Source: Rhina ancylostomus (Eukaryota). From it: a DNA stretch of 62,807 nt. This document shows positions 1 through 62,807 of the stretch, piece after piece (the stretch's first letter is position 1; each line of letters opens with the position of its first letter). Position numbers and translations under genes: made by a program. Location of the stretch: assembly GCA_030265395.1 (NCBI GenBank), contig JARFYF010000046.1, positions 23,136,391 to 23,199,197 of the forward strand, given 5' to 3'. The notes beneath the pieces were generated by a model. The model was given only the letters and a program-made list of their open reading frames with translations, made no database searches and was not told the DNA's origin.

Positions 1-3000
1 TACAGGCCTGTGGAGAAACTCCATCTCCCTCCGTCTTCAACGTCTTCGGGTTGGGAGAGGGGACATGGATAGGTGAAGTCTTTGGGAGCCTCCAATAACG
101 CGGCAGTGTTCGGTTTCCCAGCTCGTTGCTCGTAGAGATTATTCTTGCAATTACCATGATACCTGATGCGCATTGGAAGGATTGTTTTACATTTGCACGC
201 TCATCTGTCGACAGCATGGACTGCAGACAGGGCGCCAACACTTAGCGGGGCCCTTGAGTAGAGCGGGTGGATGGAGACCATTTGAAGTGTAACATAAAAC
301 GCCGCCGTGTCGGCCATTGGTTAGTTGGGTGCGGTGGGTCAGTCTGGATAGTTGAGGCGGGCTGGGTGTGGGAGCTGGGCACTGATTAAATGGAGCCGTG
401 TGGGCATGTAGATACAACCGGCCAGAGTACCGATGGCACACTGGCTCAAATAATCTGTATTTGCTGTTCAGAACTGAACAAATCCCCTTCTTCCTCCCCA
501 CGCCTTCCACTGAGACCTGGGTGGGGTTCAGTGCTGTTCGTGTCCCGATAACGTTGCGCTGATTTTCCGCTTTAGTGTATTTCCGAAAGGCGGGGTGGGG
601 ACAGACAGCCGCCGTCACGTGTAGCAGTTCAACAAGAACTTATAGAATGGCCAGCATTAGCTTTATGTAGCTTTCTACTTATTAACCAAACAGTGTACTT
701 AATAATTGTGCTAAAGTCAGTTTACTTAATGTAAAATGGATAATTTCTGTGCTGTTAATTTTTGTCCGCCCCGAGGAGTTGCGTTTTCTTAAACGGGAGC
801 CTTCACATTCCATTCACTGGTGTCAAATGCACAAACGCTAACGGCTGATTTGCAGCTGACTTCACCGAAGAACAAATGACCAGAGTTACTGAATTGTGTT
901 ACCGTGCTAGGCCAATAGAACTGGACCGCCAAGGGTTAATATTATTTTAAAATGCCCGTTAGCGCTTTGAACGACAGCGGTTTTCATGGTGGCATGCATG
1001 GAATCAGAAATCAGAGACTTGAGTGCGGCTCCTCGGGTAACGCTGTGACATTTTATGCATTGTTTGCACACTGAACTCTCAAACTTCCAATCAATCCATT
1101 TTCACCCTGCTACACACGGATACCCAGAACCTGCAAAAATGGCGCGCTTTGGGATTATGCTTTTGGAAACAATTGCGGGTGGCTCCATTGCGTAATAGCA
1201 GACTGCGGATTGTTCTTTATCTCAGGAACCCGATGAGTCAGTTTGTGCTCATTCTGCGAGGTAACGTGAAGAGATTATGAAAGCGGTCCTGGATCTTTGG
1301 AGCTCGGCTGTAATTCAGCTCGTCGCGCCGCGTTCCAAGGTTCGCCATCCGCAAACACAATTTGTTCCCTAGACTTTAATTTAAGACCACAATATAAATG
1401 CTATCGGCGCACTGTCAGTCACAGCAGAGGGCATTGGCAAGGAATTTTTAAGCATTATTTGGAGGTGATTTCACAAGTGTGTGAATTATTTTGTAGAGCG
1501 TTCTCTAAAGGGTTGTCGGGGGGGGGGCTTGGAGAGGGAACTTTGTCATATGAATGTTGTGCAACTTTTTCTTTTCCCCTCCCTGCTGTTGGATTCTCGG
1601 ACCTGGTACCATCCAACCCCAGCATCACACCCATCCTCGGGGACTGAAGGCGTGCGCCCCCGTGCCACGTCTTGGTGCTGCGGTGGCCCGCTCGGGATGG
1701 CTTTGCAGCTGCCCAGATGCCAAACAGCCGAGCCGAGGCCATGGGCAGTTTGGGAATAAGGACATACATTTGTACTCCGGGCGTGTAGTGTACCAGCCCC
1801 AGCCCCCCCCCCCCGGGCCAATCCCTCTACAATGCGGCGCAAGGGAGGGGGAGTGTGGGTACCAGCTGGTGGGAGGAAGGGAAACTGCACAGAACTAGTC
1901 ACTGATGCCGTGTCTGACTCCGAGACCCGAGGGAGCCGCGGGATTTCCATCCATTCTTCGCCCACTTAATGTTTCTCTCCTGGTTCGGTCTCTGGGTTAA
2001 AGTGTTCAATAGTTTAGTCACTCGCCGTCACCTGTTCGAGCTTTGATCGGTATGGTGCTCTTTACCAAAATGTCATCACTTGGTTTTAAGTTTTTTTTTC
2101 TCTCTAATATATATGATTGTGATTTATAATTGCAAACTTTCAAATACCGACACTCGTGGAGATTGCAGCCTTAAGACTTGCTGTATCCATTCCTTGTGTA
2201 TTTTTCTTCTTATCGTCATCCGCCTCACCCCCTCACCCCGCCCCGACCCCCCCCCCCCCAAATCTAATTTGTCCAAGATATATGACATATTTCTGTCAAC
2301 TGAGCCTTTGTTCTAGTCACGGCGCCGGGACAAGGCAGACCTTGTCCAATGGAAGTGGATTGGTGTTTTTAAACTGCCTCTGGACCGATGCTGATCATAA
2401 CTTTTGATTACAGTGAGAGGTAGACCAGGGCTGATCTGCTGTGAGCCGGTAGGATTCCCGTGATCCACGCCTGCATTAATCCATTGGCAAAGTGTGGGAC
2501 ATCCGTGGTCAATCTCCATTGCCTACTTTCTAATTTGATTCGGTAGTGGAAGTACCCCATTAACAGACAACTCCTTGCTGGCAGGAGTACCCTGTTTTCG
2601 CATAACTTGGAGGTAGAAACTTATGGAATTAATACTTTGGATGGAAGTTGCACCTCGACGTCCATTCCAGTTTAAAATGTTGGCTTTATCTGTCGACGTA
2701 AATGGCATTGACTTTTTTTTCCCCTAATTGTACATCCAATCCTGCTGCTGCTTACAAGAAACGTGTTTGCACCATGAAGTGTTAAAAGTATATGCTATAC
2801 TAACTTCATACAAAAAGTTACTTATTCGGGAGTATTGACTGGATTTTAGGCTTCCTAGCATGATGTGCGTGTAGGAAAAATATTTTTTAAAAAGACAATT
2901 AGTAAGTATACAGTTATTAACTATGCAATTGCAGTGATGAAAACGTGGTAAAAGCCTTATTTCTTGAAACAGTAACCGGTAATTGTCAGTTATTTAAACT

Positions 3001-4400
3001 GTTCGTAGCAAATTGTACCCCGTCCTGCTGAATAATTGCGAGGGCTGCTGTCGTGAGGTGTGAATCGTGGCCCATTATCGCACATGGTTAAATCCTAATA
3101 TATTTCCTAAACAACACTAGCTTAATGCAGGCTCTTTTTGCAGACTGCATTCGAAAACACTACTTTGCACAATACTTACCATAGAAAAGTTGGATAATCA
3201 AATGTAATGCAGGTATTATGCTTCTGGCCTGGAGAAGAACTCTTCTCCAGTAACAAGCGAGCAAATGCATGAATAATGGTTTGGGAATTCGAGCAAAATG
3301 CAGATGAGTAATATTGCCTATGTTTGGNNNNNNNNNNNNNNNNNNNNNNNNNNNNNNNNNNNNNNNNNNNNNNNNNNNNNNNNNNNNNNNNNNNNNNNNN
3401 NNNNNNNNNNNNNNNNNNNNNNNNNNNGAGCAAAATGCAGCTGAGTCATATTGCCGATGTTTGGGTGGTCACCATCTGCCGGCGTCCGCACCTGGTGGTA
3501 GAACTCGTCACCTACCTGACGCTCCCTTTTTTTGGCTCTCCCTTAGCCTTCTGATAGCGAACAATAAACTGGAAACCTATGGAACCTGGATCTATGAAAA
3601 TAGTGCGTAAACCATATTGAGGCAAACCGGTTTTCAGAGGCTCTCCGTGTTCCTAACAAGAAATGACCATTACGAACCTCTTGGGTTGGGTGGGCATCAA
3701 ATTTAAAGGGCTTGAGGTCAGACAGAACCAGATGGGCAGGAGAAACAAGGCGCTGCGTGTGCACCCAGAGAGTGTGTGTGTGTGTGAGTGTGTGCGCGTC
3801 TCTAATGATCGAAGACTTAAACATAAACAGGATTTCTTTGTAGGACTTGAACTTTGATTCCAAATTATACACGTGAAAGCATTATTTCCAACGAGGAAAC
3901 ACAACCAACAGGACGGGAGGAAAGCTGGCGTCGGTGCTGGCTGCATCTGCCGACCGAAGACGAGTTTTAATTTGGAGAAAACTGTAGTCGTGCCCGCCTT
4001 CAACTGTGTCAACGTAAACTGTGTAAGAGTGTGTGTGTAAAACGTGTAACCGGGAGAACAATGTTGCACAAGGAATGTTTTGCCTTTAACCCCCACCCAT
4101 GCCTTAAAATAATGCTTCCACTATTTAACAATGTAAGAGTGTACACCTGTTGTAAATTTATTTGTTGTTTGCGGTTAGTAATGTTTGAATCACCCCCTGT
4201 CTGGAGTAGAGGGAGTGAATGTTCGGAACGAGACTGTATTCTGTACGCGTTTGAAACTTGACATTGGGAACCATGTGATGTAATGGGGGAAAGACAATCT
4301 GGAAGAGAAATTTGCAATATTTGCAAGTTTGCTTTCTTTCAAAGTGACGTCACACTCGGATTATATTATTTAAAAAAAGACTAATAAAATCACTTTTACA
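1..4400. promoter_or_regulatory. CpG-rich island-like regulatory block, associated gene unknown
   Basis: CpG is visibly more frequent than in the CpG-depleted flanks. Motifs: GTCACGTG E-box (614-621), YY1-like AAAATGGCG (about 1136), TGAGTCA (1233 and 3442), CRE palindrome GTGACGTCAC (4344-4353), and G/C runs. Confidence 0.5.
3772..3794. repeat. (TG)n microsatellite
   Basis: gtgtgtgtgtgtgtgagtgtgtg. Confidence 0.7.
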
Positions 4401-6534
4401 GATGGTACCCGTCTGAAACTTTCATCTCTGCCCAAAGATACAATCCTGCTAAGACCAGTCGGTCATTTTTAAAATGCTCATGGCAGCATCTGCAAAGAAA
4501 AGAACATTAGGAAGTTTTGGTAATGTTTTCATTTGAACTTTGGCCATCACAACAACAACTCTTACAGATGCTGACCATTTAATTTGTGGGTGTGCCATTT
4601 CAAGCTTTTGTCNNNNNNNNNNNNNNNNNNNNNNNNNNNNNNNNNNNNNNNNNNNNNNNNNNNNNNNNNNNNNNNNNNNNNNNNNNNNNNNNNNNNNNNN
4701 NNNNNNNNNNNNNNNNNNNNNNNNNNNNNNNNNNNNNNNNNNNNNNNNNNNNNNNNNNNNNNNNNNNNNNNNNNNNNNNNNNNNNNNNNNNNNNNNNNNN
4801 NNNNNNNNNNNNNNNNNNNNNNNNNNNNNNNNNNNNNNNNNNNNNNNNNNNNNNNNNNNNNNNNNNNNNNNNNNNNNNNNNNNNNNNNNNNNNNNNNNNN
4901 NNNNNNNNNNNNNNNNNNNNNNNNNNNNNNNNNNNNNNNNNNNNNNNNTTCTATATCAATCAATGGATGCAGTAGATCAAAAGATCAAGCTGGGCTGGCT
5001 GGTGAATTCGGCCACACTGCTGCTTTGATGTCCCGATGGAGGAAGGTGGATAATTCAGGGTGTGGAGCCTGAGTGGCAGGAAGCATGAATGGTAATGCCA
5101 GTGCCAGTGCCAGAGTTGGTGGAATAGGGATTGGCCAGCAGGAGACGGGGACTGGGAGGTCTTGAGGCCACCTTTACAATGGTAATTTTAAATCTATGAT
5201 GCCACGCTGAGATTATTGGACTATTTAAAATCAAAATACTGCAGATGCTGAATTGCCGACTAGTTAATTACTGCAATGAGATAGTGATCCCATGAATAGA
5301 CATTGAAAAGAATGGTTCTGTGTTCTCTGGAGTTTAGAAGAAAGATTGAATTGAAATGCAAAAAATTCCTCTGAGATAAAAGGTTGGTTTCAGTGCTTGA
5401 AGGATTAGCATTTTCAGTTGTTGACTATCTCAGGAGAAAGTCACGAGAACCTCATTCATTCAGGGATTTGTAAATCTTTGGAATTCTTTTGCCCTGGATG
5501 GCTGTTGATGCTTTGCTGTTGAGTGTGTGCAGGATGCTGACTGAAGTTTTCAGACACTTAAGGGTATGGAGGAATATGGAGATGTACTGAGAAAATGGAG
5601 TGGAGGTAGATGAACTGTAACCTTGCTGAGTGACCCAATGCTTTTACTGACGAGATAACACTGTTCAGCAAAAACACAAGGAAATAGGAGTGAGTTAAGC
5701 TGCTCAGCACCTCAAGCCTGCCTCACTGTTCAATGTGATCATGGATGTCTACCATGGGCATCAATGCATTCTCTCTGCCAGTTCCTCATGGCTCTCAAAC
5801 CCCTAATCGTGCAAGGATGGGATATGGTGAGTGTGGCAGTACAGAAATGGATAGAGTGGGCAAAATCTAGAGGGAATGGAGAGGAGGAGAGACTGAAAGG
5901 ATTGGAATGGTCATTTCTGCAGGTGGCAGTAGTATGAGAAGTTTTCTTTTCATCAGATGGACTGAGCTAAAGCTTGTGATGTTCGTGTGGGTAATAGGGG
6001 AGATTTGTGATGAGGTGGAGACCAGTTTGGAAGGTCTGCTCAGGAGTTAATGGGTCCGAAAGACTTGCAGTGGATTAGTTTGTTCAAAGATAGCATCTGG
6101 GAGAGCTGAATGTGGTCTGTAAGGTAGCACCAGTGGCAAGAATGAGGCATTATCATTGTTGTCCAATGTTAGCACCTGAATGGTACAACTACTCAAAAGC
6201 TACTAGAGTTGAACAAAACTGAAGCTGTATGTTCAGTTCCTGATGAGGAAAAGAATAGAAGTTAAGGTAGGAGTACTTGTTCTGTGGATGCATTGGTTTG
6301 AAGTAGATTTACTGTTCTTCAAATGACTGACCCCAAATCAGGAACCCATCTGAGGTTCAAGTTCTATTTCGCTCTTAAATGGCTTAAATTTCCTTCTACT
6401 TGCATGTTAGGGTCCATTTTCTTTTCTCTTAATTTGTTCTCTGAATGTTTAATCATTTTCTATCCAATCAGTGTGAATGTACTAAATATGACAGAAGAAA
6501 GCTGAATTCAAAACTATAAGAAAAATATTTTTCT

Positions 6535-6540
6535 TTTATT
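6535..6540 (-). terminator. Candidate RASL10A polyadenylation signal AATAAA
   Basis: AATAAA on the minus strand about 90 nt after the stop codon. Confidence 0.4.
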
Positions 6541-6631
6541 TTACAGTTTTCTATTTTGTCCTTAAAATTGATTTCAGGAAAACTAAAGAACAAGCATACC
6601 GATTCAACATAAATGGGAAATCTGAGCAGTG

Positions 6632-6902
6632 TTACATGACATTGCATCTGTTTCTTTGCAGTGCCCCTTGGATGCAAATAGATGGGTGGACGTGTTTACA
6701 GCTTCGGCCCACGCTGCTGCTCAGGAGTTCTTTAAACAGAAGTAAAATGTGCCAGTTGTATCTAGCAGAACACTCAATGTAGCCACACTTCCACAGCTTC
6801 TTCACCAGGACACTTGTACTCCTCCGTGGAGTGAAACGTTGCTTTTGTAGGTCCCTCTTATTTCCAACAACGATAACTGGTACTTGCTTTGTGCTTGGCA
6901 CC
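6632..6902 (-). CDS. RASL10A: RASL10A coding exon 3
   Basis: Encodes [22 protein letters not shown]...[24 protein letters not shown]...[12 protein letters not shown] then stop. Contains G4 NKRD, G5 SAR and CAAX (CNVM). CAG acceptor at 6903-6905. Confidence 0.93.
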
Positions 6903-7581
6903 CTGGCAAATCACCAGAAATTAGTAAATGCAATACCAATGTCTAAGACCTCTTGCCATCACAGCTCTCAAAAGCTGATGGCTGAACTTCCATTTGGAAA
7001 ATGGCCTCCTGTTACAGATGTGCTTCTAGCACNNNNNNNNNNAATAAATATTGGCATAACCTTTAGCAGGTGTCGCTGGATACAAATAGGTGCTGAAATC
7101 TTGACAGCTTGGAAGGTCAACTAATGTATCCATAAACAGCACGATATCCCTCCCACCATAAAGTCATTAAGAATGTGATTACACAGCATCTCATATCCTC
7201 TGAATATTCTCATTTTCTTTACAGGCAATGACTTGCATTCTGTCAATTTTGTTGGCAAATTTAATCATTTTGTGCATACAAGTTCCCAAAACAGCAATTT
7301 ATTGTTTGATATTTTTAGGGGTTAGATGTTGACCAGAACACCTTAACCTCCTCTTCAAGAAAAAAGAACCATTGTTCAGAAGGTCTTGGTTATGGATTTG
7401 AGCTGCAAGACAAATCTCTGGTTTATTTTTAAATGTAGGCATAGCTCTTGATGTTGGTCAGGCGATGTTGATAATTGGGATATGTGTGAAAGACTTTGGT
7501 AAAGGAATTTAAGGGACCTGATTGGGGGACCCCATTTCACAGGGAATGTGTGCCCAGTTCATGTGCATCCATGGCAAGTAA

Positions 7582-7975
7582 ATTGGTTTATCATTGTCAC
7601 GTGCTGAGGTACAGTGGAAGCACTTGTCTTCCATACTGTTTGTACAGATCATTTCATTACAACAGTGCATTGAGGTAGTACCAGGTAAAACAATAACAGA
7701 GTGCAGAATAAAGTGTCACAGTTACAGAGAAAGTGTAGTGCAGGTAGCCAATAAGGTGCAAGGTCATAATGAGATAGATGGTAAGGTCAAGGCTCCATCT
7801 TATACTGGCGACTGTCCAATAGTCTTGAACAACTTCTATCCTGCTATTATTTGAGCCTGGTGGAATGTGCTTTCATGCTTTTGTATCTTCTGTCCAATGG
7901 GTGAGAGGGAGAAGAGAGAAAGTCTGGGGTGGAAGGGGTCTTTGATTATGTTGACTGCTTTACTGAGGCAGTAAG
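7582..7975 (-). mobile_element. Rex1/Babar-like LINE 3' fragment
   Basis: Reverse-complement homologue of the 9330-9707 and 11808-12082 copies. Confidence 0.65.
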
Positions 7976-8559
7976 AAGTACCAATTACACTCCGTCTCCT
8001 TGGCTGAAGGAGGAGAAGTTATTTCATAACCAGCTGCCTGTAGTAAAGCAGACAATAATGTTTTTCCTCAAACAACTGTAGTGTTGCAATTTGTTAATGG
8101 AAAATGTACAATAACAATTCCAGCCACATGGGTTATATCATCCTGCAATTCAAACTGTTTGTCAATTTATACCGAGCATACCATGTTAGAATAGATTTTG
8201 TGTACAACTTTATTAAGTTCATTTAATTGTGTTATTAGCTAGGAATGAAGAACCTTATTCTCAATGGGATCTACATTGATAAACGTTTCAGAACATAGAA
8301 ATACCAATCACTTGAGCAAGGTAGTGTCAATTTGCAATATCATTTAGGCAAGGAGTGCAGAAAATTGCAGGATAANNNNNNNNNNCTTTTTCGGTGTACT
8401 TTCTCATCAGCAGAATTAGACCTGTCAGTGTAAGAGATGGACTGAGCTGCTGGAATCCCTTGAATAATCTGTTGTGATGTCTGATGCATGACATTGCCCA
8501 GTTAAACTAATAAGGAAAAGTTGGTGACATCAGATGAAAAGCAAGTGAAAACAGCATCG

Positions 8560-9130
8560 TGCTACAGTTGTACAGCACAGAAATGGGCTGCTGTGGCCCT
8601 GCCCCCCCAGGTCCATGCCAACCATTATGTCCATCTCAGTGCCTCTGCCTCCTTTGCTCCAAGGGAAACAAATCCAGCCTTTCCAATTCCTCCCCATAAC
8701 CTAAGTCATCCAGTCCACCCTGGTGAATCTGCTCTGCACTCTCTCCAGTGCAACCATATCCTCCCTCCCGTGTGCCAATTGGCCCAGTGTTTTGTAAAGT
8801 TGCAACATCTTGTCCTAATTTCTATATTCTGTGCTCTCGCCTGTAAAGACAAACATTCTCCACCTCATTTCTCTCTGCTGCCACTTTCAGGGAATGCTAG
8901 ACTTGAACCCCAACATCCTTTTGTTCATCAATATTCCTTAGCACCCTCCCATTTACTGTACATATCCTTTCCCTATTTGACATTCCAAAATGCATAACCT
9001 CACGTGTTGGGATTAAATTTTATCTGTTAATGCTTTGCCCAATTTTCCATCTGATCTACATCCTGCTGTAGCCTTAGACAACCCTCCTTGCTCTCTATAA
9101 CAGCAGTAATGTTTGTATCATCTGCATTCA
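8560..9130 (-). mobile_element. Decayed CR1-like LINE fragment
   Basis: Resembles other CR1 copies here (e.g. ctggtgaatctgctctgcactctctccag versus 21497 and 18877). Confidence 0.55.
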
Positions 9131-9329
9131 TACCTCCTACATTCAATCATAGTTGCATAGCACAATGGAACCAACTCAGTCATTTACAAAATCGATGATT
9201 CACATCCAATGTGAATTTGCATTCAGCTGCTTATTCTCAAGAGTCCTGCAGAATTTTGGCAGGGCTGCTAGATATTATTTTGTTCTTCTCCGGGGCCACC
9301 CAAGAACATAAAACTCTCCCTGTCTTGGT

Positions 9330-9707
9330 GAAGCAGCCAGCATAATCAAGGCTCATTCTCTCTTCTCTTCCATCGGGCAGAAGATACAGGAGCCTGAAGG
9401 CATGTATCACTAGGCTTAAGGACAGCTTCTACCCCACTGTGATAAGACTATTGAACAGTTCCCTCATACAATGAGATGGACTCTGACCTCATGATCTACC
9501 TTGTGTGACCTTGCACCTTACTGCACTGCATTTTCTGTAACTGTGACACTTTGTACTGTTTTTATTTTTACTTGTACTACATCAATGGACTCTACTAACT
9601 CAATGTAACTGCACTGTGCAATGAATTGACCTGTACAATCGGTATGCAAGACAAGTTTTTCACTGTACCTCAGTACAAGTGACAATAGTAAACTAATACC
9701 AATACCA
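9330..9707 (+). mobile_element. Rex1/Babar-like LINE 3' fragment
   Basis: Decayed ORF end PSGRRYRSLKACITRLKDSFYPTVIRLLN, followed by a 3' UTR and an (AATACC)n tail. Confidence 0.7.
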
Positions 9708-10380
9708 GTTTCCTCTTCTAATGGTCAAAACAGTCCACTGACACAAGGAGATGCAACCCAGGTGTCTGATGACCAGACAACAGCAATGGTCAGTCCCAGC
9801 CAGATACATCAGCAGAGATCAATTAGAACCAGCTAGTAGTATGTAGTGCAAAGAGCTTGTCCGCATCTAACTAAGGTGTAGCTGTAGCAGGTATTGGCAA
9901 GCAAGGATGAACTGGGCAAAAAGCAAGGAGCGGCACAACACGGGAGATCAAAGGCTTCAATTATTTTCCACCAGATACTTTGTTAGAAGAGGTGAGTGCC
10001 CTGTCTCTGTGGGAGCTTTGAAGCCCACCAGACAAGTGGTCAAACGGCAGTGGAAGCAGAAAGCCATGAGATCAATGTCCGGTCTCAGGACTTGGACACA
10101 ACGAGTTCAATAAACTGATGTGAGTGGTCAAGGTCAGCAAGTGCACCTTCAAGTGTCGCGTCTCGCCATCCATTCTGAGTTTCAGATATCGTTTAATTTA
10201 CACCACTTTCAAAGTCAAACGAGTCAACAAGTCGAGGTTGTCATCTGCACAAGTACATGTATACATAGGTGCAATGAAAAACTTATTTGCAGCAGCATCA
10301 CAGGCACATAGCATCAGAGAAAGGATATGGACCAAACGCAGCAAATGAGATGAGTTCAGGTAGGCAACTTGGTGTGGATG

Positions 10381-10933
10381 GGAGTTTGTATGTTCTCCCT
10401 GTGTCTGCGTGAGTTTTGTGCCACATTCCAAAGATGTGCGGGTTAGGAATTGTGGGCATGTTAGAGGTGTACATAGAGCACGTACATAGAGGTGTACAAG
10501 ATAAGAGGCATAGATCGAGTGGACAGTCAGGGACTTTTTCCCAGTGTGACAACGGTGAACACAAGGGGACATAATTTTAAGGTGATTGGAGGAAGATACA
10601 AGGGGGATATCAGGGGTAAGTTTTTGGGTGCATGGAACGCGCTGCCTGCAGAGGTTGTGGGGGTGGATACATTAGGGACATTTAAGAGACTCTTAGATAG
10701 ACACATGAATGATGGAGAAATGGGGGGGTGCTATGTGGGAGGGTTAGATAGATCTTAAAGCAGGATAAGATGTTGACACAACATTGTGGGCTGAAGGGCC
10801 TGTGCTGTGCTGTAATGTTCTACATTGGTACTGGAATCGTGGCGACACTTGCAGGCTGTCCCCAGAACACTACGCAAAAAATGCATTTCATTGTGTGTTT
10901 TGATGTATATTTGACTAATAAAGATATCTTATC
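10381..10933 (+). mobile_element. V-SINE/HE1-like SINE split by a CR1 3' fragment
   Basis: 10381-10461 and 10821-10933 are contiguous in the uninterrupted copy at 45525-45700. Confidence 0.7.
10462..10820 (+). mobile_element. CR1 LINE 3' fragment
   Basis: ORF2 C-terminal remnant YKIRGIDRVDSQGLFP...TRGHNFKVIGGRYKGD...WNALPAEVV...FKRLLDRHM. Confidence 0.8.
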
Positions 10934-11428
10934 ATACAGCACAGAAACAGGTCCTTTGGCTCAACTGGTCCATGCCTCAAAGATCTCCTTTAAACTTGCC
11001 CCCTCTCACCTTAAAATCTACGGCTTTGAGTGTTTGACATTTCCACCCTGGGGAAAAAGACTTACTATCTACCTTATCTATGCCTCTCATAATTTTATAC
11101 ATTTTCAAATCAGGTCTCCCCTCAGCCTCTGACGCTCCAGCTTCTCCTTATAGCCAATCCAGGCAACATCACTCTGTACCCTCTCCAGAGCTTCCACATC
11201 CTTCCTATCGTGTGGTGACCAGAACTGCACGGAACACTCCAAATGTAGCCTAACTAACGTTCTATACAGCTGCAGCACAACTCGCCAAATTCTGTACTGA
11301 GGCTCCAATGGATAAAAGCAAGTATACCATATAGCTCTATTACCACCCTATCCACTTGTGTGGCCACTTTCAGGGAGCTGTCGACTTGCACCACAAGATC
11401 TCTCTGTACATCACTCCTCCTAAGGGGC
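10934..11428 (-). mobile_element. CR1 LINE fragment
   Basis: LQLYRTLVRLHLECSVQFWSPHDRKDVEALERVQ...RLRGDLI. Confidence 0.8.
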
Positions 11429-11429
11429 A

Positions 11430-11707
11430 AATTGGTAATGTGGTTTATTATCGGCACATATGCTGAGGTACAGTGAAAAACTTTGTTTTGCATGCTATCT
11501 ATACAGAACTTTCCACCACATCAGTCCACTGAGGTAGTACAAGGGGAAACAACAGAAAGTGGAATAAAGTGTTGCAGTTTCAGAGAAAGTGCAGTGCAGG
11601 CAGACGATAAGATGCAAGGTCATAACGAGGTAGACTGAGAGGTTGAGTCCATCTTAATAGTCATAATAAGTCTTATGGCAGTGGGACAGAAGCTGTCCTT
11701 GAGGTTG
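11430..11707 (-). mobile_element. Rex1/Babar-like LINE 3' fragment
   Basis: Homologous to 7582-7975; ends at an N gap. Confidence 0.65.
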
Positions 11708-11807
11708 NNNNNNNNNNNNNNNNNNNNNNNNNNNNNNNNNNNNNNNNNNNNNNNNNNNNNNNNNNNNNNNNNNNNNNNNNNNNNNNNNNNNNNNNNNNNN
11801 NNNNNNN

Positions 11808-12082
11808 ATAAGACTATTGAACAGTTCCCTCATACAAGGAGATGGACTCTGACCTCACAATCTACCTTGTTGTAATCTTCTTGTAACCTTGCACCTTATT
11901 GTACTGCACTTTCTCTGTAGCTGTGACACTTTACTGTTATTGTTTTATACCTGTACTACCTCAGTGCACTCTGTACTAACCCAATGTAACTGCACTATGT
12001 AATGAATTGGCCTGTACGATCGGTATGTAAGACAAGTTTTTCACTGTCTCTCGGTACAAGTGACAATAATAAACCAATACCA
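11808..12082 (+). mobile_element. Rex1/Babar-like LINE 3' fragment
   Basis: Closely similar to 9443-9707 (ataagactattgaacagttccctcatacaa...aaaccaatacc). Confidence 0.7.
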
Positions 12083-13046
12083 TTGAGGTAGGCGGAATGA
12101 CCTTTATCCGTGGGCCACGTCCAACCTGGATCTGAGATGCTCATCAGATCCGGGAGCAGACCTCTAAAACATTGTGTGAACTGTGAACCTCCATTCCCCG
12201 TAACCTCGGTGTTTATAGGATGCAAATCTTGCGCTTGCATCCTTCTGCGCTTTGTTTTCGTGATCTGCTCGATTGCACTAAGTGGAGGGCCGGCTATTCT
12301 CAGAGCCCTGCGGGTTGGCAGGTTAACTGGAGGCTGGTAAATATGCCCACGCGTGAAGGTGAGTGGCAGAAGTTAGAGGCGTTGATGAGAATAAAATGGG
12401 ATTAGTGCAAATGGGTAACGCCAGTGCGGCCTCGTTACGCGGAAGGCCCTGCTTTCGTGCTGGGGCACTCGATGACTTTCCCGCATGGAGCCACATACCA
12501 CTGACGGGGAAAGACCAAGGGCCATTCTCGGGACTCCCTTCCGCCCCCTCGTGGCCAGACGCAGGCGGCGCCGTCAGAGGCTGGAGCGGAATACAGAGGT
12601 CGGGAACAGTCGCAGCACTCAAACCCCCGCAACCCCAGCCTGTGGTTTAGTGTAGANNNNNNNNNNNNNNNNNNNNNNNNNNNNNNNNNNNNNNNNNNNN
12701 NNNNNNNNNNNNNNNNNNNNNNNNNNNNNNNNNNNNNNNNNNNNNNNNNNNNNNNNNNNNNNNNNNNNNNNNNNNNNNNNNNNNNNNNNNNNNNNNNNNN
12801 NNNNNNNNNNNNNNNNNNNNNNNNNNNNNNNNNNNNNNNNNNNNNNNNNNNNNNNNNNNNNNNNNNNNNNNNNNNNNNNNNNNNNNNNNNNNNNNNNNNN
12901 NNNNNNNNNNNNNNNNNNNNNNNNNNNNNNNNNNACGCCCGGTGACAGTACAGCAATTACAGAGACACGGGCGGACTGTCAGTTTGCAGGGGTTTAGGGG
13001 GCCTCCAACGTGAGAGGGAGACAGTACAGAGACGCACAATGCTTAC

Positions 13047-13171
13047 CTGACTTCTGCTATCTGCTGCCGAATCATTTTCACATACTCGAAACTATCGAAG
13101 CAGCAGATGTCGTACACGAGGACGTATGCGTTTGCATTTCTAATACCTCTGCATCTCGAGTCAGACCACTC
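13047..13171 (-). CDS. RASL10A: RASL10A coding exon 2 (125 bp)
   Basis: Encodes [41 protein letters not shown](R). Acceptor ttttggag|GAG, donor AG|GTAAGC. Not called in the ORF track. Confidence 0.92.
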
Positions 13172-13944
13172 CTCCAAAATAAGAACGGACAAAGTGTGTG
13201 TCACCTTTACTCGGACAGCTCTTTCACACGTTGGTTATCACTGACTTTCTCTACTTTTCGTTGTGCTACCTTACACACTTAACAGCAATCGATTACAAGC
13301 TGGCCCACAAAAAGAGAACATAAAATATTTTAATTTCGTTGCCAGCCGCTGCCTATTAGCTCCCTCTTTCCCTTGAGATTGCTTGCCTGCTCTTCCGTCA
13401 GCAGAAAGCAAGCTGGTCATGGTCCATTAGTTCTGAGGTTACCGGGCACTTCAGTGCTGCTTCACTCTGTGACTCAGCTACGCAACATGTTCTCACCCAG
13501 TTACCAGTGGAACACCAGATTGGTTTTGTAAAAGGCCGCGGCGATGGGACGGAGATGACACATGATGGGACCTCATGAAATGCAGGAACTCACTCTGACT
13601 GGAAGCACACACATAAAAACAGCTCACTCTCAGATGTGCCTATTGAATCTGAACAATAGTGGCTGAATGTAGGAAATGTTTCCTTCCGCATTGCGGGTCA
13701 GAGACATTTGGCACGTTTCTCATGCACTTGCAGAGGTTTCCCTGAACCAAAGTGATAATAGGGGGGGAAAAAAACCGGGTGTGGTGGGGGAAGATGGACC
13801 TGACGACACAGGGCGATGAAACATCGTCTGAGGGTCACTCAGAATGGAAGAGTTGTGTCAATCCGTTTAAAAAGAGTGGAAGAGGCGGGGAACTATAACT
13901 TAAACACAAGTTAAGGGAAGTTAGTTAGTGGGATTTTTTTCGGG

Positions 13945-14260
13945 ACCTGGGCATTGTTGACAAAGCCACCACTAATTGGTCTTGAATTGAACCGTTTTCC
14001 AAGCCATTTCAGAAGCAGTGAAGAGTCCACCCCATCCTCTGGCTCGAGAGTAACACATGAGCAGTAGATACAAGACAGCGGACCCTCCACCCCAAAGGAC
14101 ATTAGTTGGGCTTTTAGGTTTGGTTCGTTATATCGTCTCCATTCTTGACACTAGCAATTTTTTTTGCAAATTTATTTAATTAATTACCCTGCCGTCATGG
14201 TGGGACTTGAACTCTAGCAAGCAAATCATTAGTCCAGACTTGAATTACTCAGAACGTAAG
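13945..14260 (-). mobile_element. tRNA-head SINE-like repeat (family also at 35860, 51985, 55495)
   Basis: Shared core aaggacattagt and a B-box-like GAGTTCAAGTCCC on the minus strand. Confidence 0.55.
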
Positions 14261-16084
14261 CCGATCAAAGGCAGTGAAGGGTAGATCATGTCTGGTGAAC
14301 AGTGGACAGTGAATTTCTTGAGCAGGGCATGATGGATCAGTGACTGTCCATGGGCATTTCCTGGATGGATTTTCATAAGGCATTTAATAAGATTTTCCAT
14401 GAGAGATAATTAAAATGTACGTGCATAATGGGTGATGTCCTTATGTGTTGATAATTGGCCAATAAGACTGAAACCGAGAACCACTTCTGCCTTGTGAAGT
14501 GTGGCAAACTAGTTATCCAAGGATCTGTACTTGGACTTAAATAATTATGATAAAGTAACAAAATGTTAGGAGGAAAGGTTATTGTATGCAACTAAGAGCA
14601 GGGAGACAAAGGTAAAGTCAGACAAAAATAAGCAGACAAAAGTGTGGAAGATGGTTCAAGGATACACAGTCTATGGCCTGTTCTTGTAGCAACAGTATCT
14701 TCAGGCTAAAAGTAATTAAATCACCCCTTAACCAAAAACCCAAGGCTGCTTTAGCATTGTGAATGCATTGCACAACAAGAGTCATCACTTTCAGAGGTAG
14801 AGCGTTAGAGGGACTTAAATACACATCTAAAATGCAGATATCCACTCTGATTTGAAATTTGACAATTAATTGTAAGTGCAATTGTTAATTGCACAAAATT
14901 TGGTAGAGCAAGAGTGAAACAGATTGTGGATTCTTTTGCACCTGATTTTAATCGCTCGGTACAATTTGTGCAGCAAACGCTCATATATCATGTCCAGATA
15001 ATATCTGAGAGCTGTCCCCTGAGATCCACGAGGTAATTGGTTTGACCTTTGAAGTGACCTTTTCCTTAGCAACGGTTGAATGCATACAAACTTTCTGCAT
15101 CTTAATCTCCTAGAACCAGGAAAGAGGTTTGGATCACAAGTGGCTTGTAAAAAGAACATTTGACAATTTTTAAAAAAATATGTAATATCTCCACTGAGGA
15201 TAATCATCAGGCGAAGGTACTTCCTGTCAGTAAATGTTTACTGTTCAAGAGGAATTAGGGATAATAATTTCAAAATATACTTATATTAGCCAAAAGCAAC
15301 TGCATGTTCTTCTATCTCCTCATTAAATCAGAAGCAAAGAAGAAATAAACATGGTACATTTAAAGTATCAGAACTTGTGGTATAGCATTAACAAAGTGCC
15401 TAATATTAGTGAAGCATAATTTTTCAAAGTAGACATTATGAGTTATATTTTAAGATGCTCATGAAAGTATTCACAGATGAAGGAAAGAAACATAATAAAA
15501 AAATAGCCTTTCTCTGGCCCCCCCTCCTGACCTTAGGTCAGCTCTAAGCACTTAATAGTATAGTTCCGCTTGGGTATAAAAATAAAACTCAACCAGACCA
15601 GGGCTGTTCCTATCTGAGGCCAAGGACTTAGATCTTTTTGACACCCCATCCAACTCAACCCCGGCACATAGCTGAGTTGCTGACTTAGGGTGTCAGTGTG
15701 AACACTGGTCCTGGACCACTGTGCTCACCTGTCTTCCTGGCTCAGAGCTCTGCCCAGCCTCAGTTAGTGCATCTTCCTTCCCAGGTTCACCAATACATGC
15801 AGCCTCTCCCCTGAATACATCACACACATCATCAACCAGCAATGAAATCAAACAGGGGTGATGTTTAACTTCACTTACCAAGAGTTGGATGGACCTGATC
15901 CGACCTGTGCCCAAGGATTTATAAATTTTGTCTAAGCCAACTGGGCATATGCATTCGGGACCTGTCCAACTCAGCACTGCATCACAGTCAATGAAGCATG
16001 TCTGACATGTAGTCACTGTTATATTCTATGGCATGATGGATTACAAGGAGTGTATAATCCCAATGATTCAGAGGATTTTACAGA

Positions 16085-16395
16085 GTGGACATAGAGAGGT
16101 TGTTTCTTCTTGTGGGAGACTTTAGAACTAGGGGTCACTGTTTAAAAGTAAGGGGTCAACTATTCAAGATGGAGATGATGTTAAATTCTTTTTCTCAAAG
16201 GGTCACAAATCTTTGGAACTTCTCTTCCTCAAAGAAGCAAAGTCTTTGAATATGTTTAATGCAGAGGTAGATAGATTTGTGATAGGCAAAGGGTAAAGGG
16301 TTAGTAGGGGTGGCTGGGAATGCAGAGCTGAGCCACAATCTTATTAAATGATGGAGTAGGCTGAGGAGCCCACTCCTGCTCCTAACTCCTCTGGT
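16085..16395 (+). mobile_element. CR1 LINE 3' fragment
   Basis: Homologous in reverse complement to 62295-62675 (agaactaggggtca...gcagaggtagatagatt). Confidence 0.7.
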
Positions 16396-18412
16396 CAACT
16401 GTGTGGGAAGAAGTATTGCTTATGTTGCTTTGTGGTTGACTGGAGATTTAGATTGTTTCAGAAAATAAAACACTGATCCTTCTTTTGTAAGCATTGAATC
16501 TAAAGCATATGATGCGCCATATGTTTCTTCCACATGTCTTCTAGAAGTGTTATACAGGGAATGAAACAGGCTAGTGTATAGCATCAGCCCAGTTCAAAAG
16601 GCTAAGAAGCAATAGTGCAAAGCAAGCTACAATACCCAATGAAGAAAACAGAAAATGTTGGGAAAACTCAGCGGGCCAGACTCCTTTGATAAGAGTAAAC
16701 AAAGTTCATCAACCTGAAATTATTTGAGAGGGATAATCTGACATAATTTAAGAATATGAAAAGTCCACAACTTTGTACAACAATTAATTTGTCATACAAC
16801 ATGAATGGTAATTACAGTTGTTGGAGGGAATGAAGGGGAAAGGAATTGAGAGTTGGATTAATTTAGTTCATCATTATATATGTATTTTAGGAATGGTAAG
16901 ATTTCAAATAAGTGGATCAAAATATGGAAGCCTATGAGACAACTGTCTTGCTTTTGCAAAGTAATATATATCCAATGCAAATAACAATAGCAAATAAGTC
17001 ATTGGAGAAAATTTGGCTGTGCTAACATGAATTTCTTGTACATTTTAGAGTACATTTTTAATAAGGAATATGAGGATCAAATATTATAATAGGATTGTAG
17101 AAATTGTGGGATTCGAGCCATATTAAGTGAACTGTGCAGGATGATTCACAGAGAAATGCAACTAGCATCAAGAGGAGAGGCTTGAGATGCTTGGACTATT
17201 GTCACTGGAGCAGTGAATGCTCAGAGGCTTTTATTTGGATAAATATAGAAATTGTGATAAGCAGATATTCTTTTAAAACAGGGAAGCTTCAGGTTATGGG
17301 AGAGTTAGGTGGTAGAAGTAGTTTGCAATTAGATTAATATAGAACAGATACAGTAAGCTTAATAGACCCTTTGTGTGTTGAAACTTTTATACACCAAGGA
17401 GATTTACCAAGTATTTAACATATTATTTTGACAGTGCTAAGAGCATTGGATGATGTAGGTAAAAAAAAATGTCCATCTATCATGTCACTGGATTAGTTAT
17501 CATCTACTTTCATAATTCTGATTGCCCCTTAAATTTCCAGTAGCTTTGAATTTAATACAGCAGGTGTAATTGAAGAAGCCCACATGGCCGCATATCTAAG
17601 TCTGATATTCAATGAATACTATTAATTCTGATGATAGAACATATGCCCTGCAAAATTTTCATTTCATTAATGTTAGGTTCTAGATCTCAGCTAGTAGCTG
17701 CCCGAGCAATGCATTGGCATTGGCATTGAGAATAAAATTAATCATCCAGATGATAGTATTTTGAGATAACATGGTTCTCCCTGTCAGGCTTCATTAGTTG
17801 TTACAGTATTTCCATGATGCTGACTTGCCATTAGAGTTTCAACATAAGTGCTCAGTTCAAGACATTTGGAAAATCTTGCCTTGGACACAAGCAAAGGCCA
17901 ATAAGCTGCCTCAAACCTTTTGGAAGGCTATTACCCATCAGGGGAAAAGGTTAGAAGTACAGGGTTTGACATTTATGACAGAGGAAAGAGTTCAATAAAA
18001 AGCCCTTGAGGAATAAAATAATCACTGAGCTCCCGGGCTACAGGGAGATTTAGCTTCACTTCAGTACCAAGGCATTGAAATCATTCTTTAATTAAACCCA
18101 TTAACTGAATACATAGCTATAATAGGTGCAAAAAATTCCTTTCTTTTACAATGTTGTTGTCCCCATCTATTGCTCCGATCAGAATTAACATTTGGCTTGA
18201 TCAGAAAAAAAAGGAGGCTGTTACAATGAATTCCGAGAGCACATGCGACAGCAGGAAAATAAAGACAAATAATGTAACATAAAAAACACCAAAACTGATC
18301 AAATGAGGATGAGCTGCACAAACAGCAAACATCATCTTACCACCAGTAACACCTCAGTGATACTGCTTAACATGAGAAGGTGGAATTGTAGAGTATCATC
18401 AAACTACAAAAT

Positions 18413-18925
18413 TCATAGAGTCATATAGCATGGAAACTGGCCCTTCGGCCCAACTGGTCCATGCCAACTGTGTTGCCCAGCAAGCTCATCCCATCTGNNN
18501 NNNNNNNNNNNNNNNNNNNNNNNNNNNNNNNNNNNNNNNNNNNNNNNNNNNNNNNNNNNNNNNNNNNNNNNNNNNNNNNNNNNNNNNNNNNNNNNNNNNN
18601 NNNNNNNNNNNNNNNNNNNNNNNNNNNNNNNNNNNNNNNNNNNNNNNNNNNNNNNNNNNNNNNNNNNNNNNNNNNNNNNNNNNNNNNNNNNNNNNNNNNN
18701 NNNNNNNNNNNNNNNNNNNNNNNNNNNNNNNNNNNNNNNNNNNNNNNNNNNNNNNNNNNNNNNNNNNNNNNNNNNNNNNNNNNNNNNNNNNNNNNNNNNN
18801 NNNNNNNNNNNNNNNNNNNNNNNNNNNNNNNNNNNNNNNNNNNNNNNNNNNTCAGGCCCCAAGTCCAGGCAACATGCTGGTAAATCTTTTCTGCACTCTT
18901 TCTGGTTTAATAACATCTTTCCTAG
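18413..18925 (-). mobile_element. CR1 LINE 3' fragment spanning a gap
   Basis: CR1 3' tail (catagagtcatatagcatggaaactggcccttcggccca) plus an ORF2 remnant on the far side of the gap. Confidence 0.7.
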
Positions 18926-19404
18926 TAATTTAATGCACATGTGAACATCACAATACTGGAAAAAAATACACACAAAGAATCACTGTATTACTGAGGGCTG
19001 TTTAAAATGGACAAATCTTCCTAGGTTTAACTTGCTCTTACAATGGCTTAGTTGTATTTTCCTTATTATAGATTTTAAGCTTTGCAAACCAGAATGCACA
19101 AAAAATCCATCAGCATCTTGTGAGCAGAAATTACTCTTTCTACAATAAACTCAAGAGTCAGGTGCTGTTAAAGTAGTTTTGCAACTGAACAGTGAAGAGT
19201 TATTTAGCTTTCCATTGCTAAACTTGAACTGATAGTGTTGCATTAACAGTGGTTGTAAGTGGCCCATGGAGATCTTACATGTGAGTACTCATCACTATTT
19301 TTTCAGGCTGCCAGGCCTCTGAGAAAAACAGTAGAATAAAGACCCACAGGATGCAATAAAGGGTTATGAGCCACAAAATATATTTTTTTAGGTCTATTCT
19401 TCAA

Positions 19405-20080
19405 CGTGAGTGTACAGTTTTGGTCACACTATTATAGGAAAGATGTCATTAAGCTGGACAGAGTGCAAAGAAGATTTACAAAAATNNNNNNNNNNNNNNN
19501 NNNNNNNNNNNNNNNNNNNNNNNNNNNNNNNNNNNNNNNNNNNNNNNNNNNNNNNNNNNNNNNNNNNNNNNNNNNNNNNNNNNNNTTGGTCACACTATTA
19601 TAGGAAAGATGTCATTAAGCTGGAAAGAGTGCAAAGAAGATTTACAAAAATGTTGCCAGGAATTGAGGGCCTGAGTGATAGGGAGAGGTTGGGCAGGCCA
19701 GGGCAACATTTCTTAGAATGTAGGAGATTGAGGGGTGACCTTGTAGAGGTGTATAAAATCATGACGGTGAACACACATACACAGAAAGAAAATCAAAAAC
19801 TAGAGGGCATAGGTTTAAGGTGAGAAGGGAAAGAATTAAAAAGGAACCTGAGGGCAACTTTTGTGGTGCGTATATGGAGCGAGCTGCCAGAGCAAGTAGT
19901 TGAGGCAGGTACAACAACAACATTTAAAAGGCATTTGGGTAAATACATGGATAGGAATGGTTTAGAAGGAAATGGGACAAATGCAGGCAAATGGGATTAG
20001 CTTAGTTGGGCACCTTGGTCAGCATGGACAAGATGGGCTGAAGGGCCTGTTTCCATGCTGTATTACTCTGTGACTCTATA
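19405..20080 (+). mobile_element. CR1 LINE 3' fragment
   Basis: VQFWSHYYRKDVIKLERVQRRFTKMLPG...RRLRGDLVEVYKIM, with the 3' tail gggcctgtttccatgctgta...gactctat. Confidence 0.85.
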
Positions 20081-21039
20081 AGATATTTGAAAATAGAGAC
20101 ACATGGTGATTAATTATTTTTTTGCAAAATGTCAGATTACTTGCATGTTTTTTAACTTTATTACTGTATAGTATTACAAGTAAGCAATTAAGACACCCCT
20201 AATTCAAAACTAATACTCAATTGTATGTGTGCACGTGTTTTTTTAAATATTGCAATGCAAAGTACTGCTCTCCTGCCAGAATATTCCATTAGCATAGACC
20301 CATTTTCCTTTTACTCTTTACAACAGGAGCAAGTGGATGTGTGGCTGAGAGCTGGTGATAAATTCTAACATAAAGGTAGCATGGAAAACTACCATAAACA
20401 ACACTGTCAACATTTTTATTTGCACAAAGCAGAAGCATTAACAACAGAGAGTTCAATGCATACAGGGCCTTGTGCACACAACAGCGTTCTGCACTTTCAG
20501 CCGAGCCATTAAATGTAAATGCTTTTAACTGCACAGTCAGACTAATAAAGTTGCAGAGATAGGAGCTGCTTATTAGCTGTCCGATGAGCAATTTAGCATT
20601 AGTGATGATACATTCCAATTGGCTGCACTGATATGGTTTCTAGGTAAATTTATTTGCTAACAATTGTGCTTTTCAAATAACTTGCTGCAATTTCTTTATT
20701 GGACTGTGAAGGGACTCAATTCATACTTATGGGGGGGGGTCAACTTATGAGGGTGCCCACTTTTGGCAGTAATTCATAGAATTACAAACAAGCAACTAAC
20801 TGCACAGAAAAGGCCATTCAATCCACCTGGTTATTGCTTGCATCCATGCTTCACATGAGCCTCTTACCACTCCTCTTTATCTAAGCCTAGCACCATAGCT
20901 TTCTGTTCCTTTCTCCTCATGTTTATTTCAGCTAATTGCCTCAACTGCTCTTTGTGGTAGTGCATTCAGTATTCTCACCATTTTCTGGTTAGAGACATGT
21001 CCCTTGAAATCCCTATTTTGTTTATTAAAGCCTATTTTA

Positions 21040-21720
21040 TAGATAGAGTCATAGAATCATACAGCATTGAAACAGGCCATTTGGCACAACTCATCCTCAC
21101 CGACCAGTGGGCACCCTTCTGTAGTAATCTCATCTCCTAGTGGTTGGTCCTTTGCCTTCTATGCCTGGGTAATTCAGACACTTCTTAAATGCTGTCAGTG
21201 ACCCAACTTCAAGCACTCTCTCACGCAGTGCATTCCAGGCACTTACCACTCTCTGGGCGAAGAAGGTCCCCCTCATATCCCCTCTAAATCTCTTCCCCCT
21301 TACTCTAAATCGATGTCCTCCAGTTGTATCTAGCTCTGATATGGGGAGAAGTTTCCTGCAGTCTACCCTATCCATACCCCTCATAATTTTATATACCTCA
21401 CTCATGTCCCCTCTTAACTTCCTCTGCTCAAGGGAGAACCGACATAGCTTCTCCAGTCTCTCCTTATAACTGAACTGCTCCATCCCAGGGAACATCCTGG
21501 TGAATCCTCTCTGCACCCTGCCCAATNNNNNNNNNNNNNNNNNNNNNNNNNNNNNNNNNNNNNNNNNNNNNNNNNNNNNNNNNNNNNNNNNNNNNNNNNN
21601 NNNNNNNNNNNNNNNNNNNTCCCTGCTTCTGTATTCAGTGCCCTGACTAATGAAGGCCAGTATCCTATACGCATGCCTAGCCATGTTATCTGCCTATCAA
21701 GGATCTATGGACTTGTACTC
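21040..21720 (-). mobile_element. CR1 LINE 3' fragment
   Basis: ORF 21130..21684: RVQRGFTRMFPG...KLRGDMSEVYKIMRGMDRVD...FFAQRVVSAWNAL. Confidence 0.85.
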
Positions 21721-22528
21721 CATGGTTCCTCTGTTCCTACCATTCATGGTGTTATGCCCCAGTGCTCCCAAAGTGCATCCCCTCACATTTGTTTTAATTT
21801 TAAACTAAAACTTGTCACCAGTTTTAGTTTTCACTGTAAGCATCTTCTCAGACCTTTTTTGTAATCTTAAAGCCCCTGAAGGGACCTCAGTTAACCCTTT
21901 ACCAGAGAATTAAGCAGTGGCCCCTTCAGAGAAGTGTAGACAGAGCCGGCCTACATCATTCAATGTGAGCAAGATTATAAATGAAAATTAAACATTTGTG
22001 TTTCCTGACCAATGTATTTCCATATCCCATTGAAATATGTAATCATCACATATCCTTTAATACCGTGTACATCCCACATTTGCAGTCTCCATTACAAAGA
22101 GGAACTAAAGGTTATTAACTGCGTCTCATATTTTTTGTGACAGATGTTTTGCCTTCATAAACTTAATGGAGCTGTTAATAACTCTCTATCTTCCACGAAA
22201 TAAATCCAATAGATGATGTATATTGGACCCACTTCTAAAATGTTCGCGCCATCCTTTTGTACACATTAGGAGATAAAATAACAATTTGGCTCCCCAACAT
22301 CGACTGGAATGGGGAGAGCACGCAATTCCTCGCCTGGAGTATAATTTCATTCCCTGCTGGCTTTTGTCTGACAGTTACACGAGTCAAAGCATGAATAAGC
22401 TGCCCGTTATTTAGTTTATATTTGCTCACAGTCACATCGAGCAGATTTCACTCCAAATCATTACGTGCCGTNNNNNNNNNNNNNNNNNNNNNNNNNNNNN
22501 NNNNNNNNNNNNNNNNNNNNNNNNNNNN

Positions 22529-22732
22529 CGTTGGAAATGTTGGGATGTGCGGCACATCCACGATCTTCAAGTCGTACATGGTATCATCCAGGATCACGGA
22601 GGGTCTGTGAACGTACCTGCTTGTGGTTGGCGTGTACACTTGGCTGAAATCGTTGTAAAGAAATTGTCGGATTATGGCTGTTTTACCCACTCCGGGAGAA
22701 CCAAGCACGACGATGGTAAAGGTGCCGACCAT
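22529..22732 (-). CDS. RASL10A: Ras-like protein family member 10A, coding exon 1 (3' end hidden in N gap 22472-22528)
   Basis: Encodes MVGTFTIVVLGSPGVGKTAIIRQFLYNDFSQVYTPTTSRYVHRPSVILDDTMYDLKIVDVPHIPTFPT, with P-loop GxxxxGKT. The ATG at 22732 is in a strong Kozak context (ACAATGG); an alternative in-frame ATG lies at 22741. Confidence 0.9.
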
Positions 22733-23099
22733 TGTGCACATCTCCCTCTCACTCTCTCGGGATTCTGGCAATCAGACTGAACTAGGGATGGCAGCTCAGA
22801 CTGTGGGCTGTGGACTGCAGACGCCGGTGCTCTCTCCACTCTGTGCCCGAGTCTCTCCCAAGATGATACAAAATGTCTCAGTCCTCTGCTGATTTGCAGA
22901 GTGCTCAAGTCCAGCGAGGAGATGGACCGGGTGAGGAGTCTGTCCAAGTTGGGGCTCCCTTTAACCCCTTAGCTCCGTGTCTCAGGAGTGGAGCCGTTCC
23001 CTGCCCCCGAGAGAGCCGCTTGATGCTTCATTTCTAAACTCAGTGCTGGTCTGCGGAGGATGAGATCGTACTGTGACCTCTCTGCTCTGTTCTTGGGCT

Positions 23100-23190
23100 C
23101 ACTGTAACCACCGCGTCCAAATTCCAGTCGGCTTTATACCGTGTGTGAAATGACTTCAAATAACACAGGGGAACTTTAACACCAATCTCT
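23100..23190 (-). promoter_or_regulatory. Putative RASL10A core promoter
   Basis: TATAAAG on the minus strand at 23132-23138 and CCAAT at 23182-23186, in a CpG-enriched context about 400 bp upstream of the ATG. Confidence 0.45.
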
Positions 23191-23214
23191 TCAGCGGGAA
23201 GATAAGCCAAACGA

Positions 23215-23495
23215 AGATTTACATTGATATAGTGCTTTCCACAACCTCGGGCGTCCCAAAACTCTTTACAACCAATGGTACTGTAGAAAAGGCGGGAGCC
23301 CCTACGCGCACAGCAAGCTCCCACAAATAGAAAAAAAAACATATGAACTAGGTGATCTGGTTTAGCGACTGAGGGATAAATATTGATTAGGACGACTAAG
23401 GTCTATGTCTCTGGCCTTCTTCAACATAGTGCCAATAGATTTTTTGTTACAAGAAGCTAGACAGGGCTTCAGTTTAACATCTTATCTGAAAGAAA
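23215..23495 (-). mobile_element. DeuSINE (SacSINE1/AmnSINE1-like) remnant
   Basis: Minus strand reads ttcagataagatgttaaactgaagccctgtct...aatatttatccctca...gtgggagcttgctgtgcgc...tttgggacgcccgaggttgtggaaagcactata, matching the Deu-domain SINE consensus as recalled. Confidence 0.65.
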
Positions 23496-26400
23496 CTAAC
23501 ATTTAAGTTATTTTAGTTCCGATACAGTGCAATTTTGTCCAGTTAGTAAGAGGCTCTTGTGGTTATTTCTTCCTTACAGATTAAATATTAGTAAAGTGTA
23601 TTCCCAGAACAGATCTTCTGGTTATCTAAAATTGGATGAGATGTTTTTCCTGATGCAGAAAATGGAATCTTTCTGTTTTCAAAAATCACGCATCGGGTCA
23701 TGTCTGTGGCGAGTTCAGCATCATCTATAATTACACATTCTTAACCCATCCTGATTTTAAAGTGGTTAGATATCGGACCCCTCTGTCTTCTCGCATTAAC
23801 TCTCAGCATTTCACTTTTAAAATTACCTTTGATTGTAACGGACTTTTGGCAGGATATGATGCAACGTTCAAAGTGAATTAAACTCCAGGCGCTGGGTTGC
23901 AGAACATCAACTGAGCAGAACACAGCGTGACCCATAATGTATTTCAAAACAAAAACTGCAAGGGAAAGAGCAGGGGTTTGGGAATAATTGAACCCTTCAA
24001 AGGGCTGAATTGCCACAATGGACCAAATGGCCTCTTTCCGTGTAGTTTCATTCCCTGATTTCCTATCTTTCTCCCAATCGTTACTGGGTTCAGGGAACGG
24101 GAATGGGAGAGTAAAGTTATTCATTAGGTCTGTTCGGCATTCATTCCCCTGCAATCTTTATCTTTTACTTCATTGTCAAGCAGGCAGTACACCCCAATTT
24201 TTCTTTTAGTTGTTGACATGTAAAATTTAATTGAATTTGCACAAAATAATGAATAAGGCAAATACCTTTCACTTTGCCATAGGCAACTGTTTTTTCTTTG
24301 CCCTACTGCATTTATTAAGCTTATATTAATTAAATTATTAACAATACCTGAATATAATGCTTGGGCTTTTACTTACGGCTAAAGCTATGACTCATTAATT
24401 TATAAAGGTATCACCATTGTTCCCCCTCTTTAACCATTAATTTCAGTTCCTTGCACTATTATATATATTCACTGCAGCTTCTAAGGTATACCCTGCTGTG
24501 CTCAAATCTTCTACAACTGCTAATGTGGAGATCTTAACAACAAGTAACTATCATGGTTCTGAGCTCTGGCCCTCAATTTGGCTCCTTTAATGCCTTGTTG
24601 TCCAGCACATGGATTCCATGCTGGACTNNNNNNNNNNNNNNNNNNNNNNNNNNNNNNNNNNNNNNNNNNNNNNNNNNNNNNNNNNNNNNNNNNNNNNNNN
24701 NNNNNNNNNNNNNNNNNNNNNNNNNNNCCTGAGGAAGTATCCTGACTCCAGTCTTGTACCAGTGTGCTTCATTTGGGTTCTCTGTGAGCTTGCTCTTTGC
24801 TCAATATTGTGACAGTAACATTGTCTGGACTTCCTTTACAATGTTATCACCAAGTTGTCAAATGTGGACGTGATCAAACTTGCATGCTTTTCTATCTGAT
24901 AACTTCTTTCTGCAAATTTATTAAAACTTTTATACTATTTTGATCCAGCTTACTTTTGTATAATATGTAAGTCCTGGAAGGAAAAATAACAGAAAATATT
25001 GGAAACACTCAGCAGATCAGGCAGCATCTGTGGAGGAAAAAATATGAAGTTAACCATTCAGGTCAATCATTTTCAGATCTGGGAAAGGTTAAGTACATTT
25101 TAGGAATGCAGATAAAAAGGAATGTGAATGAGAGAATAGTAGAGAAGATCAGCAGTTTCATGGGAAGGGGAGTGGCTATTGATGACCAAAGCAGTGGAAA
25201 CACTATCTTCAGAACACCTCTGCCTTCTTTTTTAACCTTTTTACAGGGCTTGACAGGTAAGATGCAGGGATGAGGTTTCTCCCAGCGAGTACATCAGGAA
25301 CCAGGTTCAAAGTCTCAAGGACAGATGTTATACCTTCTGTGGTTCCTTTGAGCATTCTAAAGAAACCATTTCCTCCAGGATTCTTTAGTTCAATACATAG
25401 GTCTCAGCTGTTCACAAAATATATCAATGATTTGGATAGGGGAGTATTTTCAAATTTCTTATGATACCAAACTGGGAAGGATTATAATTGTGAGGAGGAC
25501 ACTACTAACCAGATGGGTTTTTGCAACAATCCAGTTTCTTTTGTCTCCTCTTGACTTTATTCTAGTTTGTTGAAGATAGAATCTCATCCTTCAGATGTCT
25601 AATCACACCTATTGTACAAGAACAAGATCTCTATATCACATTTAGCTGGACTATGAGCTGATAATCACATATGATGTATACTGGACCATGTGAATCTCAA
25701 ATCTTATGTTAAACATGATTTCTCTTTAAATCATTAAAGACACTTTAATCTTTTCATATACTGTGTCAATACTGCAACCAATATTTCAAAAGATGATTGT
25801 CTAGTGATAAAACTATTTGCCCAGAAAAAACATGGAGCTATCTCACAAAACATTAAAATATGACTGAAACTATCTTCATCTAGCATGAGCACCAGAAGCA
25901 ACTTATAGGTCAAAGTTAATTGACGTTAAGTTAGCAATCTCTCTCAGAGCATCCTTAAGACCAGTAACAGAGGACAAAAGTGAACACATAACTTACTTGT
26001 CATGATTGATATCACTCCAAATTTACTCTCCTGCTCAGTGTTCTTCATCTACGTCCCAGCTACATCGTTAAACAAGAAATTAAGAGGACTGTTCTTCCAC
26101 ATTTTCATTAAATAAGAGCAATAATAGCATCAATCTTTTACCATGGGGCCCAGATTTTGGGGTATAACTGTGATGAATAGATTAGCCAGTGCTCCCTGTA
26201 CAACTCTGTTGTGATTTCAACACATGCTTAATTTAACAAAGTTGCTGTCAGTGATTGCTGTTGGCGTTGCTTCACAGACTGCATGATTGCAGCCTTCTCC
26301 GACACCGAGGGAAATTACTTGATTCAACCTGAAATCAACCGTTTCTAAAACTGTCTGGTTGCTAAGTACCCTGAAATCTTATCATCAGTTTATCAGTTGT

Positions 26401-29400
26401 ATGAGGTCTGGGTACAGGCACATTAAAGCAAAATATATACTCATGAAATGCTGCAAATATTTCAAAATATCTCAGCTTCTAGCTTAATGTTTCATATCTA
26501 TTTACCACTTTCATGTTTTACATTGATTTAAAAAGTGTGCTTTTAGCTTCCTAATAGGCTGTGAGAACTCTGTAGTGTGATTCATTGCTCAGTCTTTTAT
26601 TATTCATTTACATTACGGCTCATCAGTAAGTGAACTTGAGAATTTGAGGAAAGGGAAAGTACTCACCACGGAGATTGCTGGCTCTTTATGGGCAGCTTTC
26701 TTTAAAGTCCATTACTTTGGACCAAGCACCATTACTTTGTCACTGACCACACATTCTGAGGCATCACATAACTAGTTTCACCATTAAAGCTTTTACTTAG
26801 AGTAGGAAAATGATAGGTCATATATTATGTACTAGATCCAGACAACATGATTTTACTTTTGGAAAATAACCTTGTCTGACCAGTCTCAAAGTTAATGATA
26901 TTCAACACTGTAATTTAGCAGTTGAAACAGCATGTTTTACACAGGCTAGTCACACATTCCAGATTTATACAATAGTTTCACAAAGCAACAAGTTAAATTG
27001 ATGGAACCATTACAGTTTCTAATTACTTTTAAACTACAATTTACTGCATATAAAATAATCATGAGGTTACAAAGGTTAGAAAAAATAACAGTCCATTTAA
27101 GTAATTTCCTTAAATCTTACAATGTAGAAATGGATTCAGAGTTACAGCTAGAAACGGAAAATGCTGGGAATACTTAGTTCGGGTGGCATTTGTAGAAAAG
27201 TGCTTGGAACCAACTAAGAGTTAATTGCCAGCAGTTCTGGCTGGGACCCTGGCTATTTTTCAGCAGAAGCACCAGCAAGTTTGGAACTTCCCTGCGAATG
27301 ACAGCAGTCTAGAAGTTGCCAGCTGAGCTCTGCTGGTGGAACACAAACTTTCTGAAATTTCCCAGTATTTACACTGGGGAATCCGTTGGCAGATCCAGCA
27401 GATTAGGCCTGATGCACGTAAGTTTTGAATAGTACTTTTATGTTTGCTGAAAACTTTTTATTCTGGTGGTTCTAGCTGATTTTTAAAAAATAATTTCTAA
27501 TAATTTTTGTAAAATGTTTCTGAAGTATGAATGAGCTTTGCAAGGACAAAGCTGATGGCATAGTACAGATTCCTATCAAAGGTTTCCTTAGCAAATTTGT
27601 GGGCAAGACTGGTTCTGGCTCACATGACCAGATTACATTGCCCAAGACCTTGATGCCATACAAGTACCAGGTGTGACATGGACACTCTCAACCAGTAGGT
27701 TCACAATTGCACATTCAGATAAATGTGTGATAACGTGCATTTCAGCAGCAAGTACAGGCAACAACTGAATCGAGCATGCTTGGAAAATTAATGTTTCAGT
27801 TGAAAACCTTGTCCTCTACCTACTGATACTGGCTGATTTGCTGGGCATTTCTAACATTTCAAGCTTTAATTTCATCTTTCCATTATCAGCTTTGCGTTGG
27901 CATGGCCTATGATCCAGCAGTTTCCATTTTCTTCAGAATAACAATATGCAAAGGTTGCAAAGGAACAGCTTCAAAAGGAGCTTAATCATTAAACCTTTTC
28001 TCACAATATATGTAACCATGCATTGTCATTCAGGTAATCGTAGCATAAAGTATATATTTACTTAATAATCCAATGACTGGAACATTGAAAGGCTGATATC
28101 GCAATGAATACAAGTTTTAATCACACTCTAGATCAGAACGGCAAATTATGGGACAATTAAATGGTGTTGTGACATAGAGGGTCAGTCTTGCAAAAGGTGA
28201 TCACTGCATGTGATCCTCATAAAATTAGCAACTAATAATCAAGAGATTTTGGAGTCTTTGCAATTAACATTTTTGACACATCCTAGCTGATAAAATATAT
28301 TTTGATTTCAAATTCAATGCATTCAAAATTAAAGATTTAATTCAGTGCAAAAGATCAATANNNNNNNNNNNNNNNNNNNNNNNNNNNNNNNNNNNNNNNN
28401 NNNNNNNNNNNNNNNNNNNNNNNNNNNNNNNNNNNNNNNNNNNNNNNNNNNNNNNNNNNNATTGTAAATGCTAAACAGCATGAATATACTGTATTTGAAT
28501 ATGAAAACTTTTCTAATAGCACTAATGCCTTGGCACAAATTCTAATCAAATATCTGTACAGCCCATTAACGGGCAGGTGTAAGGGCTAGTAAATAGAGGA
28601 TGTTTATATGGGTATTCTTCATTTGGAACTTTACAATTTTTGATCATTCAATTATCAGAGGAATTATCCTTCTAATACTTCAGTTACAGAAAAACTGCTT
28701 TCCTACATGATAGGTGACTTCTAACCTTAAAACCAAACCTTTTGGTTTATCATGTTATGAATATTTCCTTAAATACAATTGATTTTCTTTTAAAATGATA
28801 ATGGTGCTCCACAATTCTTTTCCAAGTAGCTCAGTTCATAACAGCATCTCCTGGTATTTAGCCATACAGAACAAAGGTTTATGCGTTCATTATTCAGCAG
28901 TGGTAGAGTTGATAGAAATAAATTACGATTGACCTCTCCAGCTTTGAGCTGGGAAAAGCTTTCCAAATTTAGAGCTGTGTTCAACTGTGATAACTTTGTT
29001 CTTCTGAAGAATAACATGCAAACACTTATTAAAATTCACAGAAGGAACGGCTACTCTGCTGAAATCCCAGCACTCTGGCTCTGTACACCAACTTGAAATA
29101 CCAGATTGAAGAGTTGTTGCTGAGATGCCCAAATGTACCACAGTTGTACATATCCGCAAAGAAAAAGCTGACAAAAAGGCACTGGGCTGCATGACTTAAC
29201 CAGGTCACACTGGTGGGCCAAACCAAGCCCACCCATTAAACTGCTAGGTATACCTCAGACAATGGCCATGTCTCCAGATAAATGTGACACATTTGGACAC
29301 TTCAGTAGCAATTGTAGGCAGGGAAACATGCTGCAGATCAAAATTTCAAACAATACAAAATGCAAGAAACCAGAACTTTATAATTTAGGGGTGAAGGAAA

Positions 29401-30234
29401 TCAGAAATTGACAATTCACCACAGTTAAGCATGAAGCTTCATCTTTAAGACCATCAATCTTCAATACTTCTGTAGGTCTGACACTGAAGCATTCACAAAC
29501 TATTACAAATAAAGTAATTAATTTTATCATTAAAAATAGAGAAAGCAAAGATATCCAACAAACTTTGATTATTTAAGTTATTACAAATATAAGTACAACT
29601 CACCTCATTTTTTCTGACCTTACTTCCTTGTAGCTACAAAATCTCCACGGAAATTGTCAAACCCGGCCAAGGACCCTTGATCAGATTCTCCAGCAAAAAT
29701 CGAGGAATTTCAGAATATTTCGACTCTGCCACTGCTCCAAGCAGAGTCCAGCAGCGGAGCACAGCAAGACTCATTGCCAGGGATCTGACAACAAGTGGAG
29801 GGCTTGTGTTTGTTTACACATGCATCAACATCCTAATTTTACTGGTACTTACAAAGCTAAATGCCAGACTGCTGCAGAAATGTCAGCATTTACCTGCAAG
29901 CTCTAGCCCATAATTACTGTGAAACAGGTACATTTCTACTCAAGGCAACATACTAGAACCAAGCACTCTCAGATCAATTATAGCCTAGCTAGATGCAGTA
30001 TCTAACATGCCTCCAGACCAACTTCAAGCATCCCATTGTGGTGTCAGATACCAGTCTCCTCTCCCTGTTCACATTCTCCACTTTCTAAACCTTAAGTACA
30101 TCATCTTCATCAACAAATACCTCTTGATCTCACCCTCCCTGCTCTTCCAGTAGTGCTCTGTCTACCACTGTCCCACTGCTTCCAAGTGGCAGTCTTCAGT
30201 CTTCTTCAAACTTGTTTCATCTCTGCCTATAAAA

Positions 30235-30570
30235 CTAACTTGCACTTTAGTAAAGCCATTTTCATAATCATAGGATATCCCAAAACATTTTACTGCCAAT
30301 TAAAACCTTTGAAGTGCTGACACTATTATAGTCTAGGATACATGGCCATCAGAATTGCACATACAGCAACAAGATAATGAAGAAACTTATAAGTTCAGGA
30401 TGTTATTGAGAGATGAATAATATTGGCAAGGACACCACCTTCAAATGGTCCATTGGATTTTATTATATCTGAGAGGCAAATTGAACCTCAGCTTAACATT
30501 CAGCTGAAGGACAGTACGCTTCAAATAGTCCACTGTTAGTACTACTAAATGTCAGACACGATTACGCGCT
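30235..30570 (-). mobile_element. DeuSINE remnant
   Basis: Diverged homologue of the 23215-23495 copy. Confidence 0.55.
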
Positions 30571-32339
30571 CTTTTCTGATTTAATTTATAAATATGTGCA
30601 TCTCAGCTGGTTTATGATATTCCAGGATTTCAGGAACCTAAGTTAACATCGATTCCCTGTACCCACTGCCTCCCAGGATCCAATGTTTCACTGCATGTAT
30701 GTCCAGTTGGGGTTTACAGACTTTAAAAAACTACTGCTGCTAAGAAAAGTTCTCTTATGTTCAGGAGTGCTACCACTGAGCAAAGGCTGGCACCTGTTTT
30801 TAAAAGCTCCTGGGATCTTCTTAGCTTCATTCTTTTTTCATATTAAATCTAATCCTCAAATTGTGAAACATGAACAGTGACTTCATGCTGTAAAGCAAAA
30901 GCAAGATATTGCAGATGGTGGTAATCTGAGGTAAAAATAGAAAATGCTTAGTCGGTCGGGGAGTATTCATCAAGGATGGTAATGGAAGGCCATTAACCTG
31001 AAATGTTAACTCTGTTTGTTTCTCAACAGCTGCTGCCTAACCTGCTGAATATTTACTGCTACTAGGGTTCTTTATAAAAACAGCACTGTACTTTAATAAC
31101 ATCTTTGGCCAAAATAGATTTTAATTAGGTCTTTAATTTGTTGCACTATTCATTGTGCCATTTCCCTGACATACTTAATTTTGAGACTTTTCACAGCATT
31201 AACTGCTGCTTTGCAATATTTGAGAGAAGCACCAATTTTCATTCTCCCTAAAGATATATGTAAGGTGATTAATTTGGGATAATGAAAATTATGAACAATA
31301 ATCATTAAAAATGCATTTAAGTGGCTTGTGAAAAGTGGGTTGATCTATATGGATGGAATCTATGTATGAAAGGCTTTTATATTTTTAAAGATCCACTTAG
31401 TCAATTCCATACTCATTTTGATTTTCTCTTTCAAGCATTTAATAGTACCAACAAATGCATAATATTACAAATGTATATGGTAAATTTGTTTTCCCATTGT
31501 TATACCTCATTACTGCTGTACGTGCTCTTAGAATACTGAGTTTTAATAAATAGTCAAATGGACATAGTTTATAAAAAATCTAAATTCATGATTCAAGCAA
31601 ATTTCTCAGATTTAATTCATTTTAATAGTAACTGAGAAAAATATACTTAAATCTTTTGCATAATTTGAGAAGTTGTTCCTGGGACTTTAATTATAATAAG
31701 GATATCATGTGAATCTTAAAAATTCAACTGCAGAATTCTTCCAATAATTAACAAAAATAGAAATTCAAATAATATTAAATTGGCATTAAAACTCAGGACT
31801 AAACAGTGCAACAGATATTGCTGCTGGAGCAGATGAGAAATGTGGTTGAGCCGATGCACGAAATTACCCAATAGCTGCCAACTCCCTGCAGTTGAATTGT
31901 CAACATTGTTTGTCTCCTTCTTCCCCTTGGCGGCAAAGCCAATGCTTTATCACACGTGACTATCATTGCAGTGGCCATAACATTTAAAAGTAAATTGAAG
32001 AAGTAATTGAAAAGGCATGGAATGGGGAGTAAAGGCAAGGAGATGAGAGCAGATAGCTCTAATTGAAAAGCTAGCACCAGCATGGCTGCTGTGGACAAAA
32101 TGGTCTGTGTTGTAACCTTGCTAATTCTAAAGAATTAGGAGACAAAATGAATCAGTGGAATCAACCTAAACAATCAGTACAGCCTCCTCTCACATTGGAG
32201 AAACTAAACGTAGGTTGGATGATCGCTTTGCNNNNNNNNNNNNNNNNNNNNNNNNNNNNNNNNNNNNNNNNNNNNNNNNNNNNNNNNNNNNNNNNNNNNN
32301 NNNNNNNNNNNNNNNNNNNNNNNNNNNNNNNAGCGCTTG

Positions 32340-32782
32340 CACTTGGTTCATGATGGTAGTAATACGCTTCATGTTGCACGCCACTTTAATTCTCAATCCC
32401 ACTCCCATTCCAGCCTGTGTCCATAGCCTCTCCTACTGCCATAGTGAGGCCCAATGTAAACTAGAGGAACAACATATTATCTTCTGTCTGGGCACTTTGC
32501 AACCTTCTGAAATGAACGCTGAATGTTCCGACTTCAAGTCACCACATTTCAATAAAATACCTTCCCAAAGAACCTCGTCACTGACCTGTCTTTTATAACC
32601 CATCTCCATATAGTCTTTTGTCTTACACCTCACTCTTCAACCTAGCTCTGTTTTGAAAACTGTTGGTCCTCCACTCTTTTCCCAGTTCTGAGGAAGGTTT
32701 TCTGACCCAAAACATTTAACTGGTTTCTCTTTCCATAAATGCTGCTTTACTGGCTGAGCTCTTCCATATTTTCTGTTCTTGT
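32340..32782 (+). mobile_element. Penelope-like element 3' remnant (GIY-YIG end plus pLTR)
   Basis: CHSEAQCKLEEQHIIFCLGTLQPSEMNAECSDFK, followed by a pyrimidine-rich tract and a pLTR-like tail. Confidence 0.65.
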
Positions 32783-32999
32783 TAAAGAATCAGCTACACT
32801 AAAGGAGTTCATAATATTTAAAAAGAAGGGAAATCTCTTTGAACAAAACAGCTGAGTTACCACAAGCTGACAGGGTACTGAAATTGAACAAAATCCTCAT
32901 TGAGCAGAAAAGAAAATCATGCAATATTAAATTGAATCAAATCTTATGAATGATGCATTCACTACTTATTAGAATATAGATGATCAAGGGACTGAGGGA

Positions 33000-33625
33000 A
33001 GAAGAGGTACTTGGCAAACTAATGGGGCCGAGGATCAGCAGTATTTTAGGGTCTTAAATAAAATGGTTGCAGAGATAGTAGTTATGTTGACTGTTTTTAC
33101 CAATCTATCAGCCTGGACTTAGTGGTCTGAAAGAGCTGGTTCCATTCTGTATGATGCTATAATCTCTAACTTTCCCAGATCCCGAGAGGTCCTAGAGGAT
33201 TGGAATACTGCAACGGTGATGCTACTACGCGAGAAAAGAGAGAAACTGAAAGCAGGAAACTATACGCCAGTTTCCAGGAAAATGCTGTAATCTATTATTA
33301 AGGAGGTAATAACAAGACACTTAGAAAATCATAAAACAATCCAGCAGAGTTAATATGAAAGGAAAATAGAGTTTCAAGATTTGGTGGAGTTAAAGAACTG
33401 TGTAAGAAGCAGGTGGAAAAAGGGGATCCCATAGATTTGGTGTATTTGAATTTCCAAATGATATTTGGTAAGTGCCATATAAATGGTTACTGCAAAAGAT
33501 AAGGGCACATGAGGTTGGGGATAATGTGGCAAAATAGCAAAAAACAAATTGGGGATAAATGGGTCTTCTTGGATTGGTGATGAATACCTTGTGAGATGCC
33601 TCAACTGTTTACAATATACATTAAT
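33000..33625 (+). mobile_element. Decayed CR1 ORF2 (RT region) fragments
   Basis: Remnants such as gaggattggaatactgca...gcaggaaactatacgccagt...gtgtatttgaatttcca, matching CR1 RT motifs (DWxxA, GNYxPV, VYLxF). Confidence 0.55.
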
Positions 33626-33639
33626 CTATCTAATTAACC

Positions 33640-36150
33640 TATCCATCATCCATCATTAATTGCTCTTGAAAAGGTGATGATATCCATCTTTAGAATCACA
33701 GCTGATCTTCTGGTGAAGGTACACCTTCAATTCAGGATTTAAGGGAGACACCCCCTACCCCCCCAACTGTCCGTCCCTCACCTCTTTAGACTGACTACCT
33801 CCCCTTTGCATTCCTAGTCCTGATGCAGGGTCCCAACTTGAAGCATTAACTACCTCTTTGCCTCCACAGATGCTGCTTGACCCATTGAGTTCCTCCAGCT
33901 GTTTGTGTTTTGTTCCAGGATTTAAACCCAGTAACAAAGAAACCCTGATACATTTCCAGGTTTGGATGGTGTGCAGTTTGGCGGGGAACACGGGTGGTGT
34001 TTTCACACACCTGGTGGTGTCCTTTTTTTTTGCAGAAAAGGAAGGTGTTGTTGGAATAGCCTAGATAAGTTACTGCAGTACAGTTCATCAACGGTAGGCA
34101 CTGCATCAGTAGAAGAAATGAATGAACTTTGAGTGTGGGTATACTCATCCAGGCAAGTGGAGAGTATCGCAGCATATTCATGATTTGTGCCTCGTGATAG
34201 AAAGGCTTTGAAGTGCCAGGAGTTGTCACCTGTCAGAGGATACCCAGTCTTTGAAGTGCTCTTGCTGCAGTAGACATGCAGCTGGACCTTTGAATTTCTG
34301 GTCAATGGTGACTGCCAGGCCATTAGCAAGAGGAAAAAGTTTGTCTCACCGACCACATGCCAACTTTCTGGTAATTGCAGANNNNNNNNNNNNNNNNNNN
34401 NNNNNNNNNNNNNNNNNNNNNNNNNNNNNNNNNNNNNNNNNNNNNNNNNNNNNNNNNNNNNNNNNNNNNNNNNNNNNNNNNCAGGCCATTAGCAACATTA
34501 AAAAGATTGTATCACCGACCACATTCCAACATTCTGGTAATTGCAGAGGAATTGAATGGCTTGTTCTTCCTGAGGGGGATATTTCATACATTGTTGAAAA
34601 TAACTGATAATTGAGTTATTTGGCATCCACTTCCAATCTCCTTAGCACCAGCTAGGGAGACTGGAAGAGGAGACCAGGCACGTGTCTCCTAGGTGGGCTT
34701 TCCATAAATGTCAAGGGCAGGTGGTTGGGCACTCTCATGTTGGGATGAACATTGCCTGCCCCTTTTAAGGCAAGAATGTTTTTTTCTATTTATCAGCTCA
34801 TTTTTGAATGTTGGCTCAGTCTCGCAGGCATGGACTGCTTCAATTGCTGAAGAGTCACAAGTGGACTTGAACCTCATCTAATAGTGATGGAAGGTGATAG
34901 AGATAGGTTTAACCATCTTCAGCTGCTTCCAAGCCTGAACTCCTGAGGTGATCCTGGGATTTCCTGCCACCTCAACCATCTACCCTCATGAGATATGGCT
35001 CCACTCCATAAGAGTATTGTCCCCTTAACATTGATTTACTTCAGTTTTAGCAGGGCTCCTTTTAGCCTCACTGGGTCAATTGCTGCTTTGATATCAAGGG
35101 AAGCCACTCACGCTACAGCTCTATAAATCTAGCTCATTACTTTACAAAGACACTGATAAAATCCTTAACTGGGCTCCGACAAGCAGGTCTTAGGTGTGGT
35201 AGCTATGTTGGCGACACTGACTATTTGATGAAGATGGAAAGTAGGCTGACTACCATACAGTCTGTCTGAAAGGACTTGTCCTGCTGTTTGGGAGGACAGA
35301 ACATAACTAAACATTTTTCCAGATTTTCAGGTAGCTGCCTGTGTTGGAACAACAGTATAACAAGTCTTCACTGGTACAGCCAGGATGGCGCTTAGTCTCA
35401 TAACCTTTACTGCATCTAGTTCTAAATTTCCTCCTACCTTGTTCTCTGGATGAAATTGGCTGAAGACTGGGTTCTGTGATTGTGGGGATCTTGTGAGGAA
35501 GTACTGAAAGCAGCAAGAGCACTGATTCACCAGCTAAGGAGAATGGTAGGTGATAATCAGATTTCCTTGCCCATATTTGACCTGATTTCATATAGTCAGG
35601 AGTCATTGCCGAAGACTCCCAGTCTGTCCACCTCTGTACTGACAGCTCTGATGGATCAGTGGGAGATGAAGTCTGTTGCCTGTAAAGCATGATTCTAAGA
35701 ATATAACCATGCCAAGCAATTGCTTCATCAGTTTGTGGGACAGCTCTCCCAGTTTAGACTCTAATGCCCAGGTATTTGAGAGCTAAGCTACAATTGACTT
35801 TGGTGCCAGGTGGCCTGGGCAGTTTTAACATTCTGTTTTAGCAGTGATTATGACAAAATTGAATGGCCTGCTAGTCCACTTCAGAGGAAAGAGTCACCAC
35901 ATTGTTGCAGGTCTGGAGTCACAGAAGCCAGATTGGGAAAGGAAGGCAGATTTCTGCCCCTGAAGAACATTGGTGAACAAAATGGACTTAACAGCATTCG
36001 GTAAGTTTGTGCTCAACATTATTGGGAATAGTTTCTTTAAGAAAAAAAATCCAGATTAACTGAATTTAAAATTCCACTGCTGCTATAGTGAGCTATGAAT
36101 TCAATTCTCAGGATTGTCAATCCAGGTCTCTAGGTTATCAGTACGGTAAC
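33640..36150 (-). mobile_element. Long decayed non-LTR retrotransposon with a tRNA-like head
   Basis: RT C-terminal remnant ...RYSPLAWMS.PTLK...CSNLSRLFQQHLP. Its 5' end (35860-36150) matches the short SINE-like family. Confidence 0.55.
33755..33915 (+). mobile_element. Penelope pLTR fragment inserted in the LINE remnant
   Basis: cacagatgctgcttgacccattgagttcctccagc, flanked by the direct repeat CAGGATTTAA (33733-33742 and 33916-33925). Confidence 0.6.
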
Positions 36151-38728
36151 ATATTCAGTACATCATCAAGATACCAAGAGTATATGCATCTGCAAGGCGA
36201 GCTGATAGTGCAGGTAGGTGGAGCTGAATAAGAAGATAAACGTGAGGTTATTGTACAGCAGAGGAGACTCGAAGGGCCAATTGGTCTATAACTGCTCCAT
36301 GTATTTGTAATGGGATGCTGGGCAGGAAAGTAGTGGAATAGTTTCCTCTGTGTTACAAAGGATTCATACTTAAGCTGAAGATGGGCTGAGGCTGGTTAGA
36401 GACAGATGAAATTACTGAGATAGAAGACGATGGGCGAAAACTGAGTAGTGTCAGCTTTGAGCACTGCCAAACTACTGCCCAGATATAGGGACTGTGCTGA
36501 GTGGGACCAGGAACTCTTAAGAGAGGTAGAACATTAATGGGAGCATCTCTGGTGATTGAAGCATGGCCACACTACTTCATCTAGTGGTGCAATAAAAGTC
36601 AGTTCAAGTGTCATCCATAAACACCAGTAGCTCTGATACATCAACTGAGGTCAATGGAGAGTGGAATGCACATACCAAAGCAGCAAGAGGCAGGGGGTCA
36701 ATCAAATATGAGCCAACAAGAATGACACCAACACTAGGAGGAACCCATTTTACCCTCTCAGTCAAGTTTGATGGAAGAATTTAGAAGGATGAGTGACTTA
36801 GCAGTCTTGCAGAACAACTAGAAAACAGTGCAGAGTTCATTTAATAGCACAAAAATATTGGAAATCAGCAGGAAGAGCTGAAAGCTACCTCAGTTTAGTA
36901 AAAAAAGTCAATGGAGAGTGGTGCCTGAAGCAGAAAAGGCATTGAGAAATCAAAGTCTACTTGGGTACTTGGAGGAACTGAAATTATCTGGTTCAAGGCA
37001 AAAAAAACACTAAATCAAACTGAAACTTGGCAAGCTCTAGTCAAAGGACTATAGGTCTTCCCTTGCTTACAAGCACTGGACTTAACTACAGCCCGTACAT
37101 TCAAGTGAGAGTCTGGGAGACTGGCAAGATGTATAAGCCAGCTGCTGTGAGGCTGCAGGCATCCTCTGACATGTAGGAACTCGGTTCATAGGAGCAGAAC
37201 ACTGTCGTAACCTGGGGAGGACCTGTAATCAGCAATTGCTTTTCTAGAAAGTAGATTTGTTACTTACACATGGTTTAAAATGTACATATAACATTAACAA
37301 AATGCATCCTAACTACATTCCCAATTCAGAATGTTAAATATTTCAAGCATAGATTTTCCCATTCTTAAAAGTGCTGCAGTATAATGTAACCTATGGTGAT
37401 TCAAACATCATACTGCATTTACATTTATGCTCATTACCTCAAGCTAATTTTAAAACATAGTATTTCAACTGCATAAGAGAGATGCAAGATTGATATCCTA
37501 CTCAGTTTGCACTTTATTTGCCACTTATTGTGCAATTTAGTCAGTCAAGTAACAGATAGATTTACTTTCTGCCTAGTCAAAATTACTGCTTTACTCCTAA
37601 AAGCAGTGCTGGCTCTTGAAGAGGTATCTGTTAACTATGATTCCCTATTTTAGTGACTCCATAAATGCAATCTTCAAAGCAGGATGGAGTGGATTTGTGG
37701 TATATTACTGCTCTATCATATTTTACATCGCATTCCTGTAATCAGCTCTGCAGAACTGATTTAATTACAGTATAAAAATCTAACCCTGAAAAATACTTCA
37801 GTCTAAAAAATTAGTCATAAAGTAGTACTTCAAAGCTACGTGCGTCTGTGTGTAGGGGAAATTCAAAGGACCTTCAAACGAATGACACCAAATCAAAGGA
37901 AATATTAAATGTCCTTGTAAAAAGGACATTTAATTGGTATGATGGGTATTGACGATGACCTTAATGAAGGAGAGGGAGGCAAGAATTTAAGGAATTTCAT
38001 AGCACTGGTTCTAGATGATGGAATGGTAATGCAAAAAAGATGCTTAACTGCAGGATGTCAGGAGAGGCAAGGCCATAATAGTATTTAAAATAAGGAACAT
38101 TTTAAATGAGGTACTGGGAAAAAAGCAGCCAAATAGGTCAACAAGGACAGTGGTACTTAGTGTGGAATAGGATACTGTAAAATGGTAGCAAGTGAAACTG
38201 AGGTAGCAGATGGGAGGGGAGTGCAACAGCTGTGCCTGGAGGTGACACGAGCAGATGGGCCAAGGAAAAACTACGTATGCAAGTAGGCAGACTTTCTGAA
38301 AGGATAACTGGGTTGGAATCTCAATTGGATAGAACAGGAAACCAAGGTTGCAAACTGTCTTGAGCCAAACCAGACTGTCATCATGAAGGCATATCTGGGT
38401 GAAAGCATGCAAAGTCTGACTTTGGTCTTCCCAATGTTCAGCTGAAGCAAAAAGGTAGTGAAGCTGTTGGTACAGAAAACTAGACTGCCTTTGTCGGCCT
38501 TTACATGGAAGATGGGCCCATAACCTCAGTTGTTGCATTGAGCAAAGGATAAAAAGCACTAGAAAGATAATTGGGAAAAACTTTGGAGTTAACTTTAGAG
38601 GAAGACATGCTAGAAATGATTTGGTTATAATGAAACAGGTAAGAGTAGAATGAAGGGAGGACCAAAGCTGACAATGGAAGGAACTTATTAGAGAATGTGG
38701 TAGATATACAGTAAGGTTAAAGGACAAA

Positions 38729-38915
38729 ACAAGATGCTGGAGGAACTCAGAAGGCCAGGCAGCATCCGTGGAGAAAAGCAAACAGTCAACATTTTGGGTC
38801 TGAAACATTCACCGTCTGCTTTTCACCACGGATACTGCCTGACCTGTTGAGTTCCTCCAGCATCTTCTTGTTTTTTTTTCAACTAGACTCCAGCATCTGC
38901 AGTCCATTGTTTCTC
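38729..38915. mobile_element. Fold-back Penelope pLTR-derived element with target-site duplication
   Basis: Inverted arms of about 65 bp (38729-38793 and 38804-38870); 17-bp direct flanks with one mismatch (38712-38728 and 38916-38932). Confidence 0.7.
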
Positions 38916-40273
38916 TAAGATTAAAGGACAAACAGTAGCAAATATGCACAGAATGAACAAATGCAGACTGAAAAAAAAGATTTGCTTGGTGTCACACAAA
39001 TGTAATGCCTTATGCATCACAAAATACACACTTCATGCTCCTTCCAAAAAACATTTAATTCCTTGGTTAAAAAATAAAACCCAAGTCAATTAAGGGTAAA
39101 ATTCTTGATAATTCACCTTGGATCATTTCAGCTAACAATGTTATACAGAACCCAGCTTTATGGTATTACCTCCACCCCAGTCTGAAACATGCAGCTATCA
39201 TTAAAGAAATTCAACAAATTAGCATTCCCACTGGAGCCAATAACTAGTCCCAGAGATACACCATGCTCTAGGGAAAAAAAAATCAAGCTATTCTCTCGGT
39301 AAAGAACAGGCTCAGAGTAGACTAGCTCTGGTCAAACATATTTGAAGATTGTGAACACTGGTCTCTTTGCTGATACAAAAATATGTACAATTTACATTTT
39401 TCACCAGATTAATTTTTCTTCCAATATATTTTCCAAATGTTAGTTTTGGTATAACAAGCATACATAGAATAGGAATCTATCACTAGTTTTAAATTTTCAA
39501 GATTTACGATTATGCACTCAAGTAATAATCCCCTCCCCTGACCCTGGAACTAAATTAAGACCTATAAATATTATTGTTCCTTGAAAATGTTTTTTTTACT
39601 TTGGCCCTCCAAGAAATTGTCTAACTGATTTATAATGGTCTTGAGCTAATATGAATTTCAAAAAACCATTTGTACCTGTTGAAATTAGCAATTTCCATTC
39701 TTTTGTGTCTCATATAAAAGCTGATCTTGCACAAATTTCCAAGATTTATGTTAATAATTTTGCCAAGGATGATCTAAACTTGTCAAATATCTCTTTTAAG
39801 GATTCTTGTGACAAAAACTTCTGCAGAATTCTTAAACAGAATATTCTCAGTACCTTCCATGTTCAGATGGGCATTGCAGCTGAAATAATCTTCTTAATGG
39901 GCAATATGCTGCTTTGCATAATAATGGAAAAGAAAAAGAGGCAACCAGTTGGGAGTAATGTGGCATGGCAGATAACAGCAGCTCAGTGTTATATTCAATT
40001 TATGGTACTGGATTTAGGTTTGTTTTATCCGAGTTTACATTCCAATAATCTAATTAACTTTGTAATTAGAATGTACATTACTGTGCAAAGCATCTTAAAA
40101 TAAGAACAATGAACCTATAATGAATGCTTGCTTGGAACAAGACTGAACATCAACTTTTTTTTACATTTTATGCACCATCAAGAAAATCATGATATAAAAC
40201 AAAGAGATGAAAAATAACATTTTGTTACACATTCAAATCAACTGTCTGGGTAACTTTTTCCCCACAAGTCCAG

Positions 40274-40279
40274 TTTATT
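40274..40279 (-). terminator. Candidate AP1B1 polyadenylation signal AATAAA
   Basis: The first AATAAA I saw on the minus strand downstream of the stop, about 570 nt away. Confidence 0.45.
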
Positions 40280-40845
40280 TCTGATATGACTACTGATCAA
40301 CACCATATTGGCAATGTTGGGACCCAAAGCAATATATTAGCAGCATGAACCATATTACTAGTGTACAAATACACAAAATGTCATACCACAAAATTTCAAA
40401 GTCACATCACACATCATGAGGAAGATACAAATTTAAACAAGGACAATTACCCAACAGCTGGAATGGTGGTGTATTGAGCACAGCCTCTTCACATACTCTG
40501 GCAATTCACCATGTCATGATATTACATTACATTCATATGACTGGGTTCTGAGACAAATCAACATTGCAAATATCTGAATCTTGTATTTAAAGCTAGTTAT
40601 TAGCAGAATAATGGATTTAGATATACTAAGATTGTACAATAGACTTTAGTGTCAATGGGTCAATATACTCAGATCTTGAGTATACAATAAATACCCTTCA
40701 CAATAATGCAACTTCTTCAGTGGCACCAAGGTGTCACATTTATAAATTCTGTCCATTATCAGTGCTTATAGGCTTCTGAAATAAACAAGGAAAATTAAAC
40801 ACACAACTGCTGAGATCTTCTGCCAGACTTAGGTCATCAAATTGC

Positions 40846-40920
40846 TTAATTCTTCAAAATTATTTCATATGCCTGGAAAACATGTTGGGTTACGCCTGGG
40901 GCTCTGCACTTCAGCGATAA
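40846..40920 (-). CDS. AP1B1: AP-1 beta-1 terminal coding exon
   Basis: Encodes LSLKCRAPGVTQHVFQAYEIILKN then TAA (40846-40848). CAG acceptor at 40921-40923. Confidence 0.96.
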   Translation of the reverse strand, partial: LSLKCRAPGVTQHVFQAYEIILKN

Positions 40921-42602
40921 CTGCAACAAAGACAAAGCCAATAACAACAGCGTAAGGCAGATGCTTTATATTGTAATAAAAGAAAGACATATAAAGCTTC
41001 TCAGGACATTAGGGTGCCCCAAATATGTTATGTTGCACAAACATCTCATGTCTGAAGATTATACATTGGTATAATGGAGTACAGCCATTTTGGTGAGGAC
41101 ATCACATTTCAATGTGCATCATTTTAATGAAAATACAGCCAATTATTGCCATATATGTTATACCTAATAAATTTATTTACCATGAACCTAATATTCAAGA
41201 ACATATTTAGACTTTACCATTCCATCTGTTCAAGAAAAAACACAATTGCCACTTTGTGAACTTCACATTGATCAAATTAGCAGAGCACTGCACAGGAAAT
41301 CACTGGCTGGCCATATCCTGCTCATTCATAGAAGCAGACAAGTACAAAAATAGCAAGTAATGAAACGGCCTCTTCAAACACAGGGCTCAATTGAATAGCA
41401 ATGAAGGCAAAAACCACTCTATTTCATTAAACTGTATGAATAATCCAATTTGTAATCAGTAAAGGTCATGGACACAGGTTCACAGAAGCAATACACTTTG
41501 CAGGACATTTGTGAAAGGCATTGCCTGTGGTGTAACATACCCTTTTAAGGGATGAAGCAAATGCTCTATTTACACATTATAGAAATCCATTGGAGGAAGC
41601 AATAAATGCCTGACATCACCCTCTAGACTTCACACAATAAATGTAACAGAGTGGTTTTTAAATTAGCAAGCAGAAGAGACATGTAAGCTGAAAATAAATA
41701 AGTTTATGAATAAAATGTTCATCCCCATATATACACATACTGTACAAGACACTGCAGGATAAGTACTATGGGTATTTTATAATGGCTCTGGTGCTTTATT
41801 GGTACAAACATTTATATACATTCATACTTTACCTGATAGGTTCTGAATTACAATTACATAAAACTGCTCTGTATACATATTTAGCAACAAGGTATTCAAC
41901 ACGTTACTGACTCAAGGAGTATTTTATAGTCTGTTCTTAATGCTGATATAATGATGCTGTTAACACACAAGAAATTCAGTTGTTCTCTTGAGATTGAATT
42001 TTCCCCTCTCCAGAATTAATTGTTAACTGCTGAGAGCAAAATATGTTGCATAAAAACAGGGCATAGCACCAGTTTGGGCAAAAATAAATCATCTATTGTG
42101 TTTGATAATAATGGAATTGTACTTGAAAAGTTACTAATTTACTATATCTACACCCTTCATTACTCCTGTTCAAATTTCAACTAAACAAAATTTTCAATTT
42201 ATCATGGCTAGTGATTTTAATGAGAATCACAAACCAGAGAGCAAAATTCTTACTGGAAATACATTTTAAATTATGTTTAATTCACAGGCTCTTGCAAGTA
42301 ACGACTGAAGATTCGTAATATTCCTAATTTCTCTTATGCTGGGAATCAATAATAGAAAATAATTTTAACATGTAAATTAAATCAAAGCCTGAGTTTATGA
42401 TTTAAAGTTCAAACCAACAATTTACTTGGGAAGTTGATAATGAAAGATTGGTCTGGTCATGAGATTGTGGGTCAGTGACTACAAAAACAAGCTCCAGAAA
42501 AAGCTAGCCAGCAAAGCATATCAACAAAGACACTGCATAAGCATAGGGCAAAGAATGGAAGTGGCAAGTTTGCAACTGACTAAAATTAAATGAATTGCTA
42601 AC

Positions 42603-42611
42603 CTCCAAATC
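42603..42611 (-). CDS. AP1B1: AP-1 beta-1 9-nt microexon (DLE)
   Basis: cag|GAT TTG GAG|gttagc. Same peptide and position as the human AP1B1 DLE cassette (recalled); UGCAUG upstream at 42643-42648. Confidence 0.82.
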
Positions 42612-43335
42612 CTGACCGGTAGGACAAAACCATCACGGTAGGCATGCAACAAAGGAAAAAAAACATAACTATAAAATACTACAGCTTTACCCCAACAGAA
42701 ATATAAAAATCTAATCTTGAATTATATATAGAAATGGCATGTAGGGATATAATGCTGCAAAACATTAACACACACATAGGGAAGACTACACAATGACACT
42801 TATTAGTTAAGGCAACAGAGAACCCAAACAGTTAAATTACATCATTACAATACTAAATATAATACTTAAAGCAATTAAGCTCACATCTAAACAAAACACA
42901 ATTTAAAAGTACAGTAAGTTGTAAACCTGAAACCTCCACCATATACGACAAACATAAAACTTAGAAATGGAACATCATTCTGAATATTGTGCAAAATCTA
43001 TTAACAGGAAACATTTATCATCTTGATTTTATTTCAGTAATATACAAGAAATGTTCAAGGGACTGTTGTAACGTTGCCAATAAGGACAGGTTGATAAGGA
43101 GTTTCGCAAATTTATACTGGCTTGTTAAATGAATGCTAACAATAGTGGTATCTGAAGTGCAATAGAAGTATATCCACACACAAAATGCCATTAAAGGAAA
43201 AACACACATTACCATCTCTTTCCATGCCCCATAATACTAAAATACAACAAGATACAAATTTCAAATATCAAAGTAAAACTTCTGAAGGCATAAATGGAGA
43301 CAATAAAAAGAGACGTTAAGCTGTTCAACACTTAC

Positions 43336-43490
43336 CGTGTAATTAGGATTGCCAGGTTGGATCCTTAGCTCTGCTAAAACCCAGATTCCATTGCTCAGTT
43401 TTAGGGACTGATATAACATATCTTGCCCTTCAACATTCCTCTTTGCAACAGTAAATATATTATTGTTAAAGAGTTTATCAGTGACAGCAT
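43336..43490 (-). CDS. AP1B1: AP-1 beta-1 appendage exon (155 bp)
   Basis: Encodes (D)AVTDKLFNNNIFTVAKRNVEGQDMLYQSLKLSNGIWVLAELRIQPGNPNYT. CAG acceptor, GTAAGT donor. Confidence 0.96.
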
Positions 43491-45524
43491 CTGTAATGTA
43501 AGAAAAATATTTAGTATATTTTTAGTCAAATCAGTACAAACACTAGGACATACAAGTACAGCTTCTACAGAGAATATGGAAGATGCACCTCAAGCCAGCA
43601 AAGTTTCTGCACAGTTCTTAGCAATCAATTTCACAGAATGAACACATGATATTGGCATGCTCCCCTACTTAATGCGGTTTGAGACTAAAACACAAAGTTC
43701 AAAGTGGAATACAATTAAATAAAATTCAAAAATTAAATCTATAAATACGATATTCTGTTAAATTTGATTCTAGATTATACTGATCCACTACAAATGTTTT
43801 TGATGACTCTGAAAACTAAATTATTTGACAAGTTAAGCTTCAAATAGCTAAGTTAAATCCTCCGCAGGCTAATATATCCATTTATTTGCTAAGATGGAAT
43901 AATATTTACAATGCTTTGTACAAAATAAGGTTATACCTGTTTCATCCAAACCCCACGTAATCTATCCCAAATCAAACAATAACATTACTTATTAAATGGT
44001 AACAGCTTGAAGCCACCAGAAATTTAGTGTTAATAATTTAAAACAATTCATAAACTGTTGATATGGTAATCAGGCCTCCATATACATTCATTTTAATTGT
44101 ATTGTGTTTTACATCTCTATAATACCCATGCATTACAAAGATATCATAGAAAGCCATCTTCTAACATCATTGATTAGAATAACTTTTATTTTGAATAACA
44201 AATTATTATTCAGGCACTTTAAAGGCAGTGAACAGGGAGGGTGTGATGCTTTTTATACAGACCAAGTAATAAAAATCAGGTAATTATATCAAATCCCTTG
44301 ATAATATTTGATCCAGCATCATTCAAGTTCCAACACAGAAAGAGTGAAATAGCTGAATATGTAATCCAAGTAGATTTCAGAAGGAGACTGTTTCAGCATG
44401 AAAGCAAATCAGTCAAGTTTGAACATTTATTAAGTGGTTACCAAACTCTGTTTCATTTGCTGCTTCACAAAGATCTTTTACAAATTAAGGTCAAGGGCTT
44501 TAAACACCCAAGTCAAAGAGCTTTCAAGGATGAACGTAATGGACAAATAGAATAGACAAGATGGCACATACTGTTGAAGATCAAAGGAAGTGTGATTTCT
44601 GCAGCACAAATGAGTCAGTTCAGGAATACAATCTGCTTGAATACCGAATTCAACTACAATATTGATGGGACCCAGGAGTTTCTTCGATTAAATTAAGGAA
44701 AGGAACTTAGTTGCATATCATCTCCCAGAACATAAAAAGAATTGCCACATTTCTTTGTGCTGCACCAGACTTGGTAAACTGTCAAAACAGACATTGCCAT
44801 ACATGTTAATTGACTTTAAATGCTGTCATTTGAAAAGTTTTTAGAGATAGAACAGAAGCAGACCTTGCAAAGTCTTCCTCACAAACATCTGGGGACAAGT
44901 GTCTAAATAAGGGCTGCTGACTGACACTCTAAGCGAGCAACAATTTGACAGTCACAGAATTATACCCTACAGTCAACGTGCCAGACTCCTTCATCAAAAT
45001 TACTATGCATGCCCTGACCCACCTGCAGGACAGACCCACTATAGACAGCAGGTGATACANNNNNNNNNNTGGAGTCCTCAATATTGACCTCCGAGTCAAT
45101 GAAGCCTCATGACATCACACCAAACATGGAAAAGGGAATCTGAATAGCAGTGAACATAGCAAGGGGTAAGAATATAACCTGGCTGGGGACCTTCAGATCT
45201 CAGCATCTGGAATAGTTTGGCGGCAGCACCACCACTGACAGCGCTGGCTGGGTTGTCCAGGACAGGTAATGAGTGAACTAACAAAACGGATAAAGCTGCT
45301 TGAGCTTATCTTCACCATTCTACTTGTGGCAGATTCATCTGCCCACAATAGCAATGGTAGAAGTGAAGACTGCACAGTCCTTGTGGAGACTCTCCATTGT
45401 GTTGCCTGGCATTACAATTGTGGTAAATAAGAACAGATCTGGCAGATCAAAACTGTAGGTTCAATTGGCATGTGGACTGTCAACAAGCAGGTGAACAGTA
45501 CACCATCACAGCCTCTGAGCTCAG

Positions 45525-45700
45525 GGTGCTCCTGTTTCCTCCCATGCTCCAAAGACGTACAGGTTAGGAAGTTGTAGGCATGCTACATTAGTGCTGGAAG
45601 TGTGGCGACCCTTGTGGGCGGCCCCCAGCACATTCTTAGACTATGTTGGTTGTTTATGCAAAAAGACACATTTCACTGTGTTTCAATGTGACAAATAAAT
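45525..45700 (+). mobile_element. V-SINE/HE1-like SINE 3' half
   Basis: gggtgctcctgtttcctccca...ccaaagacgtacaggttagg...catttcactgtg...gtgacaaataaa. Confidence 0.7.
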
Positions 45701-46433
45701 TCACAATAACTCCATTGGATCTCCATTGGATCAACTGAAGCAAAACTGTAACATAATATTCACTATTCACGTGCATAATAGTCAGATATCCAGGAGGATC
45801 TTGGAAAAATGGTTCTGACAAGAACATCCGCTCAGTTCAATCTCATGGCAGATTGCTCCCTGTAAACCAATGAAGTCATAAACACAAAAGACAATGACAG
45901 ACAAAGATGATCATGCATCCCAATTGCAATTTATCCCATAAAGTAAGGGAACCCTCTACTCTATCCCCACCTTAACCACATCTAGGGAGATGCACAAAAA
46001 CAAAAGAATTCCTGTAGTACTTCAGGCATGACAGAATTTTTATAACTACAGGAGGTTAATCAATAATATAATTAAAGTATAAAGTAAGAGTATAAGTAGT
46101 ATGAAAATGGCATGCTCATTTATGACAGTGAACTGACTTTTACATATTTCTAGCAATAAAATGGAGGTTCAAAATCTACTGCATCCCTAAGAGTTTCTGG
46201 GAAATTTTGTTATATGCTGAGTTCCTGAGCAGTAGACACACTAGTTGTCCCATAGTAATGAGTTAACACAGTGGATATTGTGCAAACCAACAGTGACACA
46301 TAAATATTCTAAATATGTTGATTCCATTTTGAAGACAAGTCACCTAATTTGTAAGAATTTAAACTTACTTTAAACAAATTCGAAATGACAAGTCTGAATT
46401 AACACAATTACCAAAATAACTCAAATGTTTCAC

Positions 46434-46520
46434 CTGCATTAAGGTGACAGTCTTTGATTTGAAATTGTACTTCATTTTCATTTGGAATGTCCTTCCACGT
46501 TGCCAAAAATATCTGTCGAT
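46434..46520 (-). CDS. AP1B1: AP-1 beta-1 appendage exon (87 bp)
   Basis: Encodes (D)RQIFLATWKDIPNENEVQFQIKDCHLNA. CAG acceptor after poly-T, GTGAAA donor. Confidence 0.96.
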
Positions 46521-48497
46521 CTGCAAAAAAAAAGTGCCTCAGATTGTACAGGTCTTGGCTTTGGATCTAAAATTAAATCAGGCAATCTACTTGCTCCTTT
46601 TCCTTACAATCAAGCACAAAACTCAATCTGAAGACATTTGTCAACCAGAGTTTAGGAAAATTTTATGCTAGGTTGCTTAGGAAGTATCTTAGCTACAGAT
46701 ATCCAGGGTGGAATGTGCTCACTGGGTAGCATTCTTGCCTTTGAGAACACTGGATTCAAATCTTACTCTAGAGACTTTAGCATAAGAATTTAAACTGTTA
46801 GCTCAGTAAGGAGATGCTAAATTGAAGATTAAATCCTATCTGTCCTCTTGCAGTAACAGTAAAGGTCATTTAGCAGTAACATGCCCAAGCAAAAAGAGAA
46901 ATGTAGATTTGCTTTAATGCCTTTCCTGCTGCCACATTTTACATTTGGTATATGAAGATTGGGTGTTTTGGTGCTTTGATATCCATGGACCATTCTTCAG
47001 CAAAAAGTGATGCTTCCAGAGATTAAATGAGAAAGTGTCAAGTAGGTGAAAGAATGTATGTGACATTAACTGGCTCCAGCTAGTTACTGCTGTGTTGTCA
47101 ATCAAAATTTAATACCCTAGAGATACTGAAGGACCATCCACACTCGGTCATTTGTGTTAATGACTGTCCAGAAGGCCCCATCTGCCCACATGTTAATTTA
47201 GGTGTAAAGCACCAAAAAAAGGAGAAATTATTTGAAAACTGCAAGCAAACATTTCACTAAGAACTTATGTTGTATATCTCCAGAAGGGATATTAGTTGAC
47301 ATTATGTCCTAGAGCCTTAGATGGTCACTTGGGAAAGAAGATGTCAATCCATTTTCAATCACTAAACTTCTCAACACGTCTATATTTAGACATGTGAAAT
47401 ATATAATGCAGAACAGATTTACTGGAATTTGAAATTTCACCAGTACACTTTGCTATTTTGAAAATGGTTCAAATGTTTGGCAGTGTACATAAGTAGATGG
47501 AGTACCTATTAGAACTAATCCACAAGGAATGCCTTAAAAATATACATTGTTCACTATTCCACCAACTGTTTGACATGTTTTTGAATTTTATGCTAACAGC
47601 CAATATCTATTGAACCACAAGAATGACAGTATAGTCACTAAAGTGACCTGCTTGAGTCCATAGAGAACCAGAATCCCTCCCAGGTAAGAATGATTACAAG
47701 GAAAGATCAACTTAGTTATGGTTAAAACCAGAGACTGGCACAAATTCAGTTTACCTTTATTATCTATTTTGAGAATATCTATTTATACTGGTCAGTGAGT
47801 CAGCAATTGAAAGTCATAAGTTTAAAACAAATTAGAGATTAGAAGAACTTTTTTCCCCAAATTGGGGGACTGTTAGAATATGAAGTGGTGGAAGCAGAAT
47901 ATGCAATAGCTTTTAAAGGAAAAGAGAAACATTTTGTTAAAAAAAATTAATAGGGTATAGGTAAAGGGCAGGGAAAATCAAATCCTATGGAAAGATATTT
48001 CAGACTGTCCAATGGACAGAAATTTTTTTCTTCTGTTAAGTACAATTTACTGATTCCAACATTGAATTAAAACTCACAATCCATTAAACAGATAGAGAAT
48101 TTATCATTAATAAATTTACAAAAATATTAAAAAATACAAGGCAAAAATGCATGGAATGTTTTTTTCTGAGTACAGAATGCAGATGATGAATAATAGTTAA
48201 ATATAATACAAGGTCTGTTTTAATCTTGCATCAATTTGCAACAAAAAATAGGATATACTTTAATAATTGTACAGGAAATGTGTGAGAGTTCAGAACTCAT
48301 TCTATTCCTGTCTGCTCACTTATTCGGATTCACTGTGGAGAAGTGGAGTGCATTCTATCCCAAGTCATCTATTTTTATCCTTATCTTTGGAGGATGGTTA
48401 TATACATCATTGTTTTATACAAGTCATTTGTCTAATTCAAGTCATTAGAACCTTAGTTCAATCATTCCAGGTAAATGCACCAAGAATATTATCTTAC

Positions 48498-48582
48498 CCA
48501 GTTTTCCTTCTTCCAGAAACAAGATATTAATTGGGTACAGGCAACTGAAGTAGAAGACATCAATATTATTTTTCACTGCAAC
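48498..48582 (-). CDS. AP1B1: AP-1 beta-1 appendage exon (85 bp)
   Basis: Encodes VAVKNNIDVFYFSCLYPINILFLEEGKL. CAG acceptor, GTAAGA donor. Confidence 0.96.
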
Positions 48583-50476
48583 CTGCTCACAAAAGAAAAA
48601 AATAGAATTAGTTTTAGCTCTTTGCATTTAAAAATATTTGCATTTAAAAATAAGAAAAAACTATGATTCTTGCTCATACTTTCATGCAAATGGCACCGCA
48701 TTTCAAGGAGAGGATATCCAAAAGTTGATGTTTCTGTGTACTAATCTGCCATTAACCTTGCAAAACAGTACCTCACTGCTAACCCCATTCTTGAGAAGCA
48801 TCTAATGCCACAAAATCACATCTATATGGAGAGATACAAACTGAGCACGCAAAGAGAAGTTGGACCTTGCCAAGTACAAGTACTCTTTCAATGAAATGAA
48901 ACATCAATTATTGACATTCAATCTTTCTGATGCTGAAAATTCACCTGGGAATGTAATTACTTCCAGAATTTATTGTATTATTGGAATTGTTAAAGGTGGT
49001 TGACCTTTTTTTTATATATACATCTTTGTTTTTGGACTCTTGTTCCATCTTATTTTCCCTCTGTTTCATGTTCTGCACCAAATTTAACATTGAATTCACC
49101 ATCTTAGTCTTTGGGCTGTTCACTTCCCATTTCTCCAACTTTCCTAGCCGAGATGTTGGTAGTTCTCGTTTCAGCAGCCAACCATACCAACAATTTAAAA
49201 ATCTAATTCTGCAAGGAGAAGACCAAATAATGTCAAAGGGCATTGCATCTTCTACTTTAGCAAACTCAGGTCAATATCAACCTCTTGGGAAGAGTGTCTA
49301 GGCCTTTTCTTGCCTTTCACTTAATTTGTACCTAGGAGAATAAAGGTACGAGTTCACCAAGACCTGCAGCAAAGCCTTCAGTAATTTCATCAAAATGTAG
49401 AATGTTTGAAGTTTATAAATTGCTTACAGAAATATCTCTGTACAAAGCCTGCTATTAAAAAATACTCTATAAGAGGTCCTCACCGAGCAAGACTTGTCAC
49501 AAATTTCATACCCTATCTGAAGGATTCAGAACTGACCAGGCAGTTTCTTTTTTAAAAACAAGGACAGAGCACAAAAAAAACCAAAAAAAAAAATCAGGAT
49601 ATCATGCTACTCTCTCTGTGCTCCTCACAGAAACTTAATCATGTAGATAAGCAGGTTCCTGTTGAATATTTTTGCAAGGTGGCAATTATATAGAGTGGGA
49701 CTGAAGTCTTGTAATTCAGTGATTCGGATAAAACACTAAGTTGCAGGTAGAAGTTTATAACTAATTCTCAATTATGGCAAAAGCAATATGTTTAATGTTG
49801 AAAGATACGACTTCACCATAAAGTTGGCTGCTGGCCACCAGCTGCAATGCTGGCATGTAGATTAAATTTAATTTGTTTGTAGTGCTTTCAAAACTTCACA
49901 AAATCAAATAGCAATCTAGTAAAATCATCCTTTTTCATCCAGTATTCATCTCCTGAAAAGTACTCGTGTACCTAAATGTTTGCCATCTCAAAGATACAAT
50001 TTATAACTGTATTTTACCCTTTTCCTCAAAATTAATCCTTTTTAGGAACATTTTATAAGTGAATAAAATTAATGGAGTTGCATAACTAATTAGAATGAGA
50101 CTCAAAGGCCAATTTCACAAACAAGAAAATATGCTGGAAATACTCAAGTCAGGCAGCATCTGTGGAAAGAGAAACAGTTAACATTTCAAGTCAGAAATGA
50201 ACTCCACACTAAGTGCCTAACTAACTGCCCCCATGCCACACAAAAGAAAATTCCTTAAAAGCTTAACTTTTTTTCTTGGCAAAATTATTTCATTCAAATT
50301 GTTTTACTTGCATTAGTGTAATATTTATTCAATGTTTACTTATTATGCATCAAAGATGAGGTTTCGCCTAATTTTTCTATCCTCTTCCATTCTTACTGAA
50401 GTAATGTAGTTTGGGAAGGAAAGGGAATTGTAATAACCTGGAGTGAGCAAAAAGTTAGCTAAAATTCAGTTCAGAC

Positions 50477-50606
50477 CTGTAGGTTAGTGAGCGGATCCAT
50501 CTTCATAACTGGACCAACTGTTTGCAAAAGGAGAGAAGCCTCGATTGTCTGATTGGGAGTAAGTGGTGCATTGACCTGCAGGGGAGCAGCTGGTATCATT
50601 CCAAAG
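50477..50606 (-). CDS. AP1B1: AP-1 beta-1 appendage exon (130 bp)
   Basis: Encodes FGMIPAAPLQVNAPLTPNQTIEASLLLQTVGPVMKMDPLTNLQ. TAG acceptor, GTCTGA donor. Confidence 0.95.
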
Positions 50607-51566
50607 CTATAAACCAGAGGAAAAATATAAGGTTAAAACATCTGTAGTTCACCGTGTCCTTCATGAAAATAAGTACCATCTTCTAGCCATCAAGGATTTT
50701 GTTCAGGCCCTGGTTTATGCTAAAATACATAGCTTCACCACTCCCAGCTAAACAAGGGCATGCATGGCCACTATTCAGCTCATTACATCTACATTAAATC
50801 AAAAAAGAATTCTCCAGTCCAATCCAGGTGTTCATTTCTTGGTCTACAGCCTATATGTTACACCACATCAAGTATTTATCCAATTGCAATTTTAAATGCA
50901 TTAAAGATTTCTAGATCCACTGGTGTTTCTTGCAGCAAGTTACAGATCCCCACCAACCTCTGGGCAGAAAGAAATTCTTGTATCTCCAAATCAGAGTGTA
51001 TTTTCTTAAATCCATGCTGACTGCCCCCAATTAATCAATGTTTCATATTGTTAAGCAGAATCTTTTCCCAATACTTTGCCCACTATTAGCATTTTGCCTG
51101 TAATCATCCAGTAGACCACTTCATCTGTTTTTAAAACAATGAAACCATATTAGCAGTCTTCTAATCTTAAGACATTATATCTATGGATTGGAAAAAGCCA
51201 TGTTAAAATTGTATATTATTTTAAGGCCCCACACTTACATAAACCTATGGGGCTACCGCTTGCTTAAGATGGGATATATCAGCCACCTACAGAATGCTGC
51301 AGATTAAAACTGCAAATGAATATGATCAAAACATTCACTGAAATATTAATAAGTTGTGTAGACATATGGAAGCACAGAATATCAGCACATAGGAGACCAT
51401 TCAGCTCACCCCACTTTCCAGCACTTTTCCCATATCTCAGCAATTTCCCCATTTCCCTTTTAAAAGTTGTTTTGATTCATGCTCATTCATTCTCAAGTTT
51501 AATGTTCCACATTTTTTGTTTGCTTGAGCTCCTCTTTACTTTTAAATAAATTGCAAAAAAAAGTTG

Positions 51567-51646
51567 GCAGTCTCTTCAGTCAACTTCTTAGAGATTTGAA
51601 ATATCATATAATTGTCATCTATGGATGAATCATCATCAGAGACTGC
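51567..51646 (-). ncRNA. SNORD125: Box C/D snoRNA, SNORD125 orthologue
   Basis: Perfect 9-bp terminal stem GCAGTCTCT/AGAGACTGC, C box ATGATGA (51630-51636), D box CTGA (51576-51579), D'/C'-like ATGA/ATGATAT. The guide CTCTAAGAAGTTG is complementary to the conserved 18S rRNA segment CAACTTCTTAGAG. It is intronic and sense to AP1B1, the host gene of human SNORD125. Confidence 0.9.
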
Positions 51647-51984
51647 TGAAAATGCATTCAGGTTTGCAATCAGCCCAAACTAAAACAGAACTTTAAAAAA
51701 AACCTGCAGATGCTGGAAATCTGAAATAAAAACAGCAAGTACTTTTTAAATGCAGGTCAAGCAGCATCTGTGAAAAAGACAAATGGATCTAACATTTCAG
51801 GTTGAAAACCCACTGTCAGAACTGAAGTGTTATCTCCATTTTGCTTTCCACAAACTGAAATTACTCATTGTACCAGCCATTTTAAAATGATGAATAATAT
51901 TATTAAAAGTAACTTAGGGTCAACATTAATCCTTTTATCAGAGTATCATTCTGGAGAATGTGTCTTTTTTTAAAATTTACTTGT

Positions 51985-52320
51985 ATATGGAATGTGGATG
52001 TTCCTGGAAATGCTGACACTTAATTTCCATCCCTAATTGCCCCTGAACTGCATCCAAAGTGATAACCACATTAGTGGGCCTGGGATCACAAAGGCCATAC
52101 TGGATAAGGATGGCAGATTTCCTTCCCTGAAGGACATTGGTGAAGTAGATGAGCTTTTATCACAGTCTGGTGGTTTCATGATTATTATTGCTATGACTAG
52201 ATTTTTTTTTAAATCCCAGGTTTATTTAATTACTTGAACTTAAATTTCCCATCTACCATCATGGGAATCAAACTCATTTCTCTGGATCAGTGACCCAGAA
52301 ATCTGGCTGCTAATGCACCC
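51985..52320 (-). mobile_element. tRNA-head SINE-like repeat
   Basis: ccatccctaattgcccctgaactg...ggcagatttccttccctgaaggacattggtgaa..., homologous to 55495-55830. Confidence 0.65.
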
Positions 52321-53117
52321 TTACCAAGGCTAAAATATCTAGAGGTGTTATGCCCAAAAGCAAACACAGCAGTTTAGGTGCAGTCTAACAAACTATACAG
52401 TTATAACCCCTTATTAACAACACTCTGTGGCTGCTAATGGACTTCCAAGGAATTAATTATACGTTCTATGTGATAATAATCTGCAAATTCTGGCACATCT
52501 CCCTCTGGGCCATATCCAAATTATTGATACACAGTGAATAACTAAGTTTTTTGGAATACCTATTACCAACTATTCTTAAACTGGCCTAGAGAGCAAAGTT
52601 GAATTTTAAAAGGTAATAAACTGTTATTAATTTTAAGATGTTAGTTGTAAAAAGGGACAATACTTCCAAATAGATTCAACTTAATACCCAAAACATGGAA
52701 TATTTAAAAAAATATACCTCATCATATAACATATTCCATTATTTCACTAACTACAAATCAAACTGAGCTGGTGGATACTTCAGTTTCCTATAAACATCAA
52801 GTTCATTTCAGAACAGGACAACTAACTAAACATTTTCCAATACCTAGAATTTATTTGCATACTACTTTTACACATTACAAAATGAGGCAATTTGACTCAA
52901 TGTACTTACATCAACTTCTTACTCGCTTCTCATTCCCTCTAGAAAATGCGAGATTACCACAAAGCAGTTTAAGAACTAGTGAAATCTGAAGATAGGACTT
53001 AAATATGATTTTTTAAAAAAAAGGTGTAGTGAGTAAAAGGATTTAATGCAATCCTAAGGTAAAGGCCTGCCAGATACAAAAAATATTGCTTTAAGCCCAG
53101 CCAAATACAATTCTCAC

Positions 53118-53263
53118 CTATTTTTGTTAAACTGGATTGCAAAGTCAGTCATTACTTGCATGGCTTTGTTCATCAGGGAGAGATCCATATAGATATGACC
53201 CATGCGACGTGAAAATGTTCCAGAAATCTCAAGACCTTTGGCCTTTGCAGCAGGCAACCAAAC
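53118..53263 (-). CDS. AP1B1: AP-1 beta-1 appendage exon (146 bp)
   Basis: Encodes VWLPAAKAKGLEISGTFSRRMGHIYMDLSLMNKAMQVMTDFAIQFNKN. TAG acceptor, GTGAGA donor. Confidence 0.96.
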
Positions 53264-53488
53264 CTAATGCAACAAAGATAATTTAATTAGTTAGTATGGT
53301 CAGATGATGACATTTCTGGACACTAACAAGAAAAATAAAAATTGTATTTTCAAATAAATCTTAAATTGCGTGAAGTAACTCAAATACCAAAACGTGAAAA
53401 AATGATATGCATTGTATTCTGAATTGGAAAAGGCTCAAATAAAATTACTTCTGCAACAAATCATTAAATATATTTCTTTTAAATCAGA

Positions 53489-53682
53489 GGCACAAGAGAC
53501 TGCAGATGCTGGAATCTGGAGCAACAATCAATCTGCTGGAGGAACTCAGCACGTCAAGCAGCATCCGTGAAGGAAAGGAATTATCAACAGTCCTGATGCA
53601 GGGTTTTGACCCTAAACGTTGACAATTCCTTTCTTCCCACAGATGCTGCTTGACCTACTGAGTTCCTCCAACAGATTGTTTG
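53489..53682. mobile_element. Fold-back Penelope pLTR-derived element with target-site duplication
   Basis: Inverted arms (aatctgctggaggaactcag.../...ctgagttcctccaacagatt); 16-bp direct flanks TTTCTTTTAAATCAGA and TTTCTTTTAATTCAGA (53473-53488 and 53683-53698). Confidence 0.7.
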
Positions 53683-54434
53683 TTTCTTTTAATTCAGAAG
53701 AGAGCCAAGTTCAGAAAATGTCAGTATTAATAATATAAATAACTCAGTCACACATTATATGCAGCACAGGTCAATAATGCTCAATTATGCAGCATGTTGA
53801 TTTATCAAGTGAAAATATCAGTAGGTAAAATATATGATTTCCTTCATATTCAAAAGCTGCTTTATAAACTCTCAAGTGAAGATGGAGACCGTCAAACCTT
53901 AAACTATTTGCTTTAAAATGGATTGCTTAATTTATTGAGAGCTAGAATGGGAGACTCATGATGAATCAGATTGTTGGGTTATTGACGCAGTCAAGAACAA
54001 ATTGAAAGTGACAATTTTTTTAGATATTTTCATTCATGCAAGGATACCTCTCATTCTAATCATTTATCTTCTATAAGCACTTTGCCATTCATACTCATCA
54101 ATCATTTGGAATATATAGCAAGAATAGCATAACAACATTAATCAATATAGCTCAGAAGAATTCATCCTGGAATAAAACAGAACACAGTATACATACTGGA
54201 ATGGAAATTTGTCCTTCAAGCTTCCCGATACCTGTCAGTAGATGAACCACACCTTTGTGACTCATATCAAAAGTAACAAAAATTTCTCAAAATAAGCCAC
54301 ACGTAAGTATTCCAAATTGTTAGCTGGTTTTACTTGGTAAAAAAGCAGTTAAGAATCTGGACAGAAGTAAGGTGGATCTGCTGAGATCCAAATTATTCAC
54401 CTACCCATCACCTCTTTAATTCTGTTGTCACTTA

Positions 54435-54612
54435 CCTACACCAGGAGTAATTCACTGTAGCCAATTAACCTACCAGTACATCTTTTGGTACATGGGAAGA
54501 AACCTGTACAGTTATAGGAAGAACATCCAAACTTGGATGATCCACAAAATCAGGAGCAAATCTGGATTGCTTAAGCTGCGAGGAAGCAGCACTAATTGTT
54601 GCGCCACTGTGC
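54435..54612 (-). mobile_element. HE1-like tRNA-derived SINE (decayed)
   Basis: Minus strand starts ggcacagtggcgcaacaattagtgctgcttcctcgcagc and carries the tail ggtaggttaattggc. Confidence 0.55.
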
Positions 54613-55139
54613 CACATACATCCTCTGAACCAAATAGCCTCTAAGCATTTTAAATACTACAATATTGTAGTACTTTTGACTTTTGTCATTGTGGTTCTAC
54701 TAAATTTTCTGAGTGCAGACAAAACAGAGCCATGTTGTGCATTTATAAAATATCAGTGTTAATTCACAAAAGTTCTTATATATTTGGCATTTACAAGCAA
54801 AATGGTGATTCAGAGTGTTATTGTCTTAACATTTAGAGCCACTGAATGAAGATAAAGGCAAATTTGCCTCCTGTTTTACTGAGGTCCTGATAAGAGCCAT
54901 ACTAAGTGGAAAGGTAACTGGGGAAGACTGAAGAGTGACGAAAAAAAAATCAGAGGGGAAGCCACATCTGGGCAGACACTTTTCTTTGATCTTCGTGACT
55001 AGATACAGGTTAACTGCTGTGGGTGCGGAGGTAGAACAGGAGACCTACTAATCTCAGCCAGGAGACATGTAGGGCAAGTAGTCATGAGGTGGAAATAATC
55101 GAAGTGTTGGTAAAATATTGAGAGCATTTAAATGCTTAC

Positions 55140-55274
55140 AGTTTTAGGTGCCACATAAGAACCAGATGGTACGCCTATTCCACCAGCAAGATCAAACAGG
55201 TCGCCTAAGCCGCCTCCCACTGTTGCATTCAAGGATGTCGGCATCACTGCTGGAGTCCCATAACCAGCACCAAT
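55140..55274 (-). CDS. AP1B1: AP-1 beta-1 hinge exon (135 bp)
   Basis: Encodes IGAGYGTPAVMPTSLNATVGGGLGDLFDLAGGIGVPSGSYVAPKT. CAG acceptor, GTAAGC donor. Confidence 0.93.
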
Positions 55275-55494
55275 CTGCATGGACAGCAACAGATAAGTTT
55301 CTCACACTTTGTTTCAAACATAGTAAAACTAATTATGTACTTGCTCCTATTTGTGTACAGTTTAAAAGAGAACATTATTTGATCAGTTCATAAACAGTGG
55401 TGCTTACAAGTAATTTAGACTGAATACACTGTGATACAAAAGCAAAAATCTAGTTATATAAAAAACATTTCAAGAGCAGTGGTTCTTTTTTCTA

Positions 55495-55830
55495 TTCCTA
55501 CAGGGAATGTGGACATGGCTTTTCTTGTTAATCCGTACTTTCCCCTGAACTGAGACAGTTAAGTGTAACCACATTGGTGGGTCTGGAGTTGCATACCAGC
55601 CAGACTGGGAAGGAACTGCAGATCTCCCTCTGAAGAACATCAATAAACCAGATGGATTTTTACAACTATCTGGCAGTTTCAGTTACCATTACCGAGACAA
55701 TTTTTATTTTAACTTCCAGATTCAGTTAACAGCTTAATCTATATTCCCCTGCTACCATGGTGGGATTCAAATTCATGTCTATGGATCAATGGCCTAGAAC
55801 TTTACCTATTGATTCTGTAACTTTACCATC
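55495..55830 (-). mobile_element. tRNA-head SINE-like repeat
   Basis: Homologous to 51985-52320 and 35860-36150. Confidence 0.65.
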
Positions 55831-56417
55831 ACAACACTCTCAGTTAGAGAACATTTTAAATATATTTCCAACAATATTGATGTATAAAGTTTACTGTTAG
55901 AAGAATAACATCACTAACTCTGTTGCAATGGGCAGATTAAATTGTGGGCTTTCTCATGCATTAAAAGCATATTGGTGCCACTTTATAACAAAAATAATCA
56001 CTCACATATTATATAAAAATGAGTAATTGCTTAAAATGAACGAGAACCACTGAGTAAGATGTCATGCTCTTTCTGCTGAAATGCAGTAGTGTGTAAATAT
56101 GTAACTATTCTGCAGTCATGAATGAATGATTGCATAAAATATGGTTCAGACTGGTTATTTTTGAAGTGAACGAGCACTGAAAGCCAGAAGTTTCAAGTGT
56201 TGAGGATTAAAGCTGGTGCAAATAAAGTTGAATTTTGAGTCAGCATATTGCACAGATGGAGAGTATGCCAATTTCAGCTGAGAGAGAAGCAAACAGCATT
56301 GCAATAGAATTTCCTTNNNNNNNNNNTTCCTTTTGTCTTTGAAAGATCAATGCAGCACCTACTTCTCTACCGACCACCCCCCCAGCCACCAATTTATGAA
56401 ACAGATATGCAACTTAC

Positions 56418-56447
56418 TGCTGGACTTCCACCTAGATCACCGCCAAG
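56418..56447 (-). CDS. AP1B1: 30-nt alternative microexon (LGGDLGGSPA)
   Basis: ag|CTT GGC GGT GAT CTA GGT GGA AGT CCA GCA|gtaagt, with a CTAAC branch point and polypyrimidine tract upstream. Resembles the AP2B1 hinge cassette LGSDLGGGIGGSPA (recalled). Confidence 0.85.
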
Positions 56448-56690
56448 CTTTAAAAAGGAACAAAAGTTAGGTTACAATTTAAAGATAGAAAAGTAAACTC
56501 TGAATATAAATATTAAAAATGTTAAGTTCAAATTTTATCCTTATAACAGCCAAAATGTTGATTTTGTTTTCCACCATTAAACTTAAATGATTGGGACTAG
56601 AGCAATTCAGATATTATAAAATTTATAAAACTATTAGCCTTCAGATTTACTTGAAAGCAAATATTAACACCCGAAAGGACAGAATCATAC

Positions 56691-56711
56691 CCCTTCAGTT
56701 TCATCGCCCAT
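56691..56711 (-). CDS. AP1B1: AP-1 beta-1 21-nt alternative microexon (MGDETEG)
   Basis: ag|ATG GGC GAT GAA ACT GAA GGG|gtatga. Matches the human AP1B1 cassette MGDEPEG (recalled) at the same position. Upstream region is UGC-rich. Confidence 0.88.
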
Positions 56712-57255
56712 CTCCAGACACGAATATGCAAAGACAGAGGCAATGCAAGGACATTCACATGCAAGCAGAAGTGGAGTGAAAAAAAGAGAACAGCATAAAT
56801 TTGAAGAAAGAAAACAGCATTATCAGAGTGTGTACATGAACTAGAGATACAGTATATCACTAAAAAGAGAATGTTAACTCAAAATTAACTAGATCCTCAT
56901 TATATCAGTGCATCAGTTAAATTGTTAAAGCAGCCTGATATCATAGAATAGATTAAAATCTGTTACTCATTTCAGATAAAGTAACACAAGAAAATGAGTG
57001 TTACACAAAATCGATTGAATAAAGTTTATTAATAAAATCTGAGTTTTCTAATCTCTTATACCAAAAATCTTGAGAAAACCTTGCTCAATTGGTGAAATTT
57101 AAAGCAAGTTATTCTGTTTTTAAGCCCTATACAAATATACATGCCAGCAATTCAGGGGGTAAAATTTAAAAGGGGGGAAAAACAAAATCTGACAAGCACA
57201 TTCACAAGTTCTAAATACATTTGACAATTGTAAAGCCTTTTAGCTCTTTGCCTAC

Positions 57256-57463
57256 CAAACTGTCCAATCCACCACCAAGAAGGTCCATAGCTCCCATCTG
57301 AACCGTTGAAGAGGGGATAGGAGGAACATTGACAGGGGGACCAAGGTCAAGATTCAATAGATCACCCAGAAGATCACCCTGGGATGGAATAACAGCAGGT
57401 TGTTGCTCAGTAGGCTGTGGTGCAGCTGAAGTAGCAACTTCAGGACTTTCGGTACTTTCATTT
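57256..57463 (-). CDS. AP1B1: AP-1 beta-1 hinge exon with clathrin box (208 bp)
   Basis: Encodes NESTESPEVA...QGDLLGDLLNLDLGPP...MDLLGGGLDSL, including the LLNLD clathrin box. TAG acceptor, GTAGGC donor; phase matches neighbours. Confidence 0.95.
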
Positions 57464-58307
57464 CTAAGGGAAGAGACAAAAATGCAGGTCATTTGAATTA
57501 AATATTGTACTGATTCTTTTAGCATAACTGGAGAGCAAAACAGTAACTGCTGTAACTTACATTTGTATAGCACTTCTCAAAGAGGAGAGATAGGGCAAAA
57601 TGAACAGATAATTTTGAATGCAAGGAAAAAAAATTGCCAAATCAGGGATATAAATGGTGGGGGTTTCAAAGGATGTAAATGTAGTGTGAGAGGAAATGAG
57701 GTCAAAACGTTGGGATTAATGATCCTTGGTGGCACCAAGTGTTCAACCTATTTCACAATTTTCTGATCTTAATCCAATTGTTTAAGAATGGCCAAATTCA
57801 ATAGAGGTCAGAGAAACCCTAAATAAATAAATAATGTGCAAGCTAACCTCCAGCATTTTCTCCAATCTGGCTCGATTAAGTAAAAGATTTGAGAATGTTT
57901 ACCGGCTTCATATTAGGGAAGTTCAAGGAACAAAGGGAAATGCAGAAACTGGAGAGGAAAATAAATTCCGGAAGAACTCAACAATGCAGTCTAAGCACTA
58001 TTATTCATCAATATTCCAGCTGAAGATCCTTTATGATCCCCAGGAAAATAAATGTGGAACTTTTGTGCATTAAATAGCGTTACTTCACAAGATAACGAGA
58101 GCTCAGAATGCTTTTCTTCATTGACAAGGTTCTATACATTACTAAGCTAAACTTGTATGGTTACTTGGGTGTATCTTCGACTTTAAAGATCTATCTTTTG
58201 AGAAACCAGGGACAAATACCCTTAAAGTGGCAGCTTATTTCTTGATTTTTCTTTTATGTTGGGTAGGTTGGAAAAGGTAAGGTAGTAGCTTTTATATTTT
58301 TACTTAC

Positions 58308-58567
58308 GATCCAGATCGTGGTGGTAGCCTCTTGTGTTGAACGCCTCTGCTGCCTTCCACAAATGCACTGGGTGGCTTATGGTATACAGAGGCCAGTGTT
58401 CCAATATGGCAAATTAACTCATCAAGGAGCGTTGGTTCAATAAGATCAGTTTCTTCTGAAATCAGAGGTTTTTCTGCTAATACAACTTCTTTTGCTGCCA
58501 CTGGATCTGTAGAGAGTAGACGCCAGTATATATAGCCACGGTCTCTCAAGTCAGGGTTGTCAGAATC
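58308..58567 (-). CDS. AP1B1: AP-1 beta-1 internal exon (260 bp)
   Basis: Encodes [72 protein letters not shown]...; CAG acceptor, GTAAGT donor. Confidence 0.97.
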
Positions 58568-59289
58568 CTGCAAAATTAGAAAGATACCCCATAAATTATT
58601 TTCAAGTTATTCTTGATAATAGTACACAATCATTTGCTATTGATGCCAACATCCAATTAGCAAACACTGAATAAAGAATGCAATCTAGAGAAATAACAAG
58701 TTACGGTTTTTGTCTAGCACAAAATGTTTACTAATTAAAACACTTCCCGTAAGGTCTGCAGCACAAACTAAAAGAGTAGTTTGTCCATGAATTCCATTAT
58801 AAAGCCTTCACAGCTTCTGTTATCCAACTTTAAGATGCTTTTGATGATTCTTCAAAGTACCATTCAAACCAACGGGTAGCTGTTGCTTTAGTTCATTCAT
58901 TGAGCTCTACTGACTCCTCCTTAAGAGGTGCCAGACTACAGTCGGAGCAACTGAAGTTAAAGAAGTATCTATCCTCTCATTAAGATTTGATTGGTCAGGA
59001 GTGGGGGGCAGCAATGCTGGTGCAAACCGATTTCTATCTTGTGGTATCACAGCAATCTGCTAATCAACAGTGTATGCATCCGACAATTTATTTCAACATA
59101 ATTTCATTGACACTGGCAAATTTCTTGTGGCACTATTCACACATTAGGTCAGCAATCATGTCAAAAGGAAGAAAGAATTTTGGAGTACCTAGGTAGATTA
59201 TAGTTGCAGAGAGATAAATTCAAGTTCTCCTTGAAGATGGTGCTATAACTTTTACTTTTAGGAATTGCTATGTTGCTTACTTATTTTAA

Positions 59290-59445
59290 GTAAAAAAAAA
59301 TTGATCAAGTACTTGGATATGAAAGGAGGAGGGAGAAAGAGGCCCAATGTAAGCAAATGGGATTAGCGCAAATAGACAGCATAGTTGGCATGGATGAAGT
59401 GGGCCATAAAGGCCTGTTTCTGTGCTGTATATTTCTATGACTATA
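59290..59445 (+). mobile_element. CR1 3' UTR fragment
   Basis: gcaaatgggattag...ggcctgtttctgtgctgtatatttctatgact, as at 19990-20080. Confidence 0.6.
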
Positions 59446-60118
59446 ACACTAAGAGTTAAAAATCTCTTGTAGCATGTGCAGATAGTTTTCAAATGAAAGT
59501 ATTTGGTATTTTGTGGCAAAAGTAAATATATAAAGAAATAACATTAAAATGTGCATCTTTCCCTTTAACTAAATATCAATGTAACAGACCTGGTTTCCAA
59601 AATGTTCAAGTCAATATGCTTACATTCAAAATTTTAGAAATAAGTGGAAGCAAAAGAAATGTGGTGGGTGCAGATATTTAGAGTAATGGCCAAACTTTCC
59701 CTGAGAAATGTCAGCAGATCATATGGAAGTCTTAAATTTCCTGATAAGCACTCACTGGCATCTTGCCAACTACACTCCATGGCTTGAAGCCTAGCATCCA
59801 TATGCCAAATTCCTGCAGTTCTCTCACACACGGGGGAAACTGCCCACTGAACATTCATAGGTTAGACCTGATGCAGGAAGAACTGTGATGGATCCAAGTA
59901 AAAGGCAACCTATGTCTTCTTAAATTGAGTTTACTGAAATATTTTTAATTATTTAAAAGCATTTTAATTACTTAGGTATCTTTAAGCATTTCTGTTATTT
60001 TTAGAAGTTTAAAAATAATGCAGTACTGCCTGTAATTTTATAGCAAGGTTATAATCTTTGGACTCGTGCACTTTCAGTTGTTTAACTTTCCAAACGTATG
60101 AAAACAATGTTATCGAAC

Positions 60119-60217
60119 CTGTGTTGCCAAGCTTAGAACTTGCTGCACCAGTTCTTGTGTCTCAGTTGGTTTTTTTAAGAATAGTTTCACAATAGCAGTC
60201 AAAAGCTGTAGTTGAAC
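60119..60217 (-). CDS. AP1B1: AP-1 beta-1 internal exon (99 bp)
   Basis: Encodes VQLQLLTAIVKLFLKKPTETQELVQQVLSLATQ. CAG acceptor; donor GTTCGA; phase 0/0. Confidence 0.96.
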
Positions 60218-61918
60218 CTGTTCCAAAAGATAAAAATGCCATTAAGTATCAAGAACTGCATTTTCCAATAACAAGCAATATTCAAAACAGCAAAGCCAAT
60301 TTTTTGGACACTTAAAATTGATAATCCTCTTTCAATGTCTAAACAACTTTTCATGCACAGAACAAGGTATTCCCAACACAGAAAATGTAAATATGAGTCA
60401 TCAACATTACCATCAAGTCCTTGGGAACTCTAATGATATTTTGCACATTTTAATAGGTGCACTTAAAATGGTTTCACTTGAAGGGGAATTTTGCTATTAC
60501 AGTAATGAAGGCACCACATTGGCAGAGAACTCTCTCAAGTATCCTTCTTGGGAAACAAAAAAATCGTCAAGCCAGATGTTGAACGATCGGGATTTCCAAA
60601 TAAGCAGATAGCAGATCATCAGTTTTATTGAATTTTTTCTCTTCCTTGATTTTATTTCCTTCAACAAAATTCCAAAATTGCAGATGATAAACTTATGGGT
60701 CAATAATTACTAGGTTAGGTCTGCGTTTCTTTATAAATGGATTTAGAGGCTGCTCTCTAGTCCTCTGAAAGAAACAATTTCCAGGCTTTTTCCTCCATTT
60801 TCTTCAGAATTATTGAATACCAACATATAATACTACATATAATCAATTCTATTAAACACTAACGTCTGTATCTTCCAAAGATTTTCACCTAAATTATGGA
60901 AAATCATACAGACACCATGGGAAATGAAGGAGCTTGCCAAACCACATCTGCATCAAGTGAATCTTTGGATGTAGTAACAGTATAAAGAACCATGTGCCTC
61001 AAAGAGTCAGGGGTTTAAATCAAATATTCTGGACGAGAATTCCCCTACACAGCATTTTCTGATAACTCTTCCTTATAATGCATATGAAACAGACATCCAA
61101 GAATTAGCTGCAAATGAAATTTAATTTAAAAGGGTACAGCAATCCAATTGATTTTTGGCAATTGATAAGACTCCTGGAAAACCTATTCTAGGAATTATCC
61201 CCCTCTCTACCCCCTGTACATTTCATAGTTTGCCAATATCTAACATCTTTGAAAAGGGATGATAACTCATGGAAGGATGCCAGAATGATTCAGCTACCCC
61301 ACCCTGCAGACAACTATTGATGGAAATTCCTATTGCCAAAGGAGATTGGCTATATTTTATGTGGGTGATTAGTCTAAGATACATGCATTCTAAGATGCAG
61401 CACAAAGTGTTACAGGTTCACTGTTACTGTGTGAAAAAAAGGTCGAATGCCAACAGAGTGTGATTGAGGACATGCAAGGCACCCACTCACACGTAGGCAT
61501 ATGAAAAAAAAAATCAGGGGATCAGTGAACTTTTAGGACAAGCCAGCAGCTTCATTTTAACGTTTATTAATAAAAATTTCAAATTTTCAATTGATATTAT
61601 GGGATTTTAATTTGCTTTCTCTTAGTAGTCTAGGTTTTAGACTGCAGGTCCATGAAATATCTCCATAGCACATTTTTCAAAAACATTCCAGAATTGTTAT
61701 TTCATTCTATTGCTTTCTTTTAATATTTCTATTCCATTCTATCGCAGTCTTTCAACTGCTCCATTGCCTTATGTATTTTTCCCATTCGTGGTATTTGCAT
61801 ATCTGTCATTGGAGCTTTACGATCTCATAAGAAGGTCTCAACAATAATCTTATCTTTGGTCTCTCAAGGATCATCTATTTAATTACTTTTTCTGGAAAAT
61901 TTAAGCTCTACTTCTTAC

Positions 61919-62084
61919 CTGTGTGCTTTCATCATGGAATCCTTCCAGGAAGCTCTCCAATAGCTCATCAGCATTGTCAATTCTTTCTGCATACTCTCCA
62001 ACTATCCATATCATTGCTGCTCTTGCTTCTGGTTCATCCAATGAGTCCAGATTTTCACAAAGTGTTGCAATAACACTTTCATAC
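61919..62084 (-). CDS. AP1B1: AP-1 complex subunit beta-1, internal exon (166 bp)
   Basis: Encodes [57 protein letters not shown] acceptor at 62085-62086; donor GTAAGA starting at 61918. Confidence 0.97.
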
Positions 62085-62294
62085 CTTAACAATAAACAAG
62101 AGATTAAGATGGCAACCATGAATAAGATTTTAACAGGGCTGATATACTGTATTTTGGGGATAATGGCTACTTTCGCAGAATAATTTTTAAATCAATGTAT
62201 TCAATGAACTATTGTAAATGTGGAGAAAGCTTAACTCTAGATTGAATTGGAGCAAAACTTCAGAAAATTTGATCCTCCATGTTTCAGTTAGGAC

Positions 62295-62675
62295 CATGAG
62301 ACATAGGAGCAGAATTAGGCCATTCGAGTCTGCTCCGCAATTCAATCATGGCTTTTTCCCTCTTAACCCCATTCTTCTGCCTTCTTCCCGTCATCTTTGA
62401 CACCCTTACTAATCAAGAACCTATCGACCTCTGCTTTAAATCTACCCAATGATTTTGTCTCCAGACCCGTCTGTGGCAATAAACTCCACAGATTCACCAC
62501 CCTCTGGCTAAAGAAATCCCTCCTCATCTCTGTCCTAAAGGGACATCCTTCCATTCTGAGGCTGTTCCCTCTGGTCCTAGACTCTCCCACTACTGGAGAC
62601 ATCCTCTCCATGTCCACTCTATCCAGGTCTTTCAATATTCGGTAGGTTTCAATGTGATCACCCTCATCCTTCTAT
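62295..62675 (-). mobile_element. CR1 LINE 3' fragment
   Basis: ORF 62363..62635: LDRVDMERMSPVVGESRTRGNSLR...FFSQRVVNLWSLLPQ...FKAEVDRFL. Confidence 0.85.
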
Positions 62676-62807
62676 GGGGCAGCACGGTAGTGTAGTGGTT
62701 AGCACAACGCTATTACAGCACCAGCAACCTGGGTTCGATTCCCGCTGCTGCCTGTAAGGAGTTTGTATGTTCTCCCGTGTCTGCGTGGGTTTCCTCCGGG
62801 TGCTCTG
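62676..62807 (+). mobile_element. tRNA-derived V-SINE (5' part, runs off the window)
   Basis: A-box-like TAGTGTAGTGG, B-box GGTTCGATTCC (62732-62742), then a V-domain ggagtttgtatgttctccc...gcgtgggtttcctccgggtgctc. Directly abuts the CR1 fragment. Confidence 0.8.

Follow-up and report, generated by a model that had tools for sequence, protein, structure and literature searches.

A probable SNORD125 ortholog, predicted to guide 18S rRNA methylation, in an AP1B1 intron of the ray Rhina ancylostomus

The locus and its host gene

The stretch of DNA analysed here, called the window below, spans 62,807 nucleotides of a Rhina ancylostomus contig (GenBank assembly GCA_030265395.1, JARFYF010000046.1, positions 23,136,391 to 23,199,197). 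It contains the 3′ part of the AP1B1 gene, the 5′ part of which lies beyond the window and, inside one of the AP1B1 introns, a box C/D snoRNA gene (Table 1). All 13 coding exons are preceded by AG and each is followed by GT, save the one carrying the stop codon. The snoRNA is encoded on the strand of its host, in a GT-AG intron that interrupts an intact AP1B1 frame; its distance to the donor is 1471 nt and to the acceptor 960 nt. A first-pass annotation of the sequence had located this element without saying on which strand; it is indeed found there, on the minus strand.

Table 1. Coordinates of the AP1B1 and snoRNA features in the window, in the direction of transcription.
Feature	Position	Strand	Basis
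AP1B1, 3′ part: 13 coding exons with a frame of 531 residues that stays open up to the stop codon	62084-40846	-	spliced translation
AP1B1 exon upstream of the snoRNA; by count, exon 17 of human (residues 722-769 of the human protein)	53263-53118	-	
Host intron, GT-AG, 2511 nt, equivalent of human intron 17	53117-50607	-	exon and residue counting
Box C/D snoRNA gene, terminal stem included; probable SNORD125 ortholog	51567-51646	-	motif scan, covariance model
5′ arm of the 9-bp terminal stem, GCAGTCTCT	51646-51638	-	stem pairing, folding
G ahead of the C box	51637	-	reading of sequence
3-nt kink-turn bulge (G51637 and start of C box)	51637-51635	-	motif and stem geometry
C box ATGATGA, perfect consensus	51636-51630	-	motif scan
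11-nt segment preceding D′, likely not a guide	51629-51619	-	relatives, 18S complement search
D′-like box ATGA, one mismatch to CTGA	51618-51615	-	aligns with D′ box of Rfam model
C′-like box ATGATAT, two mismatches to RTGATGA	51607-51601	-	aligns with C′ box of model
T51594, possible extra G-U pair for the guide	51594	-	18S pairing
13-nt antisense guide to helix 39 of 18S rRNA, CTCTAAGAAGTTG	51593-51581	-	human identity, 18S pairing
D+5 position, G51584	51584	-	counted from D box
Single spacer A between guide and D box	51580	-	reading of sequence
D box CTGA	51579-51576	-	motif scan
3′ arm of the terminal stem, AGAGACTGC	51575-51567	-	stem pairing, folding
AP1B1 exon downstream of the snoRNA; by count, exon 18 of human (residues 771-813 of the human protein)	50606-50477	-	

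The identity of the host gene, already proposed as AP1B1, is borne out by protein comparisons. The spliced translation shares 523 of its 531 residues (98.5%) with stingray AP1B1, then 498 with the sawshark protein, 491 with a shorter stingray isoform, 463 with either the chimaera or the coelacanth protein and 423 with that of Danio. These counts were obtained with the final exon set for 9 of 120 proteins; the ranking of all 120, made with a version in which one small exon was misplaced, has the same top match. When compared with solved structures, the stingray protein scores 1861 bits against AP1B1 versus 1775 bits against AP2B1. Three exons were also scored singly, and two of them favour AP1B1 (169 versus 157 bits and 54.8 versus 48.1 bits). 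The third, immediately upstream of the snoRNA, has AP2B1 slightly ahead (71.6-74 bits versus 70.1 bits for AP1B1, against solved structures), which may reflect slow evolution together with a faster mammalian AP1B1, or an old gene conversion.

Human SNORD125 resides in intron 17 of 22, the sixth from the 3′ end and 2352 nt long, with 1008 and 1248 nt between the snoRNA and the exons on either side and 1213 nt between it and the branch point (PMC10234308); its host and the exon numbering are also given elsewhere (PMC13400296; PMC4696412). The correspondence with the ray intron was established by counting from both sides. On the 5′ side, exon 58567-58308 of the window ends within codon 599, like human exon 13, whose end is at c.1796 (PMC13400296), and the fourth exon after it, which is thereby exon 17, is the one preceding the snoRNA; this count leaves out a 30-nt exon apparently missing from the 949-residue human protein. 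On the 3′ side, the window has five exons beyond the intron, and 133 residues extend past residue 813. The total is 946 residues versus 949 in human, a difference that could accommodate one 9-nt exon and thus six human exons after the intron. No such 9-nt micro-exon was found in the window, and an amphibian entry has a three-residue insertion at the place where it is supposed. The two counts of exons and residues agree, and by them the host intron is the equivalent of human intron 17, the site of human SNORD125, as the first reading of the sequence would have it. A 2009 gene model for chicken, with a numbering of its own, has the homolog in "intron 14" (PMC2653536).

Two further observations concern the gene and its surroundings. 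In the hinge region, AP1B1 has two small exons, 56711-56691 (21 nt) and 56447-56418 (30 nt), of which one, both or neither occur in other cartilaginous-fish entries, and this variability suggests that they may be alternatively spliced. Downstream of AP1B1, also on the minus strand, lie two exons of a Ras-family gene (22741-22532 and 6907-6635; Pfam Ras, E 1.8e-8 and 2.7e-7). This gene resembles RASL10, which presumably adjoins AP1B1 in human and, in the form of a paralog, AP2B1.

Architecture of the snoRNA

The nine pairs of the terminal stem are all Watson-Crick; the stem abuts the D box and closes the 3-nt bulge that precedes the G-A pairs. This layout of stem, bulge and boxes is that of a canonical kink-turn in a canonical box C/D snoRNA; both the perfect stem and the intact C and D boxes read at first sight are therefore real features of the locus. 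Internally, 7 nt separate the D′-like from the C′-like box and a 7-nt linker leads from the latter to the guide. These two boxes, with one and two mismatches respectively, are aligned with the corresponding boxes of the Rfam model and have no listed change in three relatives (see below).

When both strands of the window were scanned, a single RTGATGA...CTGA pair flanked by a stem of at least 4 bp was found. In 200 order-3 Markov simulations, such pairs arose at 0.075 per window for stems of at least 4 bp and at zero for stems of at least 6 bp. The snoRNA is present as a single copy within the window. Its folding energy does not separate it from shuffled sequences (z -1.22; 24 of 200 shuffles equally good); a weak thermodynamic folding signal is usual for C/D snoRNAs. 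The mapped ends of human SNORD125 lie 4 nt ahead of the C box and 2 nt past the D box (PMC4914119), and by transfer of these ends the mature ray RNA is predicted to extend from about 51640 to 51574, that is, over 67 nt.

Relationship to human and chicken SNORD125

At gathering thresholds, Rfam gave no match in the whole window. A search of 601 nt in E-value mode ranked SNORD125 (RF01200) first of 17 matches, aligned over the full length of the model with 51.6 bits and an E-value of 3.7e-9, about 22 bits above the runner-up (29.8 bits). The score is 4.4 bits short of 56, the curated cut-off that Rfam uses as gathering threshold, and the fit of the ray RNA to the model is poor in the middle. The comparison with this model, which the first-pass annotation had proposed as a check, thus points to SNORD125 while leaving the RNA below the score for formal membership; for this reason, the snoRNA is classed here as an ortholog on the grounds of its position and guide, and not as a formal Rfam member. 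A metagenome locus that has a C box and 17 letters of guide and D box but lacks both a stem and AP1B1 exons scored just 19.1 bits and was set aside as a chance match, so the score of the ray RNA is not due to the guide alone. Five matches to the 18-nt guide and D-box pattern in viral contigs were likewise taken as chance.

Human SNORD125 (RF01200, ENSG00000239127) is the D-box guide for 18S Cm1440 (PMC8210301; PMC4914119; PMC10234308). Compared by eye, 20 consecutive nucleotides of the ray RNA (51593-51574), covering the guide, the spacer, the D box and the first stem bases, are equal to the human sequence, and a fixed 20-mer would be expected 1.7e-7 times in the window. With the lead of SNORD125 over other families and the shared AP1B1 intron, this identity upholds the SNORD125 assignment suggested at the outset. 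The two genes also have in common a remote position with respect to the branch point, a 9-bp stem, the D+5 register and host introns of similar length (2352 nt in human, 2511 nt in the ray). They differ in several respects. The C box is CUGAUGA in human and the perfect ATGATGA in the ray; human D′ and C′ boxes are CUGA and AUGAUGA, whereas those of the ray are degenerate. The 14th guide position is a C in human, forming a G-C pair, and a U in the ray, forming a G-U pair. In the ray, the middle region has diverged and the stem shows two compensatory changes, the third and fifth pairs from the boxes being C-G in human and U-A in the ray (by eye).

The chicken homolog, GGoCD2, resembles the ray RNA in its AP1B1 intron, its boxes, its guide region and its compensated stem, and differs in being listed as an orphan, in having eight of nine stem pairs and in one A-to-G change in the guide (PMC2653536). 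By eye, pair 3 of its stem is U-A, pair 5 C-G and the outermost pair 9 A-U, with one mismatch elsewhere, and the altered guide position would still form a G-U pair with the rRNA (PMC2653536). Such differences between human, chicken and ray, in the stem as in the guide, are in the pattern expected of a structure under selection.

The 18S rRNA target and the predicted methylation

The reverse complement of the guide was found in five 18S-type loci of other organisms, all within prokaryote assemblies of GTDB (L006-L010). The four of these that were scanned with Rfam are eukaryotic SSU rRNA; their occurrence in prokaryote assemblies is contamination. Against the 18S of these other organisms, the 13-nt guide, of a length within the 10-21 nt of antisense elements preceding a D or D′ box, forms 13 Watson-Crick pairs and one G-U pair (about -20 kcal/mol). 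The search pattern demanded the 13-mer, so this result shows only that the 13-mer belongs to 18S at that site, and does so in more than one lineage; the target site is likely to be far older than the snoRNA. The 18S pattern had no match in viral contigs, and no rRNA gene was detected by Rfam within the window.

G51584, five nucleotides ahead of the D box, pairs with the C that follows AA. Both the letters and the register of the D-box guide are those of the human guide, for which position 1440 of 18S rRNA is the reported target, the best in human and the best conserved (PMC4914119). The D+5 position of the ray guide is thus predicted to fall on the C equivalent to human Cm1440, in agreement with the target first proposed. 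The published spacing of Cm1440, Um1442 and Gm1447 fits this cytidine but equally the one three bases on, so the assignment rests on the identity with the human guide. The segment preceding the D′-like box has no exact complement of at least 7 nt in the one 18S tested (L009) and varies among relatives, and on both grounds the ray SNORD125 is likely to be a single-guide RNA. In human, C1440 lies in helix 39 and is assigned to the D-box element of SNORD125, its single guide, in AP1B1 (PMC8210301).

On the evidence of motifs and stem, of the host gene with its intron, and of a guide and D box identical to the human ones, the locus holds a box C/D gene, in the equivalent of AP1B1 intron 17, that is very probably orthologous to human SNORD125, and its RNA is predicted to guide 2′-O-methylation of the 18S cytidine equivalent to C1440. 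The mechanism itself would be an ordinary, textbook one. The RNA would be freed from the spliced intron through exonucleolytic trimming, and the Snu13/15.5K protein would bind the kink-turn, leading to the recruitment of NOP56, NOP58 and fibrillarin. The 13-nt guide, with its additional G-U pair, would then anneal to helix 39 of pre-18S rRNA, and fibrillarin would methylate the C opposite the D+5 position. Distant intronic snoRNAs can undergo a stem-dependent assembly that is independent of splicing. The ray RNA, remote from the branch point and with 960 nt between it and the 3′ splice site, would likely be assembled in this way, as its strong stem would permit, and such an assembly would account for the compensatory upkeep of the stem.

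In human, the modification has been detected by RiboMeth-seq and by mass spectrometry (PMC8210301; PMC9941101; bioRxiv 10.64898/2026.08.19.745671), at widely different levels. It reaches 82% in reactive lymph nodes and is low in lymphoma lines (PMC8210301); scores of 0.41-0.56 in one human cell line run in parallel with the level of SNORD125 (PMC9941101); in another, mass spectrometry gave 11% (bioRxiv 10.64898/2026.08.19.745671). One human data set classes SNORD125 as "not_expressed" at its cut-off (PMC10234308). Neither the guide nor the mark is recorded for mouse, and zebrafish and yeast carry a "-" (PMC8210301). The 34 18S sites given for frog embryos include none two bases before Um1400, the equivalent of Um1442 (PMC8797249).

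One may imagine from these data that the ortholog is expressed and has been selected for pairing with, or chaperoning, helix 39 of pre-18S rRNA or another RNA, methylation of the C1440 equivalent being absent or incidental. A mark that is sub-stoichiometric and variable in human and absent from mouse, zebrafish and frog embryos would be compatible with such a role, as would the degenerate internal boxes and the fact that the guide also covers the neighbouring U1442 and G1447 sites. We nevertheless consider it improbable, given that the distance from guide to D box is the same as in human, where methylation tracks SNORD125 and attains the high level seen in reactive lymph nodes.

Conservation in related organisms

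Six public sequencing runs, none of them recorded as RNA, contain parts of the window, and contigs from four were aligned to it at 80% likeness. Three organisms (X1, X4 and X5) have one contig apiece across the snoRNA and its flanks. Within the 80 nt of the snoRNA, changes occur at 51608, 51609, 51623 and 51627, all in the two spacers, among the 40 of 107 differences listed; the stem, the boxes and the guide have none in that list. The probability that four changes would all miss the 53 motif positions of the 80 is 0.011. The flanks have been far less stable: 16 of the 57 adjoining positions are changed, as are 7 of 14 beyond the opposite end, and large parts of the intron could not be aligned. 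Fisher's test gives p 3e-4 against the 57-nt flank, which was picked after seeing the data, p 0.013-0.03 against the whole aligned flank of that side, and p 0.11 against the whole 5′ flank if two unlisted changes of X5 fell inside the snoRNA. As the three relatives carry the same letters at the listed places, they amount to about one comparison. A further run, X3, has no differences to the window in long contigs, so that it may come from this very source or species, and a gap over most of the snoRNA; it was left out. The X1 contig over the snoRNA (415 nt, depth 3.8), from a run that may be RNA, extends into both flanks and is uninformative on the mature RNA.

The non-independence of these relatives, together with the least favourable p value, leaves some room for another reading, namely a silent SNORD125 relic that looks intact only through the slow evolution of cartilaginous fishes. 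This we hold to be very improbable, since the flanks changed while the stem, boxes and guide have no listed change, and since 20 nucleotides identical to human coexist with compensatory stem changes across the whole jawed-vertebrate span.

The host intron has other features of its own. Fragments of high-copy repeats lie at 51695-51790 and 52050-52310, one of them beginning about 50 nt upstream of the 5′ end of the snoRNA, and their summed depth is up to 84,000 in run X3. A 70-nt block at 50843-50912 can be aligned in the three relatives and is weakly conserved (12 differences in X1); the stretch between it and the acceptor has been replaced.

The miR-3653 annotation

The first-pass annotation had pointed to an 18-mer at 51591-51574, which we take to be the sequence of miR-3653, as a sign that this microRNA is a snoRNA fragment. 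Since guide, D box and two bases of the stem make up the 18-mer, its conservation is explained by snoRNA function. As in human, where it ends at the mapped 3′ end of SNORD125 (PMC4914119), it stops in the ray at the position of the human snoRNA end. Unlike the human annotation, the ray locus has no pre-miRNA hairpin: only 8-9 of the 18 nucleotides are paired in five folds, and the best duplex of the 18-mer with the 150 nt on either side reaches only about -9 kcal/mol. MIR3653 is listed as a gene overlapping SNORD125 (PMC4914119), and miR-3653 has already been named a SNORD125 fragment (PMC7738477). The proposal is thus consistent with the overlap, the shared 3′ end and the lack of a hairpin, and the ray locus adds modest support to a point already in print.

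That the 18-mer is retained as a functional microRNA, beyond its use as a guide, would draw on its identity in human and on the processed-form fraction of 0.27 given for human SNORD125, with its overlapping MIR3653 (PMC4914119). This appears highly improbable, considering that the locus has no such hairpin, that the C box, the D box and the stem are conserved too, and that the chicken A-to-G change, which keeps a G-U pair with rRNA, would alter the 5′ seed region (by eye).

A snoRNA of separate origin with convergence on this target, or else a copy in the AP2B1 paralog, either of which would be silent on the age of SNORD125, is scarcely credible: it could invoke the Rfam score below cut-off, the poorly aligned middle and the upstream exon marginally nearer AP2B1, but gene and intron are as in human, stem sequence outside the guide is shared with human, and the whole protein and two of three single exons favour AP1B1.

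Evolutionary range of SNORD125

SNORD125 has been confirmed by northern blot, with homologs in dog and cow (PMC1636440). It is reported as present in human, platypus, chicken and lizard and absent in mouse, opossum and frog (PMC2653536). A 2016 human atlas labels its conservation "Amniotes", on a scale that also names teleosts, vertebrates and deuterostomes (PMC4914119). For zebrafish, there is one unfiltered SNORD125 row, found by cmsearch only, at chr12:13244433-13244682, in a list called inflated by its authors (PMC11880993); in the supplement with that list, AP1B1 and the guide motifs searched for do not appear. If this row were real, the loss considered below for zebrafish would be weaker. 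No cartilaginous-fish SNORD125 appeared in the titles and opening lines of abstracts among the matches listed for SNORD125, C1440/Cm1440 and cartilaginous-fish snoRNAs, a scope that left subscription papers and automated annotations aside. What is new is thus very probably the range, extending beyond amniotes with the same intron; the family and its mechanism were already known.

It had been proposed that the snoRNA, its target and its host intron have been conserved since the jawed-vertebrate ancestor. For the snoRNA and the intron, the ray ortholog agrees with this proposal. As to the target, the 13-mer also occurs in 18S sequences that do not look vertebrate, and studies of mouse, zebrafish and frog embryos report no methylation at the site, so conservation would be patchy and not continuous. 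A copy in the same intron of a ray, set against the reported absences in mouse, opossum, frog and zebrafish, makes it likely that SNORD125 was present in the jawed-vertebrate ancestor and was later lost, or has escaped detection, in several lineages; the gaps in these four animals become losses or missed detections.

A broader view would make Cm1440 itself an ancient jawed-vertebrate mark, its guide having been kept under selection for more than 400 million years in one intron of a trafficking gene and lost on separate occasions in rodents, opossum, frog and zebrafish; we give this an even chance. Should it be so, cartilaginous fishes would be a natural model for the role of a dispensable, tunable ribosome mark. 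The modification is among the few human rRNA methylations that vary with tissue and growth state, and the mouse cannot serve to model it. The ray gene would also be an instance of a real ortholog that annotation at the Rfam cut-off would overlook.

SNORD125 belongs to the Rfam clan CL00067, which presumably also contains SNORD61, the guide for the nearby U1442; this would hint at a common origin of the two guides with a shift of 2 nt.
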